Source of the DNA: Nostoc sp. DedSLP01
Lineage (GTDB): Bacteria > Cyanobacteriota > Cyanobacteriia > Cyanobacteriales > Nostocaceae
Assembly (NCBI GenBank): GCA_034530875.2
Contig: JAVRCJ020000003.1
Span: 320,001 to 384,000 of the forward strand
Length of the DNA: 64,000 nucleotides
Reading direction: 5' to 3'
Shown: positions 1-64,000 of the stretch, piece by piece
How the letters are laid out: every line of letters begins with the position of its first letter
Numbering within the stretch: the stretch's first letter is position 1
The notes under the pieces: generated by a model
Databases searched by the model: none
Seen by the model: the letters and a program-made list of their open reading frames with translations, nothing else
Told to the model about the DNA's origin: nothing
Position numbers and translations under genes: made by a program

Positions 1-49
1 AGTTCCTGATTTTGAATTCCTGTTAACTACTCACAGATATCCTCCCTGA

Positions 50-2797
50 TTAATTACTGCGTAGCGTAGCCACTAACTGACGTGCAAATGCGGAAATCGC
101 TTCATACTTATCGCTGTGAATTTGCATCATTTGGCTGCGTGCAGTTTGTTCGTAAGGGTTGTTAGCCACTGCTGCTAATTGTTCGTAACCTGGATAGTAA
201 CGACAGAATGTGTAAACGCCGTTATCATCTAGCAGCCATTGACTATAAATGCCTTCTTTGCGTGGGAAAAAGCTTTCGGAGGCATTACGAGCAATAATTT
301 TACGGGGATATTTTAAGATATCTGCAAAACTATCTACTGCAACTGGTTGAATGCGTCCAATTAATCGGGTTGTTAAGTTTTGCAGAATTTTGGATGCGGC
401 TTTGGATTTGGCTATGGTATCAGGATCCTGTGCTGATAAGATCACTCTGATACCAGCTTTGGCGCCGTTGGCACAAATTCGACCAACTAAGTCAGAAATT
501 TGCTCGAATTCAAATAAAATCGGGGCTTCATCGATGAAGAATATGGAAGCTGGACTGCTTAAGGCACGCCTGAGTGCGGCGGAATAAGCACTTAAGGATA
601 GTACGGCTGCATCTTCACTATCTGAAAGGTTTCTCAGAGCAAAAACCAAAAGTTGGGCGTCGGTAGGAAAGCTGGATGGTGCAGAAATGGCTTGTCCAAC
701 GCGGCTAGAAAGCCAAAATCGCAAGCGCAGCTGAATTTGACTGAGGGCATCTTCTACTCTGCCACTGAGGGAGCTAAGCTGTAAATGTTCTGGAGAACAG
801 AAAAATAGAAAATCTTTTAAGGTAGGGGTTTTTTGCCAAGCTGGAGAACCAAAGCCTCCGGCCATTGCTTTGCGATATCTTTCTTGGATACCTTCATCAG
901 CAAAGAAGACTTCTAGGGCTAGGTTGAGAATCGATCGCACTGTTTGCGATAAAATTTGACTTTCCGTTGACGAGCCTAAAACCATTGTCATTAAAGCTGA
1001 TTCTAGGAAGGCGCTATAATCTACAAAGCGATCGCGTTGTTGTTCTGGATCTAGCGCTCTTAAATCTGGCTGTTCAAATAAGTTATTCGATTGTTTGGAG
1101 ATATCAAAATAAGCTCCATTCCCCTCCATAAATTGGGTGTAGTCGGTAAATGTAGACGTCCCATCAGGTTTGGGGAAATCTAGAGCCACTACGGGAATGC
1201 CATAAGCTAAAGCCTGAGTTAAAATTCCCGACACCAATACTGATTTACCAGCACGAGTTGTCGCAAATAAAGCTAAATTTTTGTGTTGGTTAAACAAATC
1301 TAAATGTACTGGCGTTCCACCTTCTTCAGCAATTAATTCAAAGCCTTGCCTGTCGCCTCTTTTGGTTAAAACTAAAGGCATTAATCCCGGAACTTCACTT
1401 GTTAAATACAGCTGACGACGATTAAAAGGTGTGGCTAATAAACCTTCCCAAACTATCGGCAGAGTTTGCAACCAAATTTTCCAGGCATACTCGGTTTCTC
1501 GAATTACCCTTGCTGGACGTTGAAAACAGTTTTCAATATATCTTGTGGCCTCATCTAATTTCTCGACAGTTGGCCGATGTACTAAAATGGCAACACTTGT
1601 ATAAATCGGCACTGCACCTTCATACAATTGTTCTTGCGCTGCTACCGATTTTTTAATCTTTAGTTGGGCGTTGACATCAATAGTTTTACTTTTTTCTTGA
1701 GCCAAAATTGTCGTCATGTTTGACTGCTTCAGCACTCGTTGTAGAGTAGTTTTCACTAATGCTGGATTTGCCGCAGTCAATTCACAAAAAATTTCTGTAT
1801 CTACTACCGTTTCTCTAGCTAATAATTCCCATAAATACCGCAGCTGAGACGATTTATTCGGCCAACCACCGGGTTTTTCTAGAAATGACAGCGTGCCAGT
1901 ATAACGATTGTTAACATGTACCCAACGGCGATCGGCACGAGGTACGCTGGACTCCATCAGCAAAGTTGTACCGTGGATATTTTCTATCAACAATTTACTA
2001 CTAGCTAAATCGGAATTAACTTCTTCGTGGAGTCCTTGTTCATCTAAAGTGATTAATTGCGGAATGTCTATTGCTTGGGTATCATTAAATCTTCTCCAGA
2101 TGTCTTCCCAGAGTTCTCTCGCGCTCAAAGCTTTGACATCCAATCCCATTTTATTAGATAAAATTTGCTCCCAGCGCGAAAAACCCTGTTTGTAAGCATT
2201 CGTAATTACAGTTTCCAAGCGCTGGTTTTCGGCTTCTGAAAGTTCACCTTTAAATTTCAACCACCATGCTTCAACTTTGACTAACATTTTCTCTATCCAA
2301 TCATCAGCATTGGTAGAGGTTGTTTCGACTGTGTAGGTGACATAAATCCGTAAAAATTTCGGCTTACGCACGCCAGCTTTAGTTAGTTCTTTGATTCTGG
2401 CTCTTTCTGCCATCAACAAATATTTAATATCTCGGGATGGCGCATTTCTAATTAATGATGCTAACTCTTTTTGTCGTTCTGTGTCTGAACTAAAAGATCC
2501 CAAATGCAGCGTCATTCTTTCACCGCTAGGAATATCTTTTAAGCCAGCTTCAATATTATTAAAAATGGTATCGATTTGTTCTGCTCTTAAAGTGGTATGA
2601 ATTCCCTTACAATCAAAACCAAAAACAAAGCAGAACCGGTCTTTTTGACCACCTTTTGTCAATAGATAAGCTCCAATATCGCGTCCATTCATAGAGACGC
2701 GCAACATTGTCGCCAGATGTAAGGCATCTTCAAATGGCGTTAATCTAGTTTCATTTCCGGCGCCGCCGACGCTTTGTTTTCCGATTTTTTGCTTCAT
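50..2797 (-). CDS. VirB4-like ATPase of a cyanobacterial type IV secretion/conjugation-like cluster
   Basis: ~915 aa; variant Walker A ATTRAGKS, Walker B IFFIDEAP, downstream ILSAQD motif; follows VirB2/VirB3-like genes. ATG at 2797 (MKQKIG) preferred over the 2857 start. Confidence 0.75.
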   Translation of the reverse strand: MKQKIGKQSVGGAGNETRLTPFEDALHLATMLRVSMNGRDIGAYLLTKGGQKDRFCFVFGFDCKGIHTTLRAEQIDTIFNNIEAGLKDIPSGERMTLHLGSFSSDTERQKELASLIRNAPSRDIKYLLMAERARIKELTKAGVRKPKFLRIYVTYTVETTSTNADDWIEKMLVKVEAWWLKFKGELSEAENQRLETVITNAYKQGFSRWEQILSNKMGLDVKALSARELWEDIWRRFNDTQAIDIPQLITLDEQGLHEEVNSDLASSKLLIENIHGTTLLMESSVPRADRRWVHVNNRYTGTLSFLEKPGGWPNKSSQLRYLWELLARETVVDTEIFCELTAANPALVKTTLQRVLKQSNMTTILAQEKSKTIDVNAQLKIKKSVAAQEQLYEGAVPIYTSVAILVHRPTVEKLDEATRYIENCFQRPARVIRETEYAWKIWLQTLPIVWEGLLATPFNRRQLYLTSEVPGLMPLVLTKRGDRQGFELIAEEGGTPVHLDLFNQHKNLALFATTRAGKSVLVSGILTQALAYGIPVVALDFPKPDGTSTFTDYTQFMEGNGAYFDISKQSNNLFEQPDLRALDPEQQRDRFVDYSAFLESALMTMVLGSSTESQILSQTVRSILNLALEVFFADEGIQERYRKAMAGGFGSPAWQKTPTLKDFLFFCSPEHLQLSSLSGRVEDALSQIQLRLRFWLSSRVGQAISAPSSFPTDAQLLVFALRNLSDSEDAAVLSLSAYSAALRRALSSPASIFFIDEAPILFEFEQISDLVGRICANGAKAGIRVILSAQDPDTIAKSKAASKILQNLTTRLIGRIQPVAVDSFADILKYPRKIIARNASESFFPRKEGIYSQWLLDDNGVYTFCRYYPGYEQLAAVANNPYEQTARSQMMQIHSDKYEAISAFARQLVATLRSN

Positions 2798-3122
2798 GGT
2801 TAACTTCCAGTAAGCTTTGATAACGAGCAAAGCCTCTTGTCCAAGCGGGAACGCCAATAAATTTACTTAAAAAACTCCAACTTCTCCCACCGGTTAATAT
2901 CCACCAGGTTGCAATTCCCCAACCGGTCATTAGTACCGTCCACAGCCATTTTTGAAATTCTTCTTGGAAAAGCCCACCAAAAATTCCATTAATAATTATG
3001 TAGGATGATAAGGCTATTACTGTCCAAGGAAGAATTTGATCTGCTGGAATTGGCCCTAATGAAGGTTGGCTTCCTAAAACTTGGTTGACTGGACGAAATT
3101 CTTGTTCCCGCTCTTCAGACAT
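2751..3122 (-). CDS. VirB3-like small membrane protein
   Basis: 123 aa, two hydrophobic helices, basic tail; overlaps the VirB4-like start as in virB3-virB4 synteny. Confidence 0.55.
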   Translation of the reverse strand: MSEEREQEFRPVNQVLGSQPSLGPIPADQILPWTVIALSSYIIINGIFGGLFQEEFQKWLWTVLMTGWGIATWWILTGGRSWSFLSKFIGVPAWTRGFARYQSLLEVNHEAKNRKTKRRRRRK

Positions 3123-3142
3123 TGGTCAAATCTTAAAATTAT

Positions 3143-3763
3143 TTACTTGCTCTCGCCAATTACAAAGCGTGTGAGTACATCAGCAATGGTAACAGCTACA
3201 ACAACTAATAGTGGGGTTCTGGCGATACTTTGCCAATCTTCATCTTTGCGGACTGCGTTGATTACACCAACTAAAGAAATTGCAATATAAAGTAAGAAAA
3301 GCGCCCGCAATATATTAAATATTAGGCTGACTGCCGTTTCGCTACCAGCACTATCACTTCCTTGTCCGCCAGCTTTCAAAGTTTGTTTGAAAAACTCTTC
3401 TGCTTTGCCAAAAAACTGCGCGTGTGCGGGAGCAGCGAACTGATCTATCCAAAAGAAACTCAAAACGATCGCTGCTATTAAAATTTGTATTATTATCAGC
3501 CATCGCCTCGGCAAATTCATTTGCTGGCCGATTTTATGCGTAATTACTGCAATTAAACTACCTACTAATAAACAAAATAGCAGGATAGGACTTTTGAGAC
3601 TGATAACGCTTACAAATACAGCGCAAGCAATCAAAAAAGGTACAGATTCAACCAAAATAACTAGACTGGATTTTAATGCCAGTCCTAACTTATGAGACCC
3701 CGTGGATGCACTACCAGTTAAAGCTTTGAAAAAGTTTCTCTGGTGAGAACTTTGTCTAAACAT
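3143..3763 (-). CDS. VirB2/TrbC pilin-like membrane protein
   Basis: Internal signal-peptidase-like site AAPAHA|Q followed by two hydrophobic helices; first gene of the cluster. Confidence 0.5.
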   Translation of the reverse strand: MFRQSSHQRNFFKALTGSASTGSHKLGLALKSSLVILVESVPFLIACAVFVSVISLKSPILLFCLLVGSLIAVITHKIGQQMNLPRRWLIIIQILIAAIVLSFFWIDQFAAPAHAQFFGKAEEFFKQTLKAGGQGSDSAGSETAVSLIFNILRALFLLYIAISLVGVINAVRKDEDWQSIARTPLLVVVAVTIADVLTRFVIGESK

Positions 3764-4238
3764 TTGCTAATTTTCCTATGGTTTACTATGGACACTGGTG
3801 GTTTTAAATTTTACAGACTAAGATAATCTTACATGATTGAAGATTTATTTTTCCTCAAATTATAAAGTTCAGCAAAGTTATACATCATAATACAAGTTTT
3901 TATTAATTTAAGTTAACAAAAGATTATTGTTCATTTAATTGAGTGTGTGTAGATAGCAGGTAACAGGCTTGAAAGTCTGTTGCTGTCGTTGTTTTACCAA
4001 CAGTTTATGTCCTAAATTATGCTGCAACTGCTATATCTTGATAAATGAGGCTGTTAGCTCTTAACCATAACTGCTACAGTTTTCCTAAAGTTTTCTATAC
4101 CAGCGATTTTGGTTTAATTATCAGTTTGAGCAATCCAGTAGTAATACTAGACAATCCTTGGTAGCATAGCGCTCTTTAATCGCGATCGCCACTAAATTCG
4201 CATCCCTTGCCCAGAAGTAGTTTTGCTCGTTAGCTTTC

Positions 4239-4252
4239 AGTACTTAAGTACT
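4239..4252. promoter_or_regulatory. Candidate cyanobacterial LexA box
   Basis: Perfect palindrome AGTACTTAAGTACT fits the RGTACNNNDGTWCB consensus. Confidence 0.4.
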
Positions 4253-5137
4253 ACATCACCTCACCTGGTACAACTTGGGGAAACACGCCGAGTAAATAGC
4301 TGCTGTATCCCATTTGCCAAGACTTTTGGGAACACTTTTAGAGATTATACTAGCACTACAATTGACAACCATGTTAATCAGTCTACCGTTAATAACAGTA
4401 AATAGGCCAACTTGTCAATATGTAATTTATATTTCCTGAGATAAAAAAACTCTCTTCAATTCCAGCAGCCTAATTCCCTATTTCTGTACAGACAAGGGGT
4501 CATTACGTCTCTATCGACTCCCTTACTACGTAGATAATTTGAAAAATTAAAGCCGATTACTATATTCAGAATATTTAAAAATTGGTTAATTTTTGATAAA
4601 ACATACTCAAACTTATCCAATTAACAAAAAATACTAAATTTAGCTTTTATAAAATACTCAAAAAGCTTATTCTGCTAATGCGTATAATTATTAATTTGTC
4701 AAGAGTAAAGTAAGGTTATCAATTTATTGCAACTTTAAAATTCCAGGTTAAAGATTAACATCATCTAGTTAACTGTTTTAATCTTTTCATAATGCAACCA
4801 TGATGAGAATTTTACCTTAACACTCTACTGTTAAGTTCGTTGGAACATTATGAACTGCTATTAATTATAGCAGCCGTAGAAAAATCGTAAAATCATTATT
4901 TTCTCTTTTTTGTGCGTCTGCTATAGCCGATGGTAGGTGCTATGAGCATAAATCAAAGAAAGTAATGTTCATATTATTTGCTCGAATTGTTTGCGGTTTT
5001 GTGCAAATTCGTAATCGAACGATAATTTTTTTAGGCCAATTTTTTCGCTAAAAAAGTTGATTATTAATTGCGAGTTTGGCAATTGTTCGTGCTTTTTTTT
5101 GGGTATTGAAACCTAAATTAACTTCAAGGAGCTTGAC

Positions 5138-6421
5138 ATGGCTTTTAATTGCGATCGCCAATCGAATCGTTTGGCAAGTTCAATCTCTGTACTTGCTATA
5201 ACAATTGGTCTAGTAGCAGCTCAATCTGCTAGCGAGAAATCTCTAGCTCAAACCTCCACCTCCATCAATGGAGCAGGTGCAAGCACTGTCAATACTTTGT
5301 TTGTAGGTACGGGAACTACAGCTCCTTTTAGCCCACAAGGTTCATGGCTGAACGTTTACGGTGTTGGAAATCCTCCATCTCTCAACAATCCTGCTGGTGC
5401 CGTAAATGGCCCGGTTAATTCTGGTGTCACATTCAAATATGCTCCTGTTGGTAGTGGCGCAGGCATCACAGCTTTTTTCACTCAAACCCCACCAGCAGGA
5501 TCGCCTACCATCCCCAGCCCAGTCTCTTTTGCAGCTACTGACGATCCTTTAACAGGAGCAAATGTAGAACGAGTAGCTACTGGCAGTCCCAATGGTGGAA
5601 AGGCCGTTCAAGTGCCTGTAGTAGGTGTTGGAATCGCCTTAGCTTTCAACGCTGGTATTAACGAACCAGCAAGCGGACTTAAGCTTTCGCGAATTACTTA
5701 CTGTGGTATTCTTAACGGCAACATCACAAATTGGAGCGATGCCAGAATTAAAGCAGATAACGGAGGAAAAGTAGTTTCAACTTTACCCATCAAAGTTGTA
5801 GTTCGTCAGGACTCGAGTGGTAGCACTTTTGTTTTAAGCAATCATCTCGATGCTATTTGTAAGCCTTCTGCAACTCCAGGTATTCCACCCGCTTATATAT
5901 GGAATAGAGGAGTGGGTACAACTGTTAAGTGGCCAACCACTTTCATCAAGGAAACCGGTGGAGGAGCTGTAGCTACTAGGATCGCAAGTACTGCCGGTAC
6001 AATTGGTTATGTAGATAGTGCTACGCGCTTAGCTAAAAACCTACCTGCCGCACTCTTACAGAACAAATCAGGTTCATACGTTGGTCCCACAACAGCCGGA
6101 ATTCAAAACGCTTTGAGTAGCGGAAAGATTGTTAAATATGGGGCTGCTCCTGCTGGCAGGCTGATTAGAATTGATAATTTGGCCGATCCAACTCGTGCAA
6201 GTGCCTATCCTATTTCCACAGTAACTTACGTGTTGTTCTATGATAAATACGCAAGCAGCACCATAGCAGCTGGTGTTAGGGGCTTCGTCAACTGGGCTTT
6301 AGGAGGTACGCCAACCTCAAATCCCACCGCAGACAATATAGCTACAGCTCGTGGTTACGCTCCTCTTCCCAGTGCTATCAAAGATGCATCAAGAACAGTT
6401 GTGAATACTTTCATTCCTTAG
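5138..6421 (+). CDS. pstS: PstS-family phosphate-binding protein (no pstCAB adjacent)
   Basis: GAGAS, GSGAG, FAATD, RQDSSGST, IGYV and YPI motifs; signal peptide ending SLA|Q; RBS AAGGAG. Confidence 0.85.
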   Translation: MAFNCDRQSNRLASSISVLAITIGLVAAQSASEKSLAQTSTSINGAGASTVNTLFVGTGTTAPFSPQGSWLNVYGVGNPPSLNNPAGAVNGPVNSGVTFKYAPVGSGAGITAFFTQTPPAGSPTIPSPVSFAATDDPLTGANVERVATGSPNGGKAVQVPVVGVGIALAFNAGINEPASGLKLSRITYCGILNGNITNWSDARIKADNGGKVVSTLPIKVVVRQDSSGSTFVLSNHLDAICKPSATPGIPPAYIWNRGVGTTVKWPTTFIKETGGGAVATRIASTAGTIGYVDSATRLAKNLPAALLQNKSGSYVGPTTAGIQNALSSGKIVKYGAAPAGRLIRIDNLADPTRASAYPISTVTYVLFYDKYASSTIAAGVRGFVNWALGGTPTSNPTADNIATARGYAPLPSAIKDASRTVVNTFIP

Positions 6422-6435
6422 GTTCCTAAATTGAC

Positions 6436-6561
6436 CTAGTAGTTTGCCAACTTAAAATTTTTGGGTAAAAGATGGGAAAAAGATAAACAAAAAGGGATTA
6501 AAAACCTTTCCTCTTTTTCCCTTACCCTTTACTCTGCCAAGTTATGTTGGCGAACCACTAG
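6436..6561. mobile_element. MITE-like element, 126 bp
   Basis: Terminal inverted repeats CTAGTAGTTTGCCAAC / GTTGGCGAACCACTAG (14/16 match). Confidence 0.55.
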
Positions 6562-7094
6562 TAAAATATCCAGGACTGGAGGAAATAAAAAGCAGTGCCA
6601 CCTTAGTTGATAAGATGATGCGATCGCCAAAAGTATTTAACCTTTAATTAAGAATTTATCTGGTAAAAAATATAACTTATTTGCTATTATATCGAATTAC
6701 CCAAAACTTGCTATTAAATACAAATCTACTATTCTTAGTAACCAAATATATATCGGTCATCATAGTTAAGAAAAGTTCAAACGTTAGCTATGTTATGATT
6801 AGGTAAGTTGAGAAATATTTTCGGTCATGTTAGTGACTATATAGACGCCTCTCCGAATCTAAATCTCTACATGCTTGGGTTCTAGAGGTATTGTGTGTCA
6901 GTAACGGGCCTGAAAAATTTACTTTCGAGCTTTCGGAAAATTAAAAATTTTTAGCTAAAAAAACTGTACTCGAATACCTCTAAGAGCTGACATATATTAC
7001 TGTCACAAATTACCATAACGGACAGTAAAGTGTGTCAAAAAATCTAGATAGCATACGGATGCTACTTTAACTTAATATCGGCAGTGAGTTTTTT

Positions 7095-7328
7095 ATGGCT
7101 ACAAGTCCTTTACGTGAAGAACCTCGCAATCAGCGAGCGCCTGTGATTCGTACAAGTAATGAATTTATTCTTTTGGAATGGTTAAAGTCAAGCGGTCGTC
7201 TTATAGAGCGCGAACATCTAGAATCTGACTATTTAGGTGAAATAGAAGAAATTGCAGAAATGATAGATCTTGACGATATTCCTTACGATCATGATGATGA
7301 CGATGTAGATCTAGATTTAGAAGCTTAG
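7095..7328 (+). CDS. DUF3134-family small cyanobacterial protein
   Basis: LREEPRNQRAPVI...LLEWLKSSGRLIER motif and acidic tail. Confidence 0.75.
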   Translation: MATSPLREEPRNQRAPVIRTSNEFILLEWLKSSGRLIEREHLESDYLGEIEEIAEMIDLDDIPYDHDDDDVDLDLEA

Positions 7329-7487
7329 TAATGATTGGGAAGTTTGTAATTTGTATAGCAGTGCTATTTCTAGCATTCACGCTTGTCATTATGTCCTAAC
7401 ATATTTGACTACGGCTATACTTACTATACCCAAAGGTTTGATTGATTTAAAATCAATCGTTTATTTTACCTAAATTAGAGATAATTC

Positions 7488-7515
7488 GTAGGGTAGCAAA
7501 ACTTTGCTACCCTAC
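7488..7515. terminator. Hairpin between convergent genes, probable bidirectional terminator
   Basis: GTAGGGTAGCAAA-AC-TTTGCTACCCTAC inverted repeat. Confidence 0.55.
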
Positions 7516-7622
7516 TTTGTGAATAAGGGTTTTTTCTTATCCCTTTCCCCTTTCCCCTTTCCCCCTTACCCTTTTCCCGACTTCTGCAAAAGGTCTATTT
7601 TAGAACTACTATCAGAAATAGC

Positions 7623-7991
7623 TTAAATTGTTGCTTTTCTTACAGTATCGGAACTTTTGTTTGCAGATAGTTCCTTCGTACCCAACAAATGATGTATCTC
7701 GTCTAAAGAATTTGGTGCAGTAGATTCTTCTGGACACTCACTCACAAATTCAATCAACTCTTCTACTTGACAATTCAAAGCTTTGCAAAACCGAATAATT
7801 ATCTCAATACGATCTGTTCCAGTTCTACCACTTTCCCAGTTTTGAATAGTGCTTTCAGTCACACCAACAAGACGCGATAACTCAAGCTGTGTTAGCCCTG
7901 CCTTTTCTCGAAGCAAAGCAATCCTTGGTTTTGGCTTTTGTTTCACAGGTACAGCACTTTTATTACGATCTATAGTGGTAAATCCTAGCAT
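7623..7991 (-). CDS. XRE-family HTH transcriptional regulator
   Basis: LREKAGLTQLELSRLVGVTESTIQNWESG is a canonical HTH_3 motif. Confidence 0.9.
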   Translation of the reverse strand: MLGFTTIDRNKSAVPVKQKPKPRIALLREKAGLTQLELSRLVGVTESTIQNWESGRTGTDRIEIIIRFCKALNCQVEELIEFVSECPEESTAPNSLDEIHHLLGTKELSANKSSDTVRKATI

Positions 7992-8261
7992 TAAAAATCT
8001 ATCATTTATAAAATTACTAAAAAATTTTAGTCTTAAGTATAGAATTCAGGATTCAGGATTCAGAATTGAGGAGTAAAATAAGGTTTACACTAGCTAGGAT
8101 TTGATACGGAAATTGCGTACTTTGTTTTCTTGAAAATTCTGTGTATTTGGTAAAAATAATTAATGTATAAATTTTATTACTATTAGTAATAGTAACTAAA
8201 TAAAAAATAAAGTCAAAACATGATTCTTCAATTCTGAATTCTGAATTCTGACTCCTGAATT

Positions 8262-9524
8262 CTATTTAAGTAATAGATAAAATAGTTGCCCATTACTAAC
8301 TGTGACACCAGCACGATCGCCTGCTATTTTACCAGTACCTAAAAAATAATCGACTCTACCTGCACCTTTAATTGCGCCTCCGGTATCTTGGTCGAGAACA
8401 TAACGGCTAATAATCCGTTCTTCCATATTTCCCGTAGAATTAACGAAGGGAATAGAAGCCCGAATTAATGCTAAAGCACCAGGAGGCATGAGAGATTTAT
8501 CTGTAGCAATAGAACGCTCTGCTGTTAGTGGTACATTAATAGAACCTTGGGCTGGTTCGCCGTGGTTTTCTTGAAAAAAAACAAAGCTGCGATCGCGAGG
8601 AATATAAATATTCAATTCTTGGGGATATCTTTGGAAATAATCGAAAATAACAGGCATAGTCATACCTTCTAAAGGTAGCTTGCCATCATCCGCTAATTCT
8701 CGCCCAATACTTTTGTAATTATAAGCAGTATTACCCGCATAACCTATGCTGGTTTGAGTGCCGTCAGTGAGTTGCAGTTTCGCCGAACCTTGAATTTGAA
8801 CTAAATATGGTTCGAGGCGATCGCGGAACCAAAATAATTCTAAACCTCGCAATTTACCTTTTGCGCCTTGTAAACCGTCTGCTCCTTCTAATTCTAAGCG
8901 TGTAGGATGAGGTTTAGGCCAAGAATTGAAATCAGGAGGTAATCGATAAACAGGATAGCGATATTCTTTTGTAGGGACGCGACTAGCGGTGTAAAGCGGT
9001 TCGTAATAGGCAGTGAATAAGACAGCACCTTTGTTATCTTTACCGATTGATTGGTAATAAACAAATTCTTTTTCTATAGCTTGATGTAACTCTGTTGGGG
9101 AATTAGTTGTTAATATGATTTCCCGGAATCTGTTCAAGCTTTTGAATACGCGATCGCGGTTAATTCCAGCCACCTGATAATTTTGGTAAGCAGCCGCAGC
9201 TGCTTGAGTTTGCAGGTATTGTAAACTGCGATCGATAGCTGTCAATAATGCCTTTTTATCTGTTATTTCTCCATCAATAACATCATCAAAACAAGAAGCA
9301 TCGCCCTGACAACAAGTAACAGGTTTCCTTTTGATTAATACTGCTTTTTGCTTTTTATCCGCTAATGACGCTGGTATATCCCACTTTTTTACCCTACATT
9401 CTGCCGGACTCAGTTCCCGACTTGCCAAGGATTGTATTCTCAACAAAGAAATTGACAACACTACAAGTACGCTGATAGCGATAAAGTTATGAAACTTTCC
9501 TAACTCAGCAAGTATCTTTTTCAT
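8262..9524 (-). CDS. mltA: Lytic murein transglycosylase A
   Basis: FTAYYEP, QIQGS, SFVFF, SIATD and DQDTGGAIKGAGRVDYFLG (3D domain); start at MKKILAE. Confidence 0.9.
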   Translation of the reverse strand: MKKILAELGKFHNFIAISVLVVLSISLLRIQSLASRELSPAECRVKKWDIPASLADKKQKAVLIKRKPVTCCQGDASCFDDVIDGEITDKKALLTAIDRSLQYLQTQAAAAAYQNYQVAGINRDRVFKSLNRFREIILTTNSPTELHQAIEKEFVYYQSIGKDNKGAVLFTAYYEPLYTASRVPTKEYRYPVYRLPPDFNSWPKPHPTRLELEGADGLQGAKGKLRGLELFWFRDRLEPYLVQIQGSAKLQLTDGTQTSIGYAGNTAYNYKSIGRELADDGKLPLEGMTMPVIFDYFQRYPQELNIYIPRDRSFVFFQENHGEPAQGSINVPLTAERSIATDKSLMPPGALALIRASIPFVNSTGNMEERIISRYVLDQDTGGAIKGAGRVDYFLGTGKIAGDRAGVTVSNGQLFYLLLK

Positions 9525-9600
9525 TAAATTTAGAGTACAAAAATTTCCCCGCTTCTCACTCCCTACCTCACCCAAAAGTTTGGGTTACTCACTAGTCTTT

Positions 9601-10926
9601 TTATTCATTCATATTTCGGTAAGTAGCTACTGCTGAAGGCGATATTCGGTTCAAATATCGGAATATCCAATATTTGAAAATGGTATCTAAAATTACTGGG
9701 AATGTGGCAATGAATAAGAAAATAAAATCTCGATTTGCTGGTAATCCCCAGTGGCGAGATACACCTTCTAAAAGTACTTCCCAACCATGAGGAGAGTGGA
9801 ATCCGACGAATATATCGGTAAACAAGATAATAATGAATGCTTTGGCACTGTCGCTAAGTCCATAAACTACATGATCGAAGAAATCTTTTACTACAGCAAT
9901 AGAAGACTTGCTAGTAAGTAAAAGCCAGATAAAAGCGACCACAGAAAACATATCTGCGAAGACATTTTTAATCGAATTAGAGCTTTCTTTGCGAAATTCT
10001 TCAGCAATCTCTGCCGCCTTCTCTTTTAGCTCCGTTTCCAGATATTCAGGAGACAATGGAGGAGCATTAGTAATCATATTTTCAAACTTGATTCTTTCTT
10101 CAAACCTTTGTAATTCTTCTAATGCTTCCTCTTCCATCTCCGAATTCAAGAATACCTGCATTTGCTCGCTAGTTCTGAATCGCTCAACAGCCGGGCCAAC
10201 TATAAAAGCTTTTGCTATTTGATGCGTCAAAAGTGGTACGATAATTAGGAGTAAAATAAATCTGATAGATATTATTGTCCTTCTTTGAGCTTGACGAAAG
10301 CTCTGAATTACCTCTTCTTCCGAATTAGGATCTAATTCAACTTGCAAACGACTAATAGTACTTAAAATAGAACGGGGTAAAACTCCCATTGTATCGGTTT
10401 TACCCTTCGGTTTTTTATCTAATTTTTTATCCACATCTTGAGTTGCTATTTTCGGCGGTACTGCTGGAATAATTGGTGAGTCAAGTGGTGGAGTCGGAGA
10501 TTTTACGGCTACGACTTGAGAAGTAGTTTGTTCGGGAACTGTTGTGTATTTGGATATAATCCCATCGATAAAATTCAGCCTTTCTAAAACGAAAGTAGGA
10601 CTGAGGTATTCTATGCCTGCTTTATTAGCAGCTTTTTGATTTTCTTCATCTAGAAACCAACGGCTGGCTCTAAATTCTGTCAGCCGCATCCTGGCAATTT
10701 TTAATAGCTTGTTTAAGTCTGCCTCAAAATAATCCATGACTGTGTTACTGTACATGGCTGAATTGATGTCTATTTTATTACCATTAAAATGCTTATCTTC
10801 TATTTCCTTAATCTTTAATGCTGCATCGTAAGCTTCATTTAAAGAACGTTCGGGAGTCTGTAAGTACCGTCGATAAGCAGCAAGTAAGAAAGAATAGATT
10901 TTTTGGCTAAAAACAGAGTTTTTCAT
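9601..10926 (-). CDS. pcxA: Proton extrusion protein PcxA (CemA family)
   Basis: LSDSAKAFIIILFTDIFVGFHSPHGWE and FPVILDTIFKYWIFRYLNRISPS signatures. Confidence 0.95.
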   Translation of the reverse strand: MKNSVFSQKIYSFLLAAYRRYLQTPERSLNEAYDAALKIKEIEDKHFNGNKIDINSAMYSNTVMDYFEADLNKLLKIARMRLTEFRASRWFLDEENQKAANKAGIEYLSPTFVLERLNFIDGIISKYTTVPEQTTSQVVAVKSPTPPLDSPIIPAVPPKIATQDVDKKLDKKPKGKTDTMGVLPRSILSTISRLQVELDPNSEEEVIQSFRQAQRRTIISIRFILLLIIVPLLTHQIAKAFIVGPAVERFRTSEQMQVFLNSEMEEEALEELQRFEERIKFENMITNAPPLSPEYLETELKEKAAEIAEEFRKESSNSIKNVFADMFSVVAFIWLLLTSKSSIAVVKDFFDHVVYGLSDSAKAFIIILFTDIFVGFHSPHGWEVLLEGVSRHWGLPANRDFIFLFIATFPVILDTIFKYWIFRYLNRISPSAVATYRNMNE

Positions 10927-11013
10927 TGCAAACAATCATCCAGCATTATTTGGTGATTCTTAACCCTAAGTTAACGCACGAGGTATACTAGCAAATCTAC
11001 AAGGAGAAAGTTT

Positions 11014-13260
11014 GTGGTTTCTCATTCGGTTTGGATTGTTGGCACTAGCCGCAGTGGCAAGACAGCTCGTTTGGTAGAGCAATTTTGTAGTTGGGTAGAA
11101 CCTAAAAATAAGTACATTGAATTATTTTATACTAAAAACAACGGACGTGAAAAAGGTGGCAATGCCTCCAAATTTTTATATCTTAAGCCAACAGAACCAG
11201 GAGTTTTAGTCTTAGCTGCGAATGATGATAATCGTCGAGAACTAGGAGATAGAATTGTTACATTTACTTTAGGGAAATATCCGGTTCGTGCTAAGACACC
11301 GTTAGGTTTTTTTCAGGATGAGGTTATTTTATTTTGGCCTTTGCTAATTAATTCGTTGAACCTCAAAGCCCATTTCCCGGTAAGATTGCGGCCAGAAACC
11401 GAACAAGAGCTAGCAACCAAGCTGTGGCGTTCTCAATTAGACGAAGAAATTTTACGTCTTGCGGGTGTGAATGAGTCTCGTTTAGTACGTCGCATCTTAG
11501 ACTTATTCCAATTAGCAGCCTATAGTGGCGTACCTTGTGAAGATATTGCGCGGATTTTAGCTAGGGGTTTAGGGGAGAATAACACAAATTTAGACCCGGA
11601 ATTTTTAGCGTCTTTGCTGTTAGATTGGCGTAACTGGTGTTTAGAAAGGGGATTGTTAACTTATGGGATTATTACTGAACTTTATAGCCAGCATTTATTA
11701 AGCGATCGCAATTACCAAAAGCACTTAACAAAACGCTATCAAGCAGTACTTGCGGATGATGTCGATGATTATCCAGGGGTAGCGCGTCTGTTGTTTGAGT
11801 TGCTGTTAGACCAAGGCGCAGTTGGGGCGTTTAGTTATAATCCCGATGGTGCAGTGCGATTGGGATTGGGAGCAGACCCGAACTATCTAGAAGGCTTAGC
11901 AGACCGTTGTCGAGTAGAAACGTTGACTGAGCCGCCTCCAGAGTCTTTAGGACAACAACTAGCTACGCAAATGGTGGAATTAGTTACAGAGTCCGTAATG
12001 CCGTTGAGTTTACCAGAAATCGTCCACTCAATTCAAACCACTTCCCGCGCCCAACTATTGCGCCAAACAGCACAAACGATCGCCAATGCGATCCAATCAA
12101 AGCAAGTGGAACCGGAAGAAGTAGCAATTATAGCACCAGGTTTAGATGCGATCGCTCGTTATACCCTAGTAGAAATCCTCGTCAAGCAAAACATCCAGGT
12201 AGAATCGCTCAACGACCAACGCCCTCTAATTAGTTCGCCAGTCATTCGCGCATTGCTCACCATACTGGCACTAGTTTATCCCGGCTTAGGACGCCTTGTA
12301 GATCGGGATGCCGTGGCAGAAATGCTGGTTGTCTTGAGCAGAAAACAACAACCATTAGAAAGCACAGAGGCGATAAATCGTGCAGACGCGATGAATCGCG
12401 TTTCTACGACAGACATTGACCCGGTACGCGCTGGTTTAATAGCAGATTACTGCTTTGTACCCCACCCCGACCGACCCAACTTGCTATCAGTCTCAGCCTT
12501 CGAGCGTTGGGATCGAATTGGGTATGCAGCTACTACAGCTTATAACGAGATATTACAGTGGTTAGAACAGCAGCGATCGCAACAAGAACAGCGTTTAATT
12601 CCCAGCCCCATTTCCCTATTAGATAGGGCAATTGTGCGTTTTTTGTGGAATGGTAGCAATCTCCCTTACGAACAACTAGCAGCATTGCGGGAATTATTAG
12701 AAACCGCCCAACACTATTGGGAAATTGATACAAGACTACGACAAAGCAATTCAAAATTATCCCCCGATCTCCCCATCTCTCCATCTCCCAATCTCCCCAT
12801 CTCCCCATCTCCTTCAACCGCTACTATTATCGAATTCATTCAGCTATTGCGACGCGGTACTATCACCGCCAACCCTTATCCGGTGCGTCCCATTGGTGGA
12901 GCGAGAAAAGCTGTAACTTTAGCAACTATATTTCAATATCGATCTAGTAGGCGATCGCATCGTTGGCATTTTTGGCTAGATGCTGGTTCGCCTCTATGGG
13001 CCAAAGGTGGTGCGGCCACATTGTTCGGTGCGCCATTTTTCCTGCAAAACAGATTAGGCGAATCTTGGACAGCAGAAGATGAAAAATTAGCAGAACAACA
13101 ACGACTGCGTAGGATTTTGGCAGATTTGCTGTCTCGTGTATCCCAGAGAGTTTATTTGTGTCACAGCGATTTAGCCGTGAATGGACAAGAGCAACTAGGG
13201 CCGCTGTTACCCTTAGTGAATGCCTGTGTCACAGTTATTTCTGAAACTAGTGTTAATTAA
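11014..13260 (+). CDS. Cyanobacterial SF1 helicase-like (UvrD-related) protein
   Basis: N-terminal Walker A GTSRSGKT, degenerate Walker B LADDVDD, EVAIIAP motif; divergent from pcxA. Confidence 0.6.
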   Translation: MVSHSVWIVGTSRSGKTARLVEQFCSWVEPKNKYIELFYTKNNGREKGGNASKFLYLKPTEPGVLVLAANDDNRRELGDRIVTFTLGKYPVRAKTPLGFFQDEVILFWPLLINSLNLKAHFPVRLRPETEQELATKLWRSQLDEEILRLAGVNESRLVRRILDLFQLAAYSGVPCEDIARILARGLGENNTNLDPEFLASLLLDWRNWCLERGLLTYGIITELYSQHLLSDRNYQKHLTKRYQAVLADDVDDYPGVARLLFELLLDQGAVGAFSYNPDGAVRLGLGADPNYLEGLADRCRVETLTEPPPESLGQQLATQMVELVTESVMPLSLPEIVHSIQTTSRAQLLRQTAQTIANAIQSKQVEPEEVAIIAPGLDAIARYTLVEILVKQNIQVESLNDQRPLISSPVIRALLTILALVYPGLGRLVDRDAVAEMLVVLSRKQQPLESTEAINRADAMNRVSTTDIDPVRAGLIADYCFVPHPDRPNLLSVSAFERWDRIGYAATTAYNEILQWLEQQRSQQEQRLIPSPISLLDRAIVRFLWNGSNLPYEQLAALRELLETAQHYWEIDTRLRQSNSKLSPDLPISPSPNLPISPSPSTATIIEFIQLLRRGTITANPYPVRPIGGARKAVTLATIFQYRSSRRSHRWHFWLDAGSPLWAKGGAATLFGAPFFLQNRLGESWTAEDEKLAEQQRLRRILADLLSRVSQRVYLCHSDLAVNGQEQLGPLLPLVNACVTVISETSVN

Positions 13261-13299
13261 AGCTATACCAATTTGAAATAAAGAATGCCAAAAATTGTT

Positions 13300-13327
13300 G
13301 TAGAGACGCGATGAATCGCGTCTTTAC
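13300..13327. repeat. REP-like palindrome; copies at 12382-12407, 24471-24498 and 61690-61713, degenerate copy near 13368-13395
   Basis: GTA(G/C)AGACGCGAT-NN-ATCGCGTCT shared by at least four sites, mostly just after stop codons. Confidence 0.8.
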
Positions 13328-13401
13328 TATTAACGTATTTTTACTATTAATACGATTCGGTGTAGCTAACAGACGAAATAAATCGCCGTCTCTACAAAAT
13401 G

Positions 13402-13926
13402 TTATTTTATAATAGATTTAAACAATAAAAATATATTCTTATACTGATTAGTAATTACCAAATTTTTAAGATTTATTTTTGGATTCAATATTTGCCGACT
13501 TAGTGGCTGTTGGTGAGGTGGAATAGGAGAACTAGCAGGCACTTTATTACGCCATAGAATCAAAGGAATACAGAAAATTCCTAAAATAATTATTACTACA
13601 GTCATAATCCAAACAATTAATCTATTTGGTTTATAATCTCCGCGTTCAATTTGCCAAAAAACTTGATTGTATCGCCACGCAGCGAACGCAATTGTGAAAA
13701 TTCCAGCAATTACTAAAGCCAGTCCCAAATTTTCTGAATTAGTTAATGGATTTACCTGAGTTTCTTGTTGAGTAATAGCAAGATTAAGCTGCCGCAAAAA
13801 TATACCAAATCGGGCAATAGCAATTCCAAAACTAATTAATGCAATAGAAGTGCGTAGCCAAGCTAAAAAAGTACGTTCGTTCGCTTGATGCTCCCTTTGA
13901 CGGTCAATTTTCGGTATTTTATCCAT
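13402..13926 (-). CDS. YidH/DUF202 membrane protein
   Basis: HQANERTFLAWLRTSIALISFG signature. Confidence 0.9.
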   Translation of the reverse strand: MDKIPKIDRQREHQANERTFLAWLRTSIALISFGIAIARFGIFLRQLNLAITQQETQVNPLTNSENLGLALVIAGIFTIAFAAWRYNQVFWQIERGDYKPNRLIVWIMTVVIIILGIFCIPLILWRNKVPASSPIPPHQQPLSRQILNPKINLKNLVITNQYKNIFLLFKSIIK

Positions 13927-14034
13927 AAGTATCTAAACAAAGTGACACTTATAGCATTACTAAATAAGTTGTGAAATTAGTTATAGAGATAGGCAATAGA
14001 TTTTTTCACTAATGATTTAGGATTGCTATATTTT

Positions 14035-15039
14035 CTACAACCGCTTTACTTCGCCTTGTTTTTGCAAAAACTCTTTGAGTTTATTTTTATGAAACTGCTG
14101 ATATTCATTTAATCTATATTGATGGATAGGAATTCCAAAAATTGCCTGTTCTCCTTCCAGAACTCGTGCTATTTGATTGTTCACATCTGGATGATAGTGA
14201 CTACCATCATAAGTATTATCTGTTCTGATAGTGATCTCTGAAGGATATGAGAAATCATAGGTTAGATCGTAGGTCTTTGAAGCTTCATAAATTGCCTGTA
14301 ATTGGCAGTCTAGTAAACCGCGAGCATAGCTCTCATTGAAAAGCTTCCAAACTGAGATTGGTGGCACATACCCAATAATTTTAGCATTTGGGAATATATT
14401 TCGTATTTGTCGATAATAAGCTATGCGCTGGAAGTTACATTTCTCCTGAGTCTTTTGATTTGAAAGTTTAGGTTTGTATTTAGGAGCATTCTCAAAAATT
14501 TTACCTTGGAAGTCTCCATCGTAAAATCTAATTTCTGTATTTAGCCTAAAAACTGTTTTTAAAGACATCTGTAAAGTGTCTATCGAAAATATATATGGCT
14601 GATAGATGGGTTTTGGTTCTGCTACCTCCACTTTATTTTTAAAAGATGTCTTTTTGTCGAAAGTAAAATTGTAAGCGTCTATCCCCACATATACTTTTTT
14701 GGGATTAATTCCTTTATCTTTAACGTATTGGGCATATTTAGCAATTTCTTCAGATGTGGCAGCACTGAAGGAATAATTGAAACAAAAATTATTTTTGAGA
14801 GCTTTACTACCTAAAAGGGTGACACGAGAACTACCAAAAATCACGCAATCATACTTTTGGCGAGCGCTATGCAAAAATAGATTAGTTTTGGTCAACCTCT
14901 CGTTATATGGAACATTGACTTGATTTAGCTTGTTGCCTTTATTGTACCAAAGTGGGTCAACACCTAAATTAACTGCTCCAATCAATAATAAAAGCGTACT
15001 TACCATCGTGAGGTACGTTTTCAAATAAGCAAGCATCAT
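14035..15039 (-). CDS. SGNH-like membrane-anchored acyltransferase partner (AlgJ/DltD-like role)
   Basis: N-terminal TM, IFGSSRV (block I Ser), DGSHY (DxxH); directly downstream of the MBOAT gene. Confidence 0.55.
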   Translation of the reverse strand: MMLAYLKTYLTMVSTLLLLIGAVNLGVDPLWYNKGNKLNQVNVPYNERLTKTNLFLHSARQKYDCVIFGSSRVTLLGSKALKNNFCFNYSFSAATSEEIAKYAQYVKDKGINPKKVYVGIDAYNFTFDKKTSFKNKVEVAEPKPIYQPYIFSIDTLQMSLKTVFRLNTEIRFYDGDFQGKIFENAPKYKPKLSNQKTQEKCNFQRIAYYRQIRNIFPNAKIIGYVPPISVWKLFNESYARGLLDCQLQAIYEASKTYDLTYDFSYPSEITIRTDNTYDGSHYHPDVNNQIARVLEGEQAIFGIPIHQYRLNEYQQFHKNKLKEFLQKQGEVKRL

Positions 15040-15051
15040 ATTTGATTATCC

Positions 15052-16557
15052 TTAGAACTGAAAATACACAAACTCACTAACTTTGGTAAGATGCAACAAT
15101 GCGATCGCAGTTAAAACTGAAACAATTGCGGCATAGCTTTGATTAGGTTGCCAATAGAATTTAGACCAGAAAAGGCTATTAGATGAAAGTTTTTTGATTT
15201 TTTCATAATTTAAGACTGGCTCATACTTGCTCATCCATTCCTGAACATTAGGTGTAAACCAGACAATTGCCAGTAAAATACAAATATCAATAATTGCTTT
15301 TTTTAATCCAGATGCAATAATTTGAGTACTAAACAATAGGCCATTTAATCCCACCATGCCTTTGACAATTACAAATGCTGTACTCATGTTTTCTGCTCTG
15401 AAGAATACCCACCCGAAGACAACTGCTATAAATGTTATGAGCCAAGCTAGTTTTAGGCTTATCCAGTTATCTGTTTTCAGATTGTATTGTTTTTGTAAAA
15501 CATTCCATTGGTGGTTAATGCTTAGATAAGCTCCATGTAACCCACCCCAGAAGAGAAATTGCCAGCCTTCACCATGCCAAATTCCTCCCAGCAGCATGGT
15601 AATCATCAAATTCAAACTACGTCTGATCTCACCTTTGCGATTACCACCTAAAGGAATGTATAGGTAATCTCGAAGAAAGTTAGAAAGAGTGATATGCCAT
15701 CTACGCCAGAAGTCACTAATACTAATAGCTTTGTAAGGGGAGAAGAAGTTTGTTGGTAACTTAATCCCGAACATCCTAGCTATTCCAATAGCCATATCGG
15801 AATAACCAGAAAAATCAAAGTACAACTGCAAAGCATAGGCTAAAGCACCAATCCAAGATTCTAAAAATGTCGGGAATACACCAGCAGCAGCAGTATTAAA
15901 TACTGGGCTTGCATAAACAGCAATGTTATCTGCAAATACAACTTTCTTAAATAATCCCAGACTAAAAATGGTAATACCGACTGCCATGTTCTCTAAGTTA
16001 AACCGATAGATAGTTTTGTCGGCAAATTGTTGCATTAGCTCTGAATTATGAACAATAGGCCCAGAAATAAGTTTAGGGAAAAAAGCAATAAACAGGCAGT
16101 AGTCTAGAAATTTGGTATCTTTGGTTTCTCCACGATAAGAATCAACCAAGTATGTAATTTGCTGAAAAGTAAAGAACGATATTCCTAATGGCAGGATTAT
16201 CTTTTGGAAATTAAAGTTTATCCCTAATATATCGGCTGCACTTGAAACAAAAAAATTAGCATACTTGAACCAAGCAAGGATGATGATATTAGATGCTATT
16301 CCTAAGCTTAGTAGTGTCTTTTTTTTGCTAGGTGAGTTGTCCTCTTGGTTTAGTATAGAACCTATAGTAAAATTTAAGCCAATTGAAGTTCCAAGCAATA
16401 TTAAATATCTTGGATTCCACCAACCATAAAAAAATAAAGAAGCAATCAATAACCAAGTAATTGCTAATCGGTAATAGCCATATTTACCAATCCAGAAAAA
16501 TATCAAAAGAGTAATTGGCAAAAACAAAAATATAAATTGTAGCGAGCTAAATAACAT
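15052..16557 (-). CDS. MBOAT O-acyltransferase, AlgI/DltB family
   Basis: LPLGISFFTFQ, YFDFSGYSDMAIG, FWRRWHITLS, GGIWHG, C-terminal FVYFQF. Confidence 0.95.
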   Translation of the reverse strand: MLFSSLQFIFLFLPITLLIFFWIGKYGYYRLAITWLLIASLFFYGWWNPRYLILLGTSIGLNFTIGSILNQEDNSPSKKKTLLSLGIASNIIILAWFKYANFFVSSAADILGINFNFQKIILPLGISFFTFQQITYLVDSYRGETKDTKFLDYCLFIAFFPKLISGPIVHNSELMQQFADKTIYRFNLENMAVGITIFSLGLFKKVVFADNIAVYASPVFNTAAAGVFPTFLESWIGALAYALQLYFDFSGYSDMAIGIARMFGIKLPTNFFSPYKAISISDFWRRWHITLSNFLRDYLYIPLGGNRKGEIRRSLNLMITMLLGGIWHGEGWQFLFWGGLHGAYLSINHQWNVLQKQYNLKTDNWISLKLAWLITFIAVVFGWVFFRAENMSTAFVIVKGMVGLNGLLFSTQIIASGLKKAIIDICILLAIVWFTPNVQEWMSKYEPVLNYEKIKKLSSNSLFWSKFYWQPNQSYAAIVSVLTAIALLHLTKVSEFVYFQF

Positions 16558-16805
16558 ATATTATACTTTTATTATTCCTACAGAAATAAAATTTTGTAGT
16601 TCTATTTTCACAAGCAGATAAATAATATCATGAGTAGATAAATTGTTTCAATTATGTAGATTTATAAAACTTTACGAAAAAGTTACCCATTAATAGTTTG
16701 CTGAAAAGCAATGGCTCTAGTGAGAATTCTGGAAAGACCCCAAGCGATCGCCAAAATCTTTACAATGTTAAATAAGGTAAAGATCTATATTCAGAATCAA
16801 AATCA

Positions 16806-17477
16806 ATGGCACTATTTGGATTTGGCAAAAAGCAAAATATGCCCACACCTGAGGAAGCTTTGCCAGGAAGGGCACAGCCGATGTCGGTACCTGCTCATCA
16901 TTATGTCAACAATAATCCCCTGAAACCTCCTTTCCCCGATGGATTCGAGAAAGCTTTGTTTGGTTTAGGCTGTTTTTGGGGTGCAGAACGTAAATTCTGG
17001 CAACTTCAAGGAGTTTACACCACCGCAGTGGGTTACGCTGCCGGTTTTACGCCCAATCCTACCTATCAAGAGGTATGTACTGGCAGAACCGGACACAATG
17101 AAGTGGTGTTAGTTGTGTTCGATCCGAAAGTAATTAGTTACTCAGAACTGCTGAAAGTCTTTTGGGAAAGTCATAACCCCACCCAAGGTATGCGCCAAGG
17201 TAACGATGTTGGCACTCAATACCGTTCGGGAATTTATGTATACTCTGAAAACCAAAAGCAGCTAGCACAAACATCGCTAGAAGTTTATCAGGAAGCCCTA
17301 AACAACGCAGGCTATGACAAGAAGATTACCACAGAAATCTTAGATGCCCCTGAGTTCTACTACGCAGAAGACTACCATCAACAATACCTAGCGAAAAATC
17401 CCGGCGGCTATTGTGGTTTGGGAGGAACAAACGTTTCTTGTCCCATCGGTTTAGTTGAATCGCAAGTGACTGGTTAA
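16806..17477 (+). CDS. msrA: Peptide methionine sulfoxide reductase A
   Basis: GCFWG active site, [18 protein letters not shown]. Confidence 0.97.
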
Positions 17478-17565
17478 GTGGGGAATTAGGGAGTAGCGAG
17501 TAGGGAATGGGAAAAAGCAGGATCTTCGCTTCCCTCACTCCCCACTCCCTATTCCCTACTCCCCA
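17478..17565. repeat. STRR-type heptamer tandem repeats in inverted arrangement; similar tracts at about 46014-46070, 50617-50757 and 57660-57820
   Basis: GGGAGTA/GGGAATG units facing CTCCCCA/CTCCCTA units. Confidence 0.8.
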
Positions 17566-18759
17566 CTAAAATGCAGATTTAAGCAAAGCGATCGCCCATA
17601 CCCATAACATAATACTTATAGGCGCACCAATTAAAATACCAGCGATCGCCCAACCTCTTTGATGGGCTTTGAATTGTTCGATATTGCGCCACTGTCTACT
17701 TTTCCAAGCCCATTCATTGCCTTTGGCACCAAGAGCGATCGCCATTACCCATCCAATATGTGGTATAAAACAGAACAAAGCAAACCATACTTGGTTAGTC
17801 CACATCCAGAACCAAGGCAAGAGAAATGCACCCCAATTCCAACCGAGAATTTCTTCTGGGACTGTCTCTTGGTAATTATTAATACCGCATCCAGAATTGT
17901 TAATAATTTCTTTGGGCGGCAAAAGCTCATATCTGTTTGCAGATTTGACGACTAGACCAGATTTGAGAGCTTTTAGCGCTTGGCGGGCACTAGTAAATCG
18001 TTGTTCTGGTGCTGGTTCTGTCAATTTTTCTAGCCAACTGATAAAACTGCGACTCAGGTTCACTTGGTCTGCAAATTGCAATCGTAAATCCTGCTGGGGT
18101 AAATCAGCTGGGGGAATACCAGTTAGCAAATGAATTAAAGTCGCCCCCAAAGCATAGAGATCTGATGCAGCTACAGCGCGTCCACCAAATTGTTCCATTG
18201 GGGCATAACCATAAGTGCCGACAACAGTAAAAGTAACACCTTCTTTTGCTGCTTTATCCTGAACTGCGCCAAAATCAACTAAATAAATTCGATTATCTTC
18301 ACCCCAGATTAAATTGCTTGGTTTAATATCTCTATGCAATACTCCAGGATTCAATTCATGTAAATATATAAGAATATTTAAGACTTCAACGGCAATTTTT
18401 TTAGCTCGTTTTTCACTAAACCTTTTGCCACTGGCAAGTTTATCCTTGAGTGACTCACCAGGGATATATTCTTGGATTAAGCCAAACCAGAGGGTGCGAT
18501 CGTCAATACAAAAATAATCGATATATTGGGGAATTCGGGGATGATTTAGCTGTTTGAGAATTTGTGCTTCTCTCTCAAAAAGTTTTAAATCATCCCACTG
18601 CACAGTACCGCCAAAAGCCAAAAGTTTGACGACAACGCTGGAATTTTCGCCATTCTCAGCTTTTAAATCCAATGCTTGCCAAGTTTGACGGATTCCGTTG
18701 TTACCGAGTTGGCGTTGAATCTGATAACGGTCTTGTAATATCTGTTCTGCTTGCAGCAT
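17566..18759 (-). CDS. Hanks-type Ser/Thr protein kinase with C-terminal membrane domain
   Basis: VVVK, HRDIKPSN, DFG, GTYGYAPMEQ; C-terminal WNWGAF membrane domain. Confidence 0.93.
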   Translation of the reverse strand: MLQAEQILQDRYQIQRQLGNNGIRQTWQALDLKAENGENSSVVVKLLAFGGTVQWDDLKLFEREAQILKQLNHPRIPQYIDYFCIDDRTLWFGLIQEYIPGESLKDKLASGKRFSEKRAKKIAVEVLNILIYLHELNPGVLHRDIKPSNLIWGEDNRIYLVDFGAVQDKAAKEGVTFTVVGTYGYAPMEQFGGRAVAASDLYALGATLIHLLTGIPPADLPQQDLRLQFADQVNLSRSFISWLEKLTEPAPEQRFTSARQALKALKSGLVVKSANRYELLPPKEIINNSGCGINNYQETVPEEILGWNWGAFLLPWFWMWTNQVWFALFCFIPHIGWVMAIALGAKGNEWAWKSRQWRNIEQFKAHQRGWAIAGILIGAPISIMLWVWAIALLKSAF

Positions 18760-18857
18760 CTGAACACCTGCTGGCAATTTACGCTAATCTGATTCCCTTA
18801 CTATTTAAGGATAGTAATTATCTAGAGGAACTGTCATACCAATTAAAAATGAGGCTT

Positions 18858-18970
18858 GTAGACTCGCTCTAAGCGTACCCCTACGGGGAAGCAAGCTACG
18901 CGTAGCGTCTCGTAGAGAAGCCATGCCGTTGGCAAAGCCTCTCGTAGAGAAGGCTTTACGCTGCGCTAAC
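18858..18970. repeat. Cluster of nested very short dispersed repeats
   Basis: Small hairpin units CCCCTACGGGG, TCTCGTAGAGA (twice) and AAGCAAGCTACGC; related units at about 47230-47268. Confidence 0.6.
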
Positions 18971-19187
18971 AAAATTCAAAATTAAGAAAAGTAAATATCA
19001 CAAGGGTTTGAGCTTATTAATTAAACACTTGTTATTTCTAAGTTTATCGTTGGAGTTCTAAAGTCGAAAGTTGGTGTCACGAACCAAAACGATAGCGTTG
19101 TGAACTTGAAAATTCTTCTACGATAAGAACTAACCACAAATAACGCTAAAACTAAAAATTTCCCCGCATCCCCGCGTCTTCTTCACC

Positions 19188-20957
19188 TCACTTCAGCCCT
19201 AATTCTTCCTTCAACTCCTCTGGCACATTAACTGCTGTCTCTAATCCCCGCACACCTTCCCACTGCTGCTTTTGACCCCAAGTAATTTTTTCCATATTGG
19301 CGTCGCTGAGGTCGGCACCGCCGAGAATGGCGCTGCTGAGATTGCTATGACTGAGATTCGCGCCGTTAAGAATAGCACCACTAAGGTTACTGCCGCTGAG
19401 GTTAGCGCTATTCAAGTTGGCATAGCTGAGGTCTGTACCGAAGAGTATGGCGTCGCTGAGGTCTGCACCGCTGAGGTCGGCGTCGTTGAGAATCACGCCA
19501 CTGAGGTCAGCTTCGTTGAGAACTACCCGACTTAAGTCTACACCGCTGAGGTCAGCACCTAAGAACATAGCACCGTTGAGTCTAGCGTTGTTCAGCTTGG
19601 CACCATTGAGTTTGGCATAACTGAGGTCGGCGGCAACGAGGATGGCACTGTTGAGATTGGTACTGAAAAGAATTGTATCGCTAAGGTTCGTACCGTTGAG
19701 GATGGCGTGACTCAAGTCAGCACCGCTAAGGTCGCCACGGCAAAGGTCGGCATGATTAAGGTTAGTGTTGCTGAGGTTGGCGTCACTTAAGTTAGCACCG
19801 AAAAGGATGGCGTTGCTGAGGTCGGCACGATTGAGGTTGGTGCTGCTGAGGTCGGCGCGGTTGAGGTCGGCGCGGCTGAGGTTGGCACAGTTGAGATTTG
19901 CATTGCTAAGGTCGGCGCGGCTGAGGTTGGCGCGGCTGAGGTTGGCACCGCTGAGGTTTGCACCAGTGAGGTTGGCACTGCTGAGGTCGGCACCAGTGAG
20001 GTTGGCACTGCTGAGGTTGGCACCGCTGAGGTTGGCATCACCAAGGTTAGCAGCACTAAGGTTGGCACAACTAAAGTTGACTCCTGTTAAGTTAGCGTCC
20101 CCAAGGTAAGCACGGGTGAGGTTGGCATTGCTAAAGTCTACCCCAGTCAAGTTTGCGTCGCCGAGGTAAGCACTAGTAAAGTTGCCACCTTTAAGAAATT
20201 GCCCGATGATACTGCTAAAGTTACCAACTTCCAGGGCATCGCTATAGTTAACGACCCGCAGTAGTTGGGAGGTGAAAAAACTATCTGTGTCTGGTTTGGC
20301 AGATGGATAGAAGCTGATTTTTTGGCTGAGTTGGTCTTGCTGTTGGGCATAGCGGTGTAACTCTAATAGTAAAATCAGCACGTTTAGCCCTGTATACATA
20401 TCTACCTGCCTCAGCCCGCGCGCCATATTTTTTGCTGCCAGCTGTAACATTTTTTTCTGAGGTAGGTTATCCTCTGGTGTGGCATCGATAAATTCTCCCT
20501 GACACCAACGATGATAAAAGTCTTCTAGCCGCCAGAACAGTAATTCTAGGCGAATCTTTTTACCTGTTACCAGGAATTCCATGAGTTCGTTAACTATTTC
20601 GGGTTTCAGCGCACCGTTACCCAGTAAATCGTAAATCTCTTCATGCATTTGGCGATCGCCTACTGCAAAGTAAAAGGGAGCATGTTGCCTACTTAAGGTT
20701 TTTTCGTCTATCTTAGAATTCCAACCACTGGTAGGTATTGTCCATTTTTCTAAGCTTTTTTGTAGCTTTTCACGCAATAAATATTCCACCAAACGTTCTT
20801 GAGCAAAATTAATGCTTTTGTCTGGTTCTTTAATACTTTTTTCTAGAGGTAAAATTGCTTCTGTTTCAAAAGATGTATTTTTTAACATCTCTTGTAACCT
20901 TCTACCTCTCACATAATTTTTCAGTAGTTTCCAAACTTGAGATAAATATGTTGACAT
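19188..20957 (-). CDS. Pentapeptide-repeat protein
   Basis: About 300 aa of A(D/N)L(S/T)x repeats after a helical N-terminal domain. Confidence 0.93.
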   Translation of the reverse strand: MSTYLSQVWKLLKNYVRGRRLQEMLKNTSFETEAILPLEKSIKEPDKSINFAQERLVEYLLREKLQKSLEKWTIPTSGWNSKIDEKTLSRQHAPFYFAVGDRQMHEEIYDLLGNGALKPEIVNELMEFLVTGKKIRLELLFWRLEDFYHRWCQGEFIDATPEDNLPQKKMLQLAAKNMARGLRQVDMYTGLNVLILLLELHRYAQQQDQLSQKISFYPSAKPDTDSFFTSQLLRVVNYSDALEVGNFSSIIGQFLKGGNFTSAYLGDANLTGVDFSNANLTRAYLGDANLTGVNFSCANLSAANLGDANLSGANLSSANLTGADLSSANLTGANLSGANLSRANLSRADLSNANLNCANLSRADLNRADLSSTNLNRADLSNAILFGANLSDANLSNTNLNHADLCRGDLSGADLSHAILNGTNLSDTILFSTNLNSAILVAADLSYAKLNGAKLNNARLNGAMFLGADLSGVDLSRVVLNEADLSGVILNDADLSGADLSDAILFGTDLSYANLNSANLSGSNLSGAILNGANLSHSNLSSAILGGADLSDANMEKITWGQKQQWEGVRGLETAVNVPEELKEELGLK

Positions 20958-21445
20958 TTCCGTATCCGTTGATACATTTAAAGTAATTGTTTTGATAATT
21001 GGGAACTGAAATTTTTTTCTGCTAGTTTGCTGTTTATAAATATATTTTTAGTATAAAATAATACTATTTTTAATGTTTTATTACTAATGTCCTTTGCCAA
21101 AAGCTTTGCTAAAAAGTGGTTTCGGTCTCAAACTTATTCTGGTGATGTAAATAAAGTGCTAACTGAAAAATTATTTCCAAAATGGCATCATTTTAGGACT
21201 TTGGCAAATTCGTTATATTTTTTCCCGCGAAATTTAGTAGTGTGATGTAAAAATAATACTTACTCTTTGTAATAGATGCAATTGTTAGGAAAAATCCTAC
21301 TGTAAAACAGTGTAAAAAAACAGAAAAATGGCAATTAAAATTGTAGTTAAACTTGGCTGCTTGATATAAGGCAAGTAATGAATTGCTAGACGACGGGCTG
21401 CATAGCTTTGCAAAAGTTAAGAATTACTAAGGATAGTTATTAGGG

Positions 21446-24400
21446 ATGAACGTGATGAACAGATTGAGCTTTTATATAATTTTGTTACATGGTTTATTTT
21501 TAGGAATGGCAACGGCTAGCGCCAAGTCAGTGTCCGTTAATGGTGTTAATAAACAGTTGTCTAGCAACCATCAGACAGCCTTAGTCACAGCCACAAGTAA
21601 AGACAAGTCTAATAATCCCTTAATTAGAGAAACTTCTGCCAGTAAAACCTCAGGCTTATCGCTAAAAGATATTCAAACTAGCCCTCAGCAGGGACTAGCA
21701 CCCGGTCAAGTTTGGGTAGTTAATCGCAGTAAAGACGTACATCCTCAAGATTTTCTTTGGGTAGTAAAAGATTTAAAAAAAGCAGTACACCAGCCATTTT
21801 TACAAGTCGCTAAACCGCCGGAAAAACCAAACTCCAAACCGAATGATACTACTAAACCAGAAAAAAAAGATGATTTAGAGGCATTTGATGAAGTAGTGAA
21901 AGATACTGTTAAGCAGGGGGGATTGTTCACTCTTTATCGGCAAAAAGAAAAGAATAAAATTTATTTAGAAATTAAACCAGAACAACTCAATAAAAATTAC
22001 TTAGCTGCGTCAACATTAGAATCAGGCATTGGCGAAAGAGGTATTTACAGCGGTATGCCTCTGCAAGATTTTTTGTTTTATTTCCGCCGGGTGGATAATA
22101 ATTTACAGTTTGTGATTCGCAATGTCAATTTCCGGACTCGTGAGGGAGATCCACAAGCGCGATCGCTGGCTCGTTCTTTTAGCGACTCTGTTCTCTATAA
22201 TATTTCCATTAAAAGCATTCATCCCCAACGCAAAACGATTCTCATCGACTTGGGCGACTTATTACTCACAGACTTAGCAGGATTATCTGTAAATTTAGGA
22301 GTCCCAGGAAGCACAGACCAGTCATATTTCGGTACTGCTAAAGCTTTTCCTCAGAATGTAGAAATTCAGTCAATTTTAAATTTCACAGGTAGCAGCGGTA
22401 AAGAAAATGAAGTGCCAAGCTTTGCTTCCCTAGCAGATAACCGTGGTTTTACCTTACGCGTCCACTACAGTCTTTCCGAACTACCCGATAACAATTATCG
22501 CCCCCGTATTGCCGACGATCGCATCGGCTATTTCATCACCGCCTACCAAGATTTATCCAAAGACGATCGCGGCGATTCTTTTGTCCGTTACATTAACCGT
22601 TGGGATCTAGAAAAACAAGACCCAAAAGCAGCAATTTCTCGTCCCGTAAAACCGATTGTGTTTTGGATTGATAATGCTGTGCCCTTAGAATACCGCGATG
22701 CGATTAAAGATGGCATCCTTATGTGGAACAAAGCTTTTCTCAAAGCTGGATTCAAGGATGCCATTGAAGTCCGCCAAATGCCAGATGATGCTACTTGGGA
22801 TCCAGCAGATATTCGCTACAACACAATTCGCTGGATTAACACAGTAGATGGCTACTTTGCAATGGGGCCATCCCGCGTCAACCCGTTAAATGGAGAAATT
22901 TTGGATGCAGATATTCTCGTAGATGCTAGCTTTATCCGGGCACTCAAGAACGAATATCGGACAATCGTCCAACCCAACCAAGTACAAAATACCACCACAT
23001 TATCGGCATTGATGCAAAATCGTTTACTTTGCGCCAATGGTGAAAATGCTAAAGACAAAAATACACCCCAGCAAACCCAAGGGTTGTTGAATCGTTTATC
23101 TAAAATGGCAGGGCAGTACGATTTGTGCTATGGCATAGAAGCAGCTAATCAGTTTGCCTTGGGTTCTGTGGCAATGTCATTGTTACCAGATAATATGCCC
23201 AGTCAAGAACAGGTAAAAGATTATATCAATCAATATTTACGTTTAATCATCGCCCACGAAGTTGGTCATACACTTGGTTTGCGGCATAACTTCCGCGGTA
23301 GTACGCTGCTACCACCAGAAGAGATGAATAATACAGAAATTACCAAAACTAAAGGTTTGACAAGTTCTGTAATGGACTACATCCCCCCAAACATTGCCCC
23401 TCAAGGTACAAAACAGGGAGATTATTTTCCCAGCATGGTGGGACTTTATGATGAATGGGCGATTCAGTACGGCTACGTGTCAATTCAGACATCAACTCCT
23501 CTAGCAGAAAAGCCGATTTTAGACGAAATTGCCTCACAATCTTACAAACCAGAGTATAGTTATTCCACTGACGAAGATGTGTATGACCTCGATCCCACAG
23601 CAGACGCTTGGGATAACAGCGGTAATGTCCTGCTTTATTCTCAGTGGCAGTTGAATAATTCTCGTCTGATGTGGGAACGGCTTGATAAGCGTTATCCGAT
23701 GGCTGGAGAGAGTTACAGCGATGTTAGCGAACGTTTTAGCACGGTATTAGGTAATTATTTCCAACAAATATATTACGCAACAAAATACATTGGCGGACAG
23801 TCATTCTATCGCATTCATGCTAGCGAAACCCCCTCTCAAAATGCCTCAGAAACCCGCCAACGGCGATTACCATTTGAACCGATACCAGCCGAACAACAAC
23901 GTCAGGCTTTAGAAACGCTACATAAATATCTATTTGCAGAAGATGCCCTCACCTTTTCACCAGAACTGCTGAATAAATTAGCACCTTCTCGTTGGCGGCA
24001 TTGGGGTAGCTATCCGCAAGTTGGTCGTTTGGATTATCCAATTCATGACTTGGTGCTACTGTTGCAGAGTGCTGTGTTGCGGGATTTACTCTCAGGCGAT
24101 CGCCTTTCGCGTCTCAAGGATATCGAACTCAAAACCAAACCAGAAAATGCGCTGACTCTGCCAGAGTTATTTGATACATTACAATCAGGTATCTGGACGG
24201 AAGTCATTAAACCAAAAGGTAAACCAATGAAAATTGCCAGTTTGCGGCGCGGCTTACAACGCGAATATTTGGATATCTTGTCTGGTATGGTGTTGCGAAA
24301 ACAATATGTCCCAGAAGATGCTCGCACTTTGGCATGGTATAAACTCAGACAATTGGATGATAAACTCAAAGATGTTAGTTCCGATGATGAATATACCAAA

Positions 24401-24466
24401 GCCCACTTGCTGGAAACACGCGATCGCATTGAGAAAATCTTGAATGCGCCGTTGCAAGCAAATTAA
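21446..24466 (+). CDS. Secreted zinc-dependent metalloprotease (Met-zincin, DUF5117/DUF4953-type)
   Basis: Signal peptide; HEVGHTLGLRH zinc motif and SSVMDY Met-turn. Confidence 0.9.
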   Translation: MNVMNRLSFYIILLHGLFLGMATASAKSVSVNGVNKQLSSNHQTALVTATSKDKSNNPLIRETSASKTSGLSLKDIQTSPQQGLAPGQVWVVNRSKDVHPQDFLWVVKDLKKAVHQPFLQVAKPPEKPNSKPNDTTKPEKKDDLEAFDEVVKDTVKQGGLFTLYRQKEKNKIYLEIKPEQLNKNYLAASTLESGIGERGIYSGMPLQDFLFYFRRVDNNLQFVIRNVNFRTREGDPQARSLARSFSDSVLYNISIKSIHPQRKTILIDLGDLLLTDLAGLSVNLGVPGSTDQSYFGTAKAFPQNVEIQSILNFTGSSGKENEVPSFASLADNRGFTLRVHYSLSELPDNNYRPRIADDRIGYFITAYQDLSKDDRGDSFVRYINRWDLEKQDPKAAISRPVKPIVFWIDNAVPLEYRDAIKDGILMWNKAFLKAGFKDAIEVRQMPDDATWDPADIRYNTIRWINTVDGYFAMGPSRVNPLNGEILDADILVDASFIRALKNEYRTIVQPNQVQNTTTLSALMQNRLLCANGENAKDKNTPQQTQGLLNRLSKMAGQYDLCYGIEAANQFALGSVAMSLLPDNMPSQEQVKDYINQYLRLIIAHEVGHTLGLRHNFRGSTLLPPEEMNNTEITKTKGLTSSVMDYIPPNIAPQGTKQGDYFPSMVGLYDEWAIQYGYVSIQTSTPLAEKPILDEIASQSYKPEYSYSTDEDVYDLDPTADAWDNSGNVLLYSQWQLNNSRLMWERLDKRYPMAGESYSDVSERFSTVLGNYFQQIYYATKYIGGQSFYRIHASETPSQNASETRQRRLPFEPIPAEQQRQALETLHKYLFAEDALTFSPELLNKLAPSRWRHWGSYPQVGRLDYPIHDLVLLLQSAVLRDLLSGDRLSRLKDIELKTKPENALTLPELFDTLQSGIWTEVIKPKGKPMKIASLRRGLQREYLDILSGMVLRKQYVPEDARTLAWYKLRQLDDKLKDVSSDDEYTKAHLLETRDRIEKILNAPLQAN

Positions 24467-24595
24467 AAAAGTACAGACGCGATGAATCGCGTCTGTACAA
24501 GAGTTAGGAATTAGTAAAATTCCTAACTCTTATTGTTTGCCCATAATTTTGGCAAAATATTATATAGAATGCCTATACACGCTGAAAAAAAGTTT

Positions 24596-24860
24596 ATGTC
24601 AGCTTGAGATAAATTTCACGATATTGTGAAATTTGCATTACAAAAGGACGGGTGGCGAATTACTCGTGGGACAGTTTATTAATTATCGATATGCATTAGA
24701 AGAAATTAGTTATGAGCTAATTTTGTATTTAGCAGTGCCATTAAACACTTATAACGATTTTTTAAGTAAACCGTTTATTCAAAAAATAATCCAGCGAAGT
24801 CAAATTAATCTGATAGTTGATGATGTGGAAAGGAAGGAAATTATTCGATGGCAGATTTAG
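24596..24860 (+). pseudogene. xisH: XisH pseudogene
   Basis: MSA*DKFHDIVKFALQKDGWRIT (TGA at codon 4), then a frameshift with internal deletion into GQFINYRYALEE...LYLAVP; directly upstream of xisI. Confidence 0.85.
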
Positions 24861-25183
24861 ATAAATATCGGGAGTGTATTCGGAAATTAATTACAGAATA
24901 TGCTCAGCTTGCCTTATGTAATAATGAAATCGAAGCTCAAACAATTTTTGACATAGAAAAAGACCATTACCAACTGATATATATTGGTTGGCAAAATAAA
25001 CGTCGGGTTTTTGGTCCTGTGATGCATTTTGATATTAAAAACGGCAAGATTTGGATTCAGTGGAATGGCACGGAAGAGGATGTAGGCGAACAACTGGTGG
25101 CAATGGGAGTGCCAAAACAAGATATTGTGGTTGGATTTCATCCGCCATATATGCGACAGTACACAGATTATGCTGTGAGTTAA
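24848..25183 (+). CDS. xisI: XisI family protein
   Basis: DHYQL..IGWQ...HFDIKNGKIWIQ...GVPKQDIVVGFHPP signature. Confidence 0.93.
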   Translation: MADLDKYRECIRKLITEYAQLALCNNEIEAQTIFDIEKDHYQLIYIGWQNKRRVFGPVMHFDIKNGKIWIQWNGTEEDVGEQLVAMGVPKQDIVVGFHPPYMRQYTDYAVS

Positions 25184-25202
25184 TGTCATTTTGCTAAAGT
25201 AT

Positions 25203-25745
25203 CTAGAAAAATATCATTCGCTCTACGTGTGTTGCATCATTGAGGAAGTCTACGCGATAGACATCTGGATTGCTCAATTTTTGCCACTCGGCATAACCAA
25301 TGCGATCGTCAAAATGCTTTAGGATCAGTGCCATTAAATTACCATGCGTGGCGATCGCAATTGTGTCTGCTTTTTGCTGTAATGCTTCATCAATTACGGC
25401 TATTCCACGCGCCATAGCAGTACGACTGGACTCACCGCCATCCAGGCATAGATCGAGATTGGTAAATGATTCAGCCAATCGTTCTTGCCAATCAGCTAGG
25501 GGTGTTCCACACAGAACGCGTTCGGCGAGTCGGTTATCTATTTCGATGGCAAGACACAGATGTTCAGCCAAAGGAGCAATAGATCGATATGCTCTAGTAA
25601 ATGGGCTAGAGATGACTCGCTCGATGCCAAAACCTGATAAAAGATGAGTAAGAGCGATCGCTTGCATTTTGCCTTCTGATGTCAGAGGCGCGTTAGGTTC
25701 CTGTCCAACTGCTTTGCAATGTCGCACAATGTACAGGGTTTTCAA
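25203..25745 (-). CDS. Histidine phosphatase superfamily protein
   Basis: LYIVRHC, SSPFTRA, GGES, ATHG; TTG start at 25745 assumed. Confidence 0.88.
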   Translation of the reverse strand: MKTLYIVRHCKAVGQEPNAPLTSEGKMQAIALTHLLSGFGIERVISSPFTRAYRSIAPLAEHLCLAIEIDNRLAERVLCGTPLADWQERLAESFTNLDLCLDGGESSRTAMARGIAVIDEALQQKADTIAIATHGNLMALILKHFDDRIGYAEWQKLSNPDVYRVDFLNDATHVERMIFF

Positions 25746-25889
25746 GATTAAGTTTTTGTTGGAGAAAGAAATACGAGCCAACAATCAACTCGTAATTATA
25801 TGCAAATTTTCTGTATTTTAGTTTAAATACGTAAAACTTACTAAAAGGTAGCAGGGGGTTAAGTTTACTCCTGCTACCTTTGCTTTCTG

Positions 25890-26624
25890 TTAACTACTCA
25901 ACGCCTTTAAAAACCGTTGCAAACTCTTAAACACATTCGGCTTTCTCCCAGGTACAGCGTTGGTTGTTGTTTGCGGTTGTCCCTTCATAAGGATGAGATC
26001 CAACTCATCACCCGATGGTTTTGTGGGTAAATCGGCAATTTTTTGATAATCACCACCATTTTCCACCCAAATTTCCCACTGTCCTGGATAACAGCGATAT
26101 AAGGCAGTTCGATCGTCTATTGGGCGGAGATAATAGGCGGATTCAATGTTACTGATAAAGCGATCGCGGACTTTTCTGGCTGCATAACCAATGCCCACAG
26201 TTCCAGCATCTTCAAGGCGGGGATTTAAAAATACTAAAGGGCGATCGCCGATTACTTCACATAACTTTTCTAACTGCGGTACTTCTACGGAAGTGGGGGA
26301 GATGAATAAGAAAATTTCATCCTCTGGCTGGATTTTTGTTTGTAACGAAGCAGCCCTTCCCGTCCCGATATCCAAAATTTGAAATGGTGCATCAGCCCAA
26401 TCGCGGCGGGCTAAAGCCGCAGCCCCAGCATCTGCAAAGAAAACTTTCAAGCGAGAATCATATTCCCTAAACAACGGCACAAATTGTTCTGCCACTGGCA
26501 TCAGTTTCAGTTCTGGGAATAAGAACTCAACTTGTAGGCGATTGCAGCCATCTGCAAGGGCAGCTTGGACGGCGGTTTGAGATTGGGCGATCGCATCTTC
26601 AAGACTATTGGGAAGTTCACTCAT
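25890..26624 (-). CDS. DUF1995 family protein
   Basis: FADAGAAALARRDW, LNPRLED, ALYRCYPGQW motifs. Confidence 0.85.
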   Translation of the reverse strand: MSELPNSLEDAIAQSQTAVQAALADGCNRLQVEFLFPELKLMPVAEQFVPLFREYDSRLKVFFADAGAAALARRDWADAPFQILDIGTGRAASLQTKIQPEDEIFLFISPTSVEVPQLEKLCEVIGDRPLVFLNPRLEDAGTVGIGYAARKVRDRFISNIESAYYLRPIDDRTALYRCYPGQWEIWVENGGDYQKIADLPTKPSGDELDLILMKGQPQTTTNAVPGRKPNVFKSLQRFLKALSS

Positions 26625-26744
26625 GGTTTATTATGTTGGTTTAGCATTACTTCTATTGTTCCAGCATTGGCTGTGATTTTCGGCAGCAACGACACATAGT
26701 GCTGCGATCGGCTTTACTGAGGAACTTGAACAAGATTAGAAAAT

Positions 26745-26775
26745 ATCCTTTTTTGGGATTATCCGAAAATAGGTT
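26745..26775. promoter_or_regulatory. Tandem C-box operators upstream of the C-R operon
   Basis: ATCC-N7-GGAT (26745-26759) and ATCC-N7-GGTT (26761-26775). Confidence 0.7.
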
Positions 26776-26813
26776 TATTGTGTTCAATGTTATGGTGCTA
26801 ATGTCAAGGCACA

Positions 26814-27077
26814 ATGAAATCTGTTTTTAGCCATGAGTATGAAGTGTTCCGTCACTGTATGATTGCGGCTCGTAAAGAGGCAAAACTAACTCAACAGACA
26901 CTTGCTAAATCCCTTCAAAAGCCGCAATCTTTCGTAGCTAAATATGAAAACGGTGAACGGCGGTTAGATGTAATTGAGTTCCTGCTAATTTCTCGTGTAA
27001 TCGGTGTAGATCCTTGCGATATTCTCAGAAAAGTTGAGCAAGAAATATCTGGAGCATCTTCTGAGGACGAACTATGA
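26814..27077 (+). CDS. XRE HTH controller (C) protein of an R-M system
   Basis: ARKEAKLTQQTLA...QSFVAKYENGERRLD; ATGA overlap with the nuclease gene. Confidence 0.85.
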   Translation: MKSVFSHEYEVFRHCMIAARKEAKLTQQTLAKSLQKPQSFVAKYENGERRLDVIEFLLISRVIGVDPCDILRKVEQEISGASSEDEL

Positions 27078-27991
27078 ATCCACAAGATGTCATCAGACTT
27101 GCATCTCAATATTTAGATAAGTTATCAAGCCATACTTTTGATGTTTTAGATATATCTAAGCCTGTAACTGTAGACGCAGCAGTAAACTTAACTAAAGTTA
27201 TTTCAAAGCTTTCACCCTTACTCGGAAATTTAATCGAATTTAACACCGTTGAATTTTTGAATAAGCAAAATGAATTTTCTGAATTTGGAAAGTGGCAAAG
27301 GCAAGATCCTGGCTTTCCAGATACTATTTTTGTGGGAAGAGTTCAACCAACACCAGGATTAGAAATTAAAGCATGGTTTCCATTAGCAACGGAAATAACA
27401 GCACGTTTTAAAGATAGCCAAAATCACTTTCAGCACGATCAAACCTATGTTGCTATGTTGGCATGGTTACCCGAAAAAATTATCTATGGTAAGCCTCGTA
27501 TTCTTGATGTATGCCTTGTCTCTGGTTTGTCGGTAGCTTTAGCTAGAGATACTCATTATCATAATCCGCCAGATTACCTTGTTTTAGAACCAGAGGATAC
27601 AACTCAGAGAACAGCAAATTTACAGCAGACAAACACTAGTGGTTATAAATTTCAAGGATCTGTCGAAGAGTTATTAGAAGCTCAAAAAATAGTTGACTCA
27701 TGGGGTGTTGAGGGAAAAGCCTATAAACCAACTAGAGAATATCAGCGTCTGCTACGCGAACTGTTAATAAGATACAAATACAGGCTTGATACTAATTTTG
27801 CAAAGATGGATAGAATCGTACATCCAGGTATTAAAAAATTTAAGCAGCGTGTGTACAATACTCAAGTTTCTGGTATGACAGTGGGGCAGTGGAATAGGCT
27901 TCTGTCAAGCCGTAAAGAAGACAATATCAGAAAATATTTACAAGATTATCTAGATATTAGAGAAGAGAGTATTGACGAACTTCTTGATTAA
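27074..27991 (+). CDS. Putative type II restriction endonuclease
   Basis: PD-(D/E)XK-like FPDTIF...GLEIK; lies between the C gene and a convergent DNA methyltransferase. Confidence 0.7.
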   Translation: MNPQDVIRLASQYLDKLSSHTFDVLDISKPVTVDAAVNLTKVISKLSPLLGNLIEFNTVEFLNKQNEFSEFGKWQRQDPGFPDTIFVGRVQPTPGLEIKAWFPLATEITARFKDSQNHFQHDQTYVAMLAWLPEKIIYGKPRILDVCLVSGLSVALARDTHYHNPPDYLVLEPEDTTQRTANLQQTNTSGYKFQGSVEELLEAQKIVDSWGVEGKAYKPTREYQRLLRELLIRYKYRLDTNFAKMDRIVHPGIKKFKQRVYNTQVSGMTVGQWNRLLSSRKEDNIRKYLQDYLDIREESIDELLD

Positions 27992-29045
27992 ATCTTTGTA
28001 CTCCATAGTAGAAATAATCTGCATCTATTTCGCAGGAGTAGGCTTTTCTTCTAAGTTTCTGGGCTGCCAAAGATGCAGTGAACATACCTCCAAAAGGTTC
28101 CCATACAACATCATTTTCATCGCTTGACGCTTCGATAATAATACTCATCAAATCAAGGGGTTTTTGATTAAAGTGTACTGCTTTTCCAGAAGAAGTTTTA
28201 ACTCTTTCATCACCTCGTAAAGCTTGACGATCCCAAACATTTGTAAAACCATGAGGGCATCTGAATTTTGAACGCATCTTATTCCATTGTTGCCCTGTTA
28301 AAGATTGCTTACCATCCAAAGAAAAATAAGGTTTTCCTTGTGGCTTCCCATATTCATTTGCATAGTTAACTAGTCTCTCAAACATCTCTGGAGGAGGAAA
28401 ATACCATAAGTGTCCTTGATCGAAATACTTCCTAGTTGCAGCATCAGCCACGCCACAAGCCTCATTTGCCTGCCGTAGCCTTAACCCAGAACGTTTCCAT
28501 TCTTGTAGCAACCATGTTTTTAAGGTGAGTTCATTAACTTTAACTTCTCTTACATATTGAACACAGACTTCTGTAACTACAGGGAATCTACGAATTTTTT
28601 TTGTATTAATATTTCCTGCTATATGGCCTTTTCCTTTGTTCCAAATATTGCAATTTACATAACGCCAACCGTACTTTTCTAAAACTGGATGCACAACAGC
28701 CCAGCCAATTTCTGAATTCCAAAACCATAGTGTTGTAGATGGTATGGCTGCTTTTGACCATGCTTCAATATGAGGTTCATACCAATTAGGTAAATCAATA
28801 TGATCTGAAGTGTCTCCTTCAAAACCAAGAACACCGTAAGCTCCATCTGAAACGATAACTATAGGCTGCTCCCAATTGTTGTAATGTTCAAGGCTATCGC
28901 CTAAATATAGAGCAACACTTTCATCGTTCCACGCAGAAAAATTGAAGTTGGTGTTGAGGTTGAGTACTTTTCCACGACCAACTGTGCTGGTAGCCTTGCG
29001 TTTTAAAGTCTTAGAGGAACTCGGTTCTGCGTTAGATAGACTCAT
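27957..29045 (-). CDS. DNA amino-methyltransferase (N4-C/N6-A), beta-class motif order
   Basis: Variant motif IV SDGAY near the N-terminus, HFNQKP, motif I WEPFGG near the C-terminus. Confidence 0.88.
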   Translation of the reverse strand: MSLSNAEPSSSKTLKRKATSTVGRGKVLNLNTNFNFSAWNDESVALYLGDSLEHYNNWEQPIVIVSDGAYGVLGFEGDTSDHIDLPNWYEPHIEAWSKAAIPSTTLWFWNSEIGWAVVHPVLEKYGWRYVNCNIWNKGKGHIAGNINTKKIRRFPVVTEVCVQYVREVKVNELTLKTWLLQEWKRSGLRLRQANEACGVADAATRKYFDQGHLWYFPPPEMFERLVNYANEYGKPQGKPYFSLDGKQSLTGQQWNKMRSKFRCPHGFTNVWDRQALRGDERVKTSSGKAVHFNQKPLDLMSIIIEASSDENDVVWEPFGGMFTASLAAQKLRRKAYSCEIDADYFYYGVQRFNQEVRQYSLL

Positions 29046-29088
29046 TGATTGGTTTACGTAGGTCTGAAACTTAGATACCTGTTACTTT

Positions 29089-29103
29089 ATCCTGTTTTGG
29101 GAT
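29089..29103. promoter_or_regulatory. Single C-box upstream of the methyltransferase
   Basis: ATCC-TGTTTTG-GGAT, 14/15 identical to the box at 26745. Confidence 0.7.
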
Positions 29104-29187
29104 ATCTTAATAGTCATAGACGCTAAAGTTAATGAAAAATACGCTCAATAGGCAATATTTTTTATATAAGTACACGCTCGAAAAAAT

Positions 29188-30357
29188 TTAACGTTTAACT
29201 AAAGATAAATCTGGCGTCAGCCTTTCTAAAACTTGCTTCAATACCATCGCTGTCCAATCTATATCGGCTTCGGTAGTATCGCGCCCCAACGTGATGCGAA
29301 TTCCGCCCAAGGCAGCTTTTTCGGAATAACCCATTGCTAATAATATCGGACTTGGGCTGAGTTTTCCGCTATGACAAGCAGCACCAGCACTAATACCAAT
29401 GCCGGCAAGATTTAGCTGTCTTACTAAGGTTTTACCGCTAAGTTTTTCGCCATCAGCGTATTCTAAACACATACTCACATGATGAGGCAAGCGATCGCAG
29501 CTATCCCCTGTAGGAATTAAACCAGGAATTTCAGCTAATTGGGCAAAGGCGCGATCGCGTAACTGAATCAAGCGTGGTGCTTCTGTTGGCAATTCCTGTG
29601 CTGCTAATTCAGCGGCGACACCAAACCCAGCAATTATCGGTACTGCTTGCGTACCAGAACGCAATCCCATTTCTTGACCGCCGCCACCTAATAAAGGCAT
29701 CAATTCCACACCAGGACGGACATACAGCGCCCCTACTCCTTGGGGGCCATAGATTTTATGACTGGCAAGGCTAAGTAAGTCTACGGAAAGTTCTTGTACG
29801 TCTATTGCTACGCGTCCCGCAGCTTGCACTGCATCTGTATGGAACAAAGCACCATGCGATCGCGCAATTTTTGCTAATTCTGCAATTGGTTGTACAGTCC
29901 CAACTTCACTTTGACCGTAAATTATAGAAACTAAAACTGTATTATGCCGCAACGCCGCCTTTAAATCCAACGGGTTAACTCTGCCTTTATTATCTACATC
30001 TAAGCGCGTAACTTCCCAACCCCATATTTCTAACAACCGCGCTGTCTCAGAAATTGCAGAATGTTCGACGCTGGAGATAATTATATGTCGAGGGACAGTA
30101 TACAACCGAGCCACGCCCATAATTGCCAGATTATTTGCTTCAGTACCGCCGGAGGTAAAAACAATCGATTCTGGAGTCGCAGCGTTAATTAATTCAGCAA
30201 CTTGGACTCTGGCTTGTTCTACAACCGTTGCAGCCCGATTTCCCCATTCATGTAAGCTGGAAGGATTGCCCCATTGTTGAGTGAGGACTGTTTGCATAAC
30301 TGCGATCGCTTCTTTGCGAGTGGGACTAGTCGCGCTGTAATCTAGATAAATTTGCAT
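29188..30357 (-). CDS. Cysteine desulfurase, IscS/NifS family
   Basis: YLDYSAT, GNPSS, FTSGGTE, HTDAVQ, SHKIYGPQG (PLP lysine), AGAACHS. Confidence 0.95.
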   Translation of the reverse strand: MQIYLDYSATSPTRKEAIAVMQTVLTQQWGNPSSLHEWGNRAATVVEQARVQVAELINAATPESIVFTSGGTEANNLAIMGVARLYTVPRHIIISSVEHSAISETARLLEIWGWEVTRLDVDNKGRVNPLDLKAALRHNTVLVSIIYGQSEVGTVQPIAELAKIARSHGALFHTDAVQAAGRVAIDVQELSVDLLSLASHKIYGPQGVGALYVRPGVELMPLLGGGGQEMGLRSGTQAVPIIAGFGVAAELAAQELPTEAPRLIQLRDRAFAQLAEIPGLIPTGDSCDRLPHHVSMCLEYADGEKLSGKTLVRQLNLAGIGISAGAACHSGKLSPSPILLAMGYSEKAALGGIRITLGRDTTEADIDWTAMVLKQVLERLTPDLSLVKR

Positions 30358-30571
30358 ATAACAGATAATGGTGAGAACAAAGGCGGTTAATAGGCTGCTG
30401 ATTTTTTAGTACATACACTTTAAGCGGACAAATCTAACAAAATTGCTGTAATTATGCGTGTATGAGTAGGTTTTTCTTGCCTGGGAAAGCTATTTTTCTA
30501 GTTAATCTGAGAAACCAAAATTTTGGGAATGATAAATATGTCCACTCTCAATCCACTTTTAACAGATTACA

Positions 30572-31996
30572 GTGCAAATTTTATCTAGACAAAGGTTTTT
30601 TTTATATATCTTTTTACTGATTTTTCCCCTCGCTGGTTGTCAACGAGTCCAGTCATCCAATAAGCTTCTATCAGCTTTACCACAAGATCCTTTAGTTCAA
30701 GTTTACTTTAACCATTCTCAAGCTTCGGAATACAAAGAACCATACCGTCAGCAAACTCGCTTGGGGGATGACTTTGAAAAATTGATTGTTGATACTATTT
30801 CTCAAGCTAAATCCACTATAGATGTAGCGGTGCAAGAATTACGTTTACCGAAAGTAGCCCAAGCACTGGTTGATAGACAAAAAGCTGGGGTAAAAGTCAG
30901 GTTAATTTTAGAAAATACTTATAGCCGACCTTGGAGTAGTTTGACACCTCAAGAAGTAAGTAAGTTAGATAAAAGAGAAAAACAACGCTATCAAGAATCT
31001 CGTGAGTTTATCGATATTAACCACGATAATCAACTTACTCCCACAGAAATAAATCAAAGAGATGCTTTAATCATTTTACAAAATGCAAACATTCCCTGGC
31101 TAGACGATAAAGCAGATGGTTCAGCAGGTAGTAGTTTGATGCACCATAAGTTTCTAATTGTAGATAATCGCATTGTAATTATTACTTCGGCCAATTTTAC
31201 CTTGAGCGATACCTTTGGTGATTATACAAATCCTAGCAGTTTAGGTAATGCCAATAACTTATTGCAAATTGATAGTCCAGAATTAGCATCTTTATTTACA
31301 GAAGAGTTTAATATTATGTGGGGTGACGGGCCGGGAGGTAAACCCGATAGCCGATTTGGTCTACAAAAGCCACTGCGTTTGCCTAAACAAATTACATTAA
31401 ATAAAACTAAAATTACTATACATTTTTCACCTACATCTCCAACTCAACCTTGGACTAATACCAGTAATGGTTTAATTGGCAAAACTTTAGATTCAGCAAC
31501 ACAATCTATTGATTTAGCTTTATTTGTATTTTCTGAACAGCGTCTCGCTAATATTTTAGAAAATAGACATCAAGAAAATGTCCAAATTCGGGCTTTAATT
31601 GAACCACAATTCGCCTATCGTCCTTATAGTGAAGCATTAGATATGATGGGAGTTGCTCTCAGCAATAAATGTAAATATGAAGTTGATAACCATCCTTGGC
31701 AAAATCCAATTACGACTGTAGGCGTACCTATATTACCCCAAGGCGATTTATTACACCATAAGTTTTCCGTTATTGATAACAAAACAGTAATTACAGGTTC
31801 TCATAATTGGTCAGATGCAGCTAATAATGGTAATGACGAAACACTTTTAGTAATTGAAAGTCCAATAGTTGCTGCTCATTATGTACGAGAATTTTCTCGA
31901 CTTTATGCCAAAGTTAAACCTGGCTTACCACCCGCAATTCAACAAAAAATTAAAGCCCAGCAAACGCAATGTACTAAGGCAAAAACTTCATCATAG
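30572..31996 (+). CDS. Phospholipase D-superfamily nuclease lipoprotein, related to cyanobacterial competence protein ComA
   Basis: Lipobox LAGC; two HKD motifs (HHKFLIVD, HHKFSVID). Confidence 0.8.
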   Translation: MQILSRQRFFLYIFLLIFPLAGCQRVQSSNKLLSALPQDPLVQVYFNHSQASEYKEPYRQQTRLGDDFEKLIVDTISQAKSTIDVAVQELRLPKVAQALVDRQKAGVKVRLILENTYSRPWSSLTPQEVSKLDKREKQRYQESREFIDINHDNQLTPTEINQRDALIILQNANIPWLDDKADGSAGSSLMHHKFLIVDNRIVIITSANFTLSDTFGDYTNPSSLGNANNLLQIDSPELASLFTEEFNIMWGDGPGGKPDSRFGLQKPLRLPKQITLNKTKITIHFSPTSPTQPWTNTSNGLIGKTLDSATQSIDLALFVFSEQRLANILENRHQENVQIRALIEPQFAYRPYSEALDMMGVALSNKCKYEVDNHPWQNPITTVGVPILPQGDLLHHKFSVIDNKTVITGSHNWSDAANNGNDETLLVIESPIVAAHYVREFSRLYAKVKPGLPPAIQQKIKAQQTQCTKAKTSS

Positions 31997-32318
31997 AGTG
32001 GCTTTATAACCCCGATTTCTCAAGTCGGGGTTCTGGTTTTTGATGAAGCTAAGTTTATATTCAATACTTTCAGGTAATTCTCAGTTTAAATTAATTTAAT
32101 TGGCTGCGATCGCATATAAATTATTATTAGAGAGCTTGGGTAATTGAAAAGACAATAAAATAAAACTTACTAGCTTTTAGGGAATAGCTAAGCTTTTAGT
32201 TACGTCTACAATACAGCTATTTTAAAATCAGTATTGACGATAAAATTTTACAGCTAAGAATTAAAAATTAATAAACCAAATTCCTTAGCCCCAACTTTAT
32301 TTTTAAAATATTAAAGCA

Positions 32319-33737
32319 GTGAAGCAAATCAACAAAATTTGGCAAAAAATAGACCCATTTTCATTACAGCTACGCCTAACAATTGGAATTGCTGGCTTTT
32401 CGGCTTTGGTGTTAGGTAGTCTGGCTACATGGATGAGCTGGAAAACACAGCAAATTTTAATTAATAGTCATAAAGATAACATCGAGCAAATAGCAAAACG
32501 TTTGCCACGAGATGTACAAATTTATAGTGAAATGATGCAACCTGAAACTGGGTTAGACAAAGCTATTAATAATTTGACCGATACCAATATATTGTTATGG
32601 GTTAAAAGTCCCGATCGTAAAATATTGGTACAATCCCGTAGTTTAAGTTTGCTATCTAATTCTATGGCATCTGAGTTAATGTCCTTAACTAAAATGCCTA
32701 TTAAATCGCAAGTTTATAAAATCCATCAAAACTATTTTGTTTTATCTGGTCATTCTATAGAAGTGCAGGGTAAGTCGCTGGGTGAATTATTTGTAGTTAA
32801 AGATATCACCCGCGATCGCACAATGTTTGTGCTAATGGTGCAGAATTTAGCTGCTGTTAGTATCTTAGCAATTATTATTTTAACAGTTGCGATCGCTATT
32901 TATATCAAACATTCCCTACAACCTCTTTGCCAGCTAAATCAAATGGCTGCTGTAATTTCCGCAGAAGATTTAGGAAAAGCAGAGTTATATCTCGATAATG
33001 CACCCACTGAAGTTAAAGAATTAGCTCAAACTTTAACCATGTTACTATCGCGTCTTTCCCAATCGTGGGAGCAAGAGCGAGAATTTGTCAGTAATGTTTC
33101 TCACGAATTACGCACACCTTTGACCATTGTACATGGTTACTTACAAAGCGTTTTACGAAGGCAAAATAATTTAACCCAAACCCAACAAGAAGCTTTAGAA
33201 ACTGCTGCATCAGAAGCCGAACGTACTATTCGCTTGCTACAAGATTTACTCGATTTAGCACGAGCAGATAGCGGTTATTTGCATTTTCAGGTGAAATCTT
33301 ATGTATTAAATGACTTAATTGAAGAGATTGTGATGATGGCAGAAAAATATAGCGATCGCCAAATTACTATCGAATCAACAATTTACCCAATTGAAGTTAA
33401 AGTAGACTACAGCCGTCTCAAACAAGTATTACTCAATTTAATTGACAATGCTGTTAAATATTCTGAACCTAATACACCTATAAATTTTAAATTAGAGCAA
33501 CTTCCAGACAAAGCAATTATTCAAGTTTGTGACAATGGTTATGGTATTCCTTTACAACATCAAGCGCGGATTTTTGAAAGATTTTACCGTGTAGATGAAT
33601 CTCGCTCTCATGCAACTGGAGGTTCTGGTTTAGGTTTATCAATTGTCAAGACACTTGTAGAAGGTATGGGCGGTAATGTCAGCGTACAATCGAAATTAGG
33701 AGAAGGAAGTATTTTTACAATCACTTTACCAATATAA
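32319..33737 (+). CDS. Membrane sensor histidine kinase with HAMP domain
   Basis: Two TMs, SHELRTPLT, NLIDNAVKY, DNGYGI, GGSGLGL. Confidence 0.95.
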   Translation: MKQINKIWQKIDPFSLQLRLTIGIAGFSALVLGSLATWMSWKTQQILINSHKDNIEQIAKRLPRDVQIYSEMMQPETGLDKAINNLTDTNILLWVKSPDRKILVQSRSLSLLSNSMASELMSLTKMPIKSQVYKIHQNYFVLSGHSIEVQGKSLGELFVVKDITRDRTMFVLMVQNLAAVSILAIIILTVAIAIYIKHSLQPLCQLNQMAAVISAEDLGKAELYLDNAPTEVKELAQTLTMLLSRLSQSWEQEREFVSNVSHELRTPLTIVHGYLQSVLRRQNNLTQTQQEALETAASEAERTIRLLQDLLDLARADSGYLHFQVKSYVLNDLIEEIVMMAEKYSDRQITIESTIYPIEVKVDYSRLKQVLLNLIDNAVKYSEPNTPINFKLEQLPDKAIIQVCDNGYGIPLQHQARIFERFYRVDESRSHATGGSGLGLSIVKTLVEGMGGNVSVQSKLGEGSIFTITLPI

Positions 33738-33794
33738 TTCATCAAATTTATTATTCTAGAGAAGGCTATTTATCGCGTTTGTGCAATTTATAAT

Positions 33795-33919
33795 TACAGC
33801 AGTTTGCAAATAAATGAGGTACACAACTGGAAAATTGAATATAGAAATTCTTCTTTTCCCTCCTGCCTCCTACCTCAAAACGATTAACTCTGTACCTCAT
33901 GAAAATCAAAAATGCTGTA
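33795..33919. mobile_element. MITE-like elements with terminal inverted repeats; others at 34809-34905, 54721-54819 and 60042-60117
   Basis: TACAGCA...TGCTGTA with inner ATGAGGTACA/TGTACCTCAT; TATAGCAATCCACTTTGATT/AATCAAATAGGATTACTATA; CAATACAGTTTAG/CTGAACTGTATTG. Confidence 0.55.
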
Positions 33920-34056
33920 TGTTTAAGTGCCGACTTGGTTAACCAAGTCGGCATTTTGAAATATCAACATTTTGAAACTTAATTGGCAATATTGTTTAAA
34001 ATCAAGAGCCAGATATAATACACCAAACTTGAATTATGACTCTTGAATTCTAAATT

Positions 34057-34560
34057 CTAACTGTTATCAGTAATATCAACTCTCGCCGTTCCAATAGGAA
34101 TGTCTCCTTTTAACCCAACTCTTTTAGCAGTTACTCCATAGAGTAGGACTTTTTCAAATGGGATTCTTCTTTGCACCCCTAAAAATTCTACTTCCACAGA
34201 ATCACCAGGATTTACAGGTTGGTCAAAGCTGATAGACACGCGTTCTCGATTAATTTCTGTTTTAGCTGCAATTTCTTTACCAGATTGGTCTGTAATCCGA
34301 ACTTTATCAAACCTTTCCATCTGATTTGGTAATGAAATCATCAAGTCTGCTAAAGACATACCTACGACTGACACTTTGATAAAGTGAGTATCATTTCTAG
34401 CACCAGAGTTAGTGATATGCGGAACATTTACATTTAATGCTATTTGAGAGACTGTATGTGTATCAGAACTTGAATGTTCATACTTTACAGGTGCCGCTAT
34501 ACTCGCAGTAGATATCGTGAGTATTAGAGCTGATAAACTACCAAAAATTAAACCTTTCAT
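34057..34560 (-). CDS. Secreted DUF2808-like protein
   Basis: Signal peptide; ISFDQPVNPGDSVEV and terminal PIGTARV. Confidence 0.65.
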   Translation of the reverse strand: MKGLIFGSLSALILTISTASIAAPVKYEHSSSDTHTVSQIALNVNVPHITNSGARNDTHFIKVSVVGMSLADLMISLPNQMERFDKVRITDQSGKEIAAKTEINRERVSISFDQPVNPGDSVEVEFLGVQRRIPFEKVLLYGVTAKRVGLKGDIPIGTARVDITDNS

Positions 34561-34983
34561 ATAAATCCTCGTTTTTGCCTGAACTAAACTTGTAATTAAT
34601 AGATTGCTACATGACTATGAGTTATAACTAATGTATAAATTAAAATATTCTGAGATTTAAATATTAATTTCCTCAGAAAAATATTCTCTCTGATATCCCA
34701 CAAAAAACTTTGAAAAATAAAACTTTACAGCTTTTTAAGCAAAAGCTCTAACTCTATTCAGCAAAAACTCATTTTTCTGAGACGCATATATATTAAAGTG
34801 AGATGGCATATAGTAATCTGATTTGATTTTGAGAATCAGTTGTAGAGAGAGGGAACAGGGTAAAAAGTTTAAATAGCTTTGTAAAAATCAAGTATGAGTT
34901 TTATATAAATAATTGGTTATCTTATATATTTCTGGAATTGCAACGAAAAGCTATTTAGAAATTGCCTATTTTAGGAGTAAAAA

Positions 34984-35658
34984 ATGACAGCACATATCCT
35001 TTTGGTTGAAGATGAAGTCAAGCTAGCCCGATTTGTGGAATTAGAACTTAGTAGTGAAGGATACAAAGTTAGCATCGCCCATGATGGCATTAGCGGATTG
35101 ACGATGGCACGCGAGTCATCGCCAGATTTAGCGGTTCTTGATTGGATGTTACCGGGGCTGTCGGGTTTAGAGATTTGTCGGCGTTTGCGAGCCACAGGTA
35201 GCTCAGTACCAGTAATTTTGTTGACAGCAAAAGATGAAGTTAGCGATCGCGTGGCAGGATTAGATGCGGGAGCCGATGATTATGTAGTCAAACCCTTCAG
35301 TATAGAAGAACTCTTAGCGAGAATTCGCGCTCACTTGCGCCGCACCCAAGAAACAGACGAAGACTTATTGCAGTTTGAAGATTTAAGCTTAAACCGCCGC
35401 ACTCGTGAAGTGTTTCGCGCTAAACGAAGCATCGAGTTAACAGCAAAAGAATTTGATTTATTAGAATATTTGCTCTCCCATCCCCGCCAAGTATTTACCA
35501 GAGACCAAATTCTCGAAAAAGTCTGGGGTTATGACTTCATGGGCGATTCCAACATTATCGAAGTCTACATTCGTTATCTGCGCCTGAAACTAGAAGAGAA
35601 TAAGGAAAAACGCCTAATTCACACAGTGCGCGGTGTCGGTTACGCACTGCGCGAGTAA
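34984..35658 (+). CDS. OmpR-family response regulator
   Basis: LLVEDE, LDWMLPG, GADDYVVKPF, winged helix IHTVRGVGY. Confidence 0.97.
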   Translation: MTAHILLVEDEVKLARFVELELSSEGYKVSIAHDGISGLTMARESSPDLAVLDWMLPGLSGLEICRRLRATGSSVPVILLTAKDEVSDRVAGLDAGADDYVVKPFSIEELLARIRAHLRRTQETDEDLLQFEDLSLNRRTREVFRAKRSIELTAKEFDLLEYLLSHPRQVFTRDQILEKVWGYDFMGDSNIIEVYIRYLRLKLEENKEKRLIHTVRGVGYALRE

Positions 35659-35739
35659 TACCATTTTGAATTTTAGATTTTGGATTGGGAATAGCCTTGA
35701 TGGATCTGGGTTTACTGAATTCATCTATTGCAGCCATTG

Positions 35740-36105
35740 TTCAAGCAGCAAACTTGTTTAAAAATTACTGGTAGAATTCACTATCAACATGAGATAACTG
35801 CCAAAATAAACTTTCGCCAGTTAGTGTTTCTACCGCACTGTATAACCCAGATACCTTAAATTGCCACTGCTATTCACCAATCGGTTTAATTCCTGCAAGC
35901 GTAATCTTATTTCTCTCAATGGTTTTGAGTCCAAGCCGGCTTTCATCTTGTACGAACTAACGGATATTTTCGTACTGCGGTAACGCGATCGCACATACCT
36001 TCATATCTCCGGTTTTAATTAAATACAGTACTTGTAGCTGTTCTTTGAGTCGCCAATTTTTTTCCTCACGAATTAATCCCCCGAGTTCTTCTACACTTTC
36101 CGATG
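35740..36105 (-). mobile_element. Degenerate IS630-family transposase remnant
   Basis: Minus strand reads ESVEELGGLIREEKNWRLKEQLQVLYLIKTG, then *FVQDESRLGLKTIERNKITLAGIKPIGE*QWQFK...TGESLFWQLSHVD with stops and an internal deletion. Confidence 0.8.
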
Positions 36106-36344
36106 GAGTTCAAAAAAGTGGAGAAAAAGGAAGCTAAAGTACCTAAGGTGTAATATTTAACTCTAAATTTTATTCTTAACTATTTATTACATGCTTGTAA
36201 GTTTTTGTACTGCTTTACTTACAATATAGTAATATATCATTCAATTTTACTAAACTTTGAAGATAATTTCAACCATTATTAATTTAGCTAAAATCAAGAC
36301 GTAATCATTTTGTAGTCTTTGTGTAATCCTTAATAAGGTGAATT

Positions 36345-39020
36345 ATGTTCGACAAAATATCTAGATATAACTTTTATGGAATCTTCAAACTTATGAGTGA
36401 AATTCCGTTTCAGTACAAAACACAACATGATGCGTTAAAGCGAATTACTGAACTTGGCAAACAATTTATCGATTCTCATACTTTTGCTATAGCTCTCATT
36501 AATACTGAAACAAAAGTTGTTAATGAATTGGTTTGTACGAGCAACAATCTAGAATTAGAAGAATTGATTAATAATGAAAAACTTTTATGGAATGAAATAG
36601 TACTTTATAAGCAAGGAAAGCTTCATCCTGACATTAGAAAAAAGTATTATTTAAAGTCAATACATAGTTATCCTTTATGGTCACAAGAAAGTAAGGTGGT
36701 TGGTTATATCTATCACTTTTCTTCTATATTTAAAACTTTGAATAAACAAGAACAAGGATTGTTAAAATCATTTGCCAGTAGAGCAATAGTAACTATTGAA
36801 AATCTCAATTATAATTATAACACTTATAAACCGTTGCAAGTTTTGTGTAAGTTATCAGAACAGTTAATGACGGTTGCTCCTGATGAATTCATTCAGTTAT
36901 TGCCTCAAAAAGCCTGTGAGCTTTTTGAGGCATCAGCTTGTATTCTTTGGAAAAAAGATATCAAGCATCAAAAGTTTAAAATATTGGCTACTGCTGGCAA
37001 AGTAGATGATGAATATAAAAATCTAGAACTGAACGATAATTTTCATTTGATACAAAATTTTTACCACCGAAAAGAGGTTTTTTATTTACGGGACATTACT
37101 AGAGCTTCTGCAAACTTTCTACATTACGAAGAAGTTAAAAAAAGAGGCTGGATTTCTATGCTCAGTTCGCCGTTAATGAGTAATGGAGAAATAATTGGAA
37201 TATTGGACATTTTTACTACAAAAAATCGCCATTTTAAAAAATTAGAAAAAGAAGGATTTCAATGTTTTTCAAACTATGCAGCTTTATCTTTTGAGAAAGC
37301 AGTAACAAATCAAAAAACAAAAGAGCTAACTGAAATTATGCTAAAAATGATTAATTGCGATACGGCTAAAGAAGTTTTTCAACGTCTTATAGACGGTGCT
37401 ATAAATTTACTTGATTCAGGACATGGAGATATTAGTCGCTTAAATTACTTTACGGGGGAATTAGAAGTTATTGAAAGTATAAAACCTCTTAAAAAAAATT
37501 TTACTAAATGGAAAATAGGTGAAGGTATTACTGGTAAAGCCCTTGAGTTAAAAGAAACTATCAATGTTGGTAATGTTTTAACCGATTCCAGATGGAAAGA
37601 TATTTATGTAGAATATTGGCCGGATACTCGTTCGGAAATTGCTATTCCTATATTAATAGAAAACATCCTAGTTAGAAAAGGAACTGAGGTCGAATTAGGT
37701 TCAAAAAGACTAGGGGTTTTAAATATTGAAAGTCCAGAAATAAATGCTTTTTCAAAAGCTGATGAGGAGTATCTTAAATTATTAGCACGTTATGCTGCGA
37801 TATTGATTGATAGACGAGAATCCGACAAAAAGCTCAGTGAGCTACGTCAAAAAGAACAGCAGATTACTGAAGCTCAAAATCACAATCAAATAATGGAAAA
37901 TGTCTTGAAGAGTATTACTGATATATTACAATTTGAAGTTGTTAATATTTCATTAGTTAACCGCGAAACAAATACTATCAAAACAGAATTTATTACTGGA
38001 ATTTCAGATAATCAAATAGAAGAGTTTAAAAAAGAAGCTGTTCATTCGTTAGATAGTAATGATATTCAAGCTAGTATTGTGAAAAGTATAAAAATTCAAG
38101 TACCAGATATTGAAGATCAACGCTTTGATAAACAAATATATCATAAATATGGTCATCAAGACTTAATTAGAGTTTTTATCCCTCTGATTGAACCTTTCAA
38201 AAGCCAAGTAATTGGAACTCTTGAAGCAGGCTATAAAAGACATTATAGAGAGTATATTTATGAACAAGATGTGCAAGTGTTAAAAAGTTTTGTTGACTCT
38301 GTTGTTCATGCGGTTGAACGTACAAAATCACAAATAATTGATAAAATTACTCATGAATTTAGGTCTCCTATTGTTGGAATTAGAAGTAATGCAAGTTTTA
38401 TTCAAAGACGTAGAGAAGAAATAACTTTAGAGCATTGTGACAGAAAAATAGAAGATATTCTGACAGATTGTGAAATACTTTTATACCAGGTTGCAGAATT
38501 AGAATATATTATGGGCGGACGAGTTTCTGGAAAATCTAAAAAAGAAAAAGTTTTCATTTTTAGAGATGTTATTATTAAAACAATTAATCAACTTCGTCCG
38601 ATTGTAATTGACCACGGACTATCGATAGAAAATATTGACTATAGCAAAAGATTTTTAAGATTAGAAATTAATACAGATAAAATAAAAATCAACCAAGTTG
38701 TTTATAATTTATTGATGAATTCGATAAAGTATGCAAAAGATGATAAAAATCAATTTAAAATTGATATCGATATTGATGATAAAAACAAAGACAATTTAAT
38801 TATTAAATTAAAAGATTGGGGAATTGGTATTGAAAAAAAATTTGTAAACGACATATTTAAAGAAGGGTTTCGCTGTCCTGAAGCAATCAAAAAAAATGTA
38901 GCAGGTTCGGGATTAGGACTTGCTATTTCTAAAAATATAATGAGAGAATTAGAAGGAGATTTAATTTTATCTAATAATACTGAGCCAACAGAATTTCACT
39001 TAGTTATTCCTAGATACTAA
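36345..39020 (+). CDS. Cytoplasmic multi-GAF sensor histidine kinase
   Basis: About four GAF-like repeats (LSSPL...IGILDIF; TRSEIAIPI...LGVLNIES); THEFRSP, NSIKY, DWGIGI, GSGLGL; no TM. Confidence 0.9.
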   Translation: MFDKISRYNFYGIFKLMSEIPFQYKTQHDALKRITELGKQFIDSHTFAIALINTETKVVNELVCTSNNLELEELINNEKLLWNEIVLYKQGKLHPDIRKKYYLKSIHSYPLWSQESKVVGYIYHFSSIFKTLNKQEQGLLKSFASRAIVTIENLNYNYNTYKPLQVLCKLSEQLMTVAPDEFIQLLPQKACELFEASACILWKKDIKHQKFKILATAGKVDDEYKNLELNDNFHLIQNFYHRKEVFYLRDITRASANFLHYEEVKKRGWISMLSSPLMSNGEIIGILDIFTTKNRHFKKLEKEGFQCFSNYAALSFEKAVTNQKTKELTEIMLKMINCDTAKEVFQRLIDGAINLLDSGHGDISRLNYFTGELEVIESIKPLKKNFTKWKIGEGITGKALELKETINVGNVLTDSRWKDIYVEYWPDTRSEIAIPILIENILVRKGTEVELGSKRLGVLNIESPEINAFSKADEEYLKLLARYAAILIDRRESDKKLSELRQKEQQITEAQNHNQIMENVLKSITDILQFEVVNISLVNRETNTIKTEFITGISDNQIEEFKKEAVHSLDSNDIQASIVKSIKIQVPDIEDQRFDKQIYHKYGHQDLIRVFIPLIEPFKSQVIGTLEAGYKRHYREYIYEQDVQVLKSFVDSVVHAVERTKSQIIDKITHEFRSPIVGIRSNASFIQRRREEITLEHCDRKIEDILTDCEILLYQVAELEYIMGGRVSGKSKKEKVFIFRDVIIKTINQLRPIVIDHGLSIENIDYSKRFLRLEINTDKIKINQVVYNLLMNSIKYAKDDKNQFKIDIDIDDKNKDNLIIKLKDWGIGIEKKFVNDIFKEGFRCPEAIKKNVAGSGLGLAISKNIMRELEGDLILSNNTEPTEFHLVIPRY

Positions 39021-39042
39021 ATGTAAGTGAAGGAGACTATTA

Positions 39043-39447
39043 ATGATTCTTTTTATTGATGACGAAGAGAGAGGAATAGCTAGCTTTGTTGAAGAATTAA
39101 AACTTTCTAAATTTGAGACTACTTTGAAAAAAGATGTTAATTCTGCTTTAAAATATCTCGAAGATAATCATGACAAAATTCAATTAGTCATTTTAGATGT
39201 GATGATGCCAGCAGAAGAAATATTTAAAGATTGCGACACTAATGATGGATTAAGAACGGGAGTTCATTTTCATAGAAAAATTAGAAAAAGTTTTCCTAAT
39301 TTACCGATTATTATTTTTACCAATTTTTCTGATGATGAGCTTGAGCAAGAAAGCAATAAAGATCGTAAAAGCCGATTTCTTCATAAATATGATTATCTGC
39401 CTTTTGAATTTGTTGAAGAAGTTCGCAAAGCTCTAAATGAGCAATAA
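39043..39447 (+). CDS. Single-domain response regulator
   Basis: ILFIDDE, ILDVMMP, PIIIFT, conserved Lys; RBS AAGGAG. Confidence 0.9.
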   Translation: MILFIDDEERGIASFVEELKLSKFETTLKKDVNSALKYLEDNHDKIQLVILDVMMPAEEIFKDCDTNDGLRTGVHFHRKIRKSFPNLPIIIFTNFSDDELEQESNKDRKSRFLHKYDYLPFEFVEEVRKALNEQ

Positions 39448-39508
39448 TATTTGTTTTTTTCTTCCTATCAAAATAAAATTTATTTGTACTATTTGCTCGG
39501 AGATCAAG

Positions 39509-42130
39509 ATGTCAGCAGTTATCGATCAAGTTGAATCGCGTATTGAAAATGCAGATAGAGAACTGAGTAATATTGTCCAAAACAAAGAAATGAATATTCA
39601 TTTAAAAAAAGACAGATTGCAATCTTTAAATTCAGAGATCGAATCAATCCAGTTATTAATTAATGAAGTTAGTACAGGAGAAAAAGGACAAGAATTAAAA
39701 GCAAGCAAAGCTGCTGAAATCCAAAAAGTTCGTGAATTACGCAACTATCTGGAAAGAATCTGGAAAAAAACACAATTATTAAATCCTCGCGAGCCTAAAG
39801 AATTTTGGCAGGCACTATCATGGTTTTTTAGTCTAGGAGGTAGAAATGAGTTATCTTTAATACAGAAAGCGAGGAATAATTTACCATATAATGAGCCTAA
39901 ATTTCAAGATTTTATTGAAAAAGTTCAAAAAAATATTGAAACAAAACTTTTTACTTCAGAAGTTTATCAGGTCTTTTGTTCTGAAGATCGGATTAAGCAA
40001 CTTTTTCCAGAAATAGCAGTAATTGAAGCTTATAGCGCTTTTGTAATTATTTCCGTAGATCCTAACGATGAAAAAATAATTGCACAGTTAAAAAATGTCT
40101 ACCCAGTGGAAAATTTTTCAAAAGACCTTGTGGAAGACTTAAGAGAATATATGCCTTACAAAAGAGAGCAAGTTGTTAAATTTAGATTTCCTATTCGCTA
40201 TGAATGGAAGCAGCGAATAGAAAATATAGGCGCAATCATTTTAGAATCGATAGGAAATTCAGAACTTATTGTTTCTGTACCAAATGAACAAATTTTGACT
40301 AAAATTCAAAATTTTAGAGAAGTTGCTAGCGTAACCCTTTATGAGCCAACTATTAGAGTGCAAGAGGAATATTTAAAAGATTTAGGGGTAGAAGTCACTG
40401 AAGAAATGTTGGCAGAGGCAAGACTAAAAATAGCTGAAAATGTTCAAAATACTAAAATTAACAACAATTTTATTCCAGGTATTTTAATTGCTCGTTTCTT
40501 TACTGAAGAAGACCGCGATCGCGCTCTAAAAACTTTAGAGGTTGAGAAAATTGATGTCGTTGACAAACCTGATATTAATGAATTAGTTATAGATTTAATC
40601 AGTCATAGTAATCCTATTAATGCTTATGAAATTCTCAAAAGTTTACCAGGTTTAATTTCGCTAGAAGAAGAAACCATCGAAACGATTGATAATCATGTTG
40701 CTGTTCTCCTACTTGCCAATGGTGTTTCTCCCATCGACTATATTCCTGAGTTGACCGGCAAGGGAGAAATTATTGCTATTGCAGATACAGGTTTAGATAC
40801 AGGACTAAAAGAAACACTACACCTTGATTTTCAAGGAAGGGTAAGAATAATTCAAAGTTATCCTATCAGAGCTGCATATTCTAACAGAGTTAATAATCCT
40901 AATGGTGATGATGGAGCATCGGATAAATATTCAGGACATGGAACTCATGTAGCAGGAAGTGCATTAGGAAGCGGAAGAATGGCACAAAACTACGGACTTC
41001 CTCCTATTCAGGGAATGGCGCCTGAAGCAGAATTGATCTTTCAAGCAGTTGAGCAAACTCCCAAACGGAAGATAGAAGAAATACACTCATACTTGAAACG
41101 TGAACTGATACCTCCCGCCTCTGATTTGCTAGGAATTCCTAGTAATATCAAAACATTATTTGAATTTGCTTTCACGAACGGCGCACGTATTCATTCTAAT
41201 TCTTGGGGAGGATCTGAATCTGGCTATTATAATAGCCGATGTCTTCAATTAGATGAATTTGTTTGGCAACACAAAGACTTTTTGATTGTGTTCGCTGCTG
41301 GGAATACAGGTAATCAACAGGGAAGAATTACACCACCAGGAACGGCGAAAAACTGTTTAACAGTAGGAGTATTTGATGATTTTAGCAGTCGAGGCCCTTG
41401 TCAAGATGGTCGTTTGAAGCCTGATGTTCTCGCGCCAGGCGCTTTTATTTTATCCACTCGTTCCTGTCAGATTACGCATTACTCAGAAGCTCCTTATCCA
41501 CCAGCTAAAAGCGATTATATGTATATGAGTGGGACTTCTATGGCAACTCCTTTAATTGCTGGCAGCGCGGCATTAGTTCGTCAATATCTTCGTACAAAGA
41601 AGAACATTAGTAATCCGAGTGCAGCTTTACTCAAAGCAGCATTAATTCATTCAGCGGAGTATTTTCAACACTCTTATGCTCATAACTCTTCTAAAAAATG
41701 GGCACATAACGAGCAAGGATGGGGCAGAATAAACCTTAGTCGGATTATTAATCCACCTTATCACGTCGAATTTTTCGATCGCACCCAAGGTTTCTTGGAG
41801 TCTGGCGAGAAGGAGCATCAATACGAATTCGAGATTGTCGACAACTCGATTCCTTTGCGAGTAACTTTAGTTTACACCGACTATCCAGGTAAACAACCAC
41901 TAGGCCAACTTGTTAATAATCTCAACCTAGTAGTTTATAATCCTCAAGGCAAATATTATCTTGGCAATGATTTCGACGAGCTAGGCATGGTAGATAATAT
42001 TAATAATGTCGAAGGTTGCATTATCGATCCGCCCATAACAGGAAGATGGAAAATCAAAATTGTTGGAAAAACGATAATGCAACCCCCACAAGACTATGCC
42101 TTGGTGATTTCTGGTGCGATCGCACATTGA
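39509..42130 (+). CDS. S8 subtilase (Kp43-like) with long N-terminal extension
   Basis: IADTG, HGTHVAG, FAAGN, GTSMATP; C-terminal beta domain; GGAG precedes ATG 39509; no signal peptide evident. Confidence 0.92.
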   Translation: MSAVIDQVESRIENADRELSNIVQNKEMNIHLKKDRLQSLNSEIESIQLLINEVSTGEKGQELKASKAAEIQKVRELRNYLERIWKKTQLLNPREPKEFWQALSWFFSLGGRNELSLIQKARNNLPYNEPKFQDFIEKVQKNIETKLFTSEVYQVFCSEDRIKQLFPEIAVIEAYSAFVIISVDPNDEKIIAQLKNVYPVENFSKDLVEDLREYMPYKREQVVKFRFPIRYEWKQRIENIGAIILESIGNSELIVSVPNEQILTKIQNFREVASVTLYEPTIRVQEEYLKDLGVEVTEEMLAEARLKIAENVQNTKINNNFIPGILIARFFTEEDRDRALKTLEVEKIDVVDKPDINELVIDLISHSNPINAYEILKSLPGLISLEEETIETIDNHVAVLLLANGVSPIDYIPELTGKGEIIAIADTGLDTGLKETLHLDFQGRVRIIQSYPIRAAYSNRVNNPNGDDGASDKYSGHGTHVAGSALGSGRMAQNYGLPPIQGMAPEAELIFQAVEQTPKRKIEEIHSYLKRELIPPASDLLGIPSNIKTLFEFAFTNGARIHSNSWGGSESGYYNSRCLQLDEFVWQHKDFLIVFAAGNTGNQQGRITPPGTAKNCLTVGVFDDFSSRGPCQDGRLKPDVLAPGAFILSTRSCQITHYSEAPYPPAKSDYMYMSGTSMATPLIAGSAALVRQYLRTKKNISNPSAALLKAALIHSAEYFQHSYAHNSSKKWAHNEQGWGRINLSRIINPPYHVEFFDRTQGFLESGEKEHQYEFEIVDNSIPLRVTLVYTDYPGKQPLGQLVNNLNLVVYNPQGKYYLGNDFDELGMVDNINNVEGCIIDPPITGRWKIKIVGKTIMQPPQDYALVISGAIAH

Positions 42131-42329
42131 TTGGAAGCAAGTGCCATGAGAAAAGCCACTGTCTTAAAAGTCATCTCACCACACCAAAAATCTTTTTTGG
42201 CAAAGTCCCGGCAATCTAAAGCTTTTGGAAGTCCCTTAGTGTAAGTTAATATTTAATCGCTATAAAAACCCTTATCCTAAGATATATAGATTTAGGTGAT
42301 TGAAAATATTTTTAGGAGGAAACCGCACC

Positions 42330-42806
42330 ATGAACCTCTACCATAAACTTGCTCTTTTAACAGATGATGAGGCAAGAATTTGCCTTAATGGTGTTTTGAA
42401 AGGCTTGCTTGCGCTTCAACCTCAATATGAAGCTTTGTTTGCATCTGAAAATCAAATGCAAGCAGCGATCGAGCAGGTTATTTCAGAACTTGGTCAGGCT
42501 CCAAGTTCTGCTATTGATACTATTAAAAAGCAAAATACATCAAAAGCTATTCGGCTGATTCTAATTGAAATTGCTGAAAATCCAGAGATAAGCCCCAGGT
42601 TAGAGGCGTGGTTTTCAAGTGCAAGACCAAAGTTGCTAGAACCTGTAACCACTGCTTTAGTTCTCGCTGGCATTATTTTAATTCTTTCAACGGATATCAC
42701 TATTGAGTACAAAAATCAGGATGGGAAAAAGAACTTCAGAGTAAAGGTAGAGAAGAAAGCAACACCTAGCAAATTTTTGGAGAAATTTTTTAGTCTTTTT
42801 TCGTGA
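42330..42806 (+). CDS. Small hypothetical protein with one hydrophobic helix and C-terminal beta-hairpin
   Basis: AGGAGG RBS before ATG 42330; EPVTTALVLAGIILILS then ITIEYK..DG..FRVKVEK. Confidence 0.75.
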   Translation: MNLYHKLALLTDDEARICLNGVLKGLLALQPQYEALFASENQMQAAIEQVISELGQAPSSAIDTIKKQNTSKAIRLILIEIAENPEISPRLEAWFSSARPKLLEPVTTALVLAGIILILSTDITIEYKNQDGKKNFRVKVEKKATPSKFLEKFFSLFS

Positions 42807-42933
42807 GCCTACTTTTAATAGATACTAAACAATAGCTTCAATATATATTAAATATCGGTAATCTTAGGAAATAAAAATTGCCATACGAATAGCAATTACC
42901 TAATTCAATACCTTAAGTATAAATAGGGTTTAT

Positions 42934-44868
42934 ATGATATATGAACGACCCAGTTTTCAACTTTTTATTTTGGGACAACTGTTAAACCATACGCAACCCG
43001 AAACCTTAACAGTGCTTGCCGAATTCAAAAACAGTAGAGCAGTAGAGCGAGTGCAACTGATTCAAAGAGAAGTTGAGGAACTAACTCAAAATATTGCCAA
43101 TATTAGGGGTTTTATTGAAGCTGGATTTCCTGTTATTGATGAATTTGCTCTTGAACAATTTGGTGGTAGACTGTTCGATCTGATTATAAAAAACAATGTA
43201 AGAAGGTTATTTGATAGAGCAACAGGTTCAACTCAAGAATTGCTGCCTTTGCAGATTTTTGTAGAGGATTACACGATTGCAGGATGGCCTTGGGAATACT
43301 TATATGACTCCAACTCCAGTGTATTTATGTGCCAAGAGTTTCATCCTATTTCGCGTGGCATTTTTACTCTTTTTCCAGCAGGAAACCAGATTATCCAAAA
43401 CAATATAGTTCGGATTTTATTACTTATCGGAGTTTTAGATGACGATCCAAATACAACTCCAACAGATGAAATTAAATGGATTCAAGAGGTATTTAAAACA
43501 CAGCTTCAAACAAGAAAAATTGAATTGAAAATAATGCAGGCAGTTAATCCAAAAGCTTTAGAGGAGGAGCTTCAGAAACATCACTATGATATTTTGCATT
43601 TTTTCGGTCATGCAGGGTTAGATGCTGGACGAAAAGAAGGATATCTCAGATTTGACCAGCCTCAGGGTCAACCGTTCCATTTTCCTGCAAACACTTTTGC
43701 TCAGTTGCTAGCACAGCAGAAGATTCGATTGGTATTTCTTAATGCTTGCGAAACTGCCAAAGCATCTCAGAATGAAAATCCTGCCAGAAGTTCTGTTGCT
43801 GCTGCTTTACTGGGACGAGGTATTCCTGCTGTTATTTCAACTCAGTTTTCTATACCTGATACCAGCGCTCATTTCCTTTCATCTGTCATTTATAGTGCAT
43901 TAGTAAATGGAAAAACTCTTGGAGAAGCTTTACGTGATGGTCGCCGAGCAATGTCCTATGACGCAAACTCTAAGTTCTTTGACTGGGGTATTCCAGTACT
44001 TTATTGCTCCGACCCAAATCTGAAAATTTTCCCCAATTTTCAAACTCAACCTGAACCCGACAGAGCAGTTACTTTATTTGATAATGCTAATGCTTCAAAA
44101 AACTTTATTGACGATCGAGAAGAGTTCCCGGAATCAATAATGAGCATTGAACGTTTTAAAGATTTAAATGCACTCTTGCCAGAGAAAAGAATTAGCTTAA
44201 ACCAAAAGGTTCCAAGAATAAGGATTGCAATTGTGGACATTGATGCTAAAGTCGGCTTCTTGCCAGAGTTGCTTGAATTTGCTAATCAAGCACAAAAATA
44301 CTATTGGTTTAAGGTCGCTTATTTACCGATTCCATCAAATGCAGTCAGAAATAACATCAAGGGTGAATCAGTTACTCCCCAGTTATATTTACCTCTATTA
44401 GAGAAATCGCTGAATAATGCACCTCAGGGGCTAAACGCAGACCTGGTTTGCTGTTTAACTAAAAATTTAGTTGCTGGAGAAGTCAATGGAAAGCCTTATT
44501 ATAACTACTTTGCCTCTGCTTTAAATAGCAACCCAAAAATTTCAGTAGTTTCAACTTTTGGAGTGCGAGGATATGCACGACAGGCAAATGTTGATTTTGC
44601 GAAAGCAGTGCTTGATATTTGCCTCTCAATTCTGCTTGTCACTGAAAGACGTTGGTCATTAGAATATCATGAGGAAACCTGTGGATGTTTGTTTGACCTG
44701 TGCCGTAATCGAGATGACATTGTTGTGGCATTGAAGCATAAAAAGTTCGATCATAAAACCTGTCGAAACAGGATTAGAGATCCAGAGCAACTTGATGCGA
44801 TAGATGCTCTGATTGATTTGGAAGTAGATCTAGAGAGGGAATCAACTTCTGCCTTAGAAATGGAGTAA
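42934..44868 (+). CDS. CHAT (caspase-like) protease with Cys/His-rich C-terminal domain
   Basis: WPWEYL, ILHFFGHAG (His), VFLNACET (Cys), IPAVISTQF, DWGIPVLY. Confidence 0.9.
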   Translation: MIYERPSFQLFILGQLLNHTQPETLTVLAEFKNSRAVERVQLIQREVEELTQNIANIRGFIEAGFPVIDEFALEQFGGRLFDLIIKNNVRRLFDRATGSTQELLPLQIFVEDYTIAGWPWEYLYDSNSSVFMCQEFHPISRGIFTLFPAGNQIIQNNIVRILLLIGVLDDDPNTTPTDEIKWIQEVFKTQLQTRKIELKIMQAVNPKALEEELQKHHYDILHFFGHAGLDAGRKEGYLRFDQPQGQPFHFPANTFAQLLAQQKIRLVFLNACETAKASQNENPARSSVAAALLGRGIPAVISTQFSIPDTSAHFLSSVIYSALVNGKTLGEALRDGRRAMSYDANSKFFDWGIPVLYCSDPNLKIFPNFQTQPEPDRAVTLFDNANASKNFIDDREEFPESIMSIERFKDLNALLPEKRISLNQKVPRIRIAIVDIDAKVGFLPELLEFANQAQKYYWFKVAYLPIPSNAVRNNIKGESVTPQLYLPLLEKSLNNAPQGLNADLVCCLTKNLVAGEVNGKPYYNYFASALNSNPKISVVSTFGVRGYARQANVDFAKAVLDICLSILLVTERRWSLEYHEETCGCLFDLCRNRDDIVVALKHKKFDHKTCRNRIRDPEQLDAIDALIDLEVDLERESTSALEME

Positions 44869-45176
44869 AAACTAGCAAGATAAGCAAAAAAGGTTTGAAG
44901 TTTTTTAGCAATTGATATACCATGCCGTAACATTAAAAAGTAATTTTTGACAGTTGATAAATTATAAATTTTCAAACTGATAACATCTAAATTTTTAAGT
45001 CTATCCTAAATACTGGAGTTTAGACTAACCCATGAGAAAATGACTCAGCAGTACTGAGTTAACAAGCTAGACCACTAAAAATATAAAAACTAAAAGTTCA
45101 AGAAAGTTCCAAGGAATAAGTTACTCAACAAAAATCAAAAGCCTACATTTTAACAAAAATGATAATCTTTATTAGA

Positions 45177-45217
45177 GGGATAAGAGGTGGTTGCCGACGG
45201 CAACCACCTCTTATCCC
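45177..45217. terminator. Perfect 19-bp hairpin between convergent units
   Basis: GGGATAAGAGGTGGTTGCC-GAC-GGCAACCACCTCTTATCCC. Confidence 0.6.
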
Positions 45218-45292
45218 AATTTAAGATGAAGCTGCATACAAAAAAGCTTTTGATACTGAATTTAGCTAACCCTGCGTCCCCCTGTCTCCCTA

Positions 45293-45940
45293 TCACTGAT
45301 GAATCGCACCATCAGGCATGATTGCCCCAGCTAGATTAGCACCGATTAGTTTAACTAGAAGCCTCTCGCCAGAGCGAATCCGCGCGCCGGTTAAGTCAGC
45401 ACCGCGCAAATCGGCTCCGCTGAGATCCGCGCCAATTAGATTAGCAGCACGTAAATTTGCTTCCCTGAGATCGGCTAAAAGCAGATTTGCGCGAAATAAA
45501 TTAGCTTCAGATAAATTGGCTCCTCTGAGGTTAACTTTGTGCATAAAAGTATCGCTGAGATTAGCACCACTCAAGTTGGCATAACTGAGATTTCTGCCAG
45601 ATAAATCTTTATTGCTTAAATTTGCCCGACTATAGTCTTTACCACTCAAGTCTGGATTGTGTTTTGAGGGTGGGTGACTTATGTGAGATGGTGGTTCGTG
45701 GTGAGAGGGCTGTGACTTGTGCGTAGTGTGATGTTTGGTTTTTATAGAGCGCAATTTTTCACGAGCTTCATTAATCGCTTTGAGCTTGTCCTGTGCCTTC
45801 TGCTGTAAGCGAAGATTTTCCTTCGGAATGCGATCGGGATGCCAAACAAAAACCAGATCTTTATAAGCCTGGTTCACTTCCTCAAGCGTTGCACCAGGCT
45901 CTATTTCCAAAATCCTATAGTACCGCTCCAGATCGCTCAT
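45293..45940 (-). CDS. DnaJ J-domain plus pentapeptide-repeat protein
   Basis: YYRILEI...WHPD J-domain followed by A(N/D)LSG repeats. Confidence 0.92.
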   Translation of the reverse strand: MSDLERYYRILEIEPGATLEEVNQAYKDLVFVWHPDRIPKENLRLQQKAQDKLKAINEAREKLRSIKTKHHTTHKSQPSHHEPPSHISHPPSKHNPDLSGKDYSRANLSNKDLSGRNLSYANLSGANLSDTFMHKVNLRGANLSEANLFRANLLLADLREANLRAANLIGADLSGADLRGADLTGARIRSGERLLVKLIGANLAGAIMPDGAIHQ

Positions 45941-46113
45941 ACGTCATTTTGGTGGACAATCAACTTAATTATGAGTGATACAGCGGTCTATCGGCTGTAT
46001 CTTCTATATATTTAGGGAGTGGGGAGTAGGGAGTGGGGAATGGGGAGTTAGGAGTGAGGAGTTAGGAGTTAAGAGTTATTATTCTCCCGCTGCTCCCCCT
46101 GCTCTCCTGCCCC

Positions 46114-46608
46114 TCATCTTCCCATCTCCCCATTTCTCCATCGAGCGATCGCTCTTAAATATGCTGCAACTGGAATTTGATAAACTTCAATAAAAATCCA
46201 AACAATAATTGAAAAATGCGACAAAAAAGTTAATACTGTCCAAATATATGGCATCCACGTAAATGGTTCGTTGATGTTAGGAGGAAAATAATAAGCTACT
46301 ATGCCAATGAGAGTAGTAGGAAGAATTACAAAAGCAGCAGCGGCTAGTGCATAACCCCAACCTAATTCCACCCCTTCTAACTGCGCTTCTGTCCAACTAA
46401 ACCCATTCCAACGCCAAATTAAGGGCGGTTGTCTAGAAGGCATTTTGATTTGCTGTAGTTCCAAGTTGACTGTAAAAATCTCTTGGCAAAAATCACAAGC
46501 CATAGCTTCCATTAATGGCATGTGAGAAATCTTACCTATCCGACAGACTGGGCAGGGGTAAACTCCATGATAGTCAAAAGATTTGGCTAAGATTTTGGGA
46601 CTGGGCAT
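46114..46608 (-). CDS. Conserved hypothetical membrane protein with zinc-ribbon-like cysteines
   Basis: CPVC and CDFC pairs, two TM helices. Confidence 0.7.
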   Translation of the reverse strand: MPSPKILAKSFDYHGVYPCPVCRIGKISHMPLMEAMACDFCQEIFTVNLELQQIKMPSRQPPLIWRWNGFSWTEAQLEGVELGWGYALAAAAFVILPTTLIGIVAYYFPPNINEPFTWMPYIWTVLTFLSHFSIIVWIFIEVYQIPVAAYLRAIARWRNGEMGR

Positions 46609-47324
46609 AATGAAACTAGTGATTCTAAAAAGTTGATCTGGTGAATGAAAAGTGGGTAAGAATGATACATCGCAATCCTAAATAAAATACAAACAAATCT
46701 GTTTCCTGTTTTTTGTTCCCTCCCACCACAAGTAGTTTGCAAATCAAATAGGATTGGTATACGGCATTTCTCAATTCTTTGGAATCAGCTTTCGTAAGGT
46801 AAAACACGACTCAGGAGAATTAGATGTTTAGATTTTGGAATCCTGGCTCTTTGAATTTTTGAAACACTAAGCTGCCACTGTAAGTTTTCTCTAATTTCTG
46901 GGTATTTTCTGTATTTATTCATCTGAATTTTTAAATTTTCAACATTAATTTTTGATTATTTACATTGATAAGGTTATACAAATATAATAATTTTTTATTA
47001 AAAGAGCCTTTCTGCTTCTAGACAAATAAATAACAAGCACTTCACTACACAAAATTCTGACAAATTGAGGAAAACAAAGCTTATAATCTAAGCATTTTAA
47101 ATTTGGAGAGAAGTTTGAAACTCGTTTCAGGTAAAGCGCACCGATTTCTACTCCAGACGCACAAACGACGACTTGCCGTAGGCATTAAAACAGAGCGTAA
47201 TGAGTGAATTTTGCGTAATCCTTTACACAAAGCAAGCTACGCATAGCATTTCCTAGAGAAATGCTATAGTTTTGATTCCCCCAATTGTACTGAGTTTATC
47301 GCTTTTTTAGTTTTCTTGGGGGTC

Positions 47325-47353
47325 TTGACAGCACTAGCTCTTCTTGTTAATGT
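47325..47353 (+). promoter_or_regulatory. Sigma70-type promoter of the aroF leader
   Basis: TTGACA, 17 bp spacer, TAATGT with extended TG. Confidence 0.7.
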
Positions 47354-47410
47354 TACTATATGTATGTTTATCTAGTTTAAGTTAAATTTTTCAGCAACAG
47401 AGCTTCGCAA

Positions 47411-47467
47411 ATGTTAAACACAAACTCCTACTTTTATTTTTGGTACAGGGCGGTTCACCGGGAGTGA
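47411..47467 (+). CDS. Attenuator leader peptide 1 (MLNTNSYFYFWYRAVHRE)
   Basis: Six consecutive aromatic codons TAC TTT TAT TTT TGG TAC at 47429-47446; the 3' end of the ORF covers the antiterminator arm. Confidence 0.85.
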   Translation: MLNTNSYFYFWYRAVHRE

Positions 47468-47531
47468 ATAAAGTTTCCATACGGAAACTGCCCGGTGAAC
47501 CGCAGAGCGAACTCTGCGGTTTTGTTTTTTT
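47450..47531 (+). terminator. Attenuator 1: antiterminator 47450-47462/47491-47503 versus terminator 47498-47521 plus U-tract
   Basis: GCGGTTCACCGGG/CCCGGTGAACCGC 13-bp stem shares AACCGC with AACCGCAGAG-CGAA-CTCTGCGGTT followed by TTGTTTTTTT. Confidence 0.85.
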
Positions 47532-47546
47532 AAGGAGAATTTCATT

Positions 47547-47612
47547 GTGACGACTTATTTCGCTAGTTGGTTTTACGGCTTTTACTTTTGGCCCAGAGTC
47601 AGTTCCGGGTAA
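47547..47612 (+). CDS. Attenuator leader peptide 2 (MTTYFASWFYGFYFWPRVSSG)
   Basis: AAGGAG RBS at 47532-47537, GTG start, 9 of 21 codons aromatic. Confidence 0.85.
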   Translation: MTTYFASWFYGFYFWPRVSSG

Positions 47613-47673
47613 ATTGCGTTATGCCGATAAACCACAACGCGCCCGGAACTTCTCAAAGGTTCCGGGTTTTTTT
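47601..47673 (+). terminator. Attenuator 2: antiterminator 47601-47609/47642-47650 versus terminator 47642-47666 plus T7
   Basis: AGTTCCGGG pairs with CCCGGAACT; the same CCCGGAAC alternatively pairs with GTTCCGGG ahead of TTTTTTT. Confidence 0.85.
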
Positions 47674-47778
47674 ATTAGTCATTGGTCATTGGTCATTAGT
47701 CATTAGTGTTCCCCTGCCTCCTCTGCTCAATGCCCAATCCCCAATCCCCAATACTTAATTTTTAAGGAGAATTAAACC

Positions 47779-48651
47779 ATGATTAACGCTAAACTTGCTG
47801 CACAATCCCATCCCAACCATCAGACAATCGTTAAAGTTTCAGAAAAAGTTGCTTTCGGCGGTGAAGAACTGGTAATTATCGGCGGCCCCTGTACTGTTGA
47901 AAGCTGGGAACAAATGGAGACAGTGGCGCAGAAACTATCTACGACATCGGTACAAGCTTTGCGTGGCGGTGTGTACAAACCTCGCACATCTCCCTACGCG
48001 TTCCAGGGTATGGGTGAGTCAGGATTGGAAATTTTGGCGAAAGTGCGATCGCTTTACAATATGCCAGTCGTCACCGAGGTGATGTCAATTTCACAAATTG
48101 AAGCAGTAGCCACCCATGCTGATATGCTTCAAGTTGGTAGCCGCAATATGCAAAACTTCGATTTGCTCAAAGCTTTAGGACAAGCCGGTAAACCGATACT
48201 GCTAAAACGCGGTTTAGCAGCGACTATTGAAGAATTCGTGATGGCAGCAGAATATATTCTCAGTCACGGCAATCCTGATGTGGTGTTGTGCGAAAGGGGT
48301 ATTCGTAGCTTCGATGATTACACGCGCAACGTCCTAGATTTAGGCGCAGTAGCAGCACTCAAACAAATAACTCACCTGCCTGTGATTGTAGATCCCTCCC
48401 ATGCCGTAGGTAAACGGGAATTAGTAGCACCTGTAGCTAGAGCTGCGATCGCTTGCGGTGCAGATGGGTTAATAATTGAGTGTCACCCACAACCAGAAAA
48501 ATCTGTTTCTGATGCCCGTCAAGCACTTTCTTTAGAAGATATGGTGGATTTAGTTGATAGTCTAAAGCTGATTGCAACAGCCGTCGGGCGCAGTATATTA
48601 CAAACAAAAGGGGCAGGTTATAAACCTACCCCTTTTGTTTATGCTGCTTGA
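47779..48651 (+). CDS. aroF: DAHP synthase, type I-beta, lacking the N-terminal regulatory domain
   Basis: GGPCTVES, RGGVYKPRTSPYAFQG, QVGSRNMQNF, LKRG, CERGIR, DPSH; only 290 aa. Confidence 0.95.
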   Translation: MINAKLAAQSHPNHQTIVKVSEKVAFGGEELVIIGGPCTVESWEQMETVAQKLSTTSVQALRGGVYKPRTSPYAFQGMGESGLEILAKVRSLYNMPVVTEVMSISQIEAVATHADMLQVGSRNMQNFDLLKALGQAGKPILLKRGLAATIEEFVMAAEYILSHGNPDVVLCERGIRSFDDYTRNVLDLGAVAALKQITHLPVIVDPSHAVGKRELVAPVARAAIACGADGLIIECHPQPEKSVSDARQALSLEDMVDLVDSLKLIATAVGRSILQTKGAGYKPTPFVYAA

Positions 48652-49265
48652 ACAAAATATTGAACTTAAACCCTACTCATAATTTTTCATTTGGGTAGGG
48701 TTAGCAAAATTAATTCTATAAAAGAAAGTAAGATTAATTATTATTTGTATAGCTTGTGACAGAATAAAATACTGCTCCACTCGACTATTTTTTGTCTATA
48801 AAAAGTAGTCAGTTCTCAGGAGTGGTGAATTAGTGAACACACCACCCATGAAGGCATAGTGTTTTAAAAAAAGTTTCAACCCCTGTCTCGTCCACAAAGG
48901 ACGATTTTTTGAGCAGTATTTATTCTTCTGATTTCTGAATTCTGACTCCTGAGTTCTTCTTTATAAAACTATACTTTTACAGGTTTTCACACAAATTTCT
49001 CTCTAGAGAGCTAAGCAAAACTCAAACTTATTTAGTATGCTAATGTTTAGCTTGACTAACATTACGTTGAGCTACTAAAAATAGATTACAACAATTTGGC
49101 ACAAAATGTGACGTTTGGCAACCAACTTGACTTTTGGGCGATGGCTTATGTCTTTGTGACAAATTGCTCAAGCTAGGCGATCGCTAATGCAGTCGCTTGG
49201 TTGTCACCCAAACCGAAACCACTGCTCGATTGCTAGGTGTTTGTGCTTCTCCTATGATTTTTAAT

Positions 49266-50636
49266 ATGCGTTGTTTAACCTCAGTTCAGACGACAAAGCC
49301 TTTATCTATATCTCAAAAGATTCCTCGTCTTTATAGCTTAAGTTCCAGAGGAAGGTTGTGGCTGCTGGTGTTGGGTTTGTCCTACTTATGTGCTGCTTGT
49401 AATGCTTCCGAAGCTCAATCAAGCGGCCAACAAGCAGGTAAAAAGCGAGCTGTGCCAGTGGTGATTGCCACTGCAACTCAAAAAACCATTCCAATACAGC
49501 TATCGGCTACGGGAACAGTAGAAGCATATTCCACTGTATCTGTCAAGTCTCAAGTTGGCGGGCAACTGATTGGAGTTTATTTTCAGCAAGGACAGAACGT
49601 CAAGAAAGGAGACTTGTTATTTAAAATTGATTCCCGTTCCTTAGAAGCAGCGCTGATGCAAGCTAATGCTGCCAAAGCCAAAGATTTAGCGCAGGTGAAA
49701 CAGGCACAGGCAAATGTAGTAAAAGCGATCGCTCAAGTTAACCAAGCAAAAGCGAATGTCACCAAGGATATCGCCCAAGCTACAAATGCAGACGTGCAGG
49801 CGAAAAGATACAACAGCTTACTCAAGGAAGGGGCAATCAGCAAAGAACAAGCAGATCAATTCCAGACGACAGCAGCAGCTCAACGAGCAACAGTTAACGC
49901 AGACCAAAATGGAGTAGCAGACGCTCAAGCAGCCGTGGCAGCAGCCGAAGCAGACGTGCAAAACGCCAAAGCAGCAGTAGTAGCAGATGAAGCTGCGATC
50001 GCCAATGCAAAAATCCAGCTTTCCTACAGTTCCATCTACTCGCCGATTACCGGGCGTACAGGTAGCCTGAAGTTCACTCAAGGCAACTTAATAGAAGCCA
50101 ACGCCACCGATCCGTTAATTACCATCAGTCAAATCCGCCCGATTTACGTTAACTTTTCCATTCCACAACGACTCTTGCCAGATTTGAAGAAGTACAGCAC
50201 TAACGGCAAGTTAGAAGTCACTGCTATACCTCCCAAAGATAAAGGGCGTCCGATAACGGGAGAACTCACCTTCGTTGATAGCGGACTCAATACCCAAACA
50301 GGCACAATTCAACTTAAAGCCACCTTTGCCAACACAGAGGATCGCCTAGTTCCAGGGCAGTTTGTCAATGTAGTCCTCAAGCTTACCGAAGAACCAAATG
50401 TGATAACCGTGCCTTCCCAAGCCGTCCAAAGCGGACAACAAGGGCAATTTGTATTTGTAGTCAAACCTGACAAAACAGCCCAAATGCGCCCGGTTACCGT
50501 AGGCGACACCATTGGCAACGAAACAGCCATTACACAAGGGTTGCAAGCAGGCGAACAAATCGTTATCGACGGGCAATTTAACTTAGTACCTGGTGCCGCA
50601 GTGCAGGTGAAACAGGGAGTGGGGAGTAGGGAGTAG
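49266..50636 (+). CDS. RND efflux membrane fusion protein (MdtA-like); start uncertain
   Basis: Lipobox-like CAAC, lipoyl-like half motifs, coiled coil, TGTIQLKATF, LVPGQFV. Confidence 0.9.
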   Translation: MRCLTSVQTTKPLSISQKIPRLYSLSSRGRLWLLVLGLSYLCAACNASEAQSSGQQAGKKRAVPVVIATATQKTIPIQLSATGTVEAYSTVSVKSQVGGQLIGVYFQQGQNVKKGDLLFKIDSRSLEAALMQANAAKAKDLAQVKQAQANVVKAIAQVNQAKANVTKDIAQATNADVQAKRYNSLLKEGAISKEQADQFQTTAAAQRATVNADQNGVADAQAAVAAAEADVQNAKAAVVADEAAIANAKIQLSYSSIYSPITGRTGSLKFTQGNLIEANATDPLITISQIRPIYVNFSIPQRLLPDLKKYSTNGKLEVTAIPPKDKGRPITGELTFVDSGLNTQTGTIQLKATFANTEDRLVPGQFVNVVLKLTEEPNVITVPSQAVQSGQQGQFVFVVKPDKTAQMRPVTVGDTIGNETAITQGLQAGEQIVIDGQFNLVPGAAVQVKQGVGSRE

Positions 50637-50761
50637 GGAGTGCTGAGTTAAGAGTTATTTTCATTGTCTACCACACTCCCTTATCTCCCCACACTCCCTC
50701 ATCTCCCCACACTCCCTCATCTCCCCACCTCCCCACTCCCTACTCCCCACTCCCCACTAAG

Positions 50762-53700
50762 ATGAACATTTCCCAGCTATTCATCCGCCGTCCAATCATG
50801 ACAACCTTAGTGATGGTTGGCGTCTTAATATTTGGGCTGATGAGTTACCAACAATTACCCGTTAGTGACTTGCCCAATGTGGATTATCCGACACTCCAGG
50901 TAACGGCTAGTCTGCCTGGAGCCAATCCAGAAACGATGGCGTCTTCGGTTGCCACTCCTTTAGAGCAGCAGTTTTCTAGCATTGCGGGATTGAGTTCCAT
51001 GAACTCTACCAGCTCTTTGGGTAGCACGCAAATTACGCTGCAATTTGACCTCAATCGGGATATTGACGGGGCTGCACAGGATGTACAGTCTGCTATTTCT
51101 AAAGCAGCTAGGCAGTTGCCGACTAATATGCCTAATCCTCCTTCTTTCCGCAAGGTGAATCCGGCAGATCAACCAGTTCTCTACATCTCTTTAAATTCCT
51201 CGATTTTGCCGCTTTCAACTGTAGATAAGTACGCGGAAACGCTTTTGGCACAACGTCTGTCGATGGTGGATGGGGTGGCGCAAGTGCAGGTTTACGGTTC
51301 GCAAAAGTACGCGGTACGGATTCAGCTCGACCCGGAATCATTGAGCGCTAAGGGTATAGGAATCGATGAAGTGGCAACTGCGATCGCTAACGGGAATGTT
51401 AACCTCCCAACCGGGACGCTTTACGGACAGCAACAGAATTATACAATTCAAGCAAACGGTCAACTCAACGATGCCGCCAGTTATCGCTCTCTAGCTGTAA
51501 CTTATCAAAACGGTGCGCCCGTGCAGCTAGGGGAACTCGGCCAAGTGCTGGACAGCGTGGAAAATGATAAGATTGCTAGCTGGTATTTTCCGACAAAGCA
51601 GGGAGTAGGCGAGATGGGGAGTAGGGGAGATGGGGAGGTGGGGAATAACTCCTCACTCAATACTCCCAATACCAAAATCCAAAATTCTGGCGTGCGGGCG
51701 ATCGTTTTAGCAATTCAACGCCAACCGGGAACTAATACCGTGGAAGTGGTGGATGCAATTAAGAAATTGCTACCCACCTTCCAAAAACAGATTCCCGCGG
51801 CTGTGAACATGAATATTCTCTACGATCGCTCCCAATCAATTCGCGAATCAGTAGATGATGTACAATTCACGCTCTTACTCACCATTGCTCTGGTAGTACT
51901 GGTAATCTTTCTCTTCCTTCGCAATATCTCGGCTACAGTCATTCCCAGTTTGGCAGTACCTTTATCAATCGTCGCCACCTTTGCAGTAATGCTGCTGCTG
52001 GGCTATTCCCTCGATAACCTATCGCTGATGGCATTAACTTTATCAGTGGGTTTCGTGGTGGATGATGCCGTAGTCATGCTAGAAAACATTGTCCGCCACA
52101 TGGAAATGGGTGAGAGCCGTTTGGAAGCAGCGCTGAATGGTTCTAGGGAAATTGGTTTCACAATTTTATCTATGACTATTTCCTTGGTAGCAGTATTTAT
52201 CCCCGTGCTGTTCATGGAAGGTATTCTGGGGCGACTGTTCCGTGAATTTGCCGTTACCATTAGCGTTGCCATCTTGGTTTCTGGCGCCATTTCTCTGAGT
52301 TTAACGCCAATGCTTTGTTCCAGATTCTTGCGTCCGCCTCATCATCAGGAAGCAGGGGGAGCAGAGGAGCAGAGGAGCAGAGGAGCAGAGGAAGCAGAGG
52401 GAGCAGGGGAGGCAGGGGATGCAGAGGAGGAAGGGGGAGAGATGCCCTATGCCCAAATCAAAAATCGAAAATCCAAAATCCAAAATTTCCAGACTCGTCT
52501 GTACGATATTTCGGAAAGCTTCTTTAATTTGTTGTTGCGGGGATACGATTGGAGTTTGAAAATATCGCTGAAGTATCACCGGACGACGATGGTGATTTCG
52601 GGAGCAATTCTTTTAGCGACGGTTTATCTATTTATAGTTGTGCCTAAGGGATTTGTGCCCAATGCTGATGTTGGACAAATTACTGCAACAACTCAGGCAT
52701 CAGAGGATATCTCCTTTGATGAAATGGTAAAACATCAACAGGCTGTAGCTGCGATCGCTTATCGGGATCCTAATGTTGATTCGATTAACTCCAGTGTCGG
52801 AGCTGGCGGGCCAAATGCTTCTGCTAACAGCGGACGGCTGTTAATCGAACTCAAGCCCCGCCACGAGCGCCATCTTAGTGCGGATGAAATCGTGGAGAAG
52901 CTTCGACCGAAGTTGTCGAGTGTGCCTGGAATCAAAGTCTTCTTACAGAATCCCCCTGCGATAAATATTGGCGGACAACAGACAAAAGCACAGTATCAAT
53001 TTAGTCTCCAAAGTCCCGATATTCAAGAGCTTTATCAGTACGCACCGCTTCTAGAAAACCAACTCCGCAATCTCTCAGAATTGCAGGATGTCAACAGCGA
53101 CCTACAAATCAAAAATCCCCAAGTCAAAGTAGACATTAACCGCGACCAAGCTTCAGCTCTCGGTTTGACTGCCAATCAAATCGAAACTGCCCTCAGTAAT
53201 GCTTATGGTACTCGTCAAGTCTCTACCATCTACGCCTCTGATAGCCAGTATCAAGTAATTATGGGCGTGGAACCAAAATATCAACAAAATTCCAATGCCC
53301 TAGATTTGCTCTCAATTCGCGCTCCCAACGGGCAACTCGTACCTCTGAATGCTGTAGCAACTTTGACTAAGGATGTAGGGCCGCTAACCATTAACCACAA
53401 AGGACAGCTAGCTTCTGTTACCTTTTCTTTTAACCTCAAGCCAGGAATATCTCTCAGTAGCGTCACTGGCAAAATTGAGCAACTTGCGCGTCAAACATTA
53501 CCAGCTACTATTAGTACAGGCTTTCAGGGTTCAGCCCAGGCGTTTCAGTCTTCAATTCAGGGTTTAGGACTGCTGCTGCTGGTTGCCATCTTAGTGATTT
53601 ATATCGTGTTGGGGATTCTCTACGAGAACTTCATTCACCCCTTGACCATCCTTTCTAGCTTACCCTCAGCTGGATTTGGGGCGCTGCTGACTTTGCTGCT

Positions 53701-54100
53701 GTTTCAAGTTGACTTGAATATTTACGCCTTCGTGGGCATTATCTTACTGGTTGGCATTGTCAAGAAAAATGGGATTATGATGGTTGACTTTGCGATCGCA
53801 GCTCGTCAAGAAGGTAAAACTCCTTATGATGCCATTTATCAAGCCTGCTTGGTGAGATTTCGACCAATCATGATGACCACAATGGCAGCATTGATGGGCA
53901 CATTACCCATCGCCCTTGGCTTTGGAGCCGGAGCAGATACACGCCGTCCCCTTGGTTTAGCAGTAGTTGGCGGGTTATTGTTCTCGCAATTCCTAACGCT
54001 TTATTTAACACCAGTTTTTTACACTTATATGGAGTCTTGGCAAACAAAGTTGCAAAAACACAACTGGCAAAAACATTCAGATTCAACCTTGGAAACTTAG
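50762..54100 (+). CDS. RND efflux permease (MdtB/MdtC-like)
   Basis: FIRRPIMTTL, GFVVDDAVVMLEN, GIVKKNGIMMVDFA, RFRPIMMTT. Confidence 0.95.
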   Translation: MNISQLFIRRPIMTTLVMVGVLIFGLMSYQQLPVSDLPNVDYPTLQVTASLPGANPETMASSVATPLEQQFSSIAGLSSMNSTSSLGSTQITLQFDLNRDIDGAAQDVQSAISKAARQLPTNMPNPPSFRKVNPADQPVLYISLNSSILPLSTVDKYAETLLAQRLSMVDGVAQVQVYGSQKYAVRIQLDPESLSAKGIGIDEVATAIANGNVNLPTGTLYGQQQNYTIQANGQLNDAASYRSLAVTYQNGAPVQLGELGQVLDSVENDKIASWYFPTKQGVGEMGSRGDGEVGNNSSLNTPNTKIQNSGVRAIVLAIQRQPGTNTVEVVDAIKKLLPTFQKQIPAAVNMNILYDRSQSIRESVDDVQFTLLLTIALVVLVIFLFLRNISATVIPSLAVPLSIVATFAVMLLLGYSLDNLSLMALTLSVGFVVDDAVVMLENIVRHMEMGESRLEAALNGSREIGFTILSMTISLVAVFIPVLFMEGILGRLFREFAVTISVAILVSGAISLSLTPMLCSRFLRPPHHQEAGGAEEQRSRGAEEAEGAGEAGDAEEEGGEMPYAQIKNRKSKIQNFQTRLYDISESFFNLLLRGYDWSLKISLKYHRTTMVISGAILLATVYLFIVVPKGFVPNADVGQITATTQASEDISFDEMVKHQQAVAAIAYRDPNVDSINSSVGAGGPNASANSGRLLIELKPRHERHLSADEIVEKLRPKLSSVPGIKVFLQNPPAINIGGQQTKAQYQFSLQSPDIQELYQYAPLLENQLRNLSELQDVNSDLQIKNPQVKVDINRDQASALGLTANQIETALSNAYGTRQVSTIYASDSQYQVIMGVEPKYQQNSNALDLLSIRAPNGQLVPLNAVATLTKDVGPLTINHKGQLASVTFSFNLKPGISLSSVTGKIEQLARQTLPATISTGFQGSAQAFQSSIQGLGLLLLVAILVIYIVLGILYENFIHPLTILSSLPSAGFGALLTLLLFQVDLNIYAFVGIILLVGIVKKNGIMMVDFAIAARQEGKTPYDAIYQACLVRFRPIMMTTMAALMGTLPIALGFGAGADTRRPLGLAVVGGLLFSQFLTLYLTPVFYTYMESWQTKLQKHNWQKHSDSTLET

Positions 54101-54105
54101 AGGAT

Positions 54106-54168
54106 AAGGTTTTGAAACCCACGCAGGTGGGTTTCATCTGTGTAGCCGCGATTTCCAATCGCCCTTTT
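54106..54168. repeat. Dispersed repeat, inverted copy at about 62111-62175
   Basis: TAAGGTTTTGAAACCCACGCAGGTGGGTTT...TGTGTAG.CGCG matches the reverse complement of the 62.1 kb copy. Confidence 0.75.
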
Positions 54169-54178
54169 CAAACAACCT

Positions 54179-54649
54179 CTAAGCAACAGCAGTAGCACTA
54201 TAAAATTTTTCTAAGTTTTGCTTTTGAAAAAAATTGAGATATTGAGACACAATTTCTGGACTGAGTAATTCAAGTAATAGACGGTTTTCAATCCAAAATT
54301 CGATTACTTCAAATCTACCCCGGTTACAACGCAGTACCCGCCATCCTTCACTAGCAGCAATTTCTTCAATCTCTTTTTGGCTAACAGACACACTTACGGC
54401 TGCATGAACGGCATTGAATTGGTTAATGTTATCATTTTCACGAAATTTAACTTGTTGTTCGCCATCACCAGGAATCAACTCAATACCTAGTGGATAAACT
54501 TCAATCATAGTGCCGTGTTCATCAAGAGCTACTGCTACATAGCTTCCAGGATTTGAAGGAAACGGAGCAGCCTTGCCACCTAAAATTTTAGCTAAAACCT
54601 CAGCAACATGAGGGGGGTTATTCGCTGGAATAGAAATATGGTGAATCAT
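54179..54649 (-). CDS. VOC/glyoxalase-like protein
   Basis: MIHHISIPA, GTMIEVYP, VHAAVS, FEVIEFWIEN. Confidence 0.7.
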   Translation of the reverse strand: MIHHISIPANNPPHVAEVLAKILGGKAAPFPSNPGSYVAVALDEHGTMIEVYPLGIELIPGDGEQQVKFRENDNINQFNAVHAAVSVSVSQKEIEEIAASEGWRVLRCNRGRFEVIEFWIENRLLLELLSPEIVSQYLNFFQKQNLEKFYSATAVA

Positions 54650-54984
54650 CTGTCTTGCCTCAATAGTTTAGACAATTTATAATTAGCTATACTTTTAACC
54701 GATAGTTAATATCGGCTTTATATAGCAATCCACTTTGATTTTTGAATTTCTTTGTGTAGGTAATTAGCCTTTTCGATATCTAGCCTATGTTTTTAACCCA
54801 ATCAAATAGGATTACTATACATATTAACTATTCAAAAATAAAATATTTTATTAATACTTATTTGTTCATAAAAGTTAGTATTAATTATAAATTGTCTAAT
54901 TTCTTTGATTAAAAAAATTATCTTATGCCTTGATTGCATCTATCTTTAGTAGCGTGCTATTTATGTCTGTAGCAAGTTTAATTT

Positions 54985-55866
54985 ATGATTCTCAATCTAA
55001 AAATTGAGATTATGTCTTCTGAATTCGCACTTTCTCCGAAAACTAAACTGATGATTTTGGAAAATTATCAATTTAACTATTCTTTAATTGGCAAACCAGA
55101 CAAACCGCTGATTCTTTTTCTACACGGCTTCATGGGTAATATTGATGAATTTGATGAAGCGATAAAATTATTATCTGATGAATTTTCTTATTTAACGCTT
55201 GACCTGCCAGGACACGGCAAAACTCAAGTTTTAGGTGGCGATGAATACTATACAATGCCTAAAACTGCGGATGCAATAATTAGTTTATTAGACAAATTAA
55301 AAATAGACAAATCTTTTTTAGTTGGTTATTCAATGGGCGGAAGATTAGCTCTATATCTTGCCCTACATTTTCCAGAACGCTTCTTGAAAGTAATATTAGA
55401 ATCAGCTTCGCCAGGTTTGGCAACAGAAACAGAACGATTAGAAAGAATTAAACGGGATACGCAAATAGGCAGAAAATTGACAAGAATTACTACTAAGACT
55501 GATTTTGCCGATTTTCTCTCTAATTGGTACAAGCAAGCAATTTTTGGCGATATCAAAAATCATCCAGAATATGACAAAATGCTAGAAAATCGCTTGCAAA
55601 ACAATCCGCAAGAATTAGATAAATCGCTACGCTTTATGGGTACTGGATGCCAGCCTAATTTATGGTCTAAATTAGCAGACAATAAAATTCCTATACTGTT
55701 ATTAGCTGGTGAATATGATGAAAAGTTTGTATATGTTAATACAGAGATGGCTCAGATATGTAAATTTGCCCAGCTAAAAATAATTGCTAATGCTGGACAT
55801 AATATTCACTTTGAAAACACTTTAGTATTTATGCAAGTTCTCAAAGATTTTTTGGAATTATCCTAA
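54985..55866 (+). CDS. menH: Alpha/beta hydrolase, SHCHC synthase
   Basis: FLHGFMG, DLPGHG, GYSMGGR, LESASPGL, GHNIHFE. Confidence 0.85.
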   Translation: MILNLKIEIMSSEFALSPKTKLMILENYQFNYSLIGKPDKPLILFLHGFMGNIDEFDEAIKLLSDEFSYLTLDLPGHGKTQVLGGDEYYTMPKTADAIISLLDKLKIDKSFLVGYSMGGRLALYLALHFPERFLKVILESASPGLATETERLERIKRDTQIGRKLTRITTKTDFADFLSNWYKQAIFGDIKNHPEYDKMLENRLQNNPQELDKSLRFMGTGCQPNLWSKLADNKIPILLLAGEYDEKFVYVNTEMAQICKFAQLKIIANAGHNIHFENTLVFMQVLKDFLELS

Positions 55867-56300
55867 TTGTCTTTAAATTTAAATAATTTTCTGTTTCCTA
55901 TCGCTTGGGCGATCGCTGTCTCTAGCAGCTATATTAAACGAAGCACAATTAGATATTATTAGTCAATCATTCTTTAGTATAGTTAAAATCCAACTTTTGG
56001 AAGAAGTTGAAATTCAATATTTTTTCTAATCTTTGAAAATAATTGAAACTTAATATGCACATCTTGGTAATGTCAAAACAATTGGCACTATCTCAATTTT
56101 GCATCGCTAAATTATTTTTTTAGTTATCAATTCTCAATTAATTTGATTGTCATTTTTGCGTCACATTTATATTGAACTATATTCTATATCGAGATATGAA
56201 TATAACTTGATATTTCTATCTCTACTAAATAATTATTTGAGGTAATTCTTTGATGGAAGAAACCAAAAAATTCCTGCTCAACACTAAATGAGGAATTAAT

Positions 56301-57668
56301 GTGAGTAGACCTAAAGACTACAATTTGCTTGAGCAGACAGAGATTATTGAAGTAGCATCACCCAAGCCATCACTGACATTACCTGATGCAGTAGCTCTGA
56401 TTGTTGGTATTGTCATCGGGGCAGGGATTTTTCAAACCCCCGCTCTAGTAGCTAATCAAGCGGGTAGTAATATTGCGGTACTGCTTTTTTGGTTCGTCGG
56501 TGGTCTAATATCTCTCGTAGGAGCGCTGTGCTATGCAGAGTTAGCAACAGTTTATCCTGATGTGGGAGGCGCTTACTACTATTTAAAACGTGCTTTTGGG
56601 CGAGGAGTCGCCTTTTTATTTGCTTGGGCACGGATGACAGTAATTCAAACTGGTTCCATTGCTCTTTTAGCATTTGTTTTTGGCGATTATGTTTCCCAAA
56701 TATGGTGGCTAGGCACGTTTTCATCTTCAATTTATGCAGCAGTAGCGATCGCCTTTTTAACTGCTTTGAACATCGTCGGTTTGGAACAAGGCAAGCGGAC
56801 ACAAAACTTACTGAGTATTGCCAAAGTTTTAGGTTTATTGTTGGTAGTAATTATCGGACTTAGCGCCACTCCTAATTCCACTGCGCCTGTAGAATCTGCA
56901 TCCTCAGGAACCTGGGGACTGGCGATGGTGTTTGTGCTGCTTTCCTACGGCGGTTGGAATGAAGCCGCTTACATCTCCGCCGAAATTCAGAATGGCCGGC
57001 GCAACATAGTGCGATCGCTCATTTGGAGTATTGGTATTATCACCGCCATTTACGTGTTGATTAACCTAGCTTATCTGCGGGGGCTAGGGTTAACCAACAT
57101 GGCACAGTCAGAAGCAGTAGCCGCAGATTTAATGCGATCGCTTTGGGGCGCACCAGGAGCTTTATTCATCAGCGTGTTGATTGCGATCGCCACTTTAGGG
57201 GCAACCAACGCCACAATTTTTACCGGAGCGCGTACCAATTACGCACTGGGACAAGATTTTTCCGTATTTGGTTTTATGGGGCGCTGGCAGCAACGTCCTA
57301 GCAGTCCTACCCAAGCCTTATTGTTGCAAGGAGCGATCGCTTTAGCACTGATTGTTTTAGGCACGCTCACCCGCAAAGGCTTTGAAACAATGGTGGATTA
57401 CACCGCACCTGTGTTTTGGTTCTTCTTCTTGCTTTCAGGCATATCGCTGCTCGTCTTACGGGTGCGAGAACCCAACATAGCACGCCCATTTCGCGTACCG
57501 TTTTATCCTTTCACACCATTACTCTTTTGCGCCGTCTGCGGTTACTTACTTTATTCCAGCTTAGTTTACACAGGCGTCGGAGCAATTTTAGGTGTTTTAG
57601 TTGTCGCAGCAGGTATCCCGCTGTTGCTCTGGAATAACCAACGGGGGCAGAGAGATGTGGGGAGATGA
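56301..57668 (+). CDS. APC-family amino acid permease
   Basis: IGAGIF, CYAELAT, YGGWN, RPFRVPFYP; about 12 TMs. Confidence 0.93.
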   Translation: MSRPKDYNLLEQTEIIEVASPKPSLTLPDAVALIVGIVIGAGIFQTPALVANQAGSNIAVLLFWFVGGLISLVGALCYAELATVYPDVGGAYYYLKRAFGRGVAFLFAWARMTVIQTGSIALLAFVFGDYVSQIWWLGTFSSSIYAAVAIAFLTALNIVGLEQGKRTQNLLSIAKVLGLLLVVIIGLSATPNSTAPVESASSGTWGLAMVFVLLSYGGWNEAAYISAEIQNGRRNIVRSLIWSIGIITAIYVLINLAYLRGLGLTNMAQSEAVAADLMRSLWGAPGALFISVLIAIATLGATNATIFTGARTNYALGQDFSVFGFMGRWQQRPSSPTQALLLQGAIALALIVLGTLTRKGFETMVDYTAPVFWFFFLLSGISLLVLRVREPNIARPFRVPFYPFTPLLFCAVCGYLLYSSLVYTGVGAILGVLVVAAGIPLLLWNNQRGQRDVGR

Positions 57669-57831
57669 GGAGTAGGGGAGATGGGGAGATGGGAAGTGTG
57701 GGGAGTGTGGGAAGAAAAAGAATTTATGCCCCTTCTCTTCCCACACCTCCCACGCCTCCTGCTTCCCCAATGCCCAATGTTCCAATAACTAATGACTAGT
57801 GACTAATAACTAATGACTAAGGAGAAAATTC

Positions 57832-58488
57832 ATGAACTTCAAAAAAATTCTGTTTTTAGTGGTTACAGGGGTTAGTATTACCAGCTTGGGAATTAGTGGG
57901 TGTACGACGGAACAGCGTAATGCTGAAACTGGGACAGAACCTCCTTCTACTTTAACGGCTGAAACTGAAACACTAACTCCCTCGGGTGCGCCAACAACTC
58001 AACCCCAAGAACGTCCCGGTGATGTTCCTTATGTGCCAACTCCGCAACCAGTGGTAGATGCAATGTTGAAAGTGGCAAAAGTAGGCCCGAATGATGTGCT
58101 TTACGACCTTGGCAGTGGTGATGGGCGAATTGTGATTACTGCGGCACAAAATATCGGTACGCGTGGTGTAGGCATAGATATTGACCCCCAACGCATCCAA
58201 GAAGCTAATGAAAATGCCAAGAAAGCAGGAGTGACAGACCGCGTGAAGTTTGTCCAGCAGGACTTGTTTAAAACTGATTTGAGCGATGCAACAGTAGTTA
58301 CGCTTTACCTGTTACCAGAAATCAATGAGAGACTGCGCCCCACACTCTTGAAACTCAAACCTGGTACCCGCATTGTTTCCCACGCTTTTGATATGGGCGA
58401 CTGGAAACCACAGCAAACACTCAATGTAGAGGGTAAAACTGTTTACTATTGGGTAGTTCCTAAAGAGATACCAGCGAATTTACGATAA
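57832..58488 (+). CDS. Class I SAM-dependent methyltransferase with lipoprotein signal
   Basis: ISGC lipobox; DVPYVPTP, YDLGSGDGR, LKPGTRIVSH. Confidence 0.88.
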   Translation: MNFKKILFLVVTGVSITSLGISGCTTEQRNAETGTEPPSTLTAETETLTPSGAPTTQPQERPGDVPYVPTPQPVVDAMLKVAKVGPNDVLYDLGSGDGRIVITAAQNIGTRGVGIDIDPQRIQEANENAKKAGVTDRVKFVQQDLFKTDLSDATVVTLYLLPEINERLRPTLLKLKPGTRIVSHAFDMGDWKPQQTLNVEGKTVYYWVVPKEIPANLR

Positions 58489-58674
58489 AAAGCGTGTGAA
58501 TTTAGCATTTGGGATTGAAAAAATAATCTTAGATCCAAATTCCAGATAAGTAGCTCAACCTAAAAAACGTAAGATGTAGATGTAAATAAATGTAGTGGAC
58601 TGACACAGCTAAAATAGTGCATTAGTAAACTCTTGTGGGATGGGCGTCTCGCCCGTCCGGGGCGGGCAGGATGC

Positions 58675-58862
58675 CATTGGTGTCAACTTAAGCTCAAACT
58701 CTTGCCCCACAATCGTTTTACCCCACCCCCAACCCCTCCCCTTGCCAAGGGGAGGGGAGGTTTTGGCTTTAGACAAAACCGGGGTGGGGTAACGCGGATC
58801 TTAATGGGAAGTCAGTAGACCTCGCTCATCACGTTTTCATCAGGGTTTCACGTTAAGTTGAC
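58675..58862. mobile_element. MITE-like composite repeat, second copy starting at 61771
   Basis: Left end CATT(G/A)GTGTCAACTTAAG, right end TTAAGTTGAC; about 130 bp nearly identical between the copies. Confidence 0.75.
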
Positions 58863-59111
58863 CTACTTACTAATAAGTAGCTGAAGAGAATTAACTACAC
58901 AAAGTCATTGCGATCGCTCGCAATGACTGTAATTATTTTTGCTTATCTACTTGTTGGTTGGAATTCTATCTCTCGATTTAGTAATTAATACTTTTAATCT
59001 CAAATTCCAAATCTGTCTTGAAAAGTTTTGATGCCTGCGGCGGGCTACGCCAACGGAGGAAACCTCCGCTCAAACTTTTCGCAAAATCCAAATTCATTTG
59101 AGTGAGAAAAT

Positions 59112-59921
59112 ATGATAGGGTTAAAGGGAAAGAATGCCTTAATTACAGGTGCAACATCAGGTATAGGTCAAGCGATCGCCATTAAACTTGCTCAAGAAGG
59201 CTGCAATATCGCTATCAATTACCGCAAAGACCCTGAAGCAGCCGAACAAACTCAAGAGATGGCATTAGAAAAAGCCTGTCAAGATATTAATAATTGTGGT
59301 GTGAACTCGTTGTTAGTGCAGGGAGATGTATCTCAAGAATCAGACATTGTGGAGATGGTCAATACTGTTGTTAAAGAATTTGGCAGTTTAGATATTCTCG
59401 TCAACAATGCTGGTATTCAACTAGAAAATCCATCTCATGAAGTCCCCACAGCAGATTTTGACCGAGTGATTGCAGTAAATCTCCGGGGTGCTTTTCTCTG
59501 CGCCCGTGAAACTATTAAACACCTGCTGTCTGCTAATCGTCAGGGAGTAATTATTAATATTTCCAGCGTTCACGAAATTATTCCTCGACCGATGTATATC
59601 AGTTATTCTATTAGCAAAGGCGGCATGGAAAACCTGACCAAAAGTTTAGCATTGGAATACGCTAGTCAAGGTATTCGTGTTAACGCCGTTGCCCCCGGAG
59701 CGACAATCACGCCAATCAATAAAGCCTGGACAAATGACCCTGAAAAAAAGGCGATCGTGGAAAGTCACATCCCAATGGGGCGGGCTGGCACCAGTGAAGA
59801 GATGGCAGCCGCAGTGGCTTTTTTAGCTTCTGATGAAGCCGCATATATCACCGGACAAACATTATTTGTAGACGGTGGATTAACTCTATATGCTGATTTC
59901 CGGGAATCCTGGTCGGCTTAA
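59112..59921 (+). CDS. Glucose 1-dehydrogenase-like SDR
   Basis: TGATSGIG, NNAG, SSVHE, YSISK, VDGGLTLY. Confidence 0.88.
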   Translation: MIGLKGKNALITGATSGIGQAIAIKLAQEGCNIAINYRKDPEAAEQTQEMALEKACQDINNCGVNSLLVQGDVSQESDIVEMVNTVVKEFGSLDILVNNAGIQLENPSHEVPTADFDRVIAVNLRGAFLCARETIKHLLSANRQGVIINISSVHEIIPRPMYISYSISKGGMENLTKSLALEYASQGIRVNAVAPGATITPINKAWTNDPEKKAIVESHIPMGRAGTSEEMAAAVAFLASDEAAYITGQTLFVDGGLTLYADFRESWSA

Positions 59922-60150
59922 GGAACTATTGAGAGCAGGGGGGAAGAAATAGTCGTATTGGGTCTGGAGATTGGGATAAGTTGTTTTTTGGAGTTCCTTA
60001 AGAGTTTAGCTGGCGTACTTTCCACGATTAAGCCAATACATCAATACAGTTTAGATCGGCGTGTTTTTTCTGGTTTCCTTATGTTCGCAGAGAAACTTTC
60101 TTAACTGAACTGTATTGACCTATACATAATATTAGTGGAATTAAACGCCT

Positions 60151-61551
60151 ATGACTGGCACGAGCAATAAGAACAGTTTGCTAGAAGCGGAAGCTTGGAA
60201 ATTTCTGGAAAAGTCGATAATTTATTATCAAGGAAAACCCATCGGTACTGTAGCTGCTTGCGATCCCAAGTTAGATGCACTCAATTATGACCAGTGTTTT
60301 CTTCGGGATTTTGTGCCTTCGGCTTTGGTGTTTCTGATGTATGGCAAAGCAGATATTGTCCGCAACTTCTTAATAGAAACGCTGAAATTACAAAGCCATG
60401 AAAAACAAATGGACTGCTTTGAACCGGGTGCGGGGTTAATGCCTGCTAGTTTCAAAGTACAATATATTGGCAGTGAGGAATTTTTGATTGCTGATTTTGG
60501 CGAACAAGCGATCGCTCGCGTTCCTCCAGTTGATTCTTGTATGTGGTGGATTCTCTTGCTACGCGCTTATGAAAAAGCTACAGGCGATTTAACTCTAGCG
60601 CGTCAGCCAGATTTTCAAGCCGGAATTAAGTTAATTTTAGACCTTTGTTTGGTACATCGCTTTTCCATGTACCCAACAATGTTAGTTCCCGATGGCGCAT
60701 TTATGATTGACCGTCGGCTGGGAGTTTACGAACATCCTTTAGAAATTCAAGTCTTATTTTATGCGTCCTTGAGAGCAGCTTGTGAATTACTTTTACCAGA
60801 TGGCAATGGTGATTATCTGGGTAAAGTTAATCGCAGATTGGGAGCTTTAAAATATCATATCCGCAATTATTACTGGCTAGACGTACAACGATTGCGAGAA
60901 ATTTATCGTTACAAAGGTAACGAATTTGGTAAAGAAATTGCAAATAAATTCAACATCCAATCAGAATCTATCCCTAGTTGGTTGACTGAATGGTTACCCG
61001 AAACTGGAGGATATTTAGCTGGGAATTTGGGGCCGGGACGGATGGATTTTCGCTTTTTTACTTTGGGAAATCTGATGGCAATCTTAGCTTCCTTAGCAAG
61101 CGAAAAAGAATCTCAAAGTATCATGAATTTGTTTGCCCAACGCTGGCAAGACTTGATTGGCTATATGCCTGTTAAAATCTGCTTTCCAGCTTTGCAAGGT
61201 TTAGAGTGGAGAATTGTTACAGGATGCGACTCTAAAAACATTGCTTGGTCTTATCACAACGGTGGAAACTGGCCTGTTTTATTGTGGATATTTACTGCTG
61301 CGGCACAGAAAATAGGTAGGATAGAACTTGCCCAAGAAGCGATCGCCATTGCTGAAAATCGTTTATTTGAAGATGAATTTCCCGAATACTACGATGGCAA
61401 CAACGGTCGTTTAATTGGCAAAGAAGCCAGAATTTATCAAACTTGGAGCATTGCCGGCTTACTAGCAGCAAAAAAGTTCCTAGCAAATCCAGATTATTTG
61501 GAATTAATCAGTTTTCCAGAGGGTCTTGAAGGGCCTGGCTGTAGTATTTAA
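60151..61551 (+). CDS. Alkaline/neutral invertase (GH100)
   Basis: [53 protein letters not shown]. Confidence 0.95.
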
Positions 61552-61846
61552 CGAAGGCAGGAGGCAGAAGGCAGAAGGCCGTTTTTGTAACGAGGATTTA
61601 TACGCCATTCCAAAAACTTTTCGCCTTAAAAGACTGTCTTTGTAGCGGTACGAAGTCCGGTCGATTGTTTCGATAACCATAGCCCTCATGTAGAGACGCG
61701 ATTTATCGCGTCTAAAAGACAGGTTTCATATATTTAAACCACAATACCTGGTAGGGGCTTTATAGCTGTTCATTAGTGTCAACTTAAGCTCAAACTCCTG
61801 CCCCACAATCGTTTTACCCCACCCCCAACCCCTCCCCTTGGCAAGG

Positions 61847-62026
61847 CTACGGTGTACACACAAGTTATCGAATCACCACCAGTCCTCGAATTACCCCACC
61901 CTAACCCTCCCCTTAGAAAGGGGAGGGGGAGGGAACTGGATCTCTTTTTCCCCCCTTAACAAGGGGGGATTAAGGGGGGTAAAGTCCGGAATTCACAAGC
62001 AACTCCGACTTGTGTGTACACCGTAG
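61847..62026. mobile_element. 180-bp MITE with perfect 19-bp TIRs and 11-bp target duplication
   Basis: CTACGGTGTACACACAAGT / ACTTGTGTGTACACCGTAG flanked by CCTTGGCAAGG at 61836-61846 and 62027-62037. Confidence 0.9.
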
Positions 62027-62515
62027 CCTTGGCAAGGATAGGGGCGGTTTTGGCTTTAGACAAAACCGGGGTGGGGTAACGCGGATCGTGATGGTAAGTC
62101 AACTTAACGCAAAAGGGGCGGTTAGAAACCGCGTCTACACAAACAAAACCCACCTGCGTGGGTTTCAAAACCTTAATTTTCCCTTAGTCCGCGCACCATC
62201 CGGACTTTGCCTGTGTAGCGCGCGAATTCTATTCGCCGCGGCTTAAGTTGAGTGTAAACAGACAAGGGGGAAATCGCGTCTTCACCAAAGAATATGTAGC
62301 GATCGCTAATTGAATTAATACAAGTATTCCTAATTTTAACAAGCTTCGTAATCATATACTGACTACACGCGATTACTGATGGTGAAAACTCGGTTTATCA
62401 AGAAATGTTGATACAATTAAGCCGCTTTTGGTTAACAATTTATTCTTAAAAGAAGAAACTAACTTTTCGCATCCATAACTCGACTCTCATAGCGAAGTTC
62501 AGGAAATTTGGATAA

Positions 62516-64000
62516 ATGAACAATGATTTCTCCAACTCCCGCTACAGTAAGAATCCTATTGTTCGGGTAATCCATACAGCTGTCAAAGGAAGAGCTAGGT
62601 ATAAGGTTGAGAAACTCCATCATTCGCAGCCACTCAAACAATACATTGAGTTAAGACTCAACAATGAAGCAGGTATTCGGGATGTCTTTGCTAATCCGCT
62701 GACAGGAAGCGTACTGGTAACTTTTCAACAAAACTTTAACCCAAAAGCGATCGCCTCGCTCATTCAAAAAATTGTCTTAGATTTCCAAGGCAAGGCTACA
62801 ACATCTTTAGCTCGGGCATCTGTTAACGGTCGAGTTAAGCATAAAACTCAACATTTATCCTCTGTTTCAAAAACAAAGGACTTGCCAAACAAAATCGGTA
62901 AGCTGCCTACATCAGGCCAAAAGCAACAAATTTTACCCTGGCATATCTTAAAAGTAGATACAGCGATCGCTGATTTACACACATCAGCAACATCAGGATT
63001 ATCTACTAATACTGCTACATCGCAGTTGCAAAAATATGGAGCAAATGTCCTAGCGGAATCTGAAACTCGCTCGAAACTGAGTATTTTTCTTGACCAATTT
63101 AAATCTTTACCAGTAGCATTACTGGGACTAGCGGCAGGGCTTTCGGTAGCCACTGGTGGGGTAGCTGATGCTTTTGTAATTATGGGCGTTGTAGTCATTA
63201 ATGCTGTTATTGGCTACGCTACAGAAAACCAGTCAGAAAAGATTATTAACTCCCTCAAGCATCTGGTCAAACCATCTGCTGTGGTAATTAGAGATGGAAT
63301 TTCTCAAGAAATTAGCGCTACCGAGATTGTCTTGGGAGATATTCTAGTCCTTAGACCTGGTAGTTATGTCGCGGCTGATGCGAGATTGATTGAAGCCAAT
63401 CGTTTGAGCGTTGATGAATCTGCATTGACGGGTGAGAGTCTGCCTGTTGCTAAAAATATCGAACCGCTTACCAAACAGGATATACCCCTTGGCGATCGCG
63501 CGAACATGGTTTACATGGGGACTTTAGTTACTGGCGGTCAAGGTTTGGCTGTAGTTGTGGCTACAGGTCAATTTACCGAAATGGGCAGAATTCACACTTT
63601 GGTTGCTGAGAGCGAAACGCCAGAAACGCCCATGCAGAAACAACTCGACCAAGCAGGTAGTCAACTTGTCTTAATATCGGGGGCTGTGTGCGCGCTGGTC
63701 TTTGGTATCGGTTTATGGCGGGGATACGGTCTGATTCAAATGTTGAAATCATCTATATCCTTGGCGGTGGCTGCGGTTCCAGAAGGTTTACCAACTATTG
63801 CAACTACAACTCTGGCATTGGGAATTGCCAATATGCGACGGCATAACGTCCTCATCCGCCGTTTGGATGCTGTGGAAACCTTGGGTTCGGTACAGACAAT
63901 TTGCTTGGATAAAACAGGGACGCTCACAGAAAATAAAATGTCTGTGGTTGAAGTATATACAGATAACAAATCCATCCAAGTGTCATCTGACGGCAAATTT
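62516..64000 (+). CDS. P-type cation (P2, Ca2+-like) ATPase, 3'-partial; absent from the ORF track
   Basis: Frame from ATG 62516 contains VDESALTGES, AVAAVPEGL and ICLDKTGTLTEN (D at 63908). Confidence 0.92.
   Translation, partial: MNNDFSNSRYSKNPIVRVIHTAVKGRARYKVEKLHHSQPLKQYIELRLNNEAGIRDVFANPLTGSVLVTFQQNFNPKAIASLIQKIVLDFQGKATTSLARASVNGRVKHKTQHLSSVSKTKDLPNKIGKLPTSGQKQQILPWHILKVDTAIADLHTSATSGLSTNTATSQLQKYGANVLAESETRSKLSIFLDQFKSLPVALLGLAAGLSVATGGVADAFVIMGVVVINAVIGYATENQSEKIINSLKHLVKPSAVVIRDGISQEISATEIVLGDILVLRPGSYVAADARLIEANRLSVDESALTGESLPVAKNIEPLTKQDIPLGDRANMVYMGTLVTGGQGLAVVVATGQFTEMGRIHTLVAESETPETPMQKQLDQAGSQLVLISGAVCALVFGIGLWRGYGLIQMLKSSISLAVAAVPEGLPTIATTTLALGIANMRRHNVLIRRLDAVETLGSVQTICLDKTGTLTENKMSVVEVYTDNKSIQVSSDGKF

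Follow-up and report, generated by a model that had tools for sequence, protein, structure and literature searches.

A predicted twin leader-peptide attenuator for aromatic amino acids upstream of an extra DAHP synthase gene in Nostoc

Two very short ORFs rich in Tyr, Phe and Trp codons lie one after the other between a promoter and a DAHP synthase gene of Nostoc sp. DedSLP01, within the 64-kb stretch of DNA that was analysed (the window). What do these ORFs do, and how is the gene behind them controlled? We consider it highly probable, at roughly nine chances in ten, that they belong to a twin ribosome-mediated attenuator, with its two units in series, which senses aromatic amino acids and governs an additional DAHP synthase in which the feedback domain is missing. 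To judge from its sequence, the element very probably works like a classical leader-peptide attenuator, yet its layout is not the four-segment one of trpL.

The leader and the gene that follows it

The features of the locus are collected in Table 1. The promoter (TTGACA-17-TAATGT), the two micro-ORFs and both antiterminator/terminator pairs of the preliminary description were all recovered in place. The stems of 13 and 9 bp that it had drawn from the ORF ends, overlapping terminators with a U-tract, were present as judged by inverted-repeat and terminator calls. Antiterminator and terminator share 7 nt in unit 1 and 9 nt in unit 2, so that the two helices of each unit are mutually exclusive. 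Folding, which had been suggested as a check, gave z = -3.5 for the 401-nt leader, and 0/100 shuffles equalled it. The promoter falls below the pass mark of the consensus scanner, with 3/6 matches in the -10 box, and its call rests on conservation: a promoter-like motif lies upstream of leader 1 in 45/49 non-redundant homologs, whereas shuffles gave 2.8 on average. A 10-bp palindrome at 47243-47267, lying ~60 nt before the promoter, may represent a terminator or a binding site for a protein.

The control codons of leader ORF 1 are Tyr7-Phe8-Tyr9-Phe10-Trp11; Tyr12 is probably too late for sensing. Those of leader ORF 2 are Tyr4-Phe5, Trp8-Phe9-Tyr10 and Phe12-Tyr13-Phe14-Trp15. Leader ORF 1 has no Shine-Dalgarno site in DedSLP01 or in any of the homologs (0/49), and that of leader ORF 2 is found in only 17/49 homologs. 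When unit 1 was aligned with unit 2 the score was 59, the best of 300 shuffles reaching 41, and this likeness fits an old duplication. The spacer behind terminator 2 carries heptamer repeats, which look like the short tandem repeats known from heterocystous cyanobacteria, and the distance from terminator to gene ranges from 20 to 600 nt among homologs.

Table 1. Features of the twin leader and its gene in the window
Feature	Position	Strand	Description
Promoter	47325..47353	+	-35 TTGACA (47325-47330), 17 nt, extended -10 TG-n-TAATGT (47348-47353)
Leader ORF 1	47411..47467	+	ATG start, 18 aa; 3 Tyr, 2 Phe, 1 Trp
Antiterminator 1, 5' arm	47450..47462	+	At the end of leader ORF 1; 13-bp perfect inverted repeat
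Short hairpin, arm 1 with stop-codon region	47452..47470	+	Candidate pause hairpin; -4.9 kcal/mol
Hairpin nested in antiterminator 1	47472..47489	+	From folding
Antiterminator 1, 3' arm	47491..47503	+	47497-47503 common to terminator 1
Intrinsic terminator 1 and U-tract	47497..47531	+	Stem 47497-47522
Shine-Dalgarno site of leader ORF 2	47532..47537	+	AAGGAG, 9 nt before the GTG start
Leader ORF 2	47547..47612	+	GTG start, 21 aa; 3 Tyr, 4 Phe, 2 Trp
Antiterminator 2, 5' arm	47601..47609	+	At the end of leader ORF 2; 9-bp perfect inverted repeat with 47642-47650
Intrinsic terminator 2 and U-tract	47641..47673	+	Stem 47641-47667; 47642-47650 doubles as the 3' arm of antiterminator 2
Spacer with heptamer repeats	47674..47755	+	Variable, outside the switch; ATTGGTC-like and CCCCAAT-like repeats
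Type I-beta DAHP synthase	47779..48651	+	290 aa; catalytic barrel without N-terminal ferredoxin-like feedback domain

The arrangement goes beyond what chance would give. When 138,744 short ORFs of DedSLP01 were scanned for a terminator with a competing helix behind a run of control codons (run thresholds were applied to 18 groups of amino acids), three candidates passed, with thresholds that had been set after the finding was seen; two of them were the leader ORFs described here, and the third was Leu-rich and had no long ORF downstream. No second match to a model of unit 1 was found in this genome. The Rfam leader families (Trp, Phe, His, Thr, Leu and others) gave no gathering-score match in the region of the window or in six homologous loci. 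The locus shows four features of a classical leader-peptide attenuator, namely clustered control codons, an intrinsic terminator, an exclusive antiterminator and suitable spacing, the last with an assumed overhang of 6 nt.

The gene downstream is the DAHP synthase that had been expected. Its product scores 365 bits with the type I-beta family model TIGR01361 (cut-off 268), KDO8P synthase models stay below their cut-off, and the catalytic motifs of type I-beta DAHP synthases are present in the 290-aa protein. The closest solved structures are 1vs1, 3pg8, 1rzm and 1zco. The model NF006421 matched only from profile position 69, and a domain search found neither PF18152 nor a chorismate mutase domain at the N-terminus of the enzyme. 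The DedSLP01 genome holds four matches to the DAHP synthase family. PF18152 is present in two of the paralogs (L082 and L083); the third, which lacks it, looks like a type I-alpha enzyme. Since two paralogs carry PF18152 and the copy of the window does not, the leader sits on an extra isozyme without the usual feedback domain. The preliminary description, which had treated the enzyme as the first step of the pathway, was thus right about its identity and is corrected as to its standing among the paralogs. Type I-beta enzymes that have no regulatory domain are insensitive to feedback, and the enzyme of the window would be expected to behave likewise.

A strong hairpin (48598-48641; -26.8 kcal/mol for 48591-48660) lies within the last codons of the gene, and is a possible 3' end or stability element. 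The neighbours are a DnaJ-pentapeptide repeat gene (45293-45940) and genes for an RND efflux adaptor and transporter (49197-54100); no link between these and the attenuator was seen. Further upstream, ORFs of 897, 168 and 644 aa follow one another on the + strand (39437-44868), the first of which we presume to be a subtilisin-like protease and the last to be CHAT-like.

Conservation of the codons, the helices and the twin arrangement

If the two ORFs are read for their codons, and the RNA for its pairing, both should be kept in relatives. Codons, spacing and pairing were analyzed in 49 non-redundant homologs per unit. As the preliminary description had anticipated, the runs of Tyr, Phe and Trp are retained in the alignment of both leaders: all three residues are present in leader 1 of 49/49 homologs and in leader 2 of 48/49. 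An in-frame ATG or GTG precedes the aromatic run in 49/49 and 49/50 homologs. Control codons interchange between Phe and Tyr, with U or A about equally frequent at the second position and U or C at the third; the third position is T or C in 193/196 control codons of unit 1 and 240/245 of unit 2, and A or G in 3/196 and 5/245. The last Trp codon lies 9 nt from the core of the arm in 47/49 homologs (unit 1) and 12 nt in 44/49 (unit 2).

Covariation of the stems, which had also been anticipated, was seen as both-side changes in all four helices. Antiterminator 1 was paired in 89.5% of cells with 29 both-side changes (7.7 in shuffles), terminator 1 in 99.8% with 5 (0.5 in shuffles), antiterminator 2 in 92.6% with 14 (3.6 in shuffles) and terminator 2 in 92.4% with 24 (7.1 in shuffles). 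For each helix 0/500 shuffles were as high for cells changed, a count that is no probability, since the homologs are kin and not independent. In controls with slid arms the pairing dropped to 12-60%. Over the arms, two short hairpins are retained (paired in 95% and 91%), with covariation not beyond that of shuffles, and may be pause hairpins. A long protector helix of the window's best fold (47568-47579/47623-47634) was discarded: it is paired in 60.7%, equal to shuffles, and shows no covariation. These comparisons indicate that both codons and pairing are under selection.

The range of the element proved far wider than the Nostocales, which had been proposed as the frame for judging its conservation. 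Units were called by a detector that asks for an aromatic run with a start codon, and for a terminator with a helix that competes with it. A first set comprised the best 80 of 568 related loci, 78 of which had upstream DNA; two units were found in 74/78 and one in 4/78, and in the latter the second leader was visible on reading the sequence. A second set came from 401 genomes drawn evenly across the phylum. Besides DedSLP01, 64 of them hold the enzyme clade (E at most 1e-120, the next best being 5e-95), and all were fetched. Two units were found in 58/64 loci and one in 6/64. Among these six, leader 2 is present in L085 and had failed the structure filter, L099 and L106 keep unit 2 only, L105 and L107 keep unit 1 only, and in L138 (G147) unit 1 and the first part of leader 2 have given way to foreign DNA, presumably the end of an insertion sequence, with terminator 2 intact. 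No units (0/17) were found upstream of control DAHP synthases with an N-terminal extension.

The model of unit 1 matched 53/151 genomes of the class, with one match each, and the DAHP synthase gene of this clade was downstream in 29/29 of the matches examined. A pattern scan of metagenomes listed 120 loci; in 75 of the 80 that were read the gene was downstream. L216 and L275 are chance matches, and L206, L217 and L244 end prematurely. In a third class, that of G004, a search run without a positive control gave 0/47 genomes (23 of them at least 90% complete). Five weak matches from the class of G003 (E 0.002-0.01) were not retained, and the two that were read (L339 and L342) show no leader.

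At E of 1e-8 or below the model of unit 1 also matched 20/30 genomes of f60, a family from a different class of the phylum. We take this class to be the Vampirovibrionia (Obscuribacterales), and no photosynthetic reaction centre gene was found in the five f60 genomes tested. Of the strong f60 loci that were read, 24/25 precede the same DAHP synthase clade, with 71% identity for one. Five f60 genomes of two genera have two leader-bearing paralogs each, in which the switch is kept and the sensed codons are changed. In G617, G623 and G629 one leader pair carries runs of Tyr, whereas the second has Phe and Trp and no more than a single Tyr. The enzyme behind the Phe/Trp leaders has a C-terminal extension of 125-155 aa, in which a chorismate mutase domain was found in the ortholog tested. 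In G611 and G608 a Phe-rich leader pair stands beside a Tyr/Trp or mixed pair. Both leaders of a pair change their codons together while the helices stay, which matches the prediction for a codon-reading switch; with two genera, these cases represent at most two independent codon-change events. G617 and G629 also hold a third paralog of the enzyme clade (L362 and L366), upstream of which the filter found no aromatic leader. A second twin leader with Tyr-rich ORFs (L344/L369, G573:C20:1-3009, minus strand) precedes no DAHP synthase; it stands before DIT1_PvcA, TauD-family and FAD-binding genes, a cluster predicted to consume Tyr.

A quick tree, computed with 59 of the 87 rows of a first tree, separated the enzyme clade from the domain-bearing enzymes with 100% support and placed the f60 rows in one group (88%); a single clade for the photosynthetic rows was not rejected (p-AU 0.92). 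The first tree was set aside, being unfinished and pulled by long branches. On this phylogeny common descent and one old transfer would both be compatible with the origin of the f60 element. We advance only tentatively, and with rather more doubt than belief, the wider proposal that the twin switch and its enzyme predate the split between photosynthetic cyanobacteria and a non-photosynthetic sister class, that RNA sensing replaced allostery of the protein in this isozyme, and that the switch is a multiplicative gate for three amino acids which, once the gene had been duplicated, was retuned by codon swaps alone. E. coli has three feedback-specific DAHP synthase isozymes; if the proposal is true, the Tyr-specific and Phe/Trp-specific gates would be their RNA counterpart, and transcription and translation in cyanobacteria would be coupled tightly enough for ribosome-timed termination.

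A model of the switch and its alternatives

We propose that the switch would work as follows. Transcription would begin near 47360, and a ribosome would translate leader 1. When Phe-, Tyr- and Trp-tRNA are plentiful, the ribosome would reach the stop codon and cover the 5' arm of antiterminator 1, so that terminator 1 folds and a leader RNA of ~170 nt is released. A ribosome dwelling on the aromatic codons would leave this arm free to pair with its 3' partner before the terminator's own 3' arm has been transcribed, and the polymerase would read on. Leader 2 would repeat the same test, so that the gene is transcribed only if both are passed (AND logic) and read-through approximates the product of two probabilities. 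Shortage of any one aromatic amino acid would then increase the flow into the shikimate pathway, on top of what the housekeeping isozyme with its feedback domain supplies. Leader translation, the amino acid response, kinetic control and the AND logic are what we infer from the sequences, and the two units may also sharpen the response, as had been supposed.

The model was examined on nascent RNA, the ribosome being assumed to leave the RNA free from 6 nt beyond the codon in its A site. When it was placed on the last Trp codon, the antiterminator formed in 49/49 homologs in each unit; when it was placed four codons further on or at the stop, the antiterminator formed in 0/49 and the terminator in 49/49. 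With an overhang of 9 nt in place of 6 nt, unit 1 loses its protection when the ribosome stalls at Trp11, and Trp may therefore be read mainly by unit 2. Sensing of Tyr, Phe and Trp by each unit, as first claimed, is supported by the conserved codons, and is borderline for Trp in unit 1, where this codon lies so close to the core of the arm. At equilibrium with the arm free, the terminator still wins in 27/49 homologs for unit 1 and 32/49 for unit 2; the antiterminator must therefore be kinetically trapped by forming first.

The layout of E. coli trpL and pheL has a 1:2 pause/protector helix, and the geometry of these leaders had been claimed for the Nostoc locus. The part of the claim that stands is the pairing of leader ORFs with competing helices. 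No conserved long helix that includes the control codons, of the trpL 1:2 type, was found in the homologs, and untranslated unit 1 folds by default as the antiterminator (48/49), untranslated unit 2 doing so less often (28/49).

This default behaviour speaks for the least improbable alternative, namely that only one sensor works, or that unit 2 mainly lowers basal read-through, the tandem then being redundancy and not a multiplicative gate. The single units kept in 4/64 sampled genomes (L099 and L106; L105 and L107), together with an RNA on record for terminator 1 alone (see below), would agree with it. In two classes, however, the control codons, their spacing and the covariation of the competing helices are retained in both units, and in the specialised paralogs both leaders change their codons jointly. 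We regard redundancy as unlikely, and prefer two working sensors in series.

The choice of codons raises a second alternative. The control Phe codons (47429-47443 and 47556-47591) are ~96% UUU in homologs, against 75% in the long ORFs of the genome; for the Phe at leader position 2, by contrast, UUC predominates. The bias may reflect either slower decoding or a signal for the polymerase to pause, and it makes the runs more U-rich than coding by itself would require. The RNA switch could then be real and its trigger a different one: nascent-peptide stalling with a free aromatic ligand, the general rate of translation, or an RNA-binding protein on the U-rich stretch. The lack of a Shine-Dalgarno site before leader 1 points the same way, as does the twin leader before the predicted Tyr-consuming cluster (L344/L369), for which a starvation-on switch offers no simple explanation. 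Against this, variation confined to U/A at second and U/C at third positions is the pattern of codons and not of a binding motif, in-frame start codons precede nearly every run, and codon identity tracks paralog identity. It is very unlikely, in our judgement, that the trigger is other than a shortage of charged tRNA.

Transcripts of a relative are consistent with termination in unit 1. A table for Nostoc PCC 7120 (supplement of PMC4734099) has a row with a mapped start site upstream of leader 1, the place at which a start was to be expected, and a Northern-validated 150-nt RNA that ends at terminator 1. In the close relative L024 the base that matches this start lies 7 nt after the orthologous -10 box, which places the predicted start in the DedSLP01 window near 47360. 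The RNA appears in the supplement of PMC10287535 as pNC_3692672f, followed by a unit for aroF3 that has no start site. It has the same leader, arm and terminator sequence as unit 1 and lies upstream of aroF3, and is hence the orthologous terminated transcript; in the rows of both supplements it is catalogued as a non-coding RNA, with no ORF and no link to aroF3, and the string "attenuat" is absent from the main texts of PMC4734099 and PMC10287535. In the latter's table the aroF3 unit begins 164 nt after the short RNA, so that an internal promoter is possible, and no unit ending at terminator 2 is listed. Of the 3' ends predicted at the two U-tracts, the first is thus on record, and the table of PMC10287535 has none for the second.

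One RNA contig of a relative spans leader and gene, which does not show a single transcript. The RNA runs consulted were assembled contigs of relatives, from which starts, ends and levels are not readable, and 3/4 runs resemble DNA-level cover. In nitrogen experiments with PCC 7120 the reads at the start site went from 285 to 1,402 at 8 h (PMC4734099), and aroF3 changed by log2 -0.78 and -1.05 (PMC10287535); these values, from two different experiments, agree with more termination and are not counted as evidence.

Although the cataloguing of pNC_3692672f as an sRNA with the gene as a separate unit, and the good conservation of the leader peptides, would suit a stand-alone sRNA or functional small aromatic peptides ended by the terminators, with the gene under its own promoter, we consider this highly improbable, because the helices competing with each terminator covary, the residues conserved at the C-terminus are those encoded by the RNA arm, natural variants tolerate an early or a missing stop (in L098 and L153 leader 1 ends two codons past the Trp+1 codon region, and in L077, L109 and L144 leader 2 lacks a stop and runs into the terminator), the element occurs once per genome and adjoins the DAHP synthase gene, paralogs exchange Tyr for Phe/Trp codons, and the listed gene unit of PCC 7120 has no assigned start site.

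Relation to known attenuators

In the freely accessible literature searched, we found no description of ribosome-metered aromatic control in cyanobacteria. PMC4833913 reports no reliable evidence of attenuation in cyanobacteria, PMC2965389 makes no mention of this phylum, and none of its members is listed in the attenuator table of PMC1173090. The main text of an RNA structure screen of 202 genomes (PMC12873609) contains neither "attenuat" nor "aroF"; its supplement may list the leader. Nor did we find described a layout of two related attenuators in series, with their own terminators and three amino acids each.

Nostoc PCC 7120 is a ready test strain, in which the terminated RNA is already on record under the label of an sRNA, and one reporter would make the coupling of transcription and translation in cyanobacteria directly testable. 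Natural variants of the Tyr-only and Phe/Trp kinds illustrate how a sensor of this sort would be retuned. For strain engineering, a DAHP synthase without feedback domain that is held by two terminators would offer a handle on aromatic flux.

The solved enzymes 1vs1 and 1zco likewise consist of the catalytic barrel only; the cyanobacterial clade differs in being tied to an attenuator. Attenuation of E. coli trpL-trpE and pheL-pheA is treated in PMC11802643. These leaders share with the Nostoc locus a short leader ORF, control codons and an antiterminator overlapping an intrinsic terminator, and differ in sensing one amino acid with one unit before branch-specific enzymes. Two translated short ORFs in one leader also govern read-through in the mgtCBR operon of Salmonella, whose tandem attenuators mgtM and mgtP are called "a singular example" in PMC3641672; their signals are ATP and proline, with additive effect, and the same source contrasts mgtCBR with a leader that has two intrinsic terminators. 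The Nostoc leader differs from mgtCBR in that its two units are related, have an intrinsic terminator each and carry codons for the same three amino acids. According to the descriptions in PMC11802643 and PMC4046766, the nearest known case is aroR-aroF of Corynebacterium glutamicum (Neshat et al. 2014), where a leader peptide with Phe and Tyr codons likewise precedes a DAHP synthase and stalling raises transcription; this single unit has a Phe-Tyr-Phe run and is reported to respond to Phe and not to Tyr. Compared by description only, the Nostoc leader differs from it in having two serial units, each with Phe, Tyr and Trp codons, and in belonging to another phylum.
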